DNA of 64,000 nucleotides. Source: Candidatus Omnitrophota bacterium (GTDB lineage Bacteria > Omnitrophota > Gorgyraeia > Gygaellales > Profunditerraquicolaceae). Location of the stretch: positions 334,501 to 398,500 of the forward strand of contig QZKH01000002.1 in NCBI GenBank assembly GCA_003598025.1. The letters run 5' to 3'. The translations under genes were made by a program, and so were the position numbers. Shown here piece after piece: positions 1-64,000 of the stretch (within the stretch, counting starts at the first letter, position 1; every line of letters starts with the position of its first letter). A model generated the notes under the pieces. That model did no database searches. It was given only the letters and a program-made list of their open reading frames with translations, and was not told the origin of the DNA.

Positions 1-1506
1 TTCGTGCTCAAGGATGCCGGGCAGATACCTGAGTTCAATGATGTAAATCAGGCAACAAAAGATAAGGTCTTAAGGTTTCTTAGTGATTTTGAACATTTTG
101 TAGAAGCCTCAAGGGAAGAGACAACGGGCAGGCTTCTTTATTTATTCTTAACCGATACGGGGTATCTAAAGAGCCTGACGTCTGATATGACTCCTGAAAA
201 AGAGTCTAAAATACAGAATATCGCTAAGTTTTTTAATATCGTAAGGAATTTTGAGCTTATTGCCCGTCATGATAGGGTGGGAAGTTTTGTGAAGCACCTG
301 AACCTTTTAATTGAAGCCGGGGATGACCCGTCTACAGTGGATATTGATTTCTATGATATCAACGCAGTAAATGTACTTACTATTCATAAGGCTAAAGGGC
401 TGGAGTTTGGAGTGGTTTTTCTGGTAGACCTAGCCCAGGGCAAATTTCCGTTACCAAGGAGAAAGCAGCCTATTGAACTGGATGACCATTTAATAAAAGA
501 GGTGTTGCCGACGGGTGATTTCCATATACAGGAAGAGCGCAGACTCTTTTATGTCGGTATGACCAGGGCCAAAGATAAACTCTATCTTACCAGCGCCGAT
601 GATTACGGCGGTAAAAGGGCGCGGAAAGTCAGCCAGTTTGTGATTGAGTCGGTAGGAGAGGTTGCGCCTGAAGCGCTTAAAGAGAAGTCAAGCGCCCTTG
701 AATTGATACAGCGTTTTGCTCCTGTACGTAATAAAGTCAAGCCTGTTGTCAATGAACAATCTGCGGCTAGAGTAATTAATTTAAGCTATTATCACATCGA
801 CGATTACCTTACCTGCCCGCTTAAATATAAATATGTCAACATTTTAAGAGTACCTATTATGGAGCACCATACAGTTATTTATGGCAGGGCGATGCATGAG
901 GCAGTCACCGGGTATTTTCAGGCAGTAATGAGCGGCAGAGGCATGGATAAAGATGAGCTGCTGAATATTTTCGAAAATAGTTTTGATCCTCAGGGATTCC
1001 TTGACCTTAAGCATCAGCTTGAAAGGAAGCGGCTCGGTAAAGAGGCGCTGTTGCGGTTTTATGACCAGCAGGCAAAGCAGCCATGCAAAGCAAAATTTAT
1101 CGAGAAAGAGTTTTCTTTTGTCCAAGGGCAAAACAGGATCACCGGCAGGTTTGACAGGATTGATGAAGAGGACGGAGGCGCTGTGGTGATTGATTTTAAA
1201 ACCTCCGACATAAAGACCCAAAAGGAGGCTGATAAACGCGTCAAGGAAAGTATGCAGCTTAAGCTTTACTCCCTGGCGTATAGAGAGATCTTCGGAGAAT
1301 TACCATTAAGGGTTGAATTACATTTCCTTGAATCTGGCTTGATCGGAAGAAAAGAGATAGATGAAGCAGACATAAAGGATGTGGAGGAAAACATAGATTC
1401 TGTTGCTGAAGGTATCCGCAATAATAAATTTGAAGCAACGCCTAATTATATGTCATGCACTTATTGCGCTTATAATGAAATTTGCCCATTCTCAATGGCA
1501 AAGTAA
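1..1506 (+). CDS. 3' fragment of a UvrD/PcrA-family helicase fused to a PD-(D/E)xK nuclease domain with Fe-S Cys cluster (AddB/Cas4-like)
   Basis: Translation shows UvrD C-terminal motifs 'VLTIHKAKGLEFGVVFL' and 'RLFYVGMTRAKDKLYL'. It then shows nuclease motifs 'GRFDRID..VIDFKTS..QLKLYSLAY' and a Cys cluster 'CPLKY...CTYCAYNEIC'. The ORF is open to position 1, so the gene starts upstream of the window. Confidence 0.75.
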   Translation, partial: FVLKDAGQIPEFNDVNQATKDKVLRFLSDFEHFVEASREETTGRLLYLFLTDTGYLKSLTSDMTPEKESKIQNIAKFFNIVRNFELIARHDRVGSFVKHLNLLIEAGDDPSTVDIDFYDINAVNVLTIHKAKGLEFGVVFLVDLAQGKFPLPRRKQPIELDDHLIKEVLPTGDFHIQEERRLFYVGMTRAKDKLYLTSADDYGGKRARKVSQFVIESVGEVAPEALKEKSSALELIQRFAPVRNKVKPVVNEQSAARVINLSYYHIDDYLTCPLKYKYVNILRVPIMEHHTVIYGRAMHEAVTGYFQAVMSGRGMDKDELLNIFENSFDPQGFLDLKHQLERKRLGKEALLRFYDQQAKQPCKAKFIEKEFSFVQGQNRITGRFDRIDEEDGGAVVIDFKTSDIKTQKEADKRVKESMQLKLYSLAYREIFGELPLRVELHFLESGLIGRKEIDEADIKDVEENIDSVAEGIRNNKFEATPNYMSCTYCAYNEICPFSMAK

Positions 1507-1646
1507 ATTAGTTCACAGTTCACAGAGCACCGTTCACAGTATTACTTTCAACTAGGGATAATTTACCAGTTGCCTACATTCCGTGAACCATGAACTGTGC
1601 GCATTCCGTGAGCCGTGAACAGTGAACCGTGAACTAATAATAATAT
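1507..1646. repeat. Imperfect 140-bp palindromic element built from GTTCAC (left arm, 3 copies) and GTGAAC (right arm, 5 copies) heptamer/octamer repeats
   Basis: Left arm is 'attagttcacagttcacagagcaccgttcacagt'. Right arm ends '...ccgtgaacagtgaaccgtgaactaat', whose reverse complement nearly matches the left arm. The ~40-bp spacer is 'tattactttcaactagggataatttaccagttgcctacatt'. Confidence 0.6.
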
Positions 1647-1676
1647 TTGACATCTAAATATTTATTTGTATATAAT
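1647..1676 (+). promoter_or_regulatory. Sigma70-type promoter (TTGACA-18-TATAAT) for speH
   Basis: TTGACA at 1647-1652 and TATAAT at 1671-1676. Confidence 0.55.
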
Positions 1677-1718
1677 ATTGCCATGCAAAATAGCCAATTA
1701 GTAAGGGAGAGTCTTGAG

Positions 1719-2123
1719 ATGCCTAAGGTCGCAACTATAGTAAATAAGGATACTGCTTTCGGATATCAGCTGCTTCTTGATCTTTACGGATGTAAAGAGG
1801 GAGCATGCGACGATCTGTCGTTATGCTATAGATTCCTTGATGAGATAGTCGATTATCTGGGAATGGAGAAGCAGGCCCCCCCGAATATTTTCTTCACCGA
1901 TGCAAAGCGTTTCCCTGATAAGGCAGGATTATCCGGATGGGCTCCCCTTGTCGAAAGCTCAATAGTAATACATACTTTAAGCCCTAAGAATTATATTTCG
2001 GTTGATATATATTGCTGTAAGGAGTTTGATAGAAAGAAAGCAAGGTCTTTTGTTCAGCAGTTTTTCTCGCCAAAACGTATTGATGAGCAATATCTCTTGC
2101 GAGGATTGGACTATTACAAGTAG
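1719..2123 (+). CDS. speH: S-adenosylmethionine decarboxylase proenzyme, small pyruvoyl-dependent SpeH type
   Basis: 'GYQLLLDLYGC' and the self-cleavage site context 'LVESSIVIHTLSP' (ES|S). 'VDIYCC' resembles the 'VDVFTCG' motif. The internal Met at 1719 is preceded by a 'gggagag' RBS. The track ORF start at 1647 is an N-terminal over-extension. Confidence 0.75.
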   Translation: MPKVATIVNKDTAFGYQLLLDLYGCKEGACDDLSLCYRFLDEIVDYLGMEKQAPPNIFFTDAKRFPDKAGLSGWAPLVESSIVIHTLSPKNYISVDIYCCKEFDRKKARSFVQQFFSPKRIDEQYLLRGLDYYK

Positions 2124-2165
2124 AACTCCCCTTTATCAATTTCCCATAGTAAATAACGGTTTAAA

Positions 2166-2438
2166 ATGAATAATAATATTACGTTGTTTGCGGATTATAT
2201 ATTTATGCAATTCTTGAGCCTAAGCCTTTATACCGTGCTGGTGGGGATTTGTTTTTGCGATGGTTTTAAATTAGATATAAGGAAGAAGCTTATCTGGTTC
2301 CTGGTTTTCTTGGCAATAAGCGCCTGGGTGCTGAAAGAAAAAGGGCAATACGATTTGGCTTTAATCCTGCCTGTCCCCACAGCATTAGCCATTACCCTTT
2401 GCTTTTATCAAAAGTTTAAGAAAGGCAAGCAAGTTTAG
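2166..2438 (+). CDS. Hypothetical small membrane protein (about 3 TM helices)
   Basis: Hydrophobic segments 'FLSLSLYTVLVGICF', 'LIWFLVFLAISAWVL' and 'LALILPVPTALAITLCF'. No recognisable family. Confidence 0.4.
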   Translation: MNNNITLFADYIFMQFLSLSLYTVLVGICFCDGFKLDIRKKLIWFLVFLAISAWVLKEKGQYDLALILPVPTALAITLCFYQKFKKGKQV

Positions 2439-2450
2439 GCCAGTTAGATA

Positions 2451-2479
2451 TTGACTTAGAGTGGAAATAATCGTATAAT
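2451..2479 (+). promoter_or_regulatory. Sigma70-type promoter (TTGACT-17-TATAAT) for rpsO-pnp
   Basis: TTGACT at 2451-2456 and TATAAT at 2474-2479. AAGGAGG RBS follows at 2491-2497. Confidence 0.6.
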
Positions 2480-2500
2480 AAACATCTCAAAAAGAAGGAG

Positions 2501-2779
2501 GTGAGACTGTTGGCACAAGTACAAGAAAAAAAGAAGAATATCATAGAGAGCTTTAAGGTCCATAGTCGTGATACAGGAAGCGTCGAAGTCCAGATTGCGC
2601 TTTTGACCGAAAGGATCAATTCTCTTACAGAGCATTTTAAAAATAATAAGAAAGACCACAATTCTCGCCGGGGTTTATTAAGCCTGGTTGGAAGGCGTAG
2701 AAGGTTCCTTGATTATTTGAAGAAGAGGGATTTTAAGAAATACGAAGAGCTTCTGGATAAGCTGGGCTTGAGAAAATAA
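2501..2779 (+). CDS. rpsO: 30S ribosomal protein S15
   Basis: '[51 protein letters not shown]' matches S15 throughout. The true start may be TTG at 2510, which gives 89 aa and better RBS spacing than GTG at 2501. Confidence 0.9.
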
Positions 2780-2829
2780 GGCCTGATGTCTTTATTTTAT
2801 TTCCCAAATATAAAAATTATGAGGTTATA

Positions 2830-4893
2830 ATGAAAATCATTTTTGGAAAAAATGAATTGATTCTAGAAAGCGGCCGGTTTGCCAGGCAGGCTAACGGTGC
2901 AGTTACGATTCAGTACGGCGGCACTGTAGTTTTGGTTACGGCTTGCATGTCTGCAGAGCCAAGAGAGGGTCTGGATTTTTTCCCTTTGACCGTTGAATAT
3001 CAGGAAAAAACTTATGCTGCAGGCAGGATACCAGGAGGATTTTTTAAGAGAGAGGGCAGGCCTTCAGAGAGCGAGATCCTGGTTGCCAGATTAATAGATA
3101 GGCCAATACGCCCGCTTTTCCCTAAAGGGCTTTTTAATGATGTGCAGGTGATGGCCATAGTCTTATCCAGCGATGGCGAAAACGATCCCGATGTTTTTGC
3201 CCTGACTGCCGCATCGGCGGCATTGTCGATATCAGACATACCATTTAACGGCCCGCTTGCAGCCTGCCGCGTCGGGTATATTAATGAGGAATTTATCCTG
3301 AACCCTACTTATTCTGAGCTGGAACAATCCAGCCTGGATGTTGTTATCGCGGCAAATTCCAAGGGTATTGTTATGCTTGAGGCAAAATCAAAGGAGGTCT
3401 CTGAAGATATATTCCAGAATGCAGTTAAGTTTGGTTTTGAAAGCATGCAGCCTATAATTGCCATGCAGCAGGATTTTGCCAAACAGCTCGGCAAGAAAAA
3501 AATAGATATTGAATTGAGAAAGGTGCCTGCTGAACTTAAAAGTAAAGTCAAGGAAATGGCTGAAAGCAAGCTTTGCGAAGTTTATAAGCTTGCCGGGAAA
3601 GAGCAGAGAGAAGATGCTGTCAGGCTGATAGCCAAAGACCTGGAGGCACAACTTGTTTCAGAGGATTACCTTGCGCTGGATATTAAGATGGCTTTATATG
3701 ACCTCGAGAAAGAAACAGTAAGAAACAAGATCTTAAGAGATAAAGTGCGTATTGACGGCAGAAAGTTTGCTGAAATAAGGCCGATTACCTGCGAAGTGGG
3801 CGTTTTACCGCGCACTCACGGTTCCAGCGTTTTTACCAGGGGCCAAACCCAGAGTTTGGCAGTCACTACTCTTGGTACAGGCGAAGACGAGCAGATGATT
3901 GAGGCGCTTGAAGGAGAAAAATTTAAATCGTTTATGCTCCACTATAGTTTTCCTCCTTTTAGCGTAGGAGAAACAGGCCCTGTACGCGGCCCCGGCAGAA
4001 GAGAGATCGGCCACGGAGCTTTAGCTGAGAGGGCCCTTTCAGCAGTTATTCCGTCTAAAGACAAGTTTCCATATACTATAAGGGTTGTTTCCGAGATACT
4101 TGAATCCAACGGTTCTTCAAGCATGGCTACTGTGTGCGCTGCTACATTATCGCTTATGGATGCCGGCGTACCGATAAAAGACCCCGTTTCCGGTATAGCA
4201 TTGGGTTTAATAAAGGATGGGGCACAAGCTGCAGTATTGACCGATATAGCAGGGCTGGAAGACCATTTTGGAGATATGGATTTTAAGGTGGCAGGTACCG
4301 GAAAAGGAATCACAGCGGTACAACTGGATTTAAAAATTGATGGAATTGATTTAGAATTATTAAGTAAGTGTTTATCCCAAGCCAAAGATGCCAGGATGGT
4401 TATTTTAGATAAGATAACACAAGCTATTGCCGGACCGAGGTCAGAGATTTCTTCATATGCTCCGCGCATTGATGTGTTAAAGGTCAAGACAGAAAAAATC
4501 GGTGAGCTTATCGGTCCTCAGGGCAAGACCATAAAGAAGATTATCGCCCAAACAGGAGCCGCGATAGACATACAGGATGACGGCACAGTTTTAGTGTCTT
4601 CTACTGAATCTGCCAAATCTAAGATGGCCATTGACATGATCAAGGCGATCACTGACGATGTGGAAGTGGGCAGGATCTATGAGGGGAAAGTAAAGCGCAT
4701 TATGCCTTTTGGCGCCTTTTGTGAGATAGCGCCGAATAAGGAAGGGTTGGTACATATATCAGAGTTATCAGATAGTTTTGTCAAAGATGTTGAGAGTGTT
4801 GTTAAAATCGGCGATGAAATAAAAGTCAAAGTAATAGGTATAGATGAATTAGGCAGGATCAACCTGAGTAAAAAGCAGGCAGAAGAGAAATAG
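2830..4893 (+). CDS. pnp: Polyribonucleotide nucleotidyltransferase (PNPase)
   Basis: Two RNase PH-like domains, then a KH domain ('GPQGKTIKKI') and an S1 domain ('GKVKRIMPFGAFCEI...GLVHISEL') over 687 aa. The classic rpsO-pnp linkage is present. Confidence 0.95.
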   Translation: MKIIFGKNELILESGRFARQANGAVTIQYGGTVVLVTACMSAEPREGLDFFPLTVEYQEKTYAAGRIPGGFFKREGRPSESEILVARLIDRPIRPLFPKGLFNDVQVMAIVLSSDGENDPDVFALTAASAALSISDIPFNGPLAACRVGYINEEFILNPTYSELEQSSLDVVIAANSKGIVMLEAKSKEVSEDIFQNAVKFGFESMQPIIAMQQDFAKQLGKKKIDIELRKVPAELKSKVKEMAESKLCEVYKLAGKEQREDAVRLIAKDLEAQLVSEDYLALDIKMALYDLEKETVRNKILRDKVRIDGRKFAEIRPITCEVGVLPRTHGSSVFTRGQTQSLAVTTLGTGEDEQMIEALEGEKFKSFMLHYSFPPFSVGETGPVRGPGRREIGHGALAERALSAVIPSKDKFPYTIRVVSEILESNGSSSMATVCAATLSLMDAGVPIKDPVSGIALGLIKDGAQAAVLTDIAGLEDHFGDMDFKVAGTGKGITAVQLDLKIDGIDLELLSKCLSQAKDARMVILDKITQAIAGPRSEISSYAPRIDVLKVKTEKIGELIGPQGKTIKKIIAQTGAAIDIQDDGTVLVSSTESAKSKMAIDMIKAITDDVEVGRIYEGKVKRIMPFGAFCEIAPNKEGLVHISELSDSFVKDVESVVKIGDEIKVKVIGIDELGRINLSKKQAEEK

Positions 4894-4899
4894 CAGAAG

Positions 4900-7119
4900 A
4901 TGAGAGAGCGCAGGCTAAATGAGATCAAGGCAGTAATACTGATCGCGCTTGGTTTAATTATCCTCGCGAGCCTGGTTTCTTTTACCCCGTATGACCTTAG
5001 TTTTTATACTTCTCACCCTAATGTTCCAGCCAAGAACCTAATAAGAGGATTCGGAGCTTATCTTGCAGGGGTATTATTGTTTTTATTCGGATGGGCAAGC
5101 TATGCCATTCCGGCAATAACTTTATTGCTCGGGGTAAAGCTCTTCCGTCAGGATATCCCTGATCTTAGGATGCCGAAGATACTGGGTATGATTGTGTTAT
5201 TGCTATCCATCAGTTCTCTGATTGGGCTATTTGTCGCTAAGAACGTTGTTTATGCGTTTTCAAGAGGAGGATTTATTGGATACGGCATCTCAAGTTTTGT
5301 CGGTACATACCTGGGTAAACTTGGGGCTTCAATTGCTTTTACAACGCTTATCATTCTGTCGCTGGTGTTGGTGACGGATATACTGCCTTCGTCAATAATT
5401 TCCACGTTATCAAAAGGTTTTACTTCCCTTTTTTCTTCGTTCTATTCCAGATTTAATGCTGCAAAAAAAGACAAGTCAATCAAGATTAAGCCTGCGGCAA
5501 ATATCAGAGATAATGTCGGTCTGACCAGTAACCTCAAGGTAAGGCCCCAGCCCAGCCTTTTACAGGAGACAAAGAAGGACTCTATCCAGCAAAAGACAGA
5601 AGAAGCATTCGTAAAGCCTAATATTAAAATAAAAACCCCGGTTAAATCCCAGGGGCAATCTGAAATAAAACCTAAGCCCCAGGAGTTAAAGATAGGTGAT
5701 TACCATCTTCCGGAACTAGATCTGCTTGAGTCTCCTCCGCCGTTTGAGGCAAGGCAGATCAAAGAAGATTTGGCGAATAATGCGCAAGTCCTGGAGGAAA
5801 CACTGGATGATTTTGGTATTACGGTTAAAGTCACGGATATTGAGCGCGGCCCAGTTATTACCAGATATGAGCTTGAACCTGCCCCGGGCGTAAAACTGAA
5901 CCGTATTGTTGCATTAGGGGATGATATAGCTTTAGCTATGAAAGCCCAGTCAGTAAGGATAATAGCTCCTATCCCCGGTAAGGCAAGGGTGGGCGTAGAG
6001 GTGCCTAACAGCAAGAGCAGCCTGGTTTATTTAAAAGAGGTGCTTTCTTCTTCTGAATTTGTTAATGCCAAGTCAAAACTGACATTAGCATTGGGTAAGG
6101 ATATAACCGGTCAATCAGTCTTTGCGGAACTTGATGATATGCCGCATTTATTAATCGCCGGTACTACCGGTTCCGGAAAAACCGTTTGTGTCAACTCGCT
6201 TATACTCTCATTGCTTTTTAAATCCTCACCGGTGGAATTAAAATTCCTTATGATAGATCCCAAAATGGTAGAACTTGCTCCCTTTAATGGTATCCCGCAT
6301 TTGTTGTGTCCGGTTGTCACGGAATCAAAGAAAGCGCATTTGGCGCTTGATTGGGTTGTAAATGAAATGGAAGAGCGGTATAAGCTTTTAGCTAAAGTCG
6401 GAGCCAGGAATATCGAGGCCTATAATCAAAAAGAAGAAAGGATCCCTTATATAGTAGTAATAATCGACGAGTTTGCTGATTTAATGTCTGTTTCAAGGGA
6501 TAAAGTAGAGAATGCAGTAACAAGGCTAGCCCAGCTTTCGCGCGCCGTGGGCATACATTTGATCCTGGCGACGCAGAGGCCCTCAGTAGATGTGATTACC
6601 GGGGTGATTAAAGCCAACTTACCGGCGAGAATATCTTTTAAAGTGGCGTCAAAAGTTGACTCACGCACAGTCCTGGATATGAACGGCGCAGACAAACTCC
6701 TGGGCAAGGGTGACATGCTTTTCTTAAGGCCCGGAGAGTCAAAATTGATACGTGTCCAGGGTACCCTGGTAAATGACAAGGAGATTGAAAAAGTCGTAGA
6801 TTTTATTAAAGAGCAGGGCCAGCCGGTATATGATGATGAAATATTAAGAGAAAAACAGAGGACAGGCATGGTTAACGGCGATAAAGACGAGCTTTATGAT
6901 GAAGCGGTAAGGATAATCATGGAGAGTAATCAGGCTTCTGTTTCGATACTTCAGAGAAGATTGCGTTTAGGCTATACGCGGGCAGCAAGGATAATCGACA
7001 TAATGGAGCAAGATGGGCTCGTAGGCCCTTATGAAGGAAGCAAGCCCAGGAAGATCCTCGTTGACAGGAATTCCTGGCTGGAAAAATATTTAACCGTTCA
7101 GGAGAATGACCAGCAATGA
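4900..7119 (+). CDS. ftsK: DNA translocase FtsK/SpoIIIE
   Basis: N-terminal TM helices, then Walker A 'GTTGSGKTVCVNS' and DEAD-like 'VVIIDEFADLM'. The C-terminal gamma domain is 'ASVSILQRRLRLGYTRAARIIDIMEQDGLV'. Confidence 0.92.
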   Translation: MRERRLNEIKAVILIALGLIILASLVSFTPYDLSFYTSHPNVPAKNLIRGFGAYLAGVLLFLFGWASYAIPAITLLLGVKLFRQDIPDLRMPKILGMIVLLLSISSLIGLFVAKNVVYAFSRGGFIGYGISSFVGTYLGKLGASIAFTTLIILSLVLVTDILPSSIISTLSKGFTSLFSSFYSRFNAAKKDKSIKIKPAANIRDNVGLTSNLKVRPQPSLLQETKKDSIQQKTEEAFVKPNIKIKTPVKSQGQSEIKPKPQELKIGDYHLPELDLLESPPPFEARQIKEDLANNAQVLEETLDDFGITVKVTDIERGPVITRYELEPAPGVKLNRIVALGDDIALAMKAQSVRIIAPIPGKARVGVEVPNSKSSLVYLKEVLSSSEFVNAKSKLTLALGKDITGQSVFAELDDMPHLLIAGTTGSGKTVCVNSLILSLLFKSSPVELKFLMIDPKMVELAPFNGIPHLLCPVVTESKKAHLALDWVVNEMEERYKLLAKVGARNIEAYNQKEERIPYIVVIIDEFADLMSVSRDKVENAVTRLAQLSRAVGIHLILATQRPSVDVITGVIKANLPARISFKVASKVDSRTVLDMNGADKLLGKGDMLFLRPGESKLIRVQGTLVNDKEIEKVVDFIKEQGQPVYDDEILREKQRTGMVNGDKDELYDEAVRIIMESNQASVSILQRRLRLGYTRAARIIDIMEQDGLVGPYEGSKPRKILVDRNSWLEKYLTVQENDQQ

Positions 7120-7892
7120 TGGAATCTTCGGGAGAAAGACTTAAAAAGATCCGTTTGAGTAAAGGCCTGAGCCTTGAAGAGGCTTATAAAAAGACGAAAA
7201 TACATTTAAATGTATTAAAGGCGATAGAGGATGATAATATCATCAATATAAACCCTATTTATTTAAAGGGTTTTCTTAAGATCTATTGCCGGTTTTTAGG
7301 CGTAGACCCTAAAGATTTTGTCCCCGAATACAAAGACCCGCATACTTTGAAACTGGCTGCTTTAGAAACGCAGGGAAATAATAAATTGTCATTTATGAAA
7401 TCTGCTGCCGGTAAGCTGGGTTATCTCGGGAGCGATAACTTTAGGAAAATAAGGAAAGTGCTGGTCATAGGATTAGCCATTTTAGTAATCCTATTTGTGT
7501 TGTTTAATCTCGGTAAATTTATTAAGCACAGGCTCTCTATTCTATTCTCGAAAAAGAGCTCTATTTCTTCTGTAAGCAAGGTAAATAAGGATACGGCCAA
7601 TAAGCAGGTTCAGAAGAATGCAGGAGTTTCTTTAAATGTTATGCTTACAATAGTTGCAAAGGAAGACTGTTGGATAAATTTGAAAGTAGACGGCCGCACA
7701 GTTTTCCAGAGCGTGCTTAAGAAAGGCCGCTCGGAGACCTGGGAAGCCAAAGATAAGATGGAATTGACCATTGGCAATGCAGGAATAGTATCCTTGGAAG
7801 TCAATGGGCAATCTATCCCGCCTTTAGGCAGAAAAGGCCAGGTAATAAAGAACATCCTGATTACCAAAGAGGGCATTGTTACCAGAAGATGA
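7116..7892 (+). CDS. rodZ: RodZ-like cytoskeleton protein (N-terminal XRE-type HTH, single TM, C-terminal DUF4115-like domain)
   Basis: HTH 'GERLKKIRLSKGLSLEEAYKKTKIHLNVLKAIE', TM segment 'VLVIGLAILVILFVLF' and C-terminal 'CWINLKVDGRTVFQSVLKKGRSETWEAKDKMELTIGNAGIVSLEVNG'. Confidence 0.7.
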   Translation: MMESSGERLKKIRLSKGLSLEEAYKKTKIHLNVLKAIEDDNIININPIYLKGFLKIYCRFLGVDPKDFVPEYKDPHTLKLAALETQGNNKLSFMKSAAGKLGYLGSDNFRKIRKVLVIGLAILVILFVLFNLGKFIKHRLSILFSKKSSISSVSKVNKDTANKQVQKNAGVSLNVMLTIVAKEDCWINLKVDGRTVFQSVLKKGRSETWEAKDKMELTIGNAGIVSLEVNGQSIPPLGRKGQVIKNILITKEGIVTRR

Positions 7893-9136
7893 AAGGCAGC
7901 GTCGGTATATTAAGCCTGGGTTGCCCGAGAAATCTTGTCGATTCTGAAAACCTGCTTAGCCGCCTTAACCTTAAAGGTTATAAGATAGTTGATATGGAAA
8001 AGGCGGAAATCGGCATAGTCAATACCTGCGCTTTTATAAAGGACGCAAAGGTCGAGTCTATAGACGCGATACTGGATTTAAGCGAGCTTAAGAAAAGCGG
8101 CAGCCTGAAGAAGATCATAGTCTGCGGATGCCTTGTCCAGAGATACAAAGATGAGATAATAAAGGAATTCCCTGAAGTGGATGTATTTATAGGGAGGATG
8201 CCTTTAGGTCAGAATAAGGATAGATATAGTCTTACACCCAGGCATTACGCTTATTTAAAAATCTGTGAAGGGTGCCTTAATAAATGTAGTTTTTGCGTTA
8301 TTCCCCGGATCAAAGGCAGGTTTACGAGCAGAAGTATAGAAAGCCTGGTTAGTGAAGCTGCCGATTTAGATAAAAAAGGCGTTAAAGAGCTCAACATTAT
8401 TGGTCAGGATATCAGCGGTTATGGGATAGATTTGTACGGCAAGCATGTTTTACCGAAATTGCTGAAGGAGATATTGACAAAGACACACAGGATCGATTGG
8501 ATAAGGTTGTTATATCTTTATCCCAGCAGGTTGACTGATGAACTGCTGAGATTAGTTAGGGACCAGGAGCGTATCTGTAAATACATAGACTTGCCGCTGC
8601 AGCATATAAATGACAGGATCCTCAGACTTATGAACAGGGGTATGACTAAAAAGGGGATACTTGAGTTAATAGAAAAAATAAGGAAGCTGGTGCCAGAGGC
8701 GGCGATAAGGACCTCTTTTATAGTCGGGTTTCCTTCGGAGTCAGAAGAAGAATTCCGCGAGCTTATGGATTTTGTCGAAGAAGCTGAGTTTGAAAGATTA
8801 GGAGCCTTTATTTATTCGAGAGAGGAAGGTTCCCCTGCGTACGGGTATCACGGGCAGAAAACCGAGACAGTCAAGAAAGAGAGGTTTAATGCCTTAATGA
8901 TGAAACAGCAGGAGATCTCCGGGAAAATCAATTCAAGGCTATTAGGTAAAGAGATGGATGTAATAATAGATGAGAAAGACAAACAGGGATATTCTGGGCG
9001 TACTCAATTTGATGCCCCTGAGGTAGATGGCATGGTTTATGTGCATTCCGGAACAAAATTAGAACAGGGAGATATAATAAAAGTAAGAATTACTGACACT
9101 TTGGAATACGATCTAGTAGGAGAGGCGATTAAATGA
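7889..9136 (+). CDS. rimO: Ribosomal protein S12 methylthiotransferase RimO (MiaB-family radical SAM, C-terminal TRAM domain)
   Basis: MTTase N-domain Cys residues ('LGCPRN', 'NTCAF'), the radical SAM motif 'CEGCLNKCSFCVIP' and a TRAM-like C-terminus. Length is about 415 aa. Confidence 0.85.
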   Translation: MKGSVGILSLGCPRNLVDSENLLSRLNLKGYKIVDMEKAEIGIVNTCAFIKDAKVESIDAILDLSELKKSGSLKKIIVCGCLVQRYKDEIIKEFPEVDVFIGRMPLGQNKDRYSLTPRHYAYLKICEGCLNKCSFCVIPRIKGRFTSRSIESLVSEAADLDKKGVKELNIIGQDISGYGIDLYGKHVLPKLLKEILTKTHRIDWIRLLYLYPSRLTDELLRLVRDQERICKYIDLPLQHINDRILRLMNRGMTKKGILELIEKIRKLVPEAAIRTSFIVGFPSESEEEFRELMDFVEEAEFERLGAFIYSREEGSPAYGYHGQKTETVKKERFNALMMKQQEISGKINSRLLGKEMDVIIDEKDKQGYSGRTQFDAPEVDGMVYVHSGTKLEQGDIIKVRITDTLEYDLVGEAIK

Positions 9137-9711
9137 ATATTGCAAACAGGCTGACGATATTAAGGATAGTATTGACGTTTGTTTTTATGTTTTTTCTTTT
9201 TGTAAACGGCCTTTGGGCCAAAGTATTAAGTTTCGTTATCTTTATATTCGCTGCTTTATCTGATTTCCTCGACGGCAGGATAGCCCAAAGAAGGAATATG
9301 GTCACAGATTTCGGCAAGCTGATGGATCCCATAGCCGATAAGATCCTTGTCTTGGCGGCATTTGCCGCTTTCGTCCAGATGCAGCTGATAGAAGCCTGGA
9401 TGTTTGTTTTAATTATCTTCAGAGAGATACTTATAACTTCATTAAGGCTGTTTGCGCTTAACAAGGGCAAGGTCTTGTCAGCTACTAAAGTCGGTAAACA
9501 TAAGACAGCCTCGCAGATGATAGTTATTTTTACTATCCTTGTTTTTATAGTAGCCAAAGAAATAATGCTGGCATTCTTTACCTGGAATCCTGCCTGGGAG
9601 AACCTGTTCCATAAGGGTATTTATTTCTTGATGTTAGCAACTATTATTCTTACTTTATATTCCGGCCTGTCATATTTATGGGATAACCGTAAGATCATAA
9701 GTAAGATATAA
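9133..9711 (+). CDS. pgsA: CDP-diacylglycerol--glycerol-3-phosphate 3-phosphatidyltransferase
   Basis: CDP-alcohol phosphotransferase motif 'DFLDGRIAQRRNMVTDFGKLMDPIADK' in a polytopic membrane protein. Confidence 0.88.
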   Translation: MNIANRLTILRIVLTFVFMFFLFVNGLWAKVLSFVIFIFAALSDFLDGRIAQRRNMVTDFGKLMDPIADKILVLAAFAAFVQMQLIEAWMFVLIIFREILITSLRLFALNKGKVLSATKVGKHKTASQMIVIFTILVFIVAKEIMLAFFTWNPAWENLFHKGIYFLMLATIILTLYSGLSYLWDNRKIISKI

Positions 9712-9715
9712 ATAT

Positions 9716-10192
9716 ATGCCCGTGTCCGGTTTTAACCGTTTTTCTATAAAGCTGCTGAGTACTTTTTTTTACACAGGTTGTTTTCCTCTTGCGCCAGGGA
9801 CATTTGCAAGCCTTGTAGCGCTGTTTATATATCTTTCGATCCGTAATAATGCAGCTGTTCAGATCGGCATCATTTTGTTGTTACTTGTGTTAGGATTCTT
9901 TGTCTGCAGCAGAGCCGAAGAAGTCTTTAACAAAAAAGATCCCCCTTATATAGTCATTGATGAAGTAGCCGGTATGTTTTTAAGTTTACTTTTTATCGGT
10001 TACAGCTTTAAGCTTGTTTTCATCGGGTTTTTCTTATTCAGGCTTTTTGATACCTTAAAGGTATTTCCTGCCGCAAGGATAGAGCGTGTAGGCGGAGCTA
10101 TTGGTATAATGGGCGATGATATTATCGCAGGCTTATATGCTAATGCCCTGCTTCACCTGCTTTTGAGGGTTGCTCCTTCGATAGCTTCATAA
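9716..10192 (+). CDS. pgpA: Phosphatidylglycerophosphatase A
   Basis: PgpA family 'GCFPLAPGTFASLVAL...DEVAGM...DTLKVFPA' and synteny with pgsA. Its 3' end overlaps the convergent thpR by about 40 nt. Confidence 0.8.
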   Translation: MPVSGFNRFSIKLLSTFFYTGCFPLAPGTFASLVALFIYLSIRNNAAVQIGIILLLLVLGFFVCSRAEEVFNKKDPPYIVIDEVAGMFLSLLFIGYSFKLVFIGFFLFRLFDTLKVFPAARIERVGGAIGIMGDDIIAGLYANALLHLLLRVAPSIAS

Positions 10193-10725
10193 AGAGGCCC
10201 AGCCGATGAAAGCTCACTTTTAAATAGGAAAATTTCTTTTAACGCGATTTTTTGGATTATTGCTTTTTGCTGCGGATTTATACCAGTTATCTGTTTCTTT
10301 AGAGAGCTGATATTGTGAAATGATCTTACTCTTCCGATAGTTATATGCGGGACAGGATCTTTATCTTCTTTAGGTATCCCGATTTTCAAGAGCTTATTTT
10401 CTAAAGAGATAATAAGCTCCTTAATTTTATCGGCACCTTCATCAATCCCTGCGTATATCACCCGCGGATGGTCAAGGCCGGGAAATGCCCCGATATTAGA
10501 AATCCTGAAAGTAAAATCAATAAATTCCTTTGCTGTACTATTTAGAACTTCTTTTATCGGCGGTGTTGAATCCTGGTCTATATTGCCTAGGAATTTTAAG
10601 GTGAGGTGGATGTTTTCTTTTTCAACCCACTTTACGTCAGCCCCCGAAGTTTTCAGCTGGTTTTGGGTCTCTGAAAGACATTCTTTTATAGCCGGAGGTA
10701 ATTGTGCTGCGATAAAAGCCCGCAT
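10153..10725 (-). CDS. thpR: RNA 2',3'-cyclic phosphodiesterase (2H phosphoesterase, LigT/ThpR)
   Basis: Two HxTx motifs, 'HLTLKFLG' and 'HITIGRV', spaced as in ThpR. Confidence 0.85.
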   Translation of the reverse strand: MRAFIAAQLPPAIKECLSETQNQLKTSGADVKWVEKENIHLTLKFLGNIDQDSTPPIKEVLNSTAKEFIDFTFRISNIGAFPGLDHPRVIYAGIDEGADKIKELIISLENKLLKIGIPKEDKDPVPHITIGRVRSFHNISSLKKQITGINPQQKAIIQKIALKEIFLFKSELSSAGPLYEAIEGATLKSR

Positions 10726-10726
10726 C

Positions 10727-11197
10727 TTAGATAAGTTTATCCAGCATACTTAAAGCCATAGCGCAGGATTTATTGCGTATTTGCAGGCGGTTGCCTTTGA
10801 AAATGAACCTTTTGGTTATTGAATGATTTTCTTTCGCCAAGGATATAAATACCGTGCCTTTGGGCTTCAATTTCGAGCCTCCTGTCGGCCCGGCTATACC
10901 TGTTATACCAACGCCTATATCAGTATCTAGGATTTCTTTTACATTTCTTGCCATTTGCTGCGCTACTTCTTTTGAAACAGCGCCTTTATTTTTTATAAGG
11001 TGCCGGGGTATATTTAATAATTTGATTTTAGCGTTATTATTGTAAGCGACTATGCCAAAAATAAAATATGCTGAGCTGCCGGAAAGGTCCGTGAGGAATT
11101 TTGAGAGCAAGCCACCTGTACATGATTCGGCTACTGCTAAAGAATATCCGGCATCCGTTAGTTTACGGTGAAGCTGCCTTAAGGCTATTTTTTTCAT
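10727..11197 (-). CDS. pncC: CinA C-terminal domain protein / nicotinamide-nucleotide amidohydrolase PncC
   Basis: Hallmark 'YSLAVAESCTGGLL' and 'GITGIAGPTGG'. Confidence 0.85.
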   Translation of the reverse strand: MKKIALRQLHRKLTDAGYSLAVAESCTGGLLSKFLTDLSGSSAYFIFGIVAYNNNAKIKLLNIPRHLIKNKGAVSKEVAQQMARNVKEILDTDIGVGITGIAGPTGGSKLKPKGTVFISLAKENHSITKRFIFKGNRLQIRNKSCAMALSMLDKLI

Positions 11198-11224
11198 ACC
11201 TATATTATAACGTTTTTATAATGA

Positions 11225-11253
11225 TTGACAAGACAGGATTTTTATAATAAAAT
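11225..11253 (+). promoter_or_regulatory. Candidate sigma70 promoter (TTGACA-17-TAAAAT) for the rib leader
   Basis: TTGACA at 11225-11230 and TAAAAT at 11248-11253, directly upstream of the riboswitch P1 strand. Confidence 0.45.
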
Positions 11254-11330
11254 TATACCCATCTTCAGGGCTCTGCCAGAAGATGGCAGATCTGCCGTAA
11301 AAGGCAGAAGGTGTAAATCCTGACCGGCGG

Positions 11331-11574
11331 TTGCGCAGAAGCGCACACTGATGCTTCCGATAGCATCATGTGTCAGCGCAGAAGCGCACACTGATGCGCA
11401 TATAGCGTGCCAGGCGAAAGTCCGCAAGCCTTAAAAAGGCATGAACCGGTGTAATACCGGTACCGATGGTTGCGCAGAAGCGCACACTGACGCATCATAT
11501 AGCGTCAGGTGTTGCGCAGTGTTACACGCCGGGTTTTCCTTTTAAACCGGGTGTTAACGCAGAAGCGCACACTG
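11331..11574 (+). repeat. Four copies of a ~20-nt hairpin repeat 'TGCGCAGAAGCGCACACTGA' (copies at 11331, 11375, 11470 and 11557) inside the riboswitch
   Basis: Direct reading of the sequence. Each copy holds the 5-bp hairpin TGCGC-AGAA-GCGCA. Two copies are followed by a second repeat 'GCGCAT(CAT)ATAGCG(T/C)CAGGTGTTGC', which recurs at 11750-11778 just before the ribBA RBS. Confidence 0.8.
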
Positions 11575-11623
11575 ACTCACCGAGTTGGTGCAAAGTCCAG
11601 ATGGGAGAAGATAAAAACTTATA

Positions 11624-11650
11624 CCCGAAGATTATCTTCGGGTTTTTTGT
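11624..11650 (+). terminator. Rho-independent terminator, the riboswitch expression platform
   Basis: 'CCCGAAGA-tta-TCTTCGGG' forms an 8-bp stem and is followed by 'TTTTTTGTTG'. Confidence 0.8.
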
Positions 11651-11806
11651 TGCAGAGGCAACACACTGGACTATCCTTTAAGTCCAGGTGTAACAGAGGC
11701 AACATACACCTTGCCCAATATGATGGGCAAGTGTGCGTCTCTACGCTACTGGCGCATCATATAGCGCCAGGTGTTGCATAATCTAAATACCTTAACGGAG
11801 AAGCAA

Positions 11807-13015
11807 ATGTTTAATAATATCACAGAAATATTAGAGGATCTTAAAAACGGCAAGATGGTCATAGTCATCGATGACGAAGACCGTGAAAATGAAGGCGATC
11901 TGCTTATTGCCGCATCTTTTGCCAAGGCAGAAGACATAAATTTTATGGCTAAATATGCAAGAGGCTTGATCTGCGTGCCTATGGAAGAAGAGAGACTAAA
12001 ATTTTTAAATCTGCAACCTATGCTTGAGCGTTCAGCGCCTTTCACAAAGAAAGATCCGTTTTCCACAGCATGGGTTATTTCGGTTGATGCTGCTAAGGGG
12101 ATAACTACCGGAATTTCAGCCCATGATAGGTCTATTACGATAGCCGCACTTATTAACCCTCAATCCCATCCGGAGGACCTGATACGGCCCGGTCATCTTT
12201 TCCCTCTTAAGTCTGCAGAGGGGGGGGTTTTGGTAAGAGCAGGGCATACTGAAGCAGCCGTAGATTTGATGAGATTGAGCGGGCTTTACCCGGCAGGCGT
12301 AATTTGCGAAATAATGAACGATGACGGCTCAATGGCAAGGCTGCCCGAACTGCTTAAATTCAGCAAAGAGCATAATTTAAGAATATGTTCCATAGCAGAT
12401 TTGATAAAATACCGCAGGCATTTCGAAAAATTAGTAGAGAGAATAGCGCGGGCAGCTCTTCCTACGCCGTTCGGTACTTTTGAATTAGTGCTTTATCAAG
12501 ATTCCATAGCTAAACAGACCAATGTAGCTTTAATTATGGGGGAATTGAATAATGATCCTATATTGGTAAGGGTGCATTCCGCATGCCTTACAGGCGATAT
12601 CTTTGGGTCTTTGCGATGTGATTGCGGGCGGCAATTAAATAAGGCCATGGAGATAATCGGCAAGGAAAAAAGAGGGGTTATCCTTTACATGAACCAGGAA
12701 GGAAGGGGCATCGGTCTTATTGATAAAATAAAGGCCTATAGCCTGCAGGAGAAAGGGCTTGATACCGTAGAGGCAAATGAAGCCTTGGGCCATAAAGCAG
12801 ACCTGAGGGACTATGGTATAGGAGCGCAAATATTAGCGGACCTTGGAGTAAAAAATATAAGGCTTATAACAAATAATCCGAGGAAAATCGTAGGGCTGGA
12901 AGGGCATGGTTTGAAAATAATAGACCGTGTTCCGTTAGAGGTTGAGCCAAACCCTATTAATTATAAATATCTGAAAACAAAAAAAGATAAACTTGGGCAC
13001 CAATTAACTTTATAG
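11807..13015 (+). CDS. ribBA: Bifunctional 3,4-dihydroxy-2-butanone-4-phosphate synthase / GTP cyclohydrolase II
   Basis: DHBP synthase 'DDEDRENEGDL' and 'RAGHTEAAVDL'. GTP cyclohydrolase II 'CLTGDIFGSLRCDCG' and 'NQEGRGIGL'. Start at 11807 follows a GGAGAAG RBS. The track start at 11771 is an over-extension. Confidence 0.92.
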   Translation: MFNNITEILEDLKNGKMVIVIDDEDRENEGDLLIAASFAKAEDINFMAKYARGLICVPMEEERLKFLNLQPMLERSAPFTKKDPFSTAWVISVDAAKGITTGISAHDRSITIAALINPQSHPEDLIRPGHLFPLKSAEGGVLVRAGHTEAAVDLMRLSGLYPAGVICEIMNDDGSMARLPELLKFSKEHNLRICSIADLIKYRRHFEKLVERIARAALPTPFGTFELVLYQDSIAKQTNVALIMGELNNDPILVRVHSACLTGDIFGSLRCDCGRQLNKAMEIIGKEKRGVILYMNQEGRGIGLIDKIKAYSLQEKGLDTVEANEALGHKADLRDYGIGAQILADLGVKNIRLITNNPRKIVGLEGHGLKIIDRVPLEVEPNPINYKYLKTKKDKLGHQLTL

Positions 13016-13036
13016 ACCTGTAAAAAAGGAGACAAG

Positions 13037-13504
13037 ATGGTAAAAACGATTGAAGGCAGCTTAATTGCAAAAGGCAAGAAGTTCGGTTTAATTGCTTCAC
13101 GTTTCAATGATTTTATTACAAAGGAATTGATTTCAGGTTGCGTCGATACCTTGATCAGGCATGGGGCGCAGGAAAAAGATATTTCGCTTGTTTGGGCTCC
13201 CGGCGCCTTTGAGATTCCGGCGATAGCCGCAAAATTATCAAAGTCAAAATCTTTTGATGCGCTTATTTGTCTTGGGACGGTAATACGCGGTTCAACGCCC
13301 CATTTTGAATATGTGGCATCTGAGGCGGCAAAAGGCATAGCAAAAATATCGCAGGATTCGGGTTTACCGGTAATTTTTGGGGTTATTACTGCAGATACTA
13401 TAGAGCAGGCGATTGAGAGGGCCGGTACAAAAGATGGTAATAAGGGCAGGGATGCCGCTGTTTCGGCTATTGAGATGTCTAACTTGTTTGAATCATTAAA
13501 ATAG
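13037..13504 (+). CDS. ribH: 6,7-dimethyl-8-ribityllumazine synthase
   Basis: '[15 protein letters not shown]', '[13 protein letters not shown]' and '[15 protein letters not shown]'. Confidence 0.92.
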
Positions 13505-13512
13505 GAAGAACT

Positions 13513-13926
13513 ATGCGTAAAAGGACTCGCTCGCGTGAATTTGCCTTACAAATACTTTATCAGATAGACATAACCGGATGGGATTATAAAGATTCTCTTG
13601 AGACTTTCTGGAATTTTAATCCCTCGGCCGATATCGACGATAATGTCAAGGAATTTACTGCTTTGATAGTCGCAGGCGTGATTAAGAATTTGAAAGATAT
13701 CGACGATAAGATATCTTCGTTCGCCGAGAATTGGCATCTTAAGCGCATGGCTGTCGTTGACAGGAACATCATGAGAATGGCCTGTTTTGAGATGCTTTTT
13801 TGCAGCGACATTCCCAGGAAAGTTTCAATAAATGAAGCCGTTGAGCTTGCTAAAAAGTATTCTGGTGTTGAGGCGGCTAAATTCGTGAATGGGATTTTGG
13901 ACAAAATAAAAAAGGTAAATCAATGA
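13513..13926 (+). CDS. nusB: Transcription antitermination factor NusB
   Basis: 'SREFALQILYQIDI' and the family pattern throughout. Classic ribH-nusB linkage. Confidence 0.88.
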   Translation: MRKRTRSREFALQILYQIDITGWDYKDSLETFWNFNPSADIDDNVKEFTALIVAGVIKNLKDIDDKISSFAENWHLKRMAVVDRNIMRMACFEMLFCSDIPRKVSINEAVELAKKYSGVEAAKFVNGILDKIKKVNQ

Positions 13927-14750
13927 AATTTGTAGATTTGCACTTACATAGCTTCTTTTCTGATGGGACATGCAGCCCCCAAGAATTGGTTCTTCAGGCA
14001 AAAGAGGCCGGTGTATCTGCAATCTCAGTTGTCGACCATGATACAGTAAGCGCCGTAAGCTTAGTCGCCGATGAAGCAAACAAATATGATATAGAGGTCG
14101 TGCCGGGGATCGAGCTGTCGGCCGATTATAATGGCAGCGAAGTCCATATTCTCGGATATCTTATCGATCATCAGGCAAAAGATTTCCTTGATGAGCTTGA
14201 GCTACTTAAGAAGTCCAGGATAAAACGTATATATATGATGTTGGATAAATTAAACACCCTTGGGGTTAATTTATCACCAGATAGCGTATTTGCTGTCGCA
14301 GGTTCTGGCACAATCAGCCGTTTACATATTGCAAGGGCAATGCTTAATGAGGGGTTTATTACTTCTATTCAGGAGGCATTTCAGAAATACATAGGCGATA
14401 AAGGGCCCGCTTATGTTTCGAGTTTCAGATTAGGGCCTAAAGAGGCAATAGGCTTGATTAAGAGAGTAGGCGGCTTGGCCGTGATTGCTCATCCCTATAT
14501 TCTTGCAAGCGATAAGCCCATACTTGAATTTATTGAATTCGGCCTGGATGGTATAGAGATTTTTTATCCTGAGCATTCGCAGTCAATGATAAAACATTAC
14601 CTGAAGTTGGCTGAAGAATATAATTTACTGGCAACAGGCGGTTCTGATTTTCATGGTTCGGCCAAACCCGAAGTTAAAATAGGATGTGTTAAGATCCCGT
14701 ATCATATAGTCCAAGACATGAGGGACTACAAGAAGGAGCAAGGGGTGTGA
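13923..14750 (+). CDS. PHP-domain metal-dependent phosphoesterase (TrpH/YciV-like)
   Basis: N-terminal 'VDLHLHSFFSDGTCSPQELV' and 'VVDHDTVSAV' His/Asp metal ligands. Size is about 275 aa. The gene is embedded between nusB and ribD, with overlapping stop and start codons on both sides. Confidence 0.75.
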   Translation: MKFVDLHLHSFFSDGTCSPQELVLQAKEAGVSAISVVDHDTVSAVSLVADEANKYDIEVVPGIELSADYNGSEVHILGYLIDHQAKDFLDELELLKKSRIKRIYMMLDKLNTLGVNLSPDSVFAVAGSGTISRLHIARAMLNEGFITSIQEAFQKYIGDKGPAYVSSFRLGPKEAIGLIKRVGGLAVIAHPYILASDKPILEFIEFGLDGIEIFYPEHSQSMIKHYLKLAEEYNLLATGGSDFHGSAKPEVKIGCVKIPYHIVQDMRDYKKEQGV

Positions 14751-15838
14751 ATATGGATCATAATCATTTTATGAAGCAGGCATATTTACTTGCTAAAAAA
14801 GCTAAAGGCAAGACTTCTCCTAATCCTATGGTCGGGGCATTGGTGGTAAAGGCCGGTAATATAGTCGGCAGAGGGTATCATATCCGCGCCGGACAGCCGC
14901 ATGCAGAGATTACTGCATTATCTGAGGCAGCTAAATTTTCAAAGGGCGCGACTCTTTATGTTACTCTTGAGCCTTGTGTCCACTTCGGGAGGACGCCTCC
15001 CTGTGTAAATTCTATAATCCGCAGCGGGATAAAGAAAGTTGTAATAGGGATGCTGGACCCTAACCCCATAATAAACGGCAGGGGTGTTGAGGCGCTGAAG
15101 AAATCAGGCATCGAAGTAGAAGTTGGCTTTCTCCAGCAGGAGTTAAAGCAGTTAAATGAGAGTTTTATAAAATATATAGTTACTCGGCTTCCTTTTATTA
15201 CTGTTAAGGCCGCAGAGTCACTTGACGGAAGAATAGCTACCCATAACGGAGACTCAAAGTGGATTACTTCGGATAAATCACGTATATTGGCCCACCGTAT
15301 GCGGGCTAAATATGATGCTGTAATGGTGGGGGTAAATACAGTAATAAGAGATGACCCGAGATTAGATGCCTGGTTTCTCGGTAAGCAGCCGGCAAAGATA
15401 GTGATAGACAGCCAATTGAGCACGCCGGAAAATGCCAAGATATTTTCCAATAATTCAGATGTTATTATTGTAACCTTGCCTTCCAAGCCGGGCTTAGAAA
15501 CAGAGAATAGAAAGATTTTGACCAGAAAAGCCAGGATATTAGAAGTGAAAGAGAAAAACGGGCAGGTTAACCTCCGGGATGCCATGAGAAAGCTCGCTAA
15601 AATGAAAATCACCAGTATATTCTGTGAAGGCGGCGGGACATTGATAGGTTCGTTATTTGATGAACAGCTGGTAGATAAGGTCGTCTTTTTTATCAGCCCA
15701 AAGATAATCGGCGGTAAAGATGCCATAAGCTCAGTAATGGGAAGCGGGGTTACAAAAATTGATAGGGCGGTAAAAGTCAAGGATATGAAATTAAGAAGAA
15801 TCGGCGATGATATACTAATAGAGGGTTATATTAAATAA
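14747..15838 (+). CDS. ribD: Bifunctional diaminohydroxyphosphoribosylaminopyrimidine deaminase / 5-amino-6-(5-phosphoribosylamino)uracil reductase
   Basis: Deaminase zinc motifs 'HAEITAL' and 'PCVHFGRTPPC'. A C-terminal reductase domain follows. Confidence 0.92.
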   Translation: MNMDHNHFMKQAYLLAKKAKGKTSPNPMVGALVVKAGNIVGRGYHIRAGQPHAEITALSEAAKFSKGATLYVTLEPCVHFGRTPPCVNSIIRSGIKKVVIGMLDPNPIINGRGVEALKKSGIEVEVGFLQQELKQLNESFIKYIVTRLPFITVKAAESLDGRIATHNGDSKWITSDKSRILAHRMRAKYDAVMVGVNTVIRDDPRLDAWFLGKQPAKIVIDSQLSTPENAKIFSNNSDVIIVTLPSKPGLETENRKILTRKARILEVKEKNGQVNLRDAMRKLAKMKITSIFCEGGGTLIGSLFDEQLVDKVVFFISPKIIGGKDAISSVMGSGVTKIDRAVKVKDMKLRRIGDDILIEGYIK

Positions 15839-15839
15839 A

Positions 15840-16436
15840 ATGTTTACCGGTATTATAGAGGAACTGGGCGTTGTAAAAAGTTTTTCTAAGACAGGCAGCG
15901 TAAGCCTTTTAACTATCAACCAGAATATTATTGGCCAGAATACTAATATCGGGGACAGCATTGCTGTAAACGGCGTGTGCCTTACGGTAGTGAAGAATGA
16001 GGCGGGGAGTTTAAGTTTTGAAATGATGCCCATCACCAGCCAAGATACCAATTTAAGAAAACTTTCAGCAGGCGCGAAAGTAAATCTTGAACGCAGCTTA
16101 AAGTTGGGAGATAGGCTTTCAGGGCATTTTGTAAGCGGCCATATAGATTGTATCGGGGTCATACGCAGAAAAAAACATATCAGCGGCAATATATGTTTTG
16201 AGATTGCTTATCCCGTTCAAAAGGCGGCATATCTGGTGCCTAAAGGCTCGGTTGCAGTTGACGGCATAAGCCTTACTGTAATGGATAAAAAAGCGGATAT
16301 TTTTGCTGTCCATATTATCCCCCATACGTTTAAGAATACCACACTAAGCTTTAAGGCTGCTTCTGATGAGGTAAATATTGAGTTTGACCTTCTCGCCAAA
16401 ATAAACAGTTCCGCAGTACCTGTTTCCCGATATTGA
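15840..16436 (+). CDS. ribE: Riboflavin synthase alpha subunit
   Basis: 'MFTGIIEELG' start and the duplicated lumazine-binding half-domains ('GDSIAVNGVCLTV' and 'GSVAVDGISLTV'). Confidence 0.9.
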   Translation: MFTGIIEELGVVKSFSKTGSVSLLTINQNIIGQNTNIGDSIAVNGVCLTVVKNEAGSLSFEMMPITSQDTNLRKLSAGAKVNLERSLKLGDRLSGHFVSGHIDCIGVIRRKKHISGNICFEIAYPVQKAAYLVPKGSVAVDGISLTVMDKKADIFAVHIIPHTFKNTTLSFKAASDEVNIEFDLLAKINSSAVPVSRY

Positions 16437-16448
16437 TAGGTATAAATA

Positions 16449-16477
16449 TTGATAAGAATTTCAATTTTTGCTATACT
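16449..16477 (+). promoter_or_regulatory. Sigma70-type promoter (TTGATA-17-TATACT) for tRNA-Pro
   Basis: TTGATA at 16449-16454 and TATACT at 16472-16477, about 18 nt upstream of the mature tRNA 5' end. Confidence 0.55.
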
Positions 16478-16494
16478 AAATAATCTCTTAAATA

Positions 16495-16569
16495 CGGGGC
16501 GTGGCTCAGTTTGGCTAGAGCGCAGCGTTCGGGACGCTGAGGTCACAGGTTCAAGTCCTGTCGCCCCGA
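16495..16569 (+). tRNA. tRNA-Pro (anticodon CGG)
   Basis: Hand-folded cloverleaf. Acceptor stem is CGGGGCG/CGCCCCG and D arm is GCTC-AGTTTGGCTA-GAGC. Anticodon stem CAGCG/CGCTG carries the loop TTCGGGA. T arm is ACAGG-TTCAAGT-CCTGT, and the discriminator is A. CCA is not encoded. Confidence 0.85.
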
Positions 16570-16588
16570 TAAAATAAAAAGCATAATA

Positions 16589-17272
16589 ATGTTCTTAAAA
16601 TCCTTCGCAAGAAAAGCTCTTAATCTATTAGGTTATGATGTAAGCCTCTATAGTTCTAAAGCCATGGTATTAGGCTCGGAATTGCCATTTTTACTCTATT
16701 TCAAAAGGGTGTTTGAGTATATAAAAGATAAAGAAGGCGATGTGGTTGAGTGCGGTGTGCATTTTGGAAGAACACTGTTATTCCTATCGCATCTTGTTAA
16801 AGATGAAGGAACAGGAAGGAAGATATGGGGATTTGATTCTTTTGAAGGATTACCTGCTTTATCAAAAGAAGATTTAGGCTTACGTCCTCGCAGAAAAGGG
16901 GAGCTGTCAGCAGGCAATATCTTAAAAGTTAATAATTTTCTTATTAGCGGCGGCCTGGGCAATGATTTTGTAAGTTCACAAGTTACGCTTATCAAAGGAT
17001 TTTTTAAGGATAGCCTATCTAAATATACAGGTTCAAAGATAGCCATACTGCATATTGACGCAGATTTATATGATTCATATCTTACCGTGTTGAATGAGTT
17101 CTATCCTAAAGTTGTTAGTGGCGGAGTAGTGCTGTTTGATGAATATGTTACCACTAGGGATATGATTTACTGGCCCGGAGCTCAAAGAGCTATCGACGAT
17201 TTTTTTGGAGACAAGAAAAATCTTATACAGAGGGATGACCGGACTGGCAAATATTACCTGATCAAACCTTAA
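16589..17272 (+). CDS. TylF/MycF-family (macrocin O-methyltransferase-like) class I SAM-dependent methyltransferase
   Basis: 'ECGVHFGRTLLFL', 'GFDSFEGLP' and 'ILHIDADLYDSYLTVLNEFYPKVVSGGVVLFDEY' are characteristic of the TylF family. The gene lies immediately 3' of tRNA-Pro. Confidence 0.7.
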   Translation: MFLKSFARKALNLLGYDVSLYSSKAMVLGSELPFLLYFKRVFEYIKDKEGDVVECGVHFGRTLLFLSHLVKDEGTGRKIWGFDSFEGLPALSKEDLGLRPRRKGELSAGNILKVNNFLISGGLGNDFVSSQVTLIKGFFKDSLSKYTGSKIAILHIDADLYDSYLTVLNEFYPKVVSGGVVLFDEYVTTRDMIYWPGAQRAIDDFFGDKKNLIQRDDRTGKYYLIKP

Positions 17273-17279
17273 ATTTATA

Positions 17280-17552
17280 ATGCCAAACCAGGTGCATGTG
17301 TTTTATGAAGGCAGGGTTCAGGGGATAGGATTCCGTTTTACGGTTGAGCGTATTGCTAATCAACTGGGAGTTTATGGCTGGGTCAGGAATTTAGGGGATG
17401 GTAGAGTAGAACTTTGGGCTGAAGGCGATAGCGGGATTTTAAAAGAATTTCTTAGCCAGATCAAAAGCTATTTTTTACAATACATCAACAATACTGAGGA
17501 GAATTGGCAACAGGGAGTTTCTTTGTTCCAGGATTTTAGAGTGAGATTCTGA
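17280..17552 (+). CDS. acyP: Acylphosphatase
   Basis: 'VHVFYEGRVQGIGFRFTVERIANQLGVYGWVRNLGDGRVEL'. The stop codon overlaps the next start (TGATG). Confidence 0.85.
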   Translation: MPNQVHVFYEGRVQGIGFRFTVERIANQLGVYGWVRNLGDGRVELWAEGDSGILKEFLSQIKSYFLQYINNTEENWQQGVSLFQDFRVRF

Positions 17553-18280
17553 TGCGATACGGGATTTTCTCTGATATCCATTCAAATTTAGAGGCGCTTG
17601 ATTCAGTGCTTGATTCCTATAAGCATGAGGCTATCGACAGGTATTTCTGTATTGGCGATATCGTCGGTTATGCTGCTAACCCAAATGAGTGCATAGAATT
17701 AATCCGTTCTAAGAATGTAGTTTGCGTTGCGGGTAATCATGACTGGGCAAGTGTAGGATTGTTCGCATTGGATAATTTTAACCCTTTAGCTAAAGAAGCC
17801 GTTATCTGGACACGCACCAGACTTAATAGCGACAATATCGATTATCTGCAGTCTTTGGACCTTATTTATTCGGATGATGATTTTACTATGGTCCATGGCA
17901 CTCTCGATCGCCCCCAGGAATTCAACTATATGTCCGGCGGATATACCGCCTGGGATAGCTTTGAGGCGATGGATAACCATATTTGCTTTGTCGGTCATAC
18001 CCATGTACCTGAAATATACATAAGAAAACCAGATGATTATCTGGAATCGCGGAAAGAGGATATCTTGAGTATAGAGGACGATTGTTCTTATATCGTTAAC
18101 GTCGGGAGCACGGGTCAACCGCGCGATGGCGACCGTAGGGCAGCCTATTGCATATATGATACTCAGAAAAGAAAACTCGAGATAAGAAGGATTGATTACG
18201 ATTTTCTGCAAACAAAAAGAAAAATAACCGATGCCGGGTTGCCTGAATTTCTTGCACAGAGGCTCGAGATTGGAAGATAG
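17552..18280 (+). CDS. Calcineurin-like metallophosphoesterase family protein
   Basis: MPP motifs 'FSDIHSN', 'GDIVGYAANP', 'GNHDW' and 'GHTHVP'. Confidence 0.7.
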   Translation: MRYGIFSDIHSNLEALDSVLDSYKHEAIDRYFCIGDIVGYAANPNECIELIRSKNVVCVAGNHDWASVGLFALDNFNPLAKEAVIWTRTRLNSDNIDYLQSLDLIYSDDDFTMVHGTLDRPQEFNYMSGGYTAWDSFEAMDNHICFVGHTHVPEIYIRKPDDYLESRKEDILSIEDDCSYIVNVGSTGQPRDGDRRAAYCIYDTQKRKLEIRRIDYDFLQTKRKITDAGLPEFLAQRLEIGR

Positions 18281-18281
18281 A

Positions 18282-20273
18282 GTGTCTGAGAATGTCAAAA
18301 ATAAGATCGAGAGATTAAAAAGAGATATAAGATTTCATGACCGCCTTTATTATGTCTTAAGTGATCCAAAAATTTCCGACAAGGAATATGATGTTTTATT
18401 AAAAGAGCTGCAGGCCCTTGAAGATAAATATCCGCAATATAAGACGGAAGATTCTCCCACCGTACGTTTAAGCGGCGGGATCTTAAAGGGATTTAGAAGT
18501 ATCCGCCATGTGGAGAAGATGTATTCTCTGGATAATACCTATTCTTTTGATGAGATATATTCATGGAAAGACAGGGTCCTGAAGAATCTGCCTGACGGGA
18601 AAATAAGTTATGTTGCGGAGCTAAAGATTGATGGTGTCAGCGCCAACCTTACTTACCGTAATGGCAAGCTGATTTCAGCGGCGACTAGAGGAGACGGCCA
18701 GACCGGAGAAGACATAACTGAAAATATAAAAAGAGTACGTTCTATCCCTCTTACTTTAAGCGGGGATAATCTTCCTGAGTTTATCGAGGTGCGGGGAGAG
18801 GTTTATATGGAGAAACAGAGTTTATCTAATCTTAACAGGCAGAGAGAAGCTGCAGGAGAGCCTATTTTTGCAAATCCGCGTAATGCAGCCAGTGGTTCCT
18901 TAAAATTACTGGATTCGGAAGAAGTAGCAAAAAGGAGATTGCTTTTTTATGCACATTCTTTAGGTGCCTATAGCGGGGTTAAGCTCAGCGGACATTTTGA
19001 ATTCTTACAAAAATTAAAATATTGGGGCATAAGAGTCAATGAGCATGTAAAATTATGCCATACTATCGAAGATGTGATAGAGTATTGCAAGCTATGGCAG
19101 GGAAAAAGAGAAGGCCTTGCATATGAGATTGATGGTGCGGTTATAAAGGTGGATAACCTTGAGCAGCAGCATAAATTAGGCTTTACTTTGAAGAGCCCGC
19201 GTTGGGCAATAGCATATAAGTTTCCAGCTCGCCAGGCCACTACGGAAGTCATGAAGATAGTTTTCCAGGTTGGCAGGACCGGAGTTATAACTCCGGTAGC
19301 GGAGCTTAAGCCTGTAGAATGCGGCGGTGTAATAATAAAACATGCTACCTTGCATAATTTTGATGAAATCGAACGTTTGGGGATACGGGAACATGACCGG
19401 GTATTGATTGAAAGGGCAGGAGAAGTTATCCCTAAAATAATCAAGGTTATTGAAAGGCGCGGTAAGTCAGCGGTGCGGATACCCAAAGAATGCCCTGTCT
19501 GTTCCGGAAAGGTGATTAAGGAAAAAGAAGAGGATGTTGCTTACCGATGCATCAACCCTAATTGCGGCGAGCAACTTCAGAGGTCTATACTGCATTTTGC
19601 TTCTCGTCAGGCAATGGATATTGAAGGTATGGGAGAAGCGGTTGTTTCCCAGTTGATCGGATTGAAATTAGTCGGCAGTTTTTCCGACATATATAGATTA
19701 AAGGGCAAGGACCTGTCAGCATTAGAATTGTTTAAGGAAAAAAAGATTAACAACCTGCTTTCTGCTATTGATGCCAGCAGGCACAGGCCGTTATCGAGGC
19801 TCATATATGGTTTGGGTATCCGCCATGTAGGAGAGAAGGCCGCATATGTTTTAGCCAGTAAATTTGGCAGCATAAACAAGCTAGCAGCAGCAGATATGCC
19901 TACCTTGCAGGGTATCCATGAGGTTGGCCCGATTATGGCAGAATCGATAGTAGATTATTTTGCTCAGCCCCAGGCAAAGAAATTAATAGAAGAATTTTCT
20001 TCGCTGGGTTTAAACCTTAAGGAAGAAGCTAAAAAGACAAAGAATACCCCGCTTACCGGTAAAAGGGTAGTGTTTACCGGAGAGTTGAAGAATTTTTCCA
20101 GACAGGAAGCTGAGGAATTGGTGCGCCAAAACGGCGGGTATCCGATTTCCAGCGTAAGTAAGGCTACTGATTTTGTTGTCGCCGGAGATAACCCCGGTTC
20201 TAAATATAATAATGCCAGGAAAATGAATATCAGGATATTAAATGAACAGGAATTCGAAAGGTTTTTGAAATGA
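18282..20273 (+). CDS. ligA: NAD-dependent DNA ligase
   Basis: Adenylation motif 'KIDGVS', an OB fold, a Zn-finger ('CPVCSGK...CINPNC'), HhH repeats and a C-terminal BRCT domain. GTG at 18282 is the likely start. The track start at 18231 overlaps the upstream gene. Confidence 0.92.
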   Translation: MSENVKNKIERLKRDIRFHDRLYYVLSDPKISDKEYDVLLKELQALEDKYPQYKTEDSPTVRLSGGILKGFRSIRHVEKMYSLDNTYSFDEIYSWKDRVLKNLPDGKISYVAELKIDGVSANLTYRNGKLISAATRGDGQTGEDITENIKRVRSIPLTLSGDNLPEFIEVRGEVYMEKQSLSNLNRQREAAGEPIFANPRNAASGSLKLLDSEEVAKRRLLFYAHSLGAYSGVKLSGHFEFLQKLKYWGIRVNEHVKLCHTIEDVIEYCKLWQGKREGLAYEIDGAVIKVDNLEQQHKLGFTLKSPRWAIAYKFPARQATTEVMKIVFQVGRTGVITPVAELKPVECGGVIIKHATLHNFDEIERLGIREHDRVLIERAGEVIPKIIKVIERRGKSAVRIPKECPVCSGKVIKEKEEDVAYRCINPNCGEQLQRSILHFASRQAMDIEGMGEAVVSQLIGLKLVGSFSDIYRLKGKDLSALELFKEKKINNLLSAIDASRHRPLSRLIYGLGIRHVGEKAAYVLASKFGSINKLAAADMPTLQGIHEVGPIMAESIVDYFAQPQAKKLIEEFSSLGLNLKEEAKKTKNTPLTGKRVVFTGELKNFSRQEAEELVRQNGGYPISSVSKATDFVVAGDNPGSKYNNARKMNIRILNEQEFERFLK

Positions 20274-20764
20274 AAAAAACAGCATATTTATTTATCGTTG
20301 TGTATTTTGCTCTTTATTCGCTAGGTTGTGAAGCTTTTATCCGTAAGTTCAGCCGTAAGCCTAAGAAAGAAAAAAGTGCTCAAGAAAAAATGGTCCTGGA
20401 ACCGCAGGTATATTCTCCCGAGCAGGTCAGCAAGGAGGACGGATACCGGCAGAATTTTATCTTCTGGAAATCATGGCAGGAAGAATTGATAGATTCTCTC
20501 AATGACAGGAGCCCTAACAGGAAGAGGCAGATAATGGCGGCAAATGAAGCGATTAAGAACCTGGAATATGCAAGAACTATGCTGATCGAGCAGGCCCAGA
20601 TTAAGCTGGATAAATATATAGGGCAGAGCAAAGATTTACTTGCAGAAATTGAGGCTGACACATACGGGGACAGGGCTGCAAGGAGCAGGTTCCAGGCAGA
20701 GCAGATTAGGATGAACGTATTAAAAGAATTTACATTCAGCAAGATAAAAATATACTTAAAATGA
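20270..20764 (+). CDS. Hypothetical lipoprotein
   Basis: Signal peptide with the lipobox 'LYSLGC'. The remainder is charged and helical, with no recognisable family. Confidence 0.5.
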   Translation: MKKTAYLFIVVYFALYSLGCEAFIRKFSRKPKKEKSAQEKMVLEPQVYSPEQVSKEDGYRQNFIFWKSWQEELIDSLNDRSPNRKRQIMAANEAIKNLEYARTMLIEQAQIKLDKYIGQSKDLLAEIEADTYGDRAARSRFQAEQIRMNVLKEFTFSKIKIYLK

Positions 20765-21387
20765 TTCTGGAAAGAGTTGTTGTTGGTCCGTACCAAACCA
20801 ACTGCTACCTCCTGGCAAAGGGTAAAGGAAGCGAGGCTATAATTATTGATCCCGGCAGCGATGCTGATAAGATCAAGAATGCCCTGATTAAGCATTCGCT
20901 AAAACCGTCTTTAGTCATTAATACTCATGGTCATTTTGATCATATAGGCTGTGATAGCGATTTTAATGTCCCTATCTATGTCCATAAGCTGGATTTGCCT
21001 CTTCTGGGTAGCCCTGAAAAGAACCTTTCTTCATTAGTATCTTCTCATGTTGCTGTTAACGATGAAGCAAATGCATTAAGAGACGGGCAGATCATAGGGG
21101 TCGAAGGGATAAAGTTAGAAGTAATACATACCCCTGGCCATACTATGGGAGGCGTGTGTCTTTTAGTAAGGGAGCCGGCAGCGAAAAAAATATTATTTAC
21201 CGGTGACACTTTATTTAATTGCGGTATCGGCAGGACGGATATTGCAGGCTCAAACCCTGAATCACTCATTGAAAGCATAAAGAAAAGAATTTTCAGCTTG
21301 CCGGATAATATCGCTATTTTCCCAGGGCACGGGCCAAGTTCGACAATCGGGCATGAAAAAATGCATCTTGATCTGGACACTCTATGA
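20761..21387 (+). CDS. MBL-fold metallo-hydrolase (glyoxalase II-like)
   Basis: 'HGHFDHIG' together with the downstream 'H...D...H' ligands ('TPGHTMGG', 'GDTLFNCGIGR' and 'FPGHG'). Confidence 0.8.
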   Translation: MILERVVVGPYQTNCYLLAKGKGSEAIIIDPGSDADKIKNALIKHSLKPSLVINTHGHFDHIGCDSDFNVPIYVHKLDLPLLGSPEKNLSSLVSSHVAVNDEANALRDGQIIGVEGIKLEVIHTPGHTMGGVCLLVREPAAKKILFTGDTLFNCGIGRTDIAGSNPESLIESIKKRIFSLPDNIAIFPGHGPSSTIGHEKMHLDLDTL

Positions 21388-22271
21388 AAGAACTGATTGA
21401 CGTATTCTTGAATTATCTATCTGTCGAGAGGGGTCTGTCACGGAACACGATAGTCTCTTATAGGGAAGATTTAGAAAATTATATAAGATTTCTGGAAAAG
21501 AACAATATCACTGTTTTATCTAAGGCATCTAAGAATGACATTGTGAATTTTATGCTTCATCAGCGAGGCAGGGGGATCTCGCCGACTTCTATAGCCAGGA
21601 GGCTTGCTGCGATAAGGATGTTTCACAGGTTTCTCGTAAGGGAGAGGATTACTAAAGCCGACCCGACTGTCCTTATTGATTCGCCCAAACTGTGGAAAAG
21701 AATACCCGAGACTTTGAGCGTTAATGAAGTGGAGTCTATTATCAGCCAGCCTAATCTCAGGACAACACAAGGTATAAGAGACCGCGCGATATTGGAAGTC
21801 CTTTATGCTACAGGCATGCGTGTTTCCGAGGCATCTAACCTGAAGTCCGGAGACATAAACTTTGAAGTAGGCTTCCTGCGTTGCATTGGAAAAGGCAATA
21901 AAGAGAGAATTGTGCCTTTAGGTTCAAAAGCCATAGTAAGTTTGAAAAGATATTTAGAGGTGGGGCGGCCAAAGATGCTTAAGGGCAGGACTTGCGATTT
22001 TATATTCCTTAGCCGTTCAGGGAGCAGGATATCACGGCAGTCATTATGGAAAATGATAAAAAAGTATGCCAAAGACGCCAGGATAAAAAAGCAGATTAAG
22101 CCGCATATGTTAAGGCATTCATTCGCTACCCATCTGCTTGAACACGGGGCAGATTTACGCTCAGTGCAGGAGATGCTTGGGCATTCCAATATTTCAACAA
22201 CGCAGATATATACGCACGTAAATAAAGACAGGATTAAAATGATCCATAAAATGTATCACCCCAGGCCATAG
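21384..22271 (+). CDS. xerD: Site-specific tyrosine recombinase XerD
   Basis: N-terminal SAM-like domain ('LSRNTIVSYREDLENY'). Catalytic residues are R ('ATGMRVSEA'), 'HMLRHSFATHLL' and 'LGHSNISTTQIYTHV' (Tyr). Confidence 0.85.
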   Translation: MKELIDVFLNYLSVERGLSRNTIVSYREDLENYIRFLEKNNITVLSKASKNDIVNFMLHQRGRGISPTSIARRLAAIRMFHRFLVRERITKADPTVLIDSPKLWKRIPETLSVNEVESIISQPNLRTTQGIRDRAILEVLYATGMRVSEASNLKSGDINFEVGFLRCIGKGNKERIVPLGSKAIVSLKRYLEVGRPKMLKGRTCDFIFLSRSGSRISRQSLWKMIKKYAKDARIKKQIKPHMLRHSFATHLLEHGADLRSVQEMLGHSNISTTQIYTHVNKDRIKMIHKMYHPRP

Positions 22272-22279
22272 GACAAAAT

Positions 22280-23560
22280 ATGAAGAGACATCTTGATAAA
22301 TTACCGGAAGAAAAAAAACAAATTATTTCTGCCTTTAGCGCGATAGCCGCATCCAGGGGTATTAGTATTTATCTTGTAGGCGGTTTTGTGCGTGATTTGT
22401 TATTGGGCAGGATAAATCTTGACCTTGACATCGTAGCAGAAAGAGACGGTATTTCTCTGGCGGAAGAGTTTGCCGCCAGGCTTAAAGCCAAAGCTGTTTT
22501 TCATAAAAGGTTCGGCACAGCTACGATTATTGTCCCTGGTTCCGGTTTTAAAGTTGATATTACAACCGCCAGGTCCGAAAGTTACCCTTATCCGGCTTCT
22601 TTGCCGGTAGTAAGGCGTGGGAATTTAAAAGAAGATCTTTTCAGAAGAGATTTTACTATTAATTCTATGGCCATATGTATAAGCCAGGGAGAATTCGGGA
22701 AACTGATTGATTATTACGGAGGCCAAAAGGACTTACGCGATAAGAAGGTGCGGGTGCTGCACAAGGTAAGTTTTATTGACGATCCGACAAGGATATTAAG
22801 GGCAATCAGATTTGAGCAGAGGTTCGGATTTAGCATAGAACCAGAAACAAGAATACTTCTCAGGGATGCCGTTAAGTTAAAGATGTTGGAAGCGACCCAG
22901 CCTCAAAGGCTCAGAGACGAAATAATCCTGATGCTTAAAGAAGAGAATTGCTTAAAACAGTTAAGGCGCATGGATAAATTGGTTGGATTCAGGTCTATTC
23001 ATAATAAATTGGAACTTAAGAAGAAAGATTATCAATTAATTTCCTCCATGCAAAAAGAAGTATCTTGGTATAACAAGCTATACCCCGATAGGAGGATTCT
23101 TGATTCCTGGTTGATTTATTTTATGGCAGTAGTTGATCCTTTGAATTTAAAACAGGCCAAAGAGGTGACAGACAGGATGGTTTTAAAAAAAGGCGAAGAC
23201 AAAAGGATATTCAGCTATAAATCTTTATTCGTAAAAGTCGAAAGAGCCCTCTCTAAAGACAGGATATCCCCGCTGATGATATTCAGGCTGCTGGAGCCCC
23301 TTAGTTACGAAACGATAATCGCCTTCAGGGCGAAGACTGCTAATGCAAAAGTCAAAAGTAAAATACGGGATTTTTTTGACATTTATAATGGCATGCGTCT
23401 TTATGTCTCAGGGCATGATTTACATAAACTCGGGCTTTCTCCCAGCCCGTTGTATCAAAAGATATTTTCAAGGGTCCTTGCCGCAAAAATAAACGGTAAG
23501 ATAAGGACCAGGGAGCAGGAACTAGGGTTGATCAGAAAATATCTTAGGTTAGGCTTATAG
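22280..23560 (+). CDS. cca: tRNA nucleotidyltransferase (CCA-adding enzyme) / poly(A) polymerase family
   Basis: Head-domain motif 'YLVGGFVRDLLLGR..DLDIV' and an 'RRD' motif. Confidence 0.75.
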   Translation: MKRHLDKLPEEKKQIISAFSAIAASRGISIYLVGGFVRDLLLGRINLDLDIVAERDGISLAEEFAARLKAKAVFHKRFGTATIIVPGSGFKVDITTARSESYPYPASLPVVRRGNLKEDLFRRDFTINSMAICISQGEFGKLIDYYGGQKDLRDKKVRVLHKVSFIDDPTRILRAIRFEQRFGFSIEPETRILLRDAVKLKMLEATQPQRLRDEIILMLKEENCLKQLRRMDKLVGFRSIHNKLELKKKDYQLISSMQKEVSWYNKLYPDRRILDSWLIYFMAVVDPLNLKQAKEVTDRMVLKKGEDKRIFSYKSLFVKVERALSKDRISPLMIFRLLEPLSYETIIAFRAKTANAKVKSKIRDFFDIYNGMRLYVSGHDLHKLGLSPSPLYQKIFSRVLAAKINGKIRTREQELGLIRKYLRLGL

Positions 23561-23625
23561 CCCGGCTTGTTAGTTTTGCAACAGCAACTTGTGTACGGCC
23601 ATTAATATTAACGTAAAAGGGGGGT

Positions 23626-24006
23626 ATGATGTCCAGGCAAGACCGCGTTGAAAAAGCTATTCAAAAAGAGGTAAGCTCGATTATTCACGATGAGCTTAAA
23701 GACCCTAGATTAGGCTTCGTTACTATAACCAGGGTAGAGATAACTAAAGACCTGCGCGACACCAAGATATTTTATAGTGTTTTGGGGCAGGATAAGGAAC
23801 ATAAAGACACTAAGGTTGCATTAGATTCGGCATCGGGATTTATAAGGAAACTGATTGGCGAGCGTATAAATTTAAGATTCGTTCCTACCATTATGTTCAA
23901 AGAAGACAGGTCTTCGGAATATAGCGTACGCATACAGAAAGTTTTGGATGAAATATATGAAAAAGAAAATATTAAGACAAGTAGTAGAAAGCATAAGAAA
24001 AAATAA
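23626..24006 (+). CDS. rbfA: Ribosome-binding factor A
   Basis: 'RVEKAIQKEVSSIIHDELKDPRLGFVTITRVEITKDLRDTKIFYSVLG'. Confidence 0.88.
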   Translation: MMSRQDRVEKAIQKEVSSIIHDELKDPRLGFVTITRVEITKDLRDTKIFYSVLGQDKEHKDTKVALDSASGFIRKLIGERINLRFVPTIMFKEDRSSEYSVRIQKVLDEIYEKENIKTSSRKHKKK

Positions 24007-24934
24007 AAAGTTCATAATTACAAGCCATAGGAACCTTGAGGGCGATGCCTTAGGTTCCGAGTTGGCTTTTTTCAGGCTGCTCAGAAAAATAGGCAAGGAA
24101 GCGCTGATGGTTAACGCCGACCCTGTGCCTTATTCTTATAGCTTTCTGCCGGATATAGAGAAAATAGCAAAATATAAGAAAAGCTTAGCCGGATTGCGCT
24201 TTGATTGTTTTGTCACATTAGATTGCTCCGGCATGAACCGTTGCGGAGAGGTCAGCAATATCCGCATAAATTCTGACACGGTAGTAAATATTGACCACCA
24301 TATAAGCAATGAAGCGTTCGGGGATGTCAATTGGGTCGATCCTAAAGCCTCATCTTGCAGTGAGATGGTATACGGACTTTATAAAGAAATGAGGGTGCCT
24401 TTTGATAAGAGCTCGGCATTGCAGCTGTATACAGGGATAATGACCGATACCGGTTCATTTAAGTATGTAAATACTACACCGGCTACCTTTATGGCCGCAG
24501 CTGAATTAACAAAATTCAATTTAGATATAAACGGCATTTACAGGAAAGTATATGAAGATATTCCCTTTGAAGATATAAAGTTTTTACTCTCGGTATTACC
24601 GGCTATAAAAAGAGGGGTTAACGGTAGAATCGTCTGGTTTAAAATCACCAAGAAGATAACTCCGGGGAAGTTGGCCATAGACCTAAGCGAGCATCTCTTA
24701 AACTTCGGCAGGAGCATAAAAAACGTCGATGTTGTAGTTTTATTTAAGGAAAACCTGGGAGACAATAAGGAGGTACGCGTGAATTTCAGGTCGCAAGGCA
24801 GGGTCGATGTCAACAAGATCGCTGCATTCTTTGGCGGCGGGGGGCATAAAACTGCAAGTGGCTGCACTATTGAAGGTGGCATAGATGAAGTTATACATAA
24901 AGTAATAGGCAAGATAAAATCCGAAATAAAATGA
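23948..24934 (+). CDS. nrnA: DHH/DHHA1 phosphoesterase (NrnA-type bifunctional oligoribonuclease/pAp phosphatase)
   Basis: DHH motifs 'ITSHRNLEGDALGS' and 'NIDHH', the DHHA1 C-terminus 'GGGGHKTASG', and the common rbfA-nrnA linkage. The start is uncertain and overlaps the rbfA 3' end. Confidence 0.8.
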   Translation: MKYMKKKILRQVVESIRKNKKFIITSHRNLEGDALGSELAFFRLLRKIGKEALMVNADPVPYSYSFLPDIEKIAKYKKSLAGLRFDCFVTLDCSGMNRCGEVSNIRINSDTVVNIDHHISNEAFGDVNWVDPKASSCSEMVYGLYKEMRVPFDKSSALQLYTGIMTDTGSFKYVNTTPATFMAAAELTKFNLDINGIYRKVYEDIPFEDIKFLLSVLPAIKRGVNGRIVWFKITKKITPGKLAIDLSEHLLNFGRSIKNVDVVVLFKENLGDNKEVRVNFRSQGRVDVNKIAAFFGGGGHKTASGCTIEGGIDEVIHKVIGKIKSEIK

Positions 24935-25860
24935 AGATTATCAGGGGACTGGGCAGATTGAAATTATATAAAAACACTGTAGTTGCTCTGGGTGTATTTG
25001 ACGGGCTTCACCTCGGGCATAGAAAGATAATCGCCGAAGCAGTCAAGAAGGCACGCCATATAAACGGAACGAGCGTTGTGTTGACATTTTGGCCGGATCC
25101 TCATTACCAGGATACGCTTTCTTCGTTTGACCATAAATTAAAGCTTATAGGAAGCCTGGGAGTCGAAGTTTGTATAGTCCTTTCTTTTAACAGTAAGATC
25201 TCAAGCCTTTCGCCAAGCGAATTTATTTCCCGTATAATTATCGATAGATTAAACGCATCTTATCTTTATGTCGGCAGAAATTTTAAGTTCGGCAAGAATG
25301 CCAGCGGAGATTTTAACACTTTAATCGGTTTGGCAAAAAAAATGGGCATTAATGTTGTTGGCCTCAAGGTAATTAAAGCCGGCGGTAAAATAATAAGCAG
25401 TACATATATAAGGAGGCTTATAAGGAAAGGGTTGTTGTCTCAGGCAGAAAAGCTGCTTCTTAGGCCGGTCTCTGTCCATGGGAAAGTGATAAAAGGCAGG
25501 GCCATCGGCCGAAATATCGGTTTTCCCACTGCCAACATATCTCCCGAGCATGAAATCATTCCTCCTCCGGGGATTTATGCGGTCAGGGTATTTTACGGGG
25601 GCAAGGAGTTTGATGGAGTATGCTATATCGGTAAGAAACAGTCAATTCTGAAACGGCAATCAGCAAAAGATTTTGTGGAAGTACATATATTCGGCATTAA
25701 TAAAGACCTTTACAATAAATCGCTGGAAATTGAGTTTATTAAGAAGATAAGGGAGGACAGAAAATTTAGAAATATACTCAGCTTAAGAGAGCAGATCGTA
25801 AAAGATATAAAAACTACCAAGGCCATACTATCCCGCCACAAAAAATACCACAAAATATAG
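24931..25860 (+). CDS. ribF: Bifunctional riboflavin kinase / FMN adenylyltransferase
   Basis: FAD synthetase 'GVFDGLHLGHRKI'. Riboflavin kinase C-domain 'GRAIGRNIGFPTANI' and 'YAV'. Confidence 0.9.
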   Translation: MKIIRGLGRLKLYKNTVVALGVFDGLHLGHRKIIAEAVKKARHINGTSVVLTFWPDPHYQDTLSSFDHKLKLIGSLGVEVCIVLSFNSKISSLSPSEFISRIIIDRLNASYLYVGRNFKFGKNASGDFNTLIGLAKKMGINVVGLKVIKAGGKIISSTYIRRLIRKGLLSQAEKLLLRPVSVHGKVIKGRAIGRNIGFPTANISPEHEIIPPPGIYAVRVFYGGKEFDGVCYIGKKQSILKRQSAKDFVEVHIFGINKDLYNKSLEIEFIKKIREDRKFRNILSLREQIVKDIKTTKAILSRHKKYHKI

Positions 25861-25920
25861 CAATAATCCAACCCTTTCATACTACCCATTGTAATATAAA
25901 CAGTTAAATAAAATTATGTC

Positions 25921-25949
25921 TTGACAAAGTGGCTAATTTTATCTATACT
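25921..25949 (+). promoter_or_regulatory. Sigma70-type promoter (TTGACA-17-TATACT) of the mraZ/dcw operon
   Basis: TTGACA at 25921-25926 and TATACT at 25944-25949. Confidence 0.6.
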
Positions 25950-25982
25950 CGTTTCAAAGTGGAGTAAAGTGGAGTAAAGTGG
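25926..25982 (+). promoter_or_regulatory. MraZ operator: four AAAGTGG direct repeats, three of them in a 10-bp-phased array
   Basis: AAAGTGG at 25926 overlaps the -35 element. Further copies sit at 25956, 25966 and 25976 with exact 10-bp periodicity, just downstream of the -10. The motif matches the MraZ-box consensus AAAGTG[G/T] described for Mollicutes/Firmicutes. Confidence 0.7.
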
Positions 25983-26142
25983 ATTAGAAGCAATTTGTGC
26001 CATGTCGGTGATACAAATTGCGATATCTAATTATTCGCTTTTATCTGTTTATTCGCTTGATTTTAGGTATTAATCTAAGAAGAAAGGGGGAGTTTAGCTT
26101 ACGTTAAGAAAAACATTATATTACGTAGGTTAACGCTCGCTT

Positions 26143-26586
26143 ATGTTTTACGGAGAATATATCCACACAATCGATCGCAAGGGGAGATTAATACTGCCTG
26201 CCAAATTCAGGGACGTTGCTAAGGCAAATTTTATAGAGAGATTTTTTGTAACCAGAGGTTTGGATAAATGCCTTTTTATGCTTTCAGAAGAAGAATGGAA
26301 GTCGCAGGAAGCAAAATTTAGAGCAATACCTTTTACCAAGCAGCAGGCCCGTACTTTTAACAGGCTTTATTTTTCTGGTGCTATAGAAGTTCTGGCTGAT
26401 AAACAGGGAAGGATTTTGTTGCCTCAATATCTGAAGGACTACGCAGAGATAAAAAGGGACGTTATTATAGTCGGTGTCTCTAACCGTATCGAAATATGGT
26501 CCAAGGATAAATGGCAGGAATTTTACAGTAACTCAAAAACTTCTTTTGAGGAGATTGCGGAAAAATTACTGGATAATAATCCATAA
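26143..26586 (+). CDS. mraZ: Transcriptional regulator MraZ
   Basis: Duplicated MraZ half-domains with 'DRKGRLILPAKFR' and 'DKQGRILLPQYLK'. Confidence 0.92.
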   Translation: MFYGEYIHTIDRKGRLILPAKFRDVAKANFIERFFVTRGLDKCLFMLSEEEWKSQEAKFRAIPFTKQQARTFNRLYFSGAIEVLADKQGRILLPQYLKDYAEIKRDVIIVGVSNRIEIWSKDKWQEFYSNSKTSFEEIAEKLLDNNP

Positions 26587-26753
26587 AAATATTTGAGTAT
26601 TCTAAAAAATCGAAAGTGGAAGAAAAAATAAATAATCTCTTTCAGGAGGGGTCAACATCTTGTTGCTGCCAGACATGCTGTGCAGATGATGCACATTCTG
26701 CAGGCAGCGGAGTTTTGGTAATGTCCGGTGTTGACAGGATAGAAGGTTGCGAT

Positions 26754-27653
26754 ATGAGCAAAAACTTTCATAACCCGGTTATGTCAAAAGAAGTGCTGGA
26801 TGGCTTAAGCCTGGCACCCGGGAAAACTATTGTAGATGCTACTGTAGGAACCGCCGGGCACAGCGAACAGATAATTGAGAAAATATTACCGGCGGGGAAA
26901 TTGGTGTGTATTGACAGGGATAAAGAATCCCTGGAAGTAGCCAGAAAACGGCTTTTAAGATTCTCCAATTCCACCGTTTTTATACATGGTAATTTTTCTG
27001 ATTTAGAAAAAATTTTGAACCATGAGGGTATAAAAAAGATCGATGGTATTCTGTTTGACTTGGGCATATCTTCTTTTCAGCTGGATAATGCCGAGCGCGG
27101 GTTTACTTTTCAGCAGGACGGGCCTCTAGACATGCGTCTTGACAGAGACAGCTATATATCAGCTTATGATTTAGTCAATAATCTTCATGAAGATGAGATA
27201 TCGCATTTATTGTGGAATTTTGGCCAAGAGCGATGGCACAGAAGGATAGCCCGCGTATTGGTTGAACAAAGGCAAAAGTCGCCGATATCAACTACGGCGC
27301 AATTAGCTGATATGGTTGATAGGGCTATACCTTACAGGTACAGGCGGGGATACAGGAAGATACATCCTGCCACCAGGACTTTTCAGGCTATAAGAATTGC
27401 TGTGAATAGAGAATTAGAGGCACTAGAAACAGCAATAAACCAGGCCATCGGCATTTTAACGAAAAAATCAAGGATCTGTGTGATTTCTTTCCATTCACTG
27501 GAAGACAGGATAGCAAAGCATTCTTTTCGTAAGGCAGCACACACAGGTTTGGTAAAAATAATTACTCCCAAGCCTGCGACTCCATTATGGTCCGAGATTG
27601 AGTCAAACCCGCGCAGCAGAAGCGCAAAATTGAGAGTCGCAGAAAGGATATAG
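26754..27653 (+). CDS. rsmH: 16S rRNA (cytosine1402-N4)-methyltransferase
   Basis: 'HNPVMSKEVLDGL', 'DATVGTAGHS' and 'FDLGISSFQLD'. The start is ATG at 26754. The track N-terminal extension from 26616 (Cys-rich 'STSCCCQTCC') is not credible. Confidence 0.9.
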   Translation: MSKNFHNPVMSKEVLDGLSLAPGKTIVDATVGTAGHSEQIIEKILPAGKLVCIDRDKESLEVARKRLLRFSNSTVFIHGNFSDLEKILNHEGIKKIDGILFDLGISSFQLDNAERGFTFQQDGPLDMRLDRDSYISAYDLVNNLHEDEISHLLWNFGQERWHRRIARVLVEQRQKSPISTTAQLADMVDRAIPYRYRRGYRKIHPATRTFQAIRIAVNRELEALETAINQAIGILTKKSRICVISFHSLEDRIAKHSFRKAAHTGLVKIITPKPATPLWSEIESNPRSRSAKLRVAERI

Positions 27654-27654
27654 C

Positions 27655-28062
27655 ATGAGATTGACAAAGTTTTTGACAGTAGTAAGTTTTATTACTGTAC
27701 TTTCATTAGTCTATGTTTATCAACAGACAGAAATATTCAGGCTGGCTTACCTCGGACAGAATAATCAGAATAAATTTCAAGAACTCCTTGATAAGAACAC
27801 TATTCTTAGATACAATATTAACAAAGAAGTCTCTTTGATTAATATTGATTCAAAACTTTCTCGCTTTTCTGATTTTCAGATTCCTGATACTTGTAAGTTT
27901 GTAAGAGTTTCTTCTAACAGCATTGAGAATACTAGAGTACCTCAAGCGGGATCGAAGAAGAACGTTTTTGCCCAAATATTTAGCGTAAAGAGGCAGGCTG
28001 AAGCTAGGACCATAAACTCGCTGCCTGGGCGAATAGATACTGCATCGGACTTTAAATATTAA
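27655..28062 (+). CDS. ftsL: Cell division protein FtsL-like (small bitopic protein)
   Basis: Single N-terminal TM segment 'FLTVVSFITVLSLVYVY' followed by a coiled-coil region. Positional equivalent of ftsL between rsmH and ftsI. Confidence 0.6.
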   Translation: MRLTKFLTVVSFITVLSLVYVYQQTEIFRLAYLGQNNQNKFQELLDKNTILRYNINKEVSLINIDSKLSRFSDFQIPDTCKFVRVSSNSIENTRVPQAGSKKNVFAQIFSVKRQAEARTINSLPGRIDTASDFKY

Positions 28063-28083
28063 GCTTATAGATCTGGCCCAATC

Positions 28084-29793
28084 GTGTATACCTGGAATCA
28101 TAACCGCAGGACAAAAGCGGTATTTTTATTTTTATACTCCTTCCTATCCTTTTGTTTCTTAAGGCTTTTATATATCCAATTCTTTAAGTCTAGTTTCCTC
28201 GCAGAACTGGCAAATAAACAATATAATTCCTTTGTTGAGCTTGAACCATGGCGCGGGAGGATATTTGACAGGAACCTTAAATTGCAGGCTGTTAATATCG
28301 CCGCCTATTCGCTTTATGCCAGCCCAAACATTATCAGTAATAAAGAAAAAGAAATGATAGTGGACCGGTTATCCCCGATACTCGGGTTGGAGCATAGTTA
28401 TTTAAAATCTAGGATTTACCGCAACAAAGCTTTTGTATGGCTGGCTAGGAAGCTGAATGATTCTCAGGCCGGACAGATAAAGAACCTTAATCTAAAGGGA
28501 TTAGGGTTTATTAAAGAGAGCAGGCGGTCTTATCCTAATGAATATTTAATGAGCCATGTGCTAGGATTTGCCGGGTTAGATAATAAGGGGCTCGAAGGCC
28601 TGGAGATGGTGTTTGATAATTACCTTAAGGGAGAGGATGGCTGGGCGGTATTATTAAGAGACGCCCGTCAAAAAAAACTCGACCTTTATCAGGAAATGTC
28701 TTTACCCAGAGATGGGTACGATATTGTCTTGACGATAGATGAGGTCATTCAGTATATTGCCGAACGCGAGCTGGATAAAGCGTTCGATAAATACCGCGCA
28801 AAATCAGCCACAATAATCGTTATGAATCCTCACACCGGAGAGATCCTGGCTTTGGCAAACCGGCCTACCTACGACCTTAACATACGCGGCAATTTAGATA
28901 AAAATGTAGTACGCAATCAGGCTATTTGTGATATGTTCGAGCCCGGTTCTGTATTTAAGATCGTTACTGCGTCGGCAGCGTTGGAAGAGAACAAAGTAAA
29001 AGAGAGCGATACTTTTTTCTGCGAAAACGGAGAATATCGGGTTGCTAATCATACTTTGCATGATCATACCCCTCACGGCGTACTTACTTTTAAGCAGGTT
29101 ATCGAGCAGTCAAGCAACATAGGTACTGTTAAGGTGGCCCAGCTTTTGGGCCCTGATTTGGTTTATAAATATGAAAAGTTATTTGGTTTCGGTTCTAAAC
29201 TTGGGGTGGATATGCCGGGAGAAATTTCAGGTATGGTGAAAGACCCCCGGTTTTGGTCAAAGACATCCATAGGGGCGGTGCCTATAGGCCATGAGGTGGG
29301 TGTCACTGCCTTGCAATTGGCTTCGGCAATTTCGGTAATAGCCAATGGCGGGCAATTGATGAGGCCATATGTCGTTAAAGAGATAATTGATAAACAGGGA
29401 GAAAAAATCAAAGAATTTAATCCTAAGCTGATAAATAAAGTTATCTCCACAGATACTGCCGCCAGGGTTAAGAGGATACTGCAGGGAGCCGTAGAAGAGG
29501 GCACGGGAAAGCTTGCAAAAATAAACGGTGTAAGTTGTGCCGGTAAGACGGGTACTGCGCAGAAAATAGAGCCAAACGGAACATATTCTCATAGTAAATA
29601 CGTAGCCTCATTTATAGGCTTTGCTCCAGTTGATGACCCGCAGGTTGCGATTGTCGTTGTTCTTGATGAACCGAGGCCTTATTATTTCGGAGGCGTGGTC
29701 TCAGCCCCTGTTTTTAAAAATGTTGCAGCTGAAGTGCTTAAATATCTAAAATTACATCAGGCCTATAGCAATGTTAATTCGGATTCGCAGTGA
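28084..29793 (+). CDS. ftsI: Peptidoglycan D,D-transpeptidase FtsI (class B PBP3)
   Basis: Transpeptidase motifs SxxK 'GSVFKIVTA', SxN 'SSN' and KTG 'KTGTAQ'. N-terminal TM and dimerisation domain. GTG start. Confidence 0.9.
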   Translation: MYTWNHNRRTKAVFLFLYSFLSFCFLRLLYIQFFKSSFLAELANKQYNSFVELEPWRGRIFDRNLKLQAVNIAAYSLYASPNIISNKEKEMIVDRLSPILGLEHSYLKSRIYRNKAFVWLARKLNDSQAGQIKNLNLKGLGFIKESRRSYPNEYLMSHVLGFAGLDNKGLEGLEMVFDNYLKGEDGWAVLLRDARQKKLDLYQEMSLPRDGYDIVLTIDEVIQYIAERELDKAFDKYRAKSATIIVMNPHTGEILALANRPTYDLNIRGNLDKNVVRNQAICDMFEPGSVFKIVTASAALEENKVKESDTFFCENGEYRVANHTLHDHTPHGVLTFKQVIEQSSNIGTVKVAQLLGPDLVYKYEKLFGFGSKLGVDMPGEISGMVKDPRFWSKTSIGAVPIGHEVGVTALQLASAISVIANGGQLMRPYVVKEIIDKQGEKIKEFNPKLINKVISTDTAARVKRILQGAVEEGTGKLAKINGVSCAGKTGTAQKIEPNGTYSHSKYVASFIGFAPVDDPQVAIVVVLDEPRPYYFGGVVSAPVFKNVAAEVLKYLKLHQAYSNVNSDSQ

Positions 29794-29799
29794 GAAGCC

Positions 29800-31260
29800 A
29801 TGAAAATTAAAGAATTACTATCCGGCATAACTGATACCGGCAATATCGAAGATAAGTATAATTTTGCCGTCAACGGAGTATCTTGCGATTCCCGCAAGAT
29901 AAAGAACGGGTATGTTTTTGTAGCCGTCAGCGGTTGCAATAATGACGGAGCAAAATTTATAAATCAGGCTGTAAATAACGGCGCAAAGGCAGTTATAAAA
30001 AAATCATCTAGCAATAAAACCGTGGTAAAAGGAGGGGTTTTATTCACGGGAGTTAAGGATTGCCGTTTGGCAGCTGCGCTTGTTTCGAGGAAATTTTATA
30101 ATTACCCGTCAACACATGTAAAAGTCATCGGTATTACAGGGACGAACGGGAAAACCACTATCAGTTATTTGCTTGAGCGAATACTTATGTTTTCAGGTTT
30201 CTCGCCTGCCGTAATCGGAACTGTAAATTACCGTTTCCGGGGTAAAGTCATACCTTCAGTTAACACTACTCCCGGACCGGTAGAGATACAGGCTCTGCTT
30301 TTTGAAATGATGAAAAAACGGGTCGATTATCTGGTTATGGAAGTATCTTCGCATGCCTTAGACCAAAAAAGGACATCGGGGATAGATTTTCATTCAGCGA
30401 TATTTACGAATCTTACGCAGGATCATTTAGACTACCATAAGACAATGGAAAGGTATTTTAAAGCAAAATTGAAGTTGTTTATGCAGCTGCCGGAAGGCGC
30501 ATATGCAGTTATAAACATTGACGATAATTACGGAAAGAGATTGAGCAAAAGAGTTAACCGCGATGTGGTAACATTCGGGTTGGAAGGCGCAGATGTATCC
30601 GCCAAAGACATCAATATTACTTCTTCCGGATCGAAGTTCATGTTACGCTATGGGAGAAAAAGCGGTAAATTCCAGACCAAATTAATCGGTATTTATAATG
30701 TGTACAATATACTTGCTGCTGCTGCCTGGGCGTTAAAAGCGGGTATAAATATTAATCAGGTCAGAAAAGCAATCTCTTCATTTACGCATGTCCCCGGCAG
30801 GCTCGAGCGCGTTAACAATGATAAAGGGTTTCATATTTTTATTGATTATGCTCATACTCCGGATGCGCTGGTTAATGTTATTAGTTCACTGAGACAGCTT
30901 GCAATGTCCAGGATAATAGTCGTGTTTGGGTGCGGAGGGCAGAGGGATAAAGGTAAAAGGCCTAAGATGGGCAGGGTAGTTACAGAATTGGCAGATTATG
31001 CTATAATCACAAACGATAACCCGCGGGATGAAGCCCCGGCTAAAATAATAAATGATATAAAATCAGGGATAGCTAAGAAAAATTATACGGTTATTCCGGA
31101 CCGGCTAGAGGCGATAAAGGCTTCATTATCTATGGCCTTAAAGAATGATATTGTGCTCATAGCGGGTAAGGGGCACGAAGAGTATCAGATTATTAATGGC
31201 AAGGCGTTTCATTTCAGCGATAAAGGAGCAATACAGCAATGTTTACTGTCGATGAGATAG
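29800..31260 (+). CDS. murE: UDP-N-acetylmuramoyl-L-alanyl-D-glutamate--2,6-diaminopimelate ligase
   Basis: 'GITGTNGKTT', Mur ligase middle and C domains, and 'DNPR'. Confidence 0.9.
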   Translation: MKIKELLSGITDTGNIEDKYNFAVNGVSCDSRKIKNGYVFVAVSGCNNDGAKFINQAVNNGAKAVIKKSSSNKTVVKGGVLFTGVKDCRLAAALVSRKFYNYPSTHVKVIGITGTNGKTTISYLLERILMFSGFSPAVIGTVNYRFRGKVIPSVNTTPGPVEIQALLFEMMKKRVDYLVMEVSSHALDQKRTSGIDFHSAIFTNLTQDHLDYHKTMERYFKAKLKLFMQLPEGAYAVINIDDNYGKRLSKRVNRDVVTFGLEGADVSAKDINITSSGSKFMLRYGRKSGKFQTKLIGIYNVYNILAAAAWALKAGININQVRKAISSFTHVPGRLERVNNDKGFHIFIDYAHTPDALVNVISSLRQLAMSRIIVVFGCGGQRDKGKRPKMGRVVTELADYAIITNDNPRDEAPAKIINDIKSGIAKKNYTVIPDRLEAIKASLSMALKNDIVLIAGKGHEEYQIINGKAFHFSDKGAIQQCLLSMR

Positions 31261-32633
31261 TGAGGGAGACTTCCGGTAAGTTGTTGTCGCGCGGAAGCAG
31301 CCGTTCATTTGAAGGTTTATCTATTAATTCCCGGGATATGAAAAACAAGGATATTTTCCTCTGTTTAAAAGGGCCTAATTTCGACGGCCATGATTTTATC
31401 TTTCAGGCTGTAGATAAAGGCGCTAAATGTGTCATAATGGAAGAAGGTAAAGTAAAACTTCATAACGGATTTAAAATTAAAACTAATAAGAAGGATATCA
31501 CATTTATATCAGTTAAAGATACCGTGTCTGCTTTAGCGGGCCTAGCTAATTTCCATAGGAGAAAATTTGGTATTCCGGTGATAGCTGTTACCGGCAGCAG
31601 CGGCAAGACTACCACTAAGGATATGATTTCTTGTGTTTTATCTTCTAAGTATAAAGTATTGAGCAATGAAGGGACAAAAAACAATCATATCGGCCTGCCA
31701 ATGACATTATTACAACTTAATAATAAACATGATGCGGCCGTTTTAGAGATGGGCACCAATAATTTCGGCGAAATAAGCTATCTCAGCAAGATCGCTGAAC
31801 CCAATATCGGGTTGATAACAAATATAGGAGCTGCCCACTTGGAAGCTTTTGTTGATCTGGACGGGGTCTTTCGAGAGAAATATGCGTTGGTTGATAATTT
31901 AACTAAGCCTTATGTCTGCCTTCTTAATACGGACGATGGTATCTTAAGAAAAAAACTGCGCCATGCCGGCAATAATCCATTTGTCATAGGGTTTGGTATC
32001 AAAGAAAAGAGTGATTTTGTTGCTTCTTCAATCAAGGTTTGCAAGGGGAGGATCAATTTCAGTATAAATAAAAAGAACAAAATAAGTTTGCGGACAATAG
32101 GGCTGCATAATGTTTATAATGCCTTAGCTGCGGCTGCGGTTGCCAGGGTATTCGGCCTGGGGTACAGGGATATTTCAAGCAGGCTTAAGGATTTTATTTT
32201 TCCAGGCGGGAGATTAAAACTGATCAAGGCGATGAATACAAATATAATTGATGATACATACAATTCTAACCCGCTGTCTTTAAGTTCAGCATTGAAGGCC
32301 TTGGAGAGCTACAAGACTTGCGGAAGGAAAATCGTGATAATGGGTGATATGCTTGAGCTTGGGCTCAATGGTAAAGAATACCATATGCAGGCAGTTATTC
32401 ACGCAATGGATATTTGTGATGTGTTGATTACGGTAGGCGAGTTATCCGGCCAGGCAGGTATACATTTTAAATCATCAAAAAATGTTCCTCAATCGATATT
32501 TTCCTGCGGCTCTGTTTCTGAAGCCAGGGATCTGTTGGTTAATAAGATTTACCCCTGTAGGAAGGACATTGTTCTTATAAAAGGCTCCAGGAGGATAGGG
32601 ATGGAGAATATTTTCAACAACAAGGACTTCTAA
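31239..32633 (+). CDS. murF: UDP-N-acetylmuramoyl-tripeptide--D-alanyl-D-alanine ligase
   Basis: 'VTGSSGKTTTKDM' and the Mur ligase fold. Position between murE and mraY. Confidence 0.9.
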   Translation: MFTVDEIVRETSGKLLSRGSSRSFEGLSINSRDMKNKDIFLCLKGPNFDGHDFIFQAVDKGAKCVIMEEGKVKLHNGFKIKTNKKDITFISVKDTVSALAGLANFHRRKFGIPVIAVTGSSGKTTTKDMISCVLSSKYKVLSNEGTKNNHIGLPMTLLQLNNKHDAAVLEMGTNNFGEISYLSKIAEPNIGLITNIGAAHLEAFVDLDGVFREKYALVDNLTKPYVCLLNTDDGILRKKLRHAGNNPFVIGFGIKEKSDFVASSIKVCKGRINFSINKKNKISLRTIGLHNVYNALAAAAVARVFGLGYRDISSRLKDFIFPGGRLKLIKAMNTNIIDDTYNSNPLSLSSALKALESYKTCGRKIVIMGDMLELGLNGKEYHMQAVIHAMDICDVLITVGELSGQAGIHFKSSKNVPQSIFSCGSVSEARDLLVNKIYPCRKDIVLIKGSRRIGMENIFNNKDF

Positions 32634-32635
32634 TA

Positions 32636-33724
32636 ATGCTATATCTATTACTTTACCCTTTACATGAAGCAATATCATTTTTAAATATTTTCAGGTATAT
32701 AACTTTTCGCTCTGTAATGGCTACGATAACCGCTTTTATTATCAGCCTGGTATTGGGGCCGTTTATTATTAAAAAGATCTCCGGCCTCAATATAGGGGAG
32801 AATATCCGTAAAGAAGAGAGCCAGAAATTATATGAGTTACACAATAAGAAACAAGGCACTCCCACCATGGGCGGAATATTAATATTACTGGCCATAACAA
32901 GTTCAACCCTGTTATGGGCGGACATATCTAATAAATATGTCCTCATAGCCTTATTCAGTATGATCTGGCTCGGGATCACAGGCTTTATCGATGATTATCT
33001 CAAGCATATAAGAAAAAAATCGAAAGGCCTGACAGCAGCTTCGAAAATAACCAGCCAGCTTCTGCTTGGGATTATCCTTGGGGCCATCCTTTATTTTGAT
33101 CCGGATGTAAGCACAAAAATCAACATCCCTTTTCTAAAGGGCATTTCGCTAGAGTTGGGGATTTTTTATATATTCCTTGTGATCCTGGTAATAGCCGGCT
33201 CTTCGAATGCGGTCAACCTTACTGACGGTCTTGATGGCCTGGCTATTGGTATTGTGGTTATGGTGGCCATCGCTTACAGTATCTTGAGTTATGTTACCGG
33301 CAATGTCAGATTAAGCGATTATTTATTGATCGATTATATTAAAGGCAGCGGCGAACTTACTATATTTTGTGCTAGTATTATTGGCGCAGGCCTGGGTTTT
33401 CTCTGGTTTAACTGTTACCCGGCTTCGATATTTATGGGCGATGTCGGTTCACTTGCTTTGGGCGGGGCAATAGGCGTTGTAGCGCTTTTAATAAAAAAAG
33501 AACTGCTTTTGATAATCGTCGGTGGCATATTTGTACTGGAGGCATTATCTGTTATTCTGCAGGTCGGTTCTTTCCGTATCAGGAAAAAACGTTTATTCAA
33601 GATAGCTCCCATACATCATCATTTTCAATTTTTAGGCTGGAGCGAGAATAAGGTAATAGTGAGGTTTTGGATTATTGCGGCCTTATTGGCTTTATTCACT
33701 ATTATTACCCTTAAGATCAGGTAA
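32636..33724 (+). CDS. mraY: Phospho-N-acetylmuramoyl-pentapeptide transferase
   Basis: Polytopic membrane protein with 'NAVNLTDGLDGLA' and 'PASIFMGDVGSLALGG'. Confidence 0.92.
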   Translation: MLYLLLYPLHEAISFLNIFRYITFRSVMATITAFIISLVLGPFIIKKISGLNIGENIRKEESQKLYELHNKKQGTPTMGGILILLAITSSTLLWADISNKYVLIALFSMIWLGITGFIDDYLKHIRKKSKGLTAASKITSQLLLGIILGAILYFDPDVSTKINIPFLKGISLELGIFYIFLVILVIAGSSNAVNLTDGLDGLAIGIVVMVAIAYSILSYVTGNVRLSDYLLIDYIKGSGELTIFCASIIGAGLGFLWFNCYPASIFMGDVGSLALGGAIGVVALLIKKELLLIIVGGIFVLEALSVILQVGSFRIRKKRLFKIAPIHHHFQFLGWSENKVIVRFWIIAALLALFTIITLKIR

Positions 33725-33727
33725 TTT

Positions 33728-34990
33728 ATGGTAAATACAATTTTTTTTAAAGATAAAATAATAACCATAGTCGGTTTTGCGCGTTCAGGCCTGGCCTGTG
33801 CGAATCTATTATGGGAGCTGGGAAGCAGAGTTTCCGTAACGGATAGCGCTGATAACGCCGTTCTCCGGAAGAATTACCAGAATCTAAAATCCAAAGAGAT
33901 AAAAGTTGAACTGGGCAGGCACACGATAGATTTTATCCGTGGCAGGGATCTTATTGTTGTTTCTCCGGGAGTTGATGACAGCTCTCCGGCTCTGAAATGG
34001 GCCAAGGAATTATCTATCCCCGTAATAAGCGAGATTGAATTGGCATCAAGGCTTTGCCCGGGTACTATAATTGCGGTTACTGGCTCAAATGGTAAGACTA
34101 CGGTTACTACTTTAATCGGAAAAGTCCTGCAGGCAAATTCAAAAAAAGCATTCGTATGCGGGAATATCGGTACTCCTTTTACTTTGGAGGTCAAAAAGAT
34201 AAAAGAAGGAGATTTTGCCGTAGTCGAAGTCAGTTCTTTCCAGCTAGAAAAGATTGATACATTTAAACCGAAAGTAGCCGTTATCCTTAATATTACTCCT
34301 AACCACCTTGACAGATACAGCAGTATGGATGAATATATTACCGCTAAGAAGAGGATTTTTAAGAATCAGGATAAGAGCGATTACCTTGTTTTAAATGGGA
34401 AAGACGAGGTCCTAAATAAGGTTTCGGTCCAAGCGCAATCAAAAGTCATGTTTTTTTCTGAAAGTGCAGATTTTAACCCTAACCAGGAAGCAGTCATGGC
34501 TGTGGCTTCTGTGTTCGGAATAAACAGGGATGTCTGTAAATCTGTATTTAAGGAGTTCAGGGGTATTGAACACCGTATGGAATTTGTTAAGGAAATTAGC
34601 GGAGTGAAGTTTATCAACGATTCAAAAGCAACTACGGTTGATTCTGCTTTATGGGCAATAAAGAATATAAAGGAGCCGATAATACTTATTGCCGGAGGCA
34701 AAGATAAAGGCGTAGATTATAAAGTTATGTTGCCGGGGTCAAACGGTAAAGTAAAAGAAGTCATCTTGATCGGAGAGGCTAAAGAAAAGATAAGAAAAGC
34801 ATTAAAGGGTTTTCTGCCTTTAGATGATGCCTTAACCCTGGATGAGGCTGTTAACAAGGCTTTTGTTAAGGCAAGGAAAGGCGATTGTGTCTTGCTGTCT
34901 CCGATGTGCGCTAGTTTTGATATGTTTTTGAATTATGAGGAACGCGGGAAGGCTTTTAAGCATGCAGTCGCCAGCCTCTCTGCAAAATAA
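33728..34990 (+). CDS. murD: UDP-N-acetylmuramoylalanine--D-glutamate ligase
   Basis: 'AVTGSNGKTTVTTLIG'. Position between mraY and ftsW. Confidence 0.9.
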   Translation: MVNTIFFKDKIITIVGFARSGLACANLLWELGSRVSVTDSADNAVLRKNYQNLKSKEIKVELGRHTIDFIRGRDLIVVSPGVDDSSPALKWAKELSIPVISEIELASRLCPGTIIAVTGSNGKTTVTTLIGKVLQANSKKAFVCGNIGTPFTLEVKKIKEGDFAVVEVSSFQLEKIDTFKPKVAVILNITPNHLDRYSSMDEYITAKKRIFKNQDKSDYLVLNGKDEVLNKVSVQAQSKVMFFSESADFNPNQEAVMAVASVFGINRDVCKSVFKEFRGIEHRMEFVKEISGVKFINDSKATTVDSALWAIKNIKEPIILIAGGKDKGVDYKVMLPGSNGKVKEVILIGEAKEKIRKALKGFLPLDDALTLDEAVNKAFVKARKGDCVLLSPMCASFDMFLNYEERGKAFKHAVASLSAK

Positions 34991-35002
34991 TTTTTATAAA
35001 TA

Positions 35003-36094
35003 ATGCGCCAGATAAGAATCAATGTATTTGCGATCTCAGTGCTGCTGGTATGTACAGGAATAGTCATGATTTACAGCAGTACCAGTATATATGCCTTAGA
35101 TAGATATGGCGACAGCCTTTATTTTCTAAAGAGGCATATTATATTTTTGCTCTTCGGAACGGTCATTGCCGCTTTAGCTATGGCTATTGACTACAGGGTA
35201 TTAAAAAAATACTCAAAGCCGATTATACTCATCGCATTATTTTTACTGGTTTTGGTTTTGATCCCGGGATTGGGCAGGGAAGTCTCAGGCGCAAGACGGT
35301 GGTTCAGGTTTAGGTTTATAAGTTTTCAGCCTTCGGAGCTGGCTAACCTTGCAATAATAATTTACGCGGCCGACTTCGCATCCAGGAAATTCGACAGCAT
35401 AAAGACATCTATATTTGGTTCTATGCCGTTATTAGCAGTATTAGGTGCGACAGTTTTTTTAATTCTTCTTCAGCCTGATCTGGGTACGGTGCTGGCTATG
35501 ACTGCCGTTGTGATGATTATGCTTTTTATCGCCGGCTTAAAGCCGGTTTATATAGTAAATTTTATATTACTCAGCCTTCCGGCATTATATTTATTGATAT
35601 TCAGTGTACCTTACAGGAGGGCAAGGATATTTGCTTTTTTGAACCCTTGGGCTGATCCCAGGGGAAGCGGTTTCCAGATAATACAGTCACAGATAGCGCT
35701 TGGTTCTGGCGGTATCTTTGGTGCGGGGCTAGGTCATTCTAAACAGAAGCTGTTTTATCTGCCTGCTGCGCATACTGATTTTGTGTTTTCTATAATCGGG
35801 GAAGAACTCGGGTTGATTGGTACGATAATTATAATCGCGTTGTTTACGGCTTTATTAAGGTTATCATACCTGATAATCAAAAATGCCCCTGACAGGTTCG
35901 GGTATTTTCTTTCTTTAGGGTTGACATTAATGCTAGCCTTAAAGACCATTGTTAATATCGGCGTATCATGCGGAATTTTCCCTACGAAAGGCCTGCCGTT
36001 ACCTTTTATTAGTTACGGTGGTTCCTCTTTAATCTTTGATATGGTAAGTATCGGCTTGATATTGAATGTCGCCAGGACAGGAGATTACCCATAA
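35003..36094 (+). CDS. ftsW: Peptidoglycan glycosyltransferase FtsW (SEDS family)
   Basis: SEDS polytopic protein with 'PSELAK'-like 'QPSELAN', 'TDFVFSIIGEELG' and 'PTKGLPLPFISYGGSS'. Located in the dcw cluster. Confidence 0.88.
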   Translation: MRQIRINVFAISVLLVCTGIVMIYSSTSIYALDRYGDSLYFLKRHIIFLLFGTVIAALAMAIDYRVLKKYSKPIILIALFLLVLVLIPGLGREVSGARRWFRFRFISFQPSELANLAIIIYAADFASRKFDSIKTSIFGSMPLLAVLGATVFLILLQPDLGTVLAMTAVVMIMLFIAGLKPVYIVNFILLSLPALYLLIFSVPYRRARIFAFLNPWADPRGSGFQIIQSQIALGSGGIFGAGLGHSKQKLFYLPAAHTDFVFSIIGEELGLIGTIIIIALFTALLRLSYLIIKNAPDRFGYFLSLGLTLMLALKTIVNIGVSCGIFPTKGLPLPFISYGGSSLIFDMVSIGLILNVARTGDYP

Positions 36095-36101
36095 CTTTAT
36101 C

Positions 36102-37196
36102 ATGAATAAGAAAATTAAAGTTATCCTTGTGGCAGGGGCATCAGGTGGCCATATTTTTCCCGCTTTAGGCTTATATGAGCATTTACTTAACCGCGCGCTG
36201 AAGATAGAGGCAAGGATGGTTTTGCCGCGCCGTTGTGTAAATTTTAAATCAGGGTACCCGGGGCTGGTAATTGAAAGAATATCGGTCACTAACATAAGCC
36301 GCAAGCCAAGTATCGTAAATATTTTGGCTGCATGGAATCTGATAAAATCATTTTTTGAAAGTTTATTTATACTTGTGTCTTTCAGGCCTGATGTAGTCGT
36401 AGGTTTTGGCACTTTGTGCAGCGTGCCTGTAGTGATGCTTTCCTGGTTTTTCCGCATAAAGACCGTCATACACGAACAGAATGTTTATCCCGGGCTTGCT
36501 AACAGGATTTTGTCAAAATTCGCAGATAAGGTTGCTGTTTCTTTCCCGGAAAGCGTAAAGTTATTCCCTTGTGCAGAGGAAAAAATAGTTGTTACAGGCA
36601 ATCCCTTGGTTAACCGTTTGAAAAAAGTAAAAAGAGAAGAAGGAATCAAGTTTTTTAATTTAAGCCTTGATAAATTCACTATCCTGGTAATGGGTGGGAG
36701 TCAGGGGAGCCAGGCAATAAACAATCTGTTTGCCGATACGCTAAGCAGGATTATAAATAAAGAAAAATTGCAGGTTATTCATTTATCGGGCAGGAGGGAC
36801 CGCCAATATCTTGATAGAAAGTATGAAAATTCCGGAGTGGAAGTAAAGGTTAACTGTTTCCTGGATGAGATGTATTACGCATATTCATGCGCTGACCTGG
36901 CAATTACCCGTGCCGGAGCTGCCACGTTAACAGAGTTGGTGTTTTATAAGATACCAGCAATAATCATTCCTTATCCTTACGCAGCCAAACATCAGGTTGC
37001 CAATGCCCAGGCCCTTCAAAAAAAGGGGTGCATAATTGTCATGCCCGAAGACATTATATCGGAAGCTGTGTTATCAGAAAAGATAAACACCTTATTGTCT
37101 GACAGTAACGAATTAAACAGGATAAAGGATTGTTATGATGCCGTAAAAAACGAATATAACGAAAAGACGTTTGGAGATATTGTATTGAGCATATGA
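36102..37196 (+). CDS. murG: Undecaprenyldiphospho-muramoylpentapeptide beta-N-acetylglucosaminyltransferase
   Basis: 'VAGASGGHIFPALGL' and 'TRAGAATLTEL'. The start is ATG at 36102. The track start at 36066 overlaps ftsW. Confidence 0.9.
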   Translation: MNKKIKVILVAGASGGHIFPALGLYEHLLNRALKIEARMVLPRRCVNFKSGYPGLVIERISVTNISRKPSIVNILAAWNLIKSFFESLFILVSFRPDVVVGFGTLCSVPVVMLSWFFRIKTVIHEQNVYPGLANRILSKFADKVAVSFPESVKLFPCAEEKIVVTGNPLVNRLKKVKREEGIKFFNLSLDKFTILVMGGSQGSQAINNLFADTLSRIINKEKLQVIHLSGRRDRQYLDRKYENSGVEVKVNCFLDEMYYAYSCADLAITRAGAATLTELVFYKIPAIIIPYPYAAKHQVANAQALQKKGCIIVMPEDIISEAVLSEKINTLLSDSNELNRIKDCYDAVKNEYNEKTFGDIVLSI

Positions 37197-37978
37197 GAAA
37201 CAGGGTACTAATAGTATCATTATTGTTAGTATTATTCTTGTTACCGGGGGCATTAACAGCCGATGATGAATGGAAGGAGTCTAAGAGCCGGCATTTTATA
37301 ATATATTACAAAGCAGCTCCTTATGATTTTATACAGCAGGTTATTTCTGAGGCGGAAGACTATTATGATGATATTGCTTATGACCTGGGTTTTACCAGGT
37401 ATGAATTCTGGCTGTGGGATAACAGGGCCAAGATCTATATATACAATGATGCGAAAGATTATCAGATTAACACCGGGCAGCCTGATTGGTCTTCAGGATG
37501 CGCTTTTGTAAAGGATAAAGTAATCAAAACCTATCCTAACGCAAGGAGCTTTTTTAATTCCGTCCTCCCGCATGAGATGGGGCACATTATTTTTCGCGAA
37601 TTTGTAGGTTTTAATAATCCCGCAATCCCGATCTGGCTTGAAGAAGGGGTAGCCTCTTATCAGGAAAAGGCAAGGTTAAACCAGGCAAAAAGAATAATAA
37701 AACAAGCCATAAAAGATGAGGCATTTATTGAATTAGAGCAACTATCAGGTAAATTCAATCTAGGGATGGCCGGACAGGAAGCGGTAAGTATTTTTTATGC
37801 CGAATCTTTAAGTATAGTAGATTATTTGATCAGGGAATTTGGCAAGGATAATTTCGTTCTTTTTTGCCAGGCGCTGAGGGATAAAAAGAACCTGGATAGG
37901 GCGTTGAGCTCTGCCTATAGGTTTAATAATTCAAAGGAACTATCAATATATTGGAAGAGGTATCTTGGAATTGACTAA
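37193..37978 (+). CDS. Secreted HExxH gluzincin-like (peptidase_MA-like) protein encoded inside the dcw operon
   Basis: Signal peptide 'MRNRVLIVSLLLVLFLLPGALTA'. 'LPHEMGHIIF' is followed 25 residues later by 'WLEEGVASY', the HExxH...EG.A.Y pattern. The gene overlaps murG by 4 nt and murC by 14 nt. Confidence 0.6.
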   Translation: MRNRVLIVSLLLVLFLLPGALTADDEWKESKSRHFIIYYKAAPYDFIQQVISEAEDYYDDIAYDLGFTRYEFWLWDNRAKIYIYNDAKDYQINTGQPDWSSGCAFVKDKVIKTYPNARSFFNSVLPHEMGHIIFREFVGFNNPAIPIWLEEGVASYQEKARLNQAKRIIKQAIKDEAFIELEQLSGKFNLGMAGQEAVSIFYAESLSIVDYLIREFGKDNFVLFCQALRDKKNLDRALSSAYRFNNSKELSIYWKRYLGID

Positions 37979-39338
37979 GCATTATCATTTAATAGGTATA
38001 GGCGGTATCGGAATGAGCGGCATCGCAGCGCTGCTTTCTTGCAAAGGGCTTAAAGTCACCGGCTCTGATCTTAAAGAGAGCAAGACGGTGCATGAGCTAA
38101 GATCCCGGGGCATAAATATAAATATAGGGCATAGCGCCGATAATATCAAAGGCGCGGATGTGGTCATATATTCTTCAGCGATAAAAGAAGACAACCCTGA
38201 ACTGAAGGAAGCAGTAAAAAAAGGGATGTTGATTAAGAGGCGGGCTCAGGCATTAGCAGATCTGATGTGCGACAAAACGATAGTTACGGTTACGGGCAGC
38301 CACGGTAAAACAACTACTTCGTCTTTAGCTTCGTATATGTTATTAAGGGCAGGTCTTAATCCTACCATAGCTGTCGGCGGAGTGCTTAAGAATATAGATG
38401 CCAACGCCTGCTTTGGGTCAGGGGAATTTTTTGTAGCAGAGGCCGATGAATCCGACGGTACATTTTTACACTATAATCCCGATTATTCGATAATAACTAA
38501 CATTGACCGCGAACATCTCGACCATTACAAAAGTTTTTCAAATGCCGTAGATAACTTTGGAAAATTTATTGCTACACTTAAAACGAATGGATGCTTATTT
38601 TACTGGAATAATGACCAGAACCTTGTTAATTTAGCTTTAAAGTTCCCGGGCAGGAAAGTTTCTTTTGGAATCGGGCGGGGAGCCGGCATATTTGCCGATA
38701 ACATAGCTATTAAAGGCCTGTCTTGTCAATTCGACTGTTATTTTGAAGATAAATTTATCACCAGGTTTTTCCTTAATCTCGGAGGTAAGCATAACATACT
38801 AAATGCTTTGCCCGTTATTGCGTTAGGCTTGATACTGGGTATTGATATTAAAATTATAAAAGATACGCTCTCTAATTATTTAGGAGCCGCAAGGCGGCTG
38901 GAGGTGAAATTCCAAAATAGTGAATTCAGGGTCATCGATGATTATGCCCATCATCCAACAGAGATAATGGCAACTTTAGAGGCCTTGAAATTCCTTGAGC
39001 CCGGCAGGATTGTAGCAGTGTTTCAGCCCCATAGGTACAGCCGCACACAATTGTTATTGAAGGAATTTTCAAATTGTTTTACTTCCGCGGATTATATAAT
39101 TATTACCGATATTTATGCAGCCAGCGAGCAGCCTATCCCGGGGATAGACAGTCTGCTTCTTGCAAATAAAGTAAAGGAAAACTCCGGCAACAAAACAGTG
39201 ATACACCTTAGCAAAGACCAGATAATCGGTCACCTGCTTAAAATTAAGAAGCCTAAAGATATCTTTGTTATGCTGGGTGCCGGTGATATAACCAGGATTA
39301 GTGATGAATTGGCAGAAAGATTTAAAATGCAAAGCTAA
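37965..39338 (+). CDS. murC: UDP-N-acetylmuramate--L-alanine ligase
   Basis: 'GIGGIGMSGIA' and 'VTGSHGKTTTSSL'. Confidence 0.9.
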   Translation: MELTKHYHLIGIGGIGMSGIAALLSCKGLKVTGSDLKESKTVHELRSRGININIGHSADNIKGADVVIYSSAIKEDNPELKEAVKKGMLIKRRAQALADLMCDKTIVTVTGSHGKTTTSSLASYMLLRAGLNPTIAVGGVLKNIDANACFGSGEFFVAEADESDGTFLHYNPDYSIITNIDREHLDHYKSFSNAVDNFGKFIATLKTNGCLFYWNNDQNLVNLALKFPGRKVSFGIGRGAGIFADNIAIKGLSCQFDCYFEDKFITRFFLNLGGKHNILNALPVIALGLILGIDIKIIKDTLSNYLGAARRLEVKFQNSEFRVIDDYAHHPTEIMATLEALKFLEPGRIVAVFQPHRYSRTQLLLKEFSNCFTSADYIIITDIYAASEQPIPGIDSLLLANKVKENSGNKTVIHLSKDQIIGHLLKIKKPKDIFVMLGAGDITRISDELAERFKMQS

Positions 39339-40185
39339 GCAGAGAGAACCGCTCAGCAAACACACAACTATAAAGATCGGCGGTAATGCCAGGTTCTTCT
39401 TTGAGCCTTGCGGCCTGGATGATTTAAAATCATTGATAAAAGCATTAAAAAGATATAAGATACCAATTCTGATATTAGGGGCAGGGAGCAATATACTTGC
39501 GCCGGATTCCGGGGTAGATGCAGCCGTCATCAAACTCAGCTCCGGGTATTTTCGTAATGCCAGCTTAGACGGCAATTGTATAAACGTAGCTGCAGGTATG
39601 CCCTTAAGCCGCATGATTAATTTTGCTTATCTTAATTCATTGTCCGGGATTGAATTTTTATCCGGCATACCCGGGACATTGGGCGGCGCCTTGGCCATGA
39701 ATGCCGGCACAAAAGATAGAGATATCTCAGAAACGGTTGTTTCTGTTACTGTTTTAGATTATAATAATAAAATTAGAGTGCTTAAGAAGAAAGAGATTGC
39801 TTTCGGTTACAGAAAAAGCAGCCTTTCAAAATATATAATCCTCGGCGCAAGAATAAGGCTTAAGAAATCCAGGAAAGGCCTTATAAAAAACAATATTGCC
39901 GGATACTTAACTATACGCAGGAAAAGCCAGGATTATTCCAAGCCTTCCGCAGGGTGTATTTTTAAGAATCCCCCTGGATTATCGGCGGGTAAGTTAATCG
40001 ATATGTGCGGATTAAAAGGGGTAAATATTGGGGATGCCTTTGTTTCAAGTGTGCATGCCAATTTTATCCTTAATGCAGGGGCTGCTACATTTAAAGATGT
40101 AACCGCATTGATCAATCTGGTAAAAAAAGAGGTAAACAGAAGATTTAAAGTCCGGCTTGAACCAGAAGTAAAAATACTAAAATGA
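39301..40185 (+). CDS. murB: UDP-N-acetylenolpyruvoylglucosamine reductase
   Basis: FAD-binding 'ILGAGSNIL' and a C-terminal MurB domain. Position between murC and ddl. Confidence 0.88.
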   Translation: MMNWQKDLKCKAKQREPLSKHTTIKIGGNARFFFEPCGLDDLKSLIKALKRYKIPILILGAGSNILAPDSGVDAAVIKLSSGYFRNASLDGNCINVAAGMPLSRMINFAYLNSLSGIEFLSGIPGTLGGALAMNAGTKDRDISETVVSVTVLDYNNKIRVLKKKEIAFGYRKSSLSKYIILGARIRLKKSRKGLIKNNIAGYLTIRRKSQDYSKPSAGCIFKNPPGLSAGKLIDMCGLKGVNIGDAFVSSVHANFILNAGAATFKDVTALINLVKKEVNRRFKVRLEPEVKILK

Positions 40186-41150
40186 TAAAGGACAAAGCGA
40201 ATTTTGGGCGCATCGGGGTATTGATGGGAGGGCCTTCATCCGAAAGAGAAGTGTCCCTTAAATCAGGCAAGGCTGTTTTTAACAGTCTGTTAGAGTCAGG
40301 CGTAGATGCAGTTGCGATCGATATTAGCACCGATGACCCGCAAATAAATACCAGATTAATAAATTCTTATAACATCGATTGTGCTTTTATAGCATTGCAT
40401 GGTTTTTTCGGGGAAGACGGCCGGATCCAGGCGATTTTAGACAGAATGAATATACCTTTTACCGGCTCAGGGGAGCTTGCCAGCAAATTGGCTATAGATA
40501 AAGCAGCTTCCAGGGTAATCCTTAAAGTTAACGGTATTAATGTTCCTGATTGTAAAGTCCTGGGGAGGTTATCCTATAGTCCCGCTTGGAGCAGGCAGAT
40601 CAGATTGTCTTTCCCGCTGGTAGTTAAGCCGGCTTCAAACGGCTCAAGTATCGGCCTAACGATAGTTGATGCTCAGGATGGCTTAAATAAAGCCATTGAG
40701 TTAGCATTCGGCTATGATGAAAAAATATTAATCGAAGATTATATTAAGGGCAGGGAGCTTACGGTAGGGGTGCTGGGAGAACAGGCTTTGCCGGTTATCG
40801 AGATAGTCCCCAAAAACAGGTATTTTGATTTTCAGGCAAAATACACCCCCGGGATGACCGAGTATATAGTACCTGCCAGGATCAATGATAACATCGCAGA
40901 GCAACTTAAATCTACAGCTTTGAAAGTACATAAACTTTTAGGATGTTCGGGATGCTCTAGGGTTGATATGATTTTAGGTTTAGATAATTCCATCTATGTA
41001 TTGGAACTCAATTCTATACCTGGTTTTACCCCTACAAGCCTTCTGCCGAAAGCTGCTAGAGCTGCGGGCATAGATTTTAAGGAGCTATGCCTTAGCTTAA
41101 TAAATATGGCTTATGAGAAAAAACAGGCGGAACTCACAGCGCGCGGATAA
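40182..41150 (+). CDS. ddl: D-alanine--D-alanine ligase
   Basis: 'IALHGFFGEDGRIQ' and the ATP-grasp motif 'ELNSIPGFT'. Confidence 0.9.
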   Translation: MIKDKANFGRIGVLMGGPSSEREVSLKSGKAVFNSLLESGVDAVAIDISTDDPQINTRLINSYNIDCAFIALHGFFGEDGRIQAILDRMNIPFTGSGELASKLAIDKAASRVILKVNGINVPDCKVLGRLSYSPAWSRQIRLSFPLVVKPASNGSSIGLTIVDAQDGLNKAIELAFGYDEKILIEDYIKGRELTVGVLGEQALPVIEIVPKNRYFDFQAKYTPGMTEYIVPARINDNIAEQLKSTALKVHKLLGCSGCSRVDMILGLDNSIYVLELNSIPGFTPTSLLPKAARAAGIDFKELCLSLINMAYEKKQAELTARG

Positions 41151-41889
41151 CAAACGTGGCCTAGCTAAGCCCAGGCTTTTGGCTATTGGCATAATATGTA
41201 TACTGGCATTTATATTAATCGGTTATATTTTTAATGCCTCGAAAAACCTGGGCTGTTTTAACGTAAAAGATATACTCATGTTTGAAGGAGACAGCTCGCA
41301 GTTTTCTTATCTTAAAGGCAGGAATATTTTTAAGATTGATTTAGATGCAGAGGCTGATTATATTTCCAGGCTTTATCCTGATTTCAAGAAAGTCAGGATC
41401 GTAAGGGTGCTGCCGGATAGGCTTTTCGTCGACCTTGTCGAGCGTCTACCTTTGGCAAGAGTAAGTTTATATAAGGAATTTTTCGTTGACGGAGACGGCG
41501 TCTTATTTAACGTCAACCCTGATAAGGCAGCCTTAGAGTTGCCGAAGATCTCAGGATTGGAGACAAAAATATTTGGCGCTAAATCCGGAAAGAAATATAA
41601 TGTTGACAGCCTTCTTGGGGCAATTAAGCTGATTAAAGACATTAAAGCAAACAGGGTATTAAGGAAACATAAAATAAATGAAATCAACGTAGGCAGGTCC
41701 GATCAGATAACTATAATCATGGATGATTATCTGGAAGTGAAATTAGATAGCGATACTTCCAGGAACAAAATAGATATTTTAGCTGGTTGGCTCTCCCAGA
41801 TTAAGCCGGGTAAGCAGGCAATCGAATATGTGGACTTAAGATTCAGGGACCCGGTAGTAAAATACAAAGACGATGCTAAACAGAAATAA
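41113..41889 (+). CDS. ftsQ: Cell division protein FtsQ/DivIB (POTRA-containing)
   Basis: N-terminal TM segment 'LLAIGIICILAFILIGYIF', then POTRA and beta domains. Position between ddl and ftsA. Confidence 0.75.
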   Translation: MRKNRRNSQRADNKRGLAKPRLLAIGIICILAFILIGYIFNASKNLGCFNVKDILMFEGDSSQFSYLKGRNIFKIDLDAEADYISRLYPDFKKVRIVRVLPDRLFVDLVERLPLARVSLYKEFFVDGDGVLFNVNPDKAALELPKISGLETKIFGAKSGKKYNVDSLLGAIKLIKDIKANRVLRKHKINEINVGRSDQITIIMDDYLEVKLDSDTSRNKIDILAGWLSQIKPGKQAIEYVDLRFRDPVVKYKDDAKQK

Positions 41890-43135
41890 CGGCCATTATA
41901 TTTGCGCGCTGGATATAGGCTCTACCAAGATTTCCGGAGCAGTTGCCGAAATCAGGTCCAAGAGCATAATTAATATAACCTGCGATACCGTTTTATCTTC
42001 AAGTTTAAAGAATGGCGTCATAGTGAATTCCATGGATTTAGTTAATGAGACCGGTTTAATACTGAAAAAATTAAAAGCTAAATCCGGGCTAAAAATCAGG
42101 GAAGTTTATGTAAATATCTCCGGTGAAGACATAATCGTAAAGAACAGCCATGCTATTATTCCGCTTGCCGAAAGAGGAAATAAGATCGTTACAAAAAGAG
42201 ATATCTCAAGGGTCATTGAGCAGGCGCGTATCCTTGGTTCAAGCTTAGAAGAAGAGATAATACATCAAATCCCCACTAATTATTCCATAGATTCCATGCA
42301 TAAAGTAGAGAATCCCATAGATCTCTATAGCCATAAACTTGAGGCAGAATTGTACCTTATATGCGTTAAACTAGTAAGCGTGCAGAATTTACTTAGAGTG
42401 GTAAGCCAGGCAGGCTACGAAGTCAAGGATGTGTATTTTAGCGGCCTAGCTACAGGGAAGGCGATGCTGGGTAAGGATTATATAGGAAAGAAGACGCTCG
42501 TATGTGATATCGGAGGCGACTTTACAGAGATGTCATTCTTCTACGGAGATGCAATAAGAGATATAGATATATTATACGAAGGCGGAAATAGCCTTACTTC
42601 AAGATTGTGTGATGAGCTTAAAATACCTTTTGAGCTGGCTGAAGATGTAAAAAGATCATACGGAATAATCGGAGATAACGCTGTTAATGAAGATAAAGAG
42701 ATACTTATCAAGAAAGATAATATATATAAGCCCATAAAGCAGAAGTTTGTTTCAGAGATAATTACTTCACAGGTAAATATCTTATGCCAGGATATAAAGA
42801 GAGCGATTGAGAAAAAGACCGCTTTATCCGGGCTTGACTATTTATTTTTATGCGGCAGGACTGTACTTTTAGAAGGTTTCCTGGAAGCGCTGGAGCATGC
42901 TTTAGGTTGTCCGGTTAAACTCGCCAGGTTTTATGATAGGCATATCTTTGATCTGTTGAAGAAGAACCCGGATTTTTCCGGGCATAAATACATAACCTAC
43001 GTTACTGCACTGGGTATGATCTCTCAGGCAATACATTCCAAGAGACATCAGGAGAAAGATCAGCTCAGTTCCTCTAAAAATCCGCTTTTTGACCTGCTTA
43101 ACAGGGTATCAGAAGTATACCAGGAATACTTTTAA
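41873..43135 (+). CDS. ftsA: Cell division protein FtsA (actin-like ATPase)
   Basis: 'ICALDIGSTKISGAV' and 'VCDIGGDFTE'. The C-terminal amphipathic helix is 'LFDLLNRVSEVYQEYF'. Confidence 0.88.
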   Translation: MLNRNNGHYICALDIGSTKISGAVAEIRSKSIINITCDTVLSSSLKNGVIVNSMDLVNETGLILKKLKAKSGLKIREVYVNISGEDIIVKNSHAIIPLAERGNKIVTKRDISRVIEQARILGSSLEEEIIHQIPTNYSIDSMHKVENPIDLYSHKLEAELYLICVKLVSVQNLLRVVSQAGYEVKDVYFSGLATGKAMLGKDYIGKKTLVCDIGGDFTEMSFFYGDAIRDIDILYEGGNSLTSRLCDELKIPFELAEDVKRSYGIIGDNAVNEDKEILIKKDNIYKPIKQKFVSEIITSQVNILCQDIKRAIEKKTALSGLDYLFLCGRTVLLEGFLEALEHALGCPVKLARFYDRHIFDLLKKNPDFSGHKYITYVTALGMISQAIHSKRHQEKDQLSSSKNPLFDLLNRVSEVYQEYF

Positions 43136-43190
43136 TTGACCGCTTGTTTTAATAGTGTATAATAATTAGCTTAAGCAGCCATCCTTAACA

Positions 43191-43886
43191 ATGATTGCAG
43201 ATAATATTCGTCGGATTAGTTCGGGCATAGCATCGGCTTGTGCGCGGGTAAAAAGATCCGCGCAGGAAGTCCGTCTTGTCGCGGTTGCTAAATCTAGAAC
43301 CGCAGAAGAGCTTAAAGAGGTTGTAGAAGCAGGGATATTTGATATAGGTGAAAACAGGCTCCAGGAAGCTTTAAAGAGGCGTAGCGAGCTATCAGCTGTT
43401 AGCCATCAGCTATCAGCTGTTAAATGGCACATGATCGGCCATCTTCAGACGAATAAAGTTAAAGAGGCAGTGAAGATATTTAGTCTGATACATTCTGTTG
43501 ATAGCTTACGTCTGGCAGAAGAGATTGATAAAGAAGCTTCCAAAATCAATAAAATCCAGGATATTTTAATCCAGGTTAATACATCTGGAGAGGCTTCTAA
43601 ATTTGGCTTAAAACCTGAAGATTCGGCTAGGGTTACGGAACAAATCGGCAAATTAAAGAATTTGAGAGTTTGCGGTCTGATGACCATTGCGCCTATTACC
43701 GATAGCCCGGAAAAGTCCCGTCCGTTTTTTCGCCAACTGAGAGAATTGAAAGACAGGATTAATGAGCTGGGAACGGTGAACTATGAACTACGAACCTTAT
43801 CTATGGGTATGAGCGATGATTTTGAAGTGGCAATAGAAGAAGGCTCAACGATGGTCCGCATTGGAAGAAGGATATTTGGTAATTAA
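43191..43886 (+). CDS. yggS: YggS-family pyridoxal-phosphate homeostasis protein (PLPHP)
   Basis: 'LVAVAKSRT' with the PLP-binding lysine, 'WHMIGHLQTNKVK', and the C-terminal 'LSMGMSDDFEVAIEEGSTMVRIG'. Confidence 0.88.
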   Translation: MIADNIRRISSGIASACARVKRSAQEVRLVAVAKSRTAEELKEVVEAGIFDIGENRLQEALKRRSELSAVSHQLSAVKWHMIGHLQTNKVKEAVKIFSLIHSVDSLRLAEEIDKEASKINKIQDILIQVNTSGEASKFGLKPEDSARVTEQIGKLKNLRVCGLMTIAPITDSPEKSRPFFRQLRELKDRINELGTVNYELRTLSMGMSDDFEVAIEEGSTMVRIGRRIFGN

Positions 43887-43926
43887 GGATATGTCGTCAC
43901 AAAGTCACAAAGACACAAGGTCACAA

Positions 43927-44766
43927 GTGAAAAGAAAAAAGATAGGTATTGTCGGTTATGGGAATATGGGATCTGCAATCGCTGAAAACATAAAGTCTGC
44001 GTACGAAGTTTTTGTTTTCGATAAAGATAGCAGCAAGTTGCAGCAGGCACAAGGAATCTCATTCTCTAAAGATATCCGGGATTTAATTAATTCAGTAGAT
44101 ATTGTTGTTCTCGCGGTAAAACCTCAGGATTTTGATCCGGTACTTAAGGAAATCAAGGGTTTAACAGAAGGCAAAATATTTGTTACTATTGCAGCCGGGG
44201 TAACGGCCAATTATATAGAAAAGCAATTAGGCAAAATTAAGGTTGTGCGTGCCATGCCTAATCTGGGGGTAATTACTGGAAAGTCTATGACATGTATTTG
44301 CAAGGGTAAATTTGCAGGTAAAGAAGATTTCGACCTGGCAAAAGAATTATTTATGCATGTCGGCAAAGTCCGGGAAGTGGATGAGAGCAAAATGAACGCA
44401 GTGACAGCCGTATCCGGAAGCGGCCCAGGCTATTATTTTAATGAAATCGTCAAAAGGCCGGATGATTATGCAAGAGACAAGAATAAATTTATTAAAGAGT
44501 TTGAAACTTCTTTAGCTGAAGCGGCAAGAGAAATTGGCCTTGATGAAGAGATGTCTTTGCTTTTGGCCAGAGAGACAGTAATTCTTAGCGATGTTACGTT
44601 TGAAATTGTAAAGAAGATTGATAATTCCGGTGCTGAGCAGCTTCGTGATAAAGTAACTTCCAAAGGCGGGACTACTGAAGCAGGGTTAAAGGTAATTAAT
44701 TCAGGCGGAAGTCTGGCTGATGCGGTAAAAGCTGCCTTAAAAAGAGCTGAAGAATTATCCAAGTGA
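43927..44766 (+). CDS. proC: Pyrroline-5-carboxylate reductase
   Basis: 'KIGIVGYGNMGSAIA', 'AVSGSGPGYYF' and 'VTSKGGTTEAGL'. The start is probably GTG at 43927, where an AAGG RBS sits 9 nt upstream. The track ORF begins at 43861, inside yggS. Confidence 0.85.
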   Translation: MKRKKIGIVGYGNMGSAIAENIKSAYEVFVFDKDSSKLQQAQGISFSKDIRDLINSVDIVVLAVKPQDFDPVLKEIKGLTEGKIFVTIAAGVTANYIEKQLGKIKVVRAMPNLGVITGKSMTCICKGKFAGKEDFDLAKELFMHVGKVREVDESKMNAVTAVSGSGPGYYFNEIVKRPDDYARDKNKFIKEFETSLAEAAREIGLDEEMSLLLARETVILSDVTFEIVKKIDNSGAEQLRDKVTSKGGTTEAGLKVINSGGSLADAVKAALKRAEELSK

Positions 44767-44807
44767 ATTGACAGCTCTATACGCAATACTAAAAAGGGGT
44801 TCAAGAA

Positions 44808-45668
44808 ATGGGAAAAATAGGAATTATAGGCGGTAGCGGATTATATAAGATAGAAGGCTTAAGGGATATAAAAGAAGTTGCAATGGAGACGCCTTTTGGT
44901 AATCCATCAGATAAATTTATTGAAGGTATACTTGAAGGTAAGAATGTCGTATTCCTGCCGCGTCACGGTATCGGGCATCGCATAAACCCAAGCCGGATAA
45001 ATTATCGTGCCAATATTTATGGCATGAAAAAATTAGGGGTAGACAGAATAATATCTGTTACTGCATGCGGAAGCTTGAAGGAAGAATTAAAGCCGTTGGA
45101 TTTCGTAGTCCCGGATCAATTCGTAGACCGCACCAATCAGGCAAGGCGGATAACCTTCTTTGAAGATGGGATAGTGGCGCACATAGTGTTTGCGCATCCG
45201 GTTTGCGATGATCTGGCGGATGTTGTTTATAAAGCGACTAAAGATCAAGGTTGCATTGTGCATAAAGGCGGAACTTATATTAATATGGAAGGGCCGGCTT
45301 TTTCTACTTTGGCAGAATCGAATTTATATAGGTCATGGGGTATGGATATAATTGGTATGACTAATATGGCAGAAGCAAGGCTAGCCAGGGAGGCAGAGAT
45401 TTGCTATTCGACGCTTGCGGCTGTGACCGATTACGACTGTTGGCATCCTAGCCATGAAAGTGTTACCGTTGAAATGGTGATGGATAATCTCAATAAAAAC
45501 ATTAACAATGCCAAAAAAGCGATAGCTGCAATAATAAAACGTATCCCTGAATCCAGGGCTTGTGCCTGTAAAGATGCGCTTAAATACGCTATAGTAACTG
45601 ATAGAAAATGTATATCTAAAGAGATAAAGGATAAACTTGGAGTAATAATCGAAAAATATGTCAAATAA
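44808..45668 (+). CDS. mtnP: S-methyl-5'-thioadenosine phosphorylase / purine nucleoside phosphorylase family
   Basis: '[10 protein letters not shown]', 'FLPRHG', '[26 protein letters not shown]' and '[18 protein letters not shown]'. Confidence 0.85.
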
Positions 45669-48474
45669 CAAAGATTATAAATCTACGCTTAATTTACCTA
45701 ATACCGCTTTTCCTATGAAGGCTGATCTGCCTAAAAGGGAGCCTCTATTGCTGAAGCAATGGAGTGATCAGGGTATTTATAAGCAAATACGTAATATATC
45801 GAAAGGCAGGCCGAAATTCGTTCTCCATGACGGCCCGCCGTATGCTAACGGGGATATACATATTGGGCATGCGTTAAACAAGACCTTAAAAGATATCGTC
45901 GTTAAGTTTATGACTATGCAAGGATTTGATTCTCCGTATGTACCTGGTTGGGACTGCCATGGCCTTCCGATAGAGCACCAGCTATTTAAAGAATTAAAAA
46001 TCAGGAAGCACCAGATATCACAGGTCGAATTCAGGGAAAAAGCTCATGATTATGCGATGAAATACGTTAAAAACCAACGGGAACAGTTTATGCGCCTTGG
46101 TGTTTTTGGCGATTGGGATAACCCTTATCTTACATTAACCCCCGGATATGAAACAGCCATAGTAAGCTCTTTTAACGAATTATTTAAAAAGGGCTATATT
46201 AAAAGAGGTTTAAAGCCGGTAAATTGGTGCTTTAGATGCGAAACCGCTTTAGCTGAAGCCGAGGTAGAGTATGAAGACCATGTTTCGGATTCTATTTTTG
46301 TAAAATTCAAGCTGGATGACAATCCAGCATTTGATAAAGACAGCTATTTATTGATCTGGACTACCACGCCCTGGACGTTGATAGCCAATGTCGCCGTAGC
46401 AGTCCACCCTGAATTAAATTATTCTTATATAAATACGGAGGCCGGAAGATTAATCATAGCCACCCCTTTACTTGAAAATGTTTTATTACAGTCAGGCCTG
46501 AAAAACTATAAACTGCTTAAAAAAATAGACGGCAAAGAGCTTGAATCCCTTGTTTATGAGCATCCATTCGGGTTGAGGAAGGGCAGGGTGGTCTTGGCCG
46601 ATTATGTTTCTAAGGAAGAAGGCAGCGGCCTGGTGCATACTGCCCCCGGACACGGCAATGAAGATTATATGACGGGACTTAAATATAATTTAGACATTGT
46701 CATGCCTGTCGACGATCAGGGTAAATTTAACGCCGACGTAGATGACTTTTCCGGTTTGAATGTATTTGATGCCAATCAGCTTATTATAGATAAGCTAAAG
46801 GCCAAAGGGTTATTGTTATCCAGTTCAAAATTTTCACATTCTTATCCGCATTGCTGGCGCTGCAAAAATCCCATAATTTTCAGGGCAACAAAACAGTGGT
46901 TTCTCATTATCGACCATAATGAGCTGCGAAAGAAAATACTTGAAAGTATTGAGAAGGATGTCGAATGGGTGCCGCCTGCAGGAAAAGAAAGAATTTCTGC
47001 AATGGTAGCAAGCAGGCCGGATTGGTGCTTGTCACGCCAGCGATATTGGGGGGTGCCTGTGCCGGCTTTAGTTTGTAACAGTTGCAAGGAGGAATTCTTC
47101 AACGGCGATGTAATAGAAAAATTCATTCAGTTTATAAATAAGGAAGGCTCAAACGTCTGGTTTAACAGGGATATTAAAGACTTTCTTGTCGAAGGCATTG
47201 TTTGTCCTTGTTGCAAGAAAGGCAAGGATTTTTCAAAAGGCAAAGATATTTTAGATGTTTGGTTTGACAGCGGCGTAAGCCATCAGGCAGTGCTTAAAGA
47301 TAGAAAAGAACTTAAGGGCACGCCATGCGAATTATATCTAGAAGGCTCAGACCAACATAGGGGCTGGTTTCAATCCTCTATTATTCCTTCGATTGCAATC
47401 GATTCAAAGCCGCCTTTTAAAACTGTCCTTACCCATGGATTCGTGGTTGACGGCCAAGGCCGCAAGATGTCTAAATCTCTTGGTAATGTAATATCCCCCT
47501 TTGATATAATAAAAGATTACGGAGCCGATATATTGAGGATGTGGGTTGCTTCAAGTAATTACAATGAAGACATAAGGATTTCTAAAGAAATACTGATGCG
47601 TTTATCAGAGGCTTACCGTAAGGTCCGCAATACTGCCAGGTTCATCCTCAGTAATTTATATGATTTTGACCCTGACAAAAATAAAATTGCTCCTGAGAAA
47701 CTTAATAATTTAGATAGATGGATGTTAAGCGTAACACACAATACTGCATATAACACAAAGAAGGCTTACGAAACCTTTGATTTTCAAAATGCTTTCAGGC
47801 AGATTTATTTTTTCTGTAATGAACGTTTATCGATGCTTTATCTTGATATAGTAAAAGGAAGGCTTTATACTTACGCATCTGATTCCGTAGAAAGAAGGTC
47901 GGCGCAGACAGTTATCTATGAAGTCATGCAATATTTGCTCAGGATGATGGCGCCTATCCTTGTTTTTACATCCGAAGAAATCTGGGGCTATATGCCTAAA
48001 GAAAAATGGCAGCAGGATATTAAAAGCGTCCATCTGTTAGATTGGCCAGGGCCAGAATCGGCGAAGATTCCTGGAGAGTCAGAAGATTTATCTGAATTGC
48101 TGCAAATCAAGCCGGATATCGATAAATGCTTGGAGGACCTGCGTTCAAAGGGAGAGATCGGCAGTTCTTTTGACGCAAAAATAAAACTGTTGACAAATAA
48201 CCAAGAACGTTATACATTTTTATCCAGCCTGAAGAATGATTTGAGTGAAATCTTTAAGGTTTCACAGGTTGAAATAATAAAAGACGATAATATAGCTTCT
48301 GATGCCAGGAGAAGCCAGAATTATCCTGATGTTGCAATAGTTGTGGAGAAGGCAGGCGGCCTTAAATGCCAGCGTTGTTGGAATTATTCAGAGCAAGTCG
48401 GGAAAAATGATCAGCATCCTCAATTATGCGGCAATTGCATTAATGCGATAGGAGGAAAAAAAATTGAAGAATAA
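45658..48474 (+). CDS. ileS: Isoleucine--tRNA ligase
   Basis: HIGH motif '[16 protein letters not shown]', KMSKS motif 'KMSKSLGN', an editing domain, and a C-terminal Zn-finger ('CQRCWNY...CGNC'). Length 938 aa. Confidence 0.95.
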
Positions 48475-48847
48475 ATATTCAAAAAAGGATATAGCTGTAT
48501 TTAAAAAGCTGATTTTAAACAGAAAAGAGGAGATCCTTGAGGGGATAAAGCATATCTCCGAAGATACGCTTAAGAAGTCCCAGAAGGATGCCTCTGGAGA
48601 TATATCCGGATACACCTATCATATGGCAGATGTAGCTACTGACAACTATGACCGGGAGTTTTCGCTTGGCCTGGCCTCGAACGAAAGGCATGTGCTATAT
48701 GAACTGGATGACGCCTTAAAAAGGATGGAAGAAGGTACTTTCGGGGTATGCCAGTCCTGCAAGACGACGATTTCCAAGACCAGGTTAAAAGCAGTACCTT
48801 ACGCTAAGCTTTGTGTGAAGTGCCAAGAAAAAGAAGAAAGAAGGTAA
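48464..48847 (+). CDS. DksA/TraR-family C4-type zinc-finger protein
   Basis: A coiled-coil region followed by 'CQSCKTTI...CVKC'. Typical position between ileS and lspA. Confidence 0.7.
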
Positions 48848-48859
48848 TATCCCTATTCG

Positions 48860-49297
48860 ATGATTTTTGTCATCGTTTTTTTTATCTTATTTATAGACCG
48901 CCTCACTAAAATCCTTGCTGTTGATAATCTAGTATTAAATTCTCCCAAACCCGTAATTAATAACTTTTTATATTTGACGCTTATCCATAACAAAGGGGCA
49001 GCATTTGGCATGCTGCAGAACAAGCTTTATATTTTTATTTTTTCGGCATTGCTGGCTGTAGCCCTGATATATTCTGAGTTGAGAAAGCGTCCAAGAAATG
49101 AATTTACTTTATATAAGCTGTCTTTGATCATGATTTTGTCAGGGGCAATAGGCAATCTTATTGACCGTATTTATTTTGGTTATGTCATAGATTTTATTGA
49201 TTTTCGTGTCTGGCCGGTTTTTAATATTGCCGATAGTTTTATCAGTATCGGTATAGTATTACTTATCGTGTCGATGATGCGCAGAAGGAGGGGCTAA
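48860..49297 (+). CDS. lspA: Lipoprotein signal peptidase (signal peptidase II)
   Basis: 'NKGAAFG', 'FNIADSFISIG' and four TM segments. Confidence 0.88.
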   Translation: MIFVIVFFILFIDRLTKILAVDNLVLNSPKPVINNFLYLTLIHNKGAAFGMLQNKLYIFIFSALLAVALIYSELRKRPRNEFTLYKLSLIMILSGAIGNLIDRIYFGYVIDFIDFRVWPVFNIADSFISIGIVLLIVSMMRRRRG

Positions 49298-49301
49298 CAG
49301 G

Positions 49302-50033
49302 ATGCATCCGGTTATTTGCAGAATAGGGCCTTTTTCAATCTACTCTTACGGGCTTATGCTGGTCCTGGGGTTTTTAGTAGCGTCTTTGCTTGCCCGCCGC
49401 CAGGCAAAGAATGCCGGCATAGATCCGGATCTTATAAGCAATTTGATCTTTTATATATTTATCTCTGGCATACTGGGCGCCCGTATTTTCTATGTAGTTG
49501 AAAACGCAGATTTTTATTTTAAGAACCCGGCAGAAATAATAATGCTGCAACATGGCGGGCTATCATGGTTTGGCGGGCTGATATTAGGGAGCGCCTGTGG
49601 AATATTTTATTTAAAACGCAGAAGACAATCCGTGCTTAAGATACTGGATTTGTTGAGCCCTTTTGTGGCCTTGGCTCAGTCAATCGGCAGGATCGGATGT
49701 TTATTGAATGGTTGCTGCTTTGGAAAACCGTCAGTATACGGATTTTATTTTCCTGCGCATGAGGATTATTTAATACCAACGCAGTTATATTCCTCTGTCG
49801 TGTTACTTTTTATTTATTTTCTGTTAAGAGCTGTCCAGATAAAAAAACGCGACTATAGCGGAGAGGTGTTCTTCCTGTATCTTTTTCTTTATTCTATTTC
49901 CCGTTTCATAATTGAGTTCTTCCGGGCTGATAATCCGGTCATAGTATTCGGGCTCACTCTTTTTCAACTTATCAGCCTTTTACTATTTGTAATATCATCA
50001 TTATTTCTTATCCGGATAAAAATCCGGCAATAA
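49302..50033 (+). CDS. lgt: Phosphatidylglycerol--prolipoprotein diacylglyceryl transferase
   Basis: 'GPFSIYSYGLMLVLGF', the Lgt signature region 'GRIGCLLNGCCFGKP', and the lspA-lgt linkage. Confidence 0.88.
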   Translation: MHPVICRIGPFSIYSYGLMLVLGFLVASLLARRQAKNAGIDPDLISNLIFYIFISGILGARIFYVVENADFYFKNPAEIIMLQHGGLSWFGGLILGSACGIFYLKRRRQSVLKILDLLSPFVALAQSIGRIGCLLNGCCFGKPSVYGFYFPAHEDYLIPTQLYSSVVLLFIYFLLRAVQIKKRDYSGEVFFLYLFLYSISRFIIEFFRADNPVIVFGLTLFQLISLLLFVISSLFLIRIKIRQ

Positions 50034-50039
50034 ACCCAT

Positions 50040-50963
50040 ATGAAAGAATATTCATTTGAAGTATCAGAGGCTGAGAACGGAAAACGTTTGGATATTTTTC
50101 TCCAGCAGTCGGCTAAAGATAATGATTTGGGCTATTCGCGGACTTTTATAAAGGATTCCATAAGCCATGGCAATTGCAGCGTAAACGGCTTGCCTGTCGT
50201 TAAAGCTCACCACAAAGTAAAAACAGGGGATAAGTTAACGATAAGGTTAGAGGATAGACAGGCAGTAGATTTAGCTGCTGAGGAATTGCCTTTGGATATA
50301 TTATTTGAAGATGGTGATATAGCTGTAATAAATAAACAGCCTGGCCTGGTGGTACATCCTGCACCCGGTAATAAAGAGCATACTTTAGTTAATGCGCTCC
50401 TTTATCATTTTAAAGATAAGCTTTCAAGCGTAAATCCCATGAGGCCAGGTATAGTACACAGGCTGGATAAAGATACTTCCGGTTTGATAGTCATAGCTAA
50501 GAATAACAACAGCCATTTTAATTTAACAAAGCAGTTTGCAGAGCACCTGGTGCAGAAAAAATATATCGCTTTGGTCGAAGGGTATGTGGAATTTAATGAA
50601 GATGTTATCGAGCTGCCTATAGGCAGACATCCTCTTAAGAGACAAAATATGTCAGTCGGTTTTAGAGAGACAGATAAGTATGCAAAGACACGGTATCATA
50701 CCTTATTACGCAATTCACAATTCAGTATGTTAGCGCTTTTTCCTTTGACCGGCAGGACACATCAACTGCGCGTCCATCTTGCCCATATCGGGCACCCTAT
50801 ATTAGGAGACGGAAAATACGGAAGAAAGAATACTTTTCCCAGGCTTGCCCTGCATGCGCAATATCTTGGGTTTAAACATCCGGGCACAGAAGAGTTCGTG
50901 GAATTTTATTGCAAGCTTCCGGATGAGTTTACCTATTTTATTGAACAGAACAGGGTAGTCTGA
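50040..50963 (+). CDS. rluD: RluA/RluD-family 23S rRNA pseudouridine synthase
   Basis: N-terminal S4 domain and the catalytic 'HRLDKDTSGLIV'. Confidence 0.85.
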   Translation: MKEYSFEVSEAENGKRLDIFLQQSAKDNDLGYSRTFIKDSISHGNCSVNGLPVVKAHHKVKTGDKLTIRLEDRQAVDLAAEELPLDILFEDGDIAVINKQPGLVVHPAPGNKEHTLVNALLYHFKDKLSSVNPMRPGIVHRLDKDTSGLIVIAKNNNSHFNLTKQFAEHLVQKKYIALVEGYVEFNEDVIELPIGRHPLKRQNMSVGFRETDKYAKTRYHTLLRNSQFSMLALFPLTGRTHQLRVHLAHIGHPILGDGKYGRKNTFPRLALHAQYLGFKHPGTEEFVEFYCKLPDEFTYFIEQNRVV

Positions 50964-51106
50964 TATATAACATAAATTCCTTTGTTGTTGAGAGTTACGA
51001 CAAGATTTGACTTGATTTTTGACTGGACGATGATATACTGAAAAAAAAGATAAGTATATTTTTCTATTTTGCCTAGAAATTTTTATAAAAGATGAAGGAG
51101 GCTTGA

Positions 51107-51937
51107 ATGTTGAAAGGATTAAGAGGTTCATCTTTAGTTTTTATAATATTGATTTTAGTCTCTTTGATTGCAGCCGGAGGGGCTTTTTTCCTTTTACAGA
51201 AAGAGAGATCTAAAAGTACATCACTTCAGAATGAGATAGAAGAAATCCGTGCCAGGCAGAAAGTAGCTGAGATGAAACTGGAAGATTCAAAGAATATGAT
51301 AGGGGATTTGGAAGCTCAATTGCGTAACGCAACCCTGCAGATTAATAATCTTAGCCGCGATTTTGATTCTGAAAAATCTGCTAAGCTTGAGGCTATGGCA
51401 AAGATTGAGCAGCTAAGGCAGGATATCGAGCAGCAGAAGTCTCTGAGAATGGAACTGGAAAATAAACTTGCGATGGCGCAGAAAGATGTTAGCGCAATGA
51501 AGGCCCAGATCAGCAATCTCGAGGTAAAAAAGGCGGAATTAGAGACCAAGGTATTTGATTTAGAGGAGAAAACTAAGGATGTCGAACTTGGCACAATAGT
51601 GGTCGGGCCGGAAGACGTCCAATCCCTGGTTTCCGAGAAGGAAGAGGCATCAACAAAGACTAAGCAGTCAAAATCAGCCAAAAGCACTAAATCCAAGCCC
51701 GGGGTAGAAGGCAAGGTTTTGGTCGTAAATAAAGACTATAAGTTTGTAGTCATCAATCTCGGGTCAAAAGACGGCGTTGCAATAGGGGATGAGTTTTCAG
51801 TCTACCATAACAATAAATATATCGGCGATGTCAAAGTAGAAAAAATCCAGGATTCGATGGCTGCTGCAGCATATCTTTCCCCGAATCTAAGAAACAAAGT
51901 ATTTGAAGGGGATAAAGTAACACCTAAGGCCGGCTAA
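51107..51937 (+). CDS. Hypothetical membrane-anchored coiled-coil protein with a C-terminal small beta-rich domain
   Basis: AAGGAGG RBS at 51093. N-terminal TM segment 'LVFIILILVSLIAAGGAFFLL' and about 150 residues of heptad-rich coiled coil. A Lys/Ser-rich linker leads to 'GKVLVVNKDYKFVVINLGSKDGVAIGDEFSVY'. Confidence 0.5.
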   Translation: MLKGLRGSSLVFIILILVSLIAAGGAFFLLQKERSKSTSLQNEIEEIRARQKVAEMKLEDSKNMIGDLEAQLRNATLQINNLSRDFDSEKSAKLEAMAKIEQLRQDIEQQKSLRMELENKLAMAQKDVSAMKAQISNLEVKKAELETKVFDLEEKTKDVELGTIVVGPEDVQSLVSEKEEASTKTKQSKSAKSTKSKPGVEGKVLVVNKDYKFVVINLGSKDGVAIGDEFSVYHNNKYIGDVKVEKIQDSMAAAAYLSPNLRNKVFEGDKVTPKAG

Positions 51938-51941
51938 ATAA

Positions 51942-53273
51942 ATGGGTTCATTCTTAATTGGCAAGCCCCTTGTTCGCTTTAAAGTTAAAGAAATAAGCAT
52001 TCCCGGGGATAAATCTATTGCCCACCGCGCTATATTCTTAAGCTCAATCGGGAATGGGCGCGTAGTAATAAAAAATTTTCCTTTCAACGAAGACTGCCTA
52101 TCTACAATAAAAACATTCAAACAATTAGGCGTAAAGATATCTGTTAATAAAACTGCAAACAGGGTAAATGTCTATGGCGTTGGAATAAATGGATTACGAA
52201 AACCCAGTGGCAGTATTTTTATTAAGGAATCAGGAGCGACTTTCAGGATGCTGCTTGGCTTATTATCAGGCCAGAAATTTACTAGCAGGCTCCATGCAGG
52301 CCGGGAGCTTAGCAAGAGGCCAATGCAGAGAGTAACATTCCCTTTAAAAAAGATGGGAGCGGTCATCAGGCCTTTATCTTTTAATAATCCCGGTAGAGTA
52401 TCGGCTTGCGCTGAGCATCCGCCGTTTATCATACAGGGCGCCGAGTTGAAAGGGATATCATACAGGATGCCTGTCGGGTCAGCTCAGGTTAAATCGGCTT
52501 TGCTGCTTGCCGGGCTTTATGCGCAAGGGCAAACTACAATTACAGATACTTTTAAATCGAGAGACCATACCGAAAGAATGCTCAAATTATTTAAGGCCAG
52601 GATAAAAGTGAAGGGGGACAATATAATAATAAGGAAAACACAGATGCTGAAAGGCCCGAAATCACTGGATATACCAGGCGATATGTCTTCGGCAAGTTTT
52701 TTTATAGTCTTGGCAGCGATTACCCCAAATTCCAAAGTTATCATTAAGAACGTTTCTCTTAATAAGACGAGATCAGGGTTGCTTTCTGTCCTGAAAAGAA
52801 TGGGAGTAAATATAAAAATAATCCCTTATAAAGTAGGCTGGGAGCCGGCTGGGGACATTGAGGTAAAAAGTAGCCGGTTAAAAGGCGTAAGGATATACAA
52901 AAATGAGATGCCGTCACTTATAGATGAACTGCCGATACTTATGATAGCTGCTTGTTATGCAAATTCAAAGACAGTATTTGAAGGGGTTAATGAATTAAGA
53001 GTAAAAGAAACAGACAGGATAAAGTCAATGGCCAGTAATTTGAAGAAAATGGGAGCTGACATAAGAGTTTTTAGTAAAACCGGGATAGAATATATTGTTA
53101 TTAATGGCAAGGAGCAGCTATTGGGTTCCAGCCTTAGGAGCTTCGGCGATCATCGTACAGCTATGAGCCTAATAATAGGAGCCTTGAGGGCAAAAGGGGC
53201 AAGCAGGATTGATGATGTAAGATGCATAAATAAATCCTTTCCGCTCTTCACCAGCATAATCAAGAGTTTATAA
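51942..53273 (+). CDS. aroA: 3-phosphoshikimate 1-carboxyvinyltransferase (EPSP synthase)
   Basis: EPSP-synthase fold of 443 aa with 'KESGATFRMLLGLLSG' and the C-terminal 'DHRTAMSLIIGAL'. Confidence 0.85.
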   Translation: MGSFLIGKPLVRFKVKEISIPGDKSIAHRAIFLSSIGNGRVVIKNFPFNEDCLSTIKTFKQLGVKISVNKTANRVNVYGVGINGLRKPSGSIFIKESGATFRMLLGLLSGQKFTSRLHAGRELSKRPMQRVTFPLKKMGAVIRPLSFNNPGRVSACAEHPPFIIQGAELKGISYRMPVGSAQVKSALLLAGLYAQGQTTITDTFKSRDHTERMLKLFKARIKVKGDNIIIRKTQMLKGPKSLDIPGDMSSASFFIVLAAITPNSKVIIKNVSLNKTRSGLLSVLKRMGVNIKIIPYKVGWEPAGDIEVKSSRLKGVRIYKNEMPSLIDELPILMIAACYANSKTVFEGVNELRVKETDRIKSMASNLKKMGADIRVFSKTGIEYIVINGKEQLLGSSLRSFGDHRTAMSLIIGALRAKGASRIDDVRCINKSFPLFTSIIKSL

Positions 53274-53286
53274 TGTAACTTTTTGT

Positions 53287-53315
53287 TTGACATAGACTTT
53301 AATCTTTGATAGAAT
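53287..53315 (+). promoter_or_regulatory. Sigma70-type promoter (TTGACA-17-TAGAAT) for mreBCD-mrdA-rodA
   Basis: TTGACA at 53287-53292 and TAGAAT at 53310-53315. Confidence 0.55.
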
Positions 53316-53342
53316 TTACGCACTGTTAAAAAGGGGCTTAAT

Positions 53343-54404
53343 ATGGCCAAATGGCTGGCTATTATCAAGAAATTTATCGATTATATCCTGGGTTTGTTTT
53401 CTAATGATATGGGTATTGATTTAGGAACAGCCTCTACCCTTGTTTATGTCAAAGGCGAGGGGGTTGTTTTGTGCGAACCCTCAGTCGTAGCAATAAGAAA
53501 AAGCACTGCTAAGGTAGAAGCTGTCGGGGATGAAGCTAAGCGTATGCTTGGGCGTACCCCCGGTAATATTATTGCTATAAGGCCTATGAAAGACGGAGTT
53601 ATAGCTGATTTTGAAGTGACTGAGGCAATGCTCAGGTATTTTATAAAGAAAGTGCACCACAGAAGGGTCTTACGCAGGCCCCGTTTAGTCATTGCTATAC
53701 CTTCGGGAATAACTGAAGTTGAAAAAAGGGCCGTAAAGGATTCCGCAGAAAGAGCAGGGGCACGGGAAGTGCATCTTATAGAAGAGCCGGTTGCCGCAGC
53801 AATAGGGGTGGGCCTGCCTATCCAGGAACCGATTGGCAACATGATAATTGACATTGGCGGCGGCACCACAGAAATTGCCGTTATCTCGCTGGCCGGTATA
53901 GTATTTTCTAAATCTATACGTATAGGTGGAGATGAAATGGATGAGGCCATCATCGAATACCTTAAAAAAACTTATAATCTTATGGTCGGTGAGCGTACTG
54001 CAGAAGATATAAAAATCAAAATAGGCTCTGCTTATCCTTTAGAAGAAGAAATGACCCTTGAGGTAAAAGGCAGGGATTTAGTCGTAGGCCTGCCTAAGTC
54101 AGTGACTATAACATCAGAAGAGATAAGAGAATCATTGCAGGAGCCTTTAAGGGCGATAGTCGAAACTACTAAAATCTCTCTTGAGAGAACGCCCCCGGAG
54201 TTAGCAGCTGATTTGATTGAGAACGGTATTGTGCTTGCAGGCGGGGGAGGGCTGCTCAGGGGTTTAGATAAACTTATTTCTGAAGAGACAGGTCTGCCTG
54301 TGCATATAGCTGAAGATCCGTTAACAGCTGTTGCGCAAGGGACAGGAAAAGTTTTGGATAACGCACGCTTGCTAAGAGATGTCAGCACGCCTATAAAACT
54401 CTAG
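53343..54404 (+). CDS. mreB: Rod shape-determining protein MreB
   Basis: '[16 protein letters not shown]', '[11 protein letters not shown]' and '[13 protein letters not shown]'. Confidence 0.93.
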
Positions 54405-54429
54405 TCTATCCGTTCATATAGATAAAAAT

Positions 54430-55203
54430 GTGTTTAGGCTCAAAAGAAATAATATAACTAGTATTGTAGTTTCTTCAGTAATTCTGATTGCGATTGCACT
54501 CAGCGTACCTGTCCTGCGCCCGCCGACTATAAAAATAATTAAATTCCCGTTAACCATCGCCGGTTTTATCAAGCAAGAAATACAAGGGATTATTTTCTTT
54601 CACAGGAATATGCATCATAGAGAGAGCCTGATAAAAGAAAACCAGACTTTAAAGAGAAGGCTCAATGAATCAGAAGAAATAAAGATAGAAAACGCCCGCC
54701 TGCTGGAATTAATATCATTTAAGAAAAAGACCCCTTTTAAAGTAATTGTGGCAAGAGTCATATCCCGCCCGGCCGACAATTGGTCTTCCATGCTGATAAT
54801 AGATAAGGGAAAGACAAATGGCATAAGGGTAGGTTTTGTAGTAATCAATTACCTTGGGCTCTTGGGCAGGGTCGTCGAGGCCAACCAGGATACCAGCACA
54901 GTTATGCTTATAAACGACGCTAATTCAGGCGTATCTTCTATAATACAGCGTAACAGGCAGGAAGGACTGGTAACCGGCACATTAAGTTCTTCCCTTATCA
55001 TGAAATACCTGCCGTTAGATGCCGATGTCCAGGTCGGCGACGCAGTTATTACTTCCGGTTTAACTGAAAATTATCCTAAAGGCATACTAGTGGGCTCGGT
55101 AGCAAAGGTAGGAAAGGAATTCTCAGGCTTAAGCCGTTATGCGGTTATTAAACCCGCAGTTGACTTATCCAATATCGAAGAGGTATTAATAGTAATAAAA
55201 TAA
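54430..55203 (+). CDS. mreC: Rod shape-determining protein MreC
   Basis: N-terminal TM segment and coiled coil, then two beta-barrel domains ('GDAVITSGL...FPKGI'). Follows mreB. Confidence 0.85.
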   Translation: MFRLKRNNITSIVVSSVILIAIALSVPVLRPPTIKIIKFPLTIAGFIKQEIQGIIFFHRNMHHRESLIKENQTLKRRLNESEEIKIENARLLELISFKKKTPFKVIVARVISRPADNWSSMLIIDKGKTNGIRVGFVVINYLGLLGRVVEANQDTSTVMLINDANSGVSSIIQRNRQEGLVTGTLSSSLIMKYLPLDADVQVGDAVITSGLTENYPKGILVGSVAKVGKEFSGLSRYAVIKPAVDLSNIEEVLIVIK

Positions 55204-55225
55204 TTATAAAATTATTGTGTAAATT

Positions 55226-55705
55226 ATGAGATACCTGGCGTTTATTTTTTTTATTCTTGTGGTGTTTGTAATCCAGGTAACTATTTTGAACCTGGTTAAG
55301 ATATTTAACGTAAAGCCGGACCTTCTCCTGGCCGTTTCAGTTATAGCGACATTCTATTTCGATAATAAAGCCGCAGTCATGTTCGCTGCCTTAGCAGGAT
55401 TCCTGAAGGATGTTCTATCAGCCAATCCCATAGGAGCCAATATCCTGATTTTTGCTTTATGTATTTATATGGTTGAGCAGTTGCTAAAAAGAATATTTAT
55501 AGATAATGATTACAGCCGCATGGCTCTTATGGGGCTGGTCGTATTGGTAAACGGTTTATTGCTGAAACCCGTATTGTTGTTTATGAATCATCCGGTCCCT
55601 GTGGGCATCTATTCCAGGATCTTATTTATCGATATTATTTATACCGCCCTGGTTTTTCCTCTGATTTTCAGGGCCGCAGAGATTTTTTTCAGGTCCAGAG
55701 ATTAA
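55226..55705 (+). CDS. mreD: Rod shape-determining protein MreD
   Basis: Small polytopic membrane protein of about 5 TM helices in the mreD position. Confidence 0.7.
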   Translation: MRYLAFIFFILVVFVIQVTILNLVKIFNVKPDLLLAVSVIATFYFDNKAAVMFAALAGFLKDVLSANPIGANILIFALCIYMVEQLLKRIFIDNDYSRMALMGLVVLVNGLLLKPVLLFMNHPVPVGIYSRILFIDIIYTALVFPLIFRAAEIFFRSRD

Positions 55706-55732
55706 GAGAGTCTGTTTAACCGTTGAATAGAG

Positions 55733-57445
55733 ATGAGAATAAAATTTCTGAATATATTTATAATCTTAACATTCCTGACGCTGTTATTTGGGGTTATGAA
55801 CCTGCAAATATTGCATGGCAGAAGATATTTAAGGTTAAGCGATAAAAACTGCATACGTCTTTTGCCTCAAGGAGGAGCACGCGGGGATATACTTGACCGT
55901 AAAGGCAAACTTATAGTAGGCAGCAGGATATCTTATGATGTAATGGTTGTTTCTAAGGATGCTGTTAATTTTGATGCTACCCTTCTTAAGGTCGCTTCCA
56001 TAACCGGCATAAAGACTTCAGATTTAATCAGGACTTTTAAGTCAAATTTCGTATCTTCATTTTCACCTACTCTTTTAGCAGGCAATATTGGCGTAGAAAA
56101 AGCAATAGCGCTGGGTGAGCTAAAAAACTCTTTTCCCGAATTATTGGTTTATCCCAATCCTGTCAGGTATTACCCTAATGGAAACCTAGCCTCTCATGTC
56201 ACAGGCTACTTAAGCGAAATCGATCGGTGGCGCCTAACCAAGCTGGAAGATTATGGTTATAATACCAAAGACATAGTTGGTTTTGGCGGAGTTGAAGAAC
56301 GCTATGATTATTATTTGCGCCAGGAGGAGGGAGGCATCTCGTTTGAAGTGGACCATAAAGGTAAATTTATGCGAATGCTTGGGTTTAAATCCCCGCGGAA
56401 TGGCAGGAATGTACAGTTGACGATAGACTCGGAAATACAAAAAATCGTAGAAGACAAGTTAGGCAATCGCAAAGGATGCGTAATAATTATGGATCCCTAT
56501 AGCGGAGAGATTGTAGCTATGTCAAGCAGCCCGAATTTTAATCCTTCATATTTTATCAAAAAAGAAAACTCATACCTCAGGAATGTTTTTAATGATTCTG
56601 ACGCCCCCATGATAAACAGGGCAATAAGCGGCCAATACCCGGCTGCGTCTATTTTCAAAATTATCGTAGCTGCTGTAGCGCTTGAGACCAGCAAAATAAA
56701 TTCTGGCACATCGTTTGTGTGCACCGGTAAGACAAGAATCGGCAACAGAGAATTCAAATGCTGGAATACCCACGGTAATCAAGATGTTATATCGGGTTTG
56801 GCTAATTCATGTGATGTATTTTTTTATCGTACCGGACTTTTGACTGGAGCACAGGCCATACATGATTATGCCGTAAAATTAGGCCTGTCAAAACCGACAG
56901 GCATAGACCTTCCTTACGAAGAAGCAGGATTCGTTCCTGACCCTATTTGGAAAAAAATTTCACAACTCAAGAGCTGGTTTGACGGAGATACGGCGAATCT
57001 TGCGATCGGCCAGGGAGATTTAATGACCACTCCTATTCAGATGACAAAGGTCATGTGTTTTTTTGCTAACAAAGGTTACCTGGTAAATCCTTATGTTGTG
57101 AAATCCGTTGACGGTATTGATATCTCTGCCACGCACAAAAAAAATATAAAGATACAACTGAAGAAAAGCACGATGGATATCATAAACAAAGGCTTAAGAG
57201 AAGTGGTAACTCTCCCCAGCGGTACGGGAAATGTCCTGGATTCTCTTACCTTGCCTGTGTCTGGTAAAACCGGTACGGCACAGGTATCAGGCAAGCAGCC
57301 TCATGGTTGGTTTGTCGGATATTTTCCTTCCAATAAACCCAGGCTTGTGATCTGTGTATTCTTGGAAAACGGCAGCGCAGGATATTATTCCTGTTTGGTG
57401 GCAAAGCAGATTATTCAGGAGATGAGCGAGAAGGGGCTTATTTAA
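55733..57445 (+). CDS. mrdA: Peptidoglycan D,D-transpeptidase MrdA (class B PBP2)
   Basis: SxxK motif 'ASIFKIIVA', SxD motif 'SCD' and KTG motif 'KTGTAQV'. Located in the mre cluster. Confidence 0.88.
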   Translation: MRIKFLNIFIILTFLTLLFGVMNLQILHGRRYLRLSDKNCIRLLPQGGARGDILDRKGKLIVGSRISYDVMVVSKDAVNFDATLLKVASITGIKTSDLIRTFKSNFVSSFSPTLLAGNIGVEKAIALGELKNSFPELLVYPNPVRYYPNGNLASHVTGYLSEIDRWRLTKLEDYGYNTKDIVGFGGVEERYDYYLRQEEGGISFEVDHKGKFMRMLGFKSPRNGRNVQLTIDSEIQKIVEDKLGNRKGCVIIMDPYSGEIVAMSSSPNFNPSYFIKKENSYLRNVFNDSDAPMINRAISGQYPAASIFKIIVAAVALETSKINSGTSFVCTGKTRIGNREFKCWNTHGNQDVISGLANSCDVFFYRTGLLTGAQAIHDYAVKLGLSKPTGIDLPYEEAGFVPDPIWKKISQLKSWFDGDTANLAIGQGDLMTTPIQMTKVMCFFANKGYLVNPYVVKSVDGIDISATHKKNIKIQLKKSTMDIINKGLREVVTLPSGTGNVLDSLTLPVSGKTGTAQVSGKQPHGWFVGYFPSNKPRLVICVFLENGSAGYYSCLVAKQIIQEMSEKGLI

Positions 57446-57450
57446 CTCAT

Positions 57451-58554
57451 ATGAGAAATTCGGGGTTATTAATACTTATAGTTGCGTTGATGATTTCTCT
57501 GATAGGAGTTTCTGCAATATATAGCAGTACTTATAATAAGGAAGCTAAGCCCTGGGAAGATGTTGCCAAAAGACAGATACTTTGGATAGGCATAGGGATG
57601 TTGGCTTGTGTGTTTGTATCAAACTTCAATTATAGAAAATTATGGGACGTGACATATTTTATGTATTTTTTCTCTTTGGGATTATTGATATTTGCTGCGT
57701 TATCCGGCATAACGCGTTTAGGGGCGCAGAGATGGATAAGTTTTGGCTGGTTTAATTTTCAGCCGTCAGAATTCGCAAAATTTGTTTCAATCCTGTTTCT
57801 TGCCAGGTATTTCAGTATGCAATCCGTAGATGATGTAAGATCAGTAGCCAGGCAATTCGGGGTATTAAAAGGCTTGATTATACCTTTTATCTATATAGCT
57901 ATTCCTATGTTGATTATTATGGATCAACCCGACCTTGGGAGTGCTCTCATGATTTTCTTTATCTTCATTTTAATCGTGTTTATATCTGGAGTAAAGATGA
58001 GGTATATAAGTATACTTGTTTTAACCGTGCTATGCTTGCTGCCGGTTGGTTGGCATTTTTTGAGAGATTATCAAAGGGACAGGTTGATGGTATTTATTAA
58101 CCCGAATATTGACCCCCTTGGGGCAGGCTATACTATAATACAGTCAAAGATTGCTATCGGCTCAGGCGCTTTGTTCGGTAAGGGATGGCTTTCGGGGACG
58201 CAGAGCCAGTTACACTTTTTACCGGAATCCCATACTGACTTCATATTTGCTACCTTTGCAGAAGAATGGGGATTTTTAGGAGCATTAATTTTATTCATGC
58301 TTTATTTCCTGCTGATAAAAGAAGGGATAAACATAGGGCTAAGGACAAGGGATTATTTCGGCAAGCTGTTGGCTTTCGGGATATCTTCAATAATTGCTAT
58401 TCAGATTTTTATCAATGTCGCCATGACACTGGGCTTAGCACCCGTAGTCGGGCTGCCTCTGCCGTTGATGAGCTATGGAGGGTCTTCTGTTCTGATAACT
58501 TTTATTTTACTTGGCATACTGATTAATATTGATAAGACAAGGACTGTATTCTAA
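57451..58554 (+). CDS. rodA: Peptidoglycan glycosyltransferase RodA (SEDS family)
   Basis: SEDS family 'QPSEFAK', 'TDFIFATFAEEWG' and 'VGLPLPLMSYGGSS'. Follows mrdA. Confidence 0.88.
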   Translation: MRNSGLLILIVALMISLIGVSAIYSSTYNKEAKPWEDVAKRQILWIGIGMLACVFVSNFNYRKLWDVTYFMYFFSLGLLIFAALSGITRLGAQRWISFGWFNFQPSEFAKFVSILFLARYFSMQSVDDVRSVARQFGVLKGLIIPFIYIAIPMLIIMDQPDLGSALMIFFIFILIVFISGVKMRYISILVLTVLCLLPVGWHFLRDYQRDRLMVFINPNIDPLGAGYTIIQSKIAIGSGALFGKGWLSGTQSQLHFLPESHTDFIFATFAEEWGFLGALILFMLYFLLIKEGINIGLRTRDYFGKLLAFGISSIIAIQIFINVAMTLGLAPVVGLPLPLMSYGGSSVLITFILLGILINIDKTRTVF

Positions 58555-58557
58555 GAA

Positions 58558-60321
58558 ATGAATGAAGAAATACTTCTAAAAATACAAAAACCGGGCCAGT
58601 ACATAGGCAGAGAATGGAACATCCCAAAGAAGGATTTTCTAAGAAGCGGCATAAAAGTCGCTCTATGTTTTCCCGATTTATATGAGATTGGAATGAGTAA
58701 TTTAGGCATTCGTATACTTTACTCATTATTGAATTCGCTTGATGATGTGTCCTGCGAAAGGTTTTTTTCACCTGGGCTTGACCTTGAGCATTTCATGAGG
58801 CAGGAGGGCTTGGAATTAGTTTCTCTTGAGAGTGCAAGCAGAATGAAAGAGTTTGACATAGTAGGTTTTTCTTTATCGAATGAGCTTGGCTATACAAATG
58901 TATTGAATATGCTTGAACTTTCAGGGCTTCCTCTTCTATCCAGCCTTAGGGACAGCGGCATGCCTTTGGTTATTGCAGGCGGCCCGTGTGTAATGAACCC
59001 TGAGCCTATGCATGAATTTTTTGATCTCTTTGTTATTGGGGAGGCTGAAGAGGCTATCCGGGATATAATCAATGTTTACCGGGATTATAAAAAGGGCAGC
59101 AGAAATCAAATAAACAGCAAAAGAGATCTGCTTGTGCAGCTTTCAGCAATAGAAGGCGTGTATGTCCCGTCTCTCTACGATGTAGAATATGATCATGATG
59201 GCAGAGTATCTAGTTTCAAACCTAATAGTCCCGGTGTGCCTGTAAGGATAGCCAAGAGATTTGTTAAGGATCTAAATAGCGCATACTATCCTTTAGATTG
59301 GCTTGTTCCTTACGTGCAGATAGTCCATGACAGGATAAATATTGAGATTATGAGGGGCTGCCCGAATAAATGCAGGTTCTGCCAGGCCAGCAGCCAGTAT
59401 TCTCCGTTGAGATTCAGGAAGATAGACAACGTTATTGAATTTGCTGATAAGCTATATAAGGCGACTGGTTACGAAGAGATATCTCTTACCGGCCTGTCAG
59501 TAAGCGATTATCCCCAGGTAGAACATCTTTTTGATAAGCTTACTTCCTTTTTTAAAGACAAGGGTGTGGGTTTATCAATGCCTTCAATAAAACCCCGCGA
59601 CGTCTCCGGCAACTTAGCCTCGACCATCTCTACTATAAAAAAATCCGGGCTGACCTTTGCCCCTGAGGCCGGAAGCCAGAAGCTAAGGGATGCCATGGAT
59701 AAGAGATTTGACACTAAGGAATTTTTTAATACTCTTCAGGCAGCTTACCAAAACGGTTATAATCATGTAAAATTGTATTTTATGATCGGATTACCTGGAG
59801 AGGACTATAATGATTTAGATAGTATAGTAGACATGGCTAATGAAGTTTCTTTTTTACGCAAAAAGAATAACTTGCCTGCTGCCCAGGTAAATATAAGTAT
59901 CAATAACCTTATACCAAAACCGCATACATCTTTTCAGTGGCTAAAAATGGAGTCGCAGGATGCGATATCGCAGAAGCAGGAGTATCTTAGGAAAAAATCT
60001 AAAAATAAAAAAATAAAAATAAATTTTCATGATAAGCATATGAGTTTGATTGAAGCGGTTTTTTCACGCGGAGATAGGAGGCTCTCTCAAGTGATTAATA
60101 AGGCTTTTTCCCTGGGGGCCCGCTTTGATGCCTGGAAAAGCAATTTTTCTTTTGAAATATGGATGCGGGCATTTGCAGAATCTAACATAGACCCTCAAAT
60201 CTATGTAAGGCAGAGGGATGTTGATGAGATTCTTCCCTGGGATTTTCTGGATATAGGTGCAGGCAAAGAATCGCTAAAAGCAGAGCTGACTAAATGCCTT
60301 GAGACTGTTCAACAGGGATAG
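58558..60321 (+). CDS. Radical SAM protein with an N-terminal B12-binding-like domain (TIGR03960-like family, function unknown)
   Basis: 'KPGQYIGREWN', 'CFPDLYEIGMSNLG', and the radical SAM cysteine motif 'MRGCPNKCRFCQAS'. The start lies only 3 nt after the rodA stop. Confidence 0.75.
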   Translation: MNEEILLKIQKPGQYIGREWNIPKKDFLRSGIKVALCFPDLYEIGMSNLGIRILYSLLNSLDDVSCERFFSPGLDLEHFMRQEGLELVSLESASRMKEFDIVGFSLSNELGYTNVLNMLELSGLPLLSSLRDSGMPLVIAGGPCVMNPEPMHEFFDLFVIGEAEEAIRDIINVYRDYKKGSRNQINSKRDLLVQLSAIEGVYVPSLYDVEYDHDGRVSSFKPNSPGVPVRIAKRFVKDLNSAYYPLDWLVPYVQIVHDRINIEIMRGCPNKCRFCQASSQYSPLRFRKIDNVIEFADKLYKATGYEEISLTGLSVSDYPQVEHLFDKLTSFFKDKGVGLSMPSIKPRDVSGNLASTISTIKKSGLTFAPEAGSQKLRDAMDKRFDTKEFFNTLQAAYQNGYNHVKLYFMIGLPGEDYNDLDSIVDMANEVSFLRKKNNLPAAQVNISINNLIPKPHTSFQWLKMESQDAISQKQEYLRKKSKNKKIKINFHDKHMSLIEAVFSRGDRRLSQVINKAFSLGARFDAWKSNFSFEIWMRAFAESNIDPQIYVRQRDVDEILPWDFLDIGAGKESLKAELTKCLETVQQG

Positions 60322-60425
60322 GGGCTATAAGAAATAGATAGGCTGGTTTATGGTTGATGGTTCAAAGTTGATGGAGCTTGCATAAATTCTATTAACTATG
60401 AACTACGAACTATGAACATTGAGCC

Positions 60426-60447
60426 ACGCTTGCCGAGAGGCAAGCGT
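60426..60447 (+). other. Stable RNA hairpin (9-bp stem, GNRA-type GAGA loop) without a U-tract
   Basis: 'ACGCTTGCC-GAGA-GGCAAGCGT'. It lies downstream of the rSAM gene and upstream of the GGDEF-gene promoter. Confidence 0.4.
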
Positions 60448-60458
60448 TAACAAAACTA

Positions 60459-60487
60459 TTGCTACATATCAGGTTATAGTATATAAT
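60459..60487 (+). promoter_or_regulatory. Sigma70-type promoter (TTGCTA-17-TATAAT)
   Basis: TTGCTA at 60459-60464 and TATAAT at 60482-60487. An RBS 'CAGGGGGA' sits before the ATG at 60535. Confidence 0.5.
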
Positions 60488-60534
60488 TATTTTGAATATT
60501 ATAATATAAGCAGTAAAAACAGGGGGATAATATA

Positions 60535-61956
60535 ATGGGTAAGAATAATGGTTTTAATTATTCACGCGGCCTTAAATATAAATTAAGGATAGCCGTAAGC
60601 CTGATGTCTGTTTTGCCCTTATTAGTCTGTCTTTATCTGGTATCAAATTATGTATTGCCCCAGGCCGGAATCAAAATGGATGTTGCTTTTTCGGTGATAA
60701 TAAGTATTTTTATCTCCGTTATAGGGTTTATTGTTATAAAGGAGATATTTGACAGGGTACTTATGGTCAGCAACGATGCCAAACTTATTGCGGCAGGGGA
60801 TATCACGCGAAGAATTAGCCTGGAAAAAGAAGATGAGGTTGGAGAACTGGGGGAAGCCTTAAATCAGCTTACCCAGAGGATCCGCCTGAACATGGATGAG
60901 TTGAAGAACTATGGAGAGAAAACCACTGAAATCAATCTTGAGATACAGAGACGAGTGCTTGTGCTGTCAAGCCTTCTTCAGATAAGCTCTTTAATATCAC
61001 AGGGTGCAAAGTTGGAGGATATATTAAAGGTCGTTGTTGAAAAATCGCGGCTTTTAGCTAATTCAGAAGTGGCATTTCTGTTGTATAGGGAAGATAAAGA
61101 AGACAGTTTCTCTATGAAAATTGTCGATGGCGCTAACTCGCAGCGTTTAATGGGTATACAGATTGGAGAATCCGGCGTATTCAATAAATCTATTAAATCC
61201 AATAAACCATTAATAATTGATAAACATAATATCCTGCCTGCCCACCTTATAGAAGAATTTGACGGTAAATTCGGACTGAGGAATGCGTTGGCCTTGCCGA
61301 TATATTTAAGAGGCAGGGTAACGGGCATACTGGCGATAGGCAATAACAAGGAAGATTTTCTTTATAATAAAGATGACATGGAATTACTTGATATCTTTGC
61401 AAAACAGACAGCGATAGCTGTAGAAAACGATATCCTTGTTCACAGGGTAGAGAAGCTTGAAATAAAAGATGCTCTTACCGGTTTGTATAACGAAAGCTAT
61501 ATACGTAACCGCCTCCAGGAAGAGATAAAAAGGGCGATTGTGTATCAGAGGCCTTGTTCGTTTGTCCTTATGGATGTAGATAACTTTAAGAATTTCCATG
61601 ATAATTTCGGGCTCTTGCAGGCAGAATCCGCATTAAAGAAAATAGCCAATCTGATCAAGGATTCAGCGTCCGAAGTAGACAGGGTGGCAAGGTTCGGAGA
61701 TAATTGCTTTGCGATGGTCTTGCCTGAAAAGAATAAAAGACAGTCTCAGGATATAGCCGAAGACATACGCAGGAAGATTGAGTTCAGCTTCGGAGAAGAT
61801 AGCGACGTAAATAAAAGACTCACGGTAAGCGGGGGAGTAAGCGAGAACCCTCTGGATGGTATAGAGACCGGAGAGCTGATCTCCAAGGCAAAAGATTATT
61901 TAGAATTAGCAAAAAAGAAAGGCAAGAACCGGATCTTAGCTACCGACAAGAATTAA
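60535..61956 (+). CDS. Membrane-anchored HAMP-GAF-GGDEF-domain protein with a degenerate active-site motif (probably inactive diguanylate cyclase)
   Basis: TM helices 'LRIAVSLMSVLPLLVCLYLV' and 'AFSVIISIFISVIGFIVI', then a HAMP helix pair and a GAF domain ('LALPIYLRGRVTGILAIGN'). The GGDEF fold begins 'DALTGLYN', but its signature is 'RFGDNCF' instead of R[YF]GG[DE]EF. Confidence 0.75.
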   Translation: MGKNNGFNYSRGLKYKLRIAVSLMSVLPLLVCLYLVSNYVLPQAGIKMDVAFSVIISIFISVIGFIVIKEIFDRVLMVSNDAKLIAAGDITRRISLEKEDEVGELGEALNQLTQRIRLNMDELKNYGEKTTEINLEIQRRVLVLSSLLQISSLISQGAKLEDILKVVVEKSRLLANSEVAFLLYREDKEDSFSMKIVDGANSQRLMGIQIGESGVFNKSIKSNKPLIIDKHNILPAHLIEEFDGKFGLRNALALPIYLRGRVTGILAIGNNKEDFLYNKDDMELLDIFAKQTAIAVENDILVHRVEKLEIKDALTGLYNESYIRNRLQEEIKRAIVYQRPCSFVLMDVDNFKNFHDNFGLLQAESALKKIANLIKDSASEVDRVARFGDNCFAMVLPEKNKRQSQDIAEDIRRKIEFSFGEDSDVNKRLTVSGGVSENPLDGIETGELISKAKDYLELAKKKGKNRILATDKN

Positions 61957-61957
61957 T

Positions 61958-62407
61958 ATGGCAATAAAACGAATAATCAATAAACATTTAGGCGAGTTAT
62001 TACTGGAAAGAAACATTATCAACCAGAACCAGCTTGACAGGGCACTGGCTTACCAAAAAGAAAAAGGTGGTTTAATAGGCGAGATTCTTGTTGAGATGGG
62101 CTATGCTAAAGAAGAAGATATCGCACAGGCCCTCACAGCGCAGTACGGTTTCCCTTATTTACCGCTGAGTAATTATGAGATCAGCCTTGAGGTAGCAGAA
62201 ATCATCCCCGGCAGGGTTGCAAGGCAGTATTTATTGATCCCTATAGATAAAATAGGCAATAACCTCACATTGGCTATGTCAAATCCCTTAAACGTCCAGG
62301 CTATTGAGGACGTAGAGTTATTAACTGGATGCAATATCCAGACTTTTGTTTCGACATCTACGGATATAAAGAACGCAATTGAGAAGCACTATAAAGACAA
62401 AGAATAA
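61958..62407 (+). CDS. Stand-alone T2SSE_N / MshEN-like domain protein (putative c-di-GMP-binding module)
   Basis: Two 24-residue MshEN-type motifs: 'HLGELLLERNIINQNQLDRALAYQ' and 'GEILVEMGYAKEEDIAQALTAQ'. No ATPase domain in the 149 aa. Confidence 0.7.
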   Translation: MAIKRIINKHLGELLLERNIINQNQLDRALAYQKEKGGLIGEILVEMGYAKEEDIAQALTAQYGFPYLPLSNYEISLEVAEIIPGRVARQYLLIPIDKIGNNLTLAMSNPLNVQAIEDVELLTGCNIQTFVSTSTDIKNAIEKHYKDKE

Positions 62408-62518
62408 TTCCATTAACCTTGATTCACTTTAGGGCGCAAAGGGTAAAAGCGGAGCATGAAACCAATTATAGCTTAGTTTTTACTGGCAAGTTCGACTTTG
62501 CGCTTTCTTTTTTAAAAG

Positions 62519-64000
62519 ATGATATCGCTTAAAGAAAGACTTACCGAAATCCTTATAAACAATAAATTACTGACTCCCGAACAACTGGACCAGGCATTAG
62601 AGCTCCAGAAAACAAAGGGGGGTAAACTTAGCGATATTATAGTAGAACTCCATTTTATAAAAGAAAGCGATCTCATTTCGGCTCTCAGTGAAGGCTTGGG
62701 GTTCCCTCTTATAGACCTTAAAAGATTCAGGATCGATCCGGCAATAGCAAAGATCATTCCAGCCAGTATAGCAAAGCATTATCAAATAATACCTGTATCC
62801 AAAATGGGCGACACAATAACATTGGCTATGGCAGACCCGCTTAATATTTTTGCCATAGACCATGTGGGCTCTTTGACAGGATACAAAATAAATCCAATAA
62901 TATCATCTTTGCAAGATATAAACCAGACAGTTGAGGCCGCCTTCCCGGATTCTACGGGAGGTGTAATCGATGATTTGGTCAAAGAAATGGCTGTTGCTCC
63001 GATAGAGCTGGTGAAGGAAGAGCAGCAGGTAATTTTGAGTGACCAGGAGCTGAATAAAATAAGCCGCCAGACCCCGGTCATAAAGATCACCTATATGATA
63101 TTAGAACAGGGGGTTAAGAAAAAAGCATCGGATATCCTTGTTGAGCCCTTGGATAAAAAGATGCGTATTCGTTTTAGAATAGACGGTATTTTGCAGGAAG
63201 AGCAGGCGCCTCCCCGAAGCATGCATGCTTCAATCATTTCACGTATAAAAGTTATGTCTGACCTGGATGTGGCTGAACACAGGCTTCCTCAAGACGGGCG
63301 ATTCAAAGTAAAAATGTTTGGCAGGGAAATCGATTTCAGGATTTCGATACTTCCATCCAGTTTTGGCGAAAAGGCAGCAATAAGAATATTAGATAAATCA
63401 CAGGCGACATTAGATATTGATAAACTTGGTTTTAATAAGGTGGTAGTTTATAAGGTCGGCAAGCTCGCCAGGCAGCCTCATGGTATGATCCTGGTAACAG
63501 GGCCTACCGGGTCCGGTAAGACTACGACTCTTTATTCCGTTCTTAAATTAGTAGACAGCCCTGAAAAGAATATCATTACCGTCGAAGACCCGGTTGAGTT
63601 TCAAATCGAGGGGATAAACCAGGTAACAATAAGGCCTGAAATTGGTTTGACATTTGCAGGAGCTCTTAGATCAATACTTAGGCAGGACCCGAACGTAATA
63701 ATGATCGGCGAAATCCGGGATTTTGAAACCGTTGATATTGCTATAAAGAGCGCTCTTACTGGGCATCTTGTGACTTCAACGCTGCATACAACTACTGCAA
63801 GCGGAGCGGTAGCGCGCCTTATTAATATGGGAGTAGAACCATATTTGATTAACTCTTCTTTAATCTGTGTAATTGCCCAGAGGCTTGTGCGCAAGATTTG
63901 CCCATATTGCAAGGAAGAACAGCATATAAGTGAAGATGTGCTTAAGACCCTGAAGATTAATTATACGGACCTGGTATCTCTGTATGAAAATTCACTTAAT
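62519..64000 (+). CDS. MshE/GspE/PilB-family type II secretion / type IV pilus assembly ATPase, 3'-truncated by the window end
   Basis: Not in the supplied ORF track. It is one open reading frame of 494 codons running to the window end. The N-terminus carries an MshEN motif 'RLTEILINNKLLTPEQLDQALELQ'. ATPase motifs are Walker A 'GPTGSGKTT' and 'IMIGEIRD', with the C-terminal Cys motif 'CPYCKEE'. Confidence 0.85.
   Translation, partial: MISLKERLTEILINNKLLTPEQLDQALELQKTKGGKLSDIIVELHFIKESDLISALSEGLGFPLIDLKRFRIDPAIAKIIPASIAKHYQIIPVSKMGDTITLAMADPLNIFAIDHVGSLTGYKINPIISSLQDINQTVEAAFPDSTGGVIDDLVKEMAVAPIELVKEEQQVILSDQELNKISRQTPVIKITYMILEQGVKKKASDILVEPLDKKMRIRFRIDGILQEEQAPPRSMHASIISRIKVMSDLDVAEHRLPQDGRFKVKMFGREIDFRISILPSSFGEKAAIRILDKSQATLDIDKLGFNKVVVYKVGKLARQPHGMILVTGPTGSGKTTTLYSVLKLVDSPEKNIITVEDPVEFQIEGINQVTIRPEIGLTFAGALRSILRQDPNVIMIGEIRDFETVDIAIKSALTGHLVTSTLHTTTASGAVARLINMGVEPYLINSSLICVIAQRLVRKICPYCKEEQHISEDVLKTLKINYTDLVSLYENSLN

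Follow-up and report, generated by a model that had tools for sequence, protein, structure and literature searches.

How can an RNA element that is about two and a half times as long as other members of its class still be one FMN riboswitch, and what are the repeated hairpins that account for the excess? The question is raised by the leader of a rib operon in the window, that is, the whole stretch of 64,000 nucleotides analyzed here. A preliminary description of this leader proposed that the hairpins are either a small invasive repetitive element or an additional layer of regulation. By combining the anatomy of the leader with that of its relatives, it is possible to propose a third explanation, which we consider reasonably probable: the leader is an FMN-sensing terminator riboswitch of the rib operon, and the hairpins are peripheral expansions, specific to the clade, which are tolerated by the aptamer and have spread by local duplication.

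The position of the element is that of a flavin riboswitch with an expression platform. The first gene of the operon, ribBA, starts with the ATG at 11807 and stops at 13015 of the forward strand, and is preceded by the Shine-Dalgarno (SD) sequence GGAG at 11797-800. Its product, which is identical to RJP29782.1 and shares 70-78% identity with proteins from Candidatus Omnitrophota MAGs, contains a DHBP_synthase domain (1.3e-82) and a GTP_cyclohydro2 domain (9.8e-73). The genes are ordered ribBA-ribH-nusB-PHP-ribD-ribE, the last one encoding a lumazine-binding protein of the ribE type, and the relatives share the synteny of CinA/LigT followed by ribBA-ribH-nusB-PHP-ribD. Upstream of the aptamer, the forward strand carries a sigma-70-like promoter at 11225-11253 (TTGACA, a 17-nt spacer and TAAAAT), which matches the consensus at 11 of 12 positions and explains why 11225, the coordinate at which the feature was reported to start, falls on the -35 box. 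The TTGACAAG box of this promoter is also found upstream of the aptamer in relatives. Transcription would start at about 11260-11262, A11261 being a likelier first nucleotide than C11259-60. Three open reading frames overlapping the leader (11466-681, 11509-781 and 11242-427) were taken as spurious because they cross the aptamer.

Judged from its sequence, the region 11261-11612 is a single genuine FMN (vitamin B2) riboswitch aptamer. Its length of 352 nt, close to the earlier estimate of about 350 nt, compares with a model length of 138 for RF00050 and a usual length of about 100-140 nt; insertions at three surface-exposed sites make up 240 nt and leave a core of 112 nt. On the forward strand, the core begins with the P1 5' strand AUCUUC (11261-66) and J1/2 AGGGC (11267-71), a stretch complementary to 11624-32 that would double as the anti-terminator strand. 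P2 with its T-loop L2 (AGG-UGUAAAU-CCU), J2/3 GACCG, the 5' strand of P3 (GCGG) and position 1 of the L3 receptor, U11331, then occupy 11309-11331, with ACCGGCGGU at 11323-31. After the second insertion, the segment 11416-11470 contains the rest of the L3 receptor (GAAA+GU), the 3' strand of P3 (CCGC), J3/4 AAG, P4 (11428-40), P5 with its T-loop L5 UGUAAUA (11445-61), J5/6 ACCGA, the 5' strand of P6 (UGG) and position 1 of the L6 receptor, U11470, which ends the motif CCGAUGGU (11463-70). The core is completed at 11591-11612 by the rest of the L6 receptor (CAAA+GU), the 3' strand of P6 (CCA), J6/1 GAUGG and the P1 3' strand GAGAAGAU, the last motif being AGUCCAGAUGGGAGAAGAU at 11594-612. All these motifs occur once each and in the expected order, as the preliminary description had stated for the RFN cores. 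Both T-loops conform to (YGNRA)NY, apart from an atypical A at position 7 of L5, and both receptors to UNANA plus two nucleotides, in the form U[84 nt]GAAA-GU at L3 and U[120 nt]CAAA-GU at L6, and the AC for the auxiliary helices is found at 11323-24 and 11462-63.

When 11272-11307, 11332-11415 and 11471-11590 are excised, the remaining 112 nt align over their full length with eight Rfam-verified relatives (92-110 bits) and are nearly identical to the aptamer of one of them, L006. The alignment folds as P1-P6 with 27 consensus pairs, 10 of which show compensatory changes; the P1 pairs are kept and covary in the relatives, and every column that is invariant in the relatives is kept in the window core. 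The roughly 2.5-fold length of the element and the likeness of its L3 and L6 regions, which are 84% identical over 51 nt with their flanks included, might be taken as signs of two tandem aptamers that arose by duplication, an outcome the preliminary description had asked to be checked. P1, P2, P4 and P5, however, appear once each in the core alignment, so that only one complete aptamer is present, and the likeness of L3 and L6 is accounted for by the known pseudo-symmetry of the aptamer together with a shared inserted module. Because every core element is single, a tandem duplication is ruled out with near certainty, and the earlier alternative of one aptamer with insertions stands.

The insertions also account for the behavior of the locus in standard annotation. 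At the Rfam gathering threshold (66.2 bits), the whole window yields only a tRNA and no FMN match. With an E-value threshold, RF00050 gives a local match at 11309-11480 (32.9 bits, E=1.2e-5, model positions 17-125), whose alignment contains an 87-nt gap in the P3 loop; the score falls short of 66.2 bits because of the three insertions. The proposed cmsearch check is thus answered by a significant local match and by none at the gathering score.

One of the three insertions differs from the others. It is 37 nt long (11272-11308, forward strand), lies at the border of J1/2 and P2 and consists of two abutting hairpins with identical stems, UCUGCC-AGAAGAU-GGCAGA at 11272-90 and UCUGCC-GUAAAA-GGCAGA at 11291-308, with predicted energies of -8.3 and -9.7 kcal/mol. 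None of the other 27 aptamers in the comparison has an insertion at this border. In the first hairpin, the loop AGAAGAU copies the P1 3' strand (GAAGAU). An alternative hairpin, in which 11259-69 with the P1 5' strand pairs with 11276-86, is predicted at -14.9 kcal/mol vs -10.5 kcal/mol for the insertion hairpin; it wins only in a transcript that starts no later than 11259, and from A11261 the insertion hairpin wins. The loop of 11272-90 may be a decoy for P1, may guard the P1 strand or may have no role. The pair of hairpins is unlike those of the module described below and had been overlooked earlier.

These peculiarities bear on whether the aptamer is still at work. A decaying relic, in a lineage that has lost or relaxed FMN control, could be expected to score under the Rfam threshold, to have a short P1 (6 bp), to acquire a unique insertion with a P1 decoy and to deviate at conserved positions, such as position 7 of the L5 T-loop (11450-11456, UGUAAUA), which is A instead of the U present in about 98.5% of FMN riboswitches, and J3/4, which reads CCGCAAG with A for the usual G at 11426. 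The score, the 6-bp P1, the A at L5 position 7 and the J1/2-P2 insertion, which is unique to the window, adjoins the junction and has a first loop that can trap the P1 5' strand, also count against the terminator riboswitch with tolerated expansions that is proposed here. On the other hand, all the invariant core columns are kept, the terminator and the anti-terminator are still complementary, and the insertions are all compact hairpins at sites where the flanks can rejoin. Moreover, the J3/4 variant also occurs in L004 (the only other case among 28 aptamers compared), and L006 likewise has a P1 of 6 bp. Decay is therefore an improbable explanation of the locus.

The other two insertions are built from a common unit. 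The 20-mer TGCGCAGAAGCGCACACTGA, which the preliminary description had reported as a fourfold hairpin repeat, occurs at 11332, 11375, 11471 and 11556 with 0, 1, 0 and 2 mismatches and nowhere else in the 64 kb; its partner, a 26-mer, indeed recurs downstream, with copies at 11490 and 11752. Shuffled sequences give 0 occurrences of either. The 20-mer makes up the 5' half of a larger module, which measures about 42 nt and consists of two hairpins, hpA and hpB. In hpA, a GC-rich stem of 4-6 bp is closed by a purine-rich loop of 4-5 nt (AGAA, GCAA, ACAA or GUAA), a type that can be written GCGC-tetraloop-GCGC. It is directly followed by hpB, which has the form CAC(C/U)-stem-loop-stem-(G)GUG and usually contains one bulged base. 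The insertion in L3 (84 nt, 11332-11415, forward strand) comprises module W1 at 11332-73 and a degenerate module W2 at 11375-11415/17, which score 52.7 and 25.1 bits with a covariance model of the module and whose hairpins are present in every predicted fold. The insertion in L6 (120 nt, 11471-11590, forward strand) comprises W3 at 11471-512 (59.9 bits) and W4 at 11513-90, of which the part 11556-91 scores 18.2 bits; in the predicted folds, W4 has a hairpin nested in the loop of hpA (about 11520-58) and its hpB at 11570-90. The repeats had previously been assigned to P2/P3 and to the region between P5 and the 3' strand of P1; the P3 loop is correct and P2 is not, the actual sites being the loops L3 and L6.

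The covariance model was built from 14 seed copies, chosen by eye and with a filter that required pairing, and it recovers seven more copies, some of them in loci fetched after the model had been built. Among the 21 copies, 95.8% of the cells are paired and 13 of the 14 pairs have changed on both sides, compared with 19-58% paired in shifted-register controls. G-U pairs are nearly absent from the stems of these copies, which fits the arms of DNA palindromes at least as well as drift at the RNA level. For the modules and the spacer, Rfam contains no known family and returns only sub-threshold look-alikes of terminators.

The sites of insertion are best understood from the tertiary structure of the aptamer. 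In FMN riboswitches, the loops L3 and L6 serve as receptors for the T-loops L2 and L5 (bioRxiv 10.1101/2022.12.26.521914). The terminal-loop receptor consists of UNANA and two bulged nucleotides, its position 2 being flipped out to the solvent; an internal-loop receptor (IL-TLR) with the consensus URA/RA is common at L3 (bioRxiv 10.1101/2022.12.26.521914). The IL-TLR was 'never observed in the L2-L6 interaction' (Hansen et al., bioRxiv 10.1101/2022.12.26.521914), and a plain terminal loop is always present at L6, possibly owing to constraints on the folding rate (bioRxiv 10.1101/2022.12.26.521914). Both in the window and in the relatives, receptor position 1 is invariably followed directly by the insertion, in the form U^[insertion]NAAA-GY, at L3 and L6 alike. 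An IL-TLR would have U-R-A, a helix, and R-A with two bulged nucleotides; here the insertion precedes all the adenines. Since hpA starts right after the U and NAAA-GY is wholly 3', the Omnitrophota form reads as a terminal-loop receptor that is split at its solvent-exposed position and not as an IL-TLR. The canonical IL-TLR form, UAA-helix-AA-GC, is found in L032 and L050. Insertions of 15-158 nt in L6 were found in 10 of about 19 members of the clade and in one (L070) of about 10 aptamers sampled outside it. They contradict the published rule that L6 is always a plain terminal loop, to which the present locus is a natural counter-example.

The expansion of the aptamer, which had been called unusual for this riboswitch class, is so in general but is common in this clade of Omnitrophota. 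The module is present at corresponding sites in at least eleven rib leaders (L001, L002, L007-L010, L012, L014, L117, L119 and L120): in L3 of L001, L007, L009, L010, L012, L014, L117 and L119, in L6 of L007, L008 and L120, and in P4 of L002 and L010. The FMN aptamers of the clade range continuously from 107 to 361 nt, and that of the window measures 347 nt on the same scale. The aptamer of L012 (2188-2548, about 361 nt) is longer, with insertions of about 86 nt in L3 and about 158 nt in L6, and also falls below the Rfam gathering score. The copy number, the orientation and the site of the module (L3, P4, L6 or spacer) vary freely among the relatives. In L120, the L6 insertion (2637-2739) holds one forward and one inverted module, the latter (2697-2739) scoring on the minus strand. 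No relevant report emerged from literature searches on riboswitch expansion segments or on the FMN riboswitches of Omnitrophota.

Several of the relatives carry further hairpins outside the aptamer. Two hairpins with the stem CGCCA..UGGCG lie between the P1 3' strand and the terminator of L120 (2762-2810), so that insertions of hairpin pairs are not confined to the aptamer. The spacers of L118 (880-1170) and L120 (2840-3005; L121 is identical) share, within the 170-280 nt that follow the terminator, the conserved hairpin ACTTATGGA..AG.GAACATAAGT, for which no Rfam family was matched. The 3' arm of this hairpin is a perfect complement of ACTTATGTTC, the region of the ribBA start, in which no SD can be seen, and the hairpin may, from this complementarity, be one half of a start-codon sequestor/anti-sequestor pair. 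The element is tandemly duplicated in L118 (about 95 nt), and a similar hairpin occurs inside the L6 insertion of L012.

The recurrence of near-identical units at several sites calls to mind dispersed mobile palindromes. REP and BIME clusters occupy non-coding DNA and are formed by short, bulged, imperfect palindromes that occur in either orientation. A family of REP/BIME or MITE type that has landed in permissive loops would explain why the copies of the module are nearly identical, why they are clustered imperfect palindromes and why they occur in both orientations, as they do in the window (11706-47) and in L120 (2697-2739). Such a family should also have many unrelated intergenic copies, and these were not found in the 64 kb or in the flanks of the relatives. 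With filters off, the covariance model of the module finds nothing better than E=6 in the window outside 11332-11774; the other intergenic DNA of the window amounts to about 1.2 kb. In about 600 kb of loci, which include the flanks of about 20 Omnitrophota loci, every match with E<0.01 lies inside a rib leader. The sole outside match comes from L011, whose ribBA-ribH spacer contains an hpB-like hairpin at 1301-1346 (ACAC-U-CCGCGC...GCGCGG-GUGU; 22.9 bits, E=0.04), a weak point in favor of dispersal. Metagenome-wide, an exact 18-mer has 37 matches, of which 36 are chance matches in GC-rich coding DNA; the one real match is L117, another FMN riboswitch with the identical 20-mer at L3. Other intergenic regions of the window have repeats of different kinds: GTTCACA / GTGAAC heptamer arrays forming a long imperfect palindrome at 1507-1646 (fold z-score -7.3 on the plus strand), which is unrelated to the module, ATGGTT/GAACTA arrays at 60322-60534 (z-score -6.8), and three occurrences of AAAGTGGAGT at 25861-26142 (z-score -4.4). 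The idea of a small invasive element that is dispersed through the genome is accordingly not borne out by the 64 kb of this genome and the flanks of the relatives, and we regard a mobile family as quite unlikely, slightly more so than decay.

The aptamer is followed by the clean intrinsic terminator noted earlier (11623-11649, forward strand), in which ACCCGAAGA-UUA-UCUUCGGGU forms a GC-rich stem of 9 bp (11623-43) ahead of a U-run. AUCUUC-A-GGG (11261-70) is the complement of the 5' arm of this stem, CCCGAAGAU (11624-32), a design that is common to the relatives. In forced folds, the aptamer with the terminator is predicted at -162.8 kcal/mol and the anti-terminator form at -161.5 kcal/mol, with the modules folded alike in both. 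The SD (GGAG, 11797-800) is predicted to be unpaired whatever the modules do. Sequestration of the SD by the spacer was considered and is not predicted in the folds; control would then be exerted through termination alone. There is a resemblance between AAAATTATACCC (11249-11260), which precedes the P1 5' strand, and AAACTTATACCC (11615-11626), which precedes the terminator 5' arm; it may be due to chance or may be a trace of the origin of the platform.

Repeats fill the whole spacer from the terminator to the SD. The copies at 11648-11777 are W5 in forward orientation (11648-91), a partial hpA (11692-704), an inverted module (11706-47) and a forward copy with hpB (11734-77), and they score 33.6, 52.8 (11706-47, on the minus strand) and 27.9 bits. 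The inverted copy, which the earlier account had not included, has the loop AAUAUGAU, the reverse complement of the AUCAUAUU-type loops. The downstream copy of the 26-mer, at 11752, had been described as abutting the ribBA SD; it ends 19 nt upstream of it. Long-range pairing between the aptamer insert and this copy had been suggested as a regulatory device. The two copies, however, are direct repeats and gain nothing by co-folding: 11488-11515 paired with 11750-11778 is predicted at -20.8 kcal/mol vs -19.7 kcal/mol for the separate hairpins. The inverted copy behaves differently in such predictions, as a duplex of 11469-512 with 11706-49 reaches about -47 kcal/mol vs -38.3 kcal/mol for the two self-folded forms. 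This complementarity is probably a by-product of the inversion, although it might form a second regulatory layer.

It is conceivable that the module is a selected functional domain, serving as a brace for the stability or the folding of the receptor loops, as a docking site for a protein or another RNA, or as the partner in a long-range switch; in one variant, the inverted copy at 11706-47 would invade the aptamer modules in read-through transcripts, for which the predicted stability of the duplex is an argument. The module might, with the same modest probability, represent a selected fourth architecture of the T-loop receptor, in which the terminal-loop receptor is split after position 1. At the receptors, the module is positioned with precision and symmetry. 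Between species, hpA with CAC is strongly conserved and the stems of hpB covary; hpA with CACUG is identical in L117, where the exact 20-mer is found, and nearly identical in L119 and L001. This conservation is far better than neutral drift predicts, and it is what keeps a functional module alive as a minor possibility. Yet L003, L006 and L015, which are close relatives, lack the module and still score 101-110 bits as FMN aptamers. The free variation of its copy number, orientation and site also speaks against a function, as do the inverted copies, which suit DNA palindromes but not a sequence-specific RNA domain, and the SD, which is predicted to be free regardless. A functional module is therefore doubtful, and decay and a dispersed mobile family are less likely still.

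Returning to tolerated expansions of a terminator riboswitch, the following course of events can be proposed. When FMN is bound, P1 would close (11261-66 with 11607-12) and the terminator (11623-43) would form. When FMN is not bound, the P1 5' strand and J1/2 would pair with the terminator 5' arm, leading to read-through. A pair of hairpins without a linker would stack as one nicked helix whose ends meet, and because stacking returns both ends together, such a pair could replace a single solvent-exposed position. The module would have been inherited within the Omnitrophota clade and would multiply locally in the DNA by tandem duplication, by inversion and by copying between L3 and L6, the flanks of which are nearly identical, with some copies spilling into the spacer after the terminator. 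Spread at the DNA level is supported by the inverted copies in the window spacer and in L6 of L120, by the 84% identity of L3 and L6 and by the scarcity of G-U pairs. Only compact hairpin pairs at sites with rejoinable flanks would survive selection. The copies can thus be thought of as 'expansion segments', which are probably at most mildly stabilizing and lie outside the switch.

The locus indicates that a T-loop receptor can be extended in a manner not described before. It suggests that a small ligand-sensing RNA can bear 240 nt of extra structure at three sites, in the manner of the expansion segments of rRNA, which is relevant to the folding of riboswitches during transcription and, as permissive insertion sites are identified, to the engineering of aptamers. 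It also bears on annotation, since hairpin-expanded aptamers score below the Rfam threshold and so are missed. If the module should prove to be selected, these RNAs would be the first riboswitches in nature whose expansion domains have a function, L6 being among the sites.

Compared with known systems, the element resembles RF00050 in its P1-P6 core, its L2 and L5 T-loops, its L3 and L6 receptors, its position before rib genes and its terminator platform. It differs from that family in its length (352 vs about 100-140 nt), in its score below the gathering threshold and in the large insertions that interrupt the two receptor loops and the border of J1/2 and P2. Like the present receptors, the IL-TLR known from FMN and cobalamin riboswitches sends a helix outward from a receptor loop on the RNA surface. 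In the IL-TLR, however, one helix follows three 5' nucleotides and is reported never to have been observed at L6, whereas the aptamers described here have two or four hairpins inserted, directly after the U, and at L6 as well. With REP and BIME clusters the module shares its clustered imperfect palindromes in both orientations; unlike them, it showed no genome-wide dispersal, its copies having been found only in rib leaders. The expansion segments of rRNA, including those of bacterial and archaeal 5S rRNA (PMC7812874), are likewise lineage-specific surface helices that leave the layout of the core intact; in the present case the host is a small cis-regulatory aptamer, and the units are a defined, repeated two-hairpin module.
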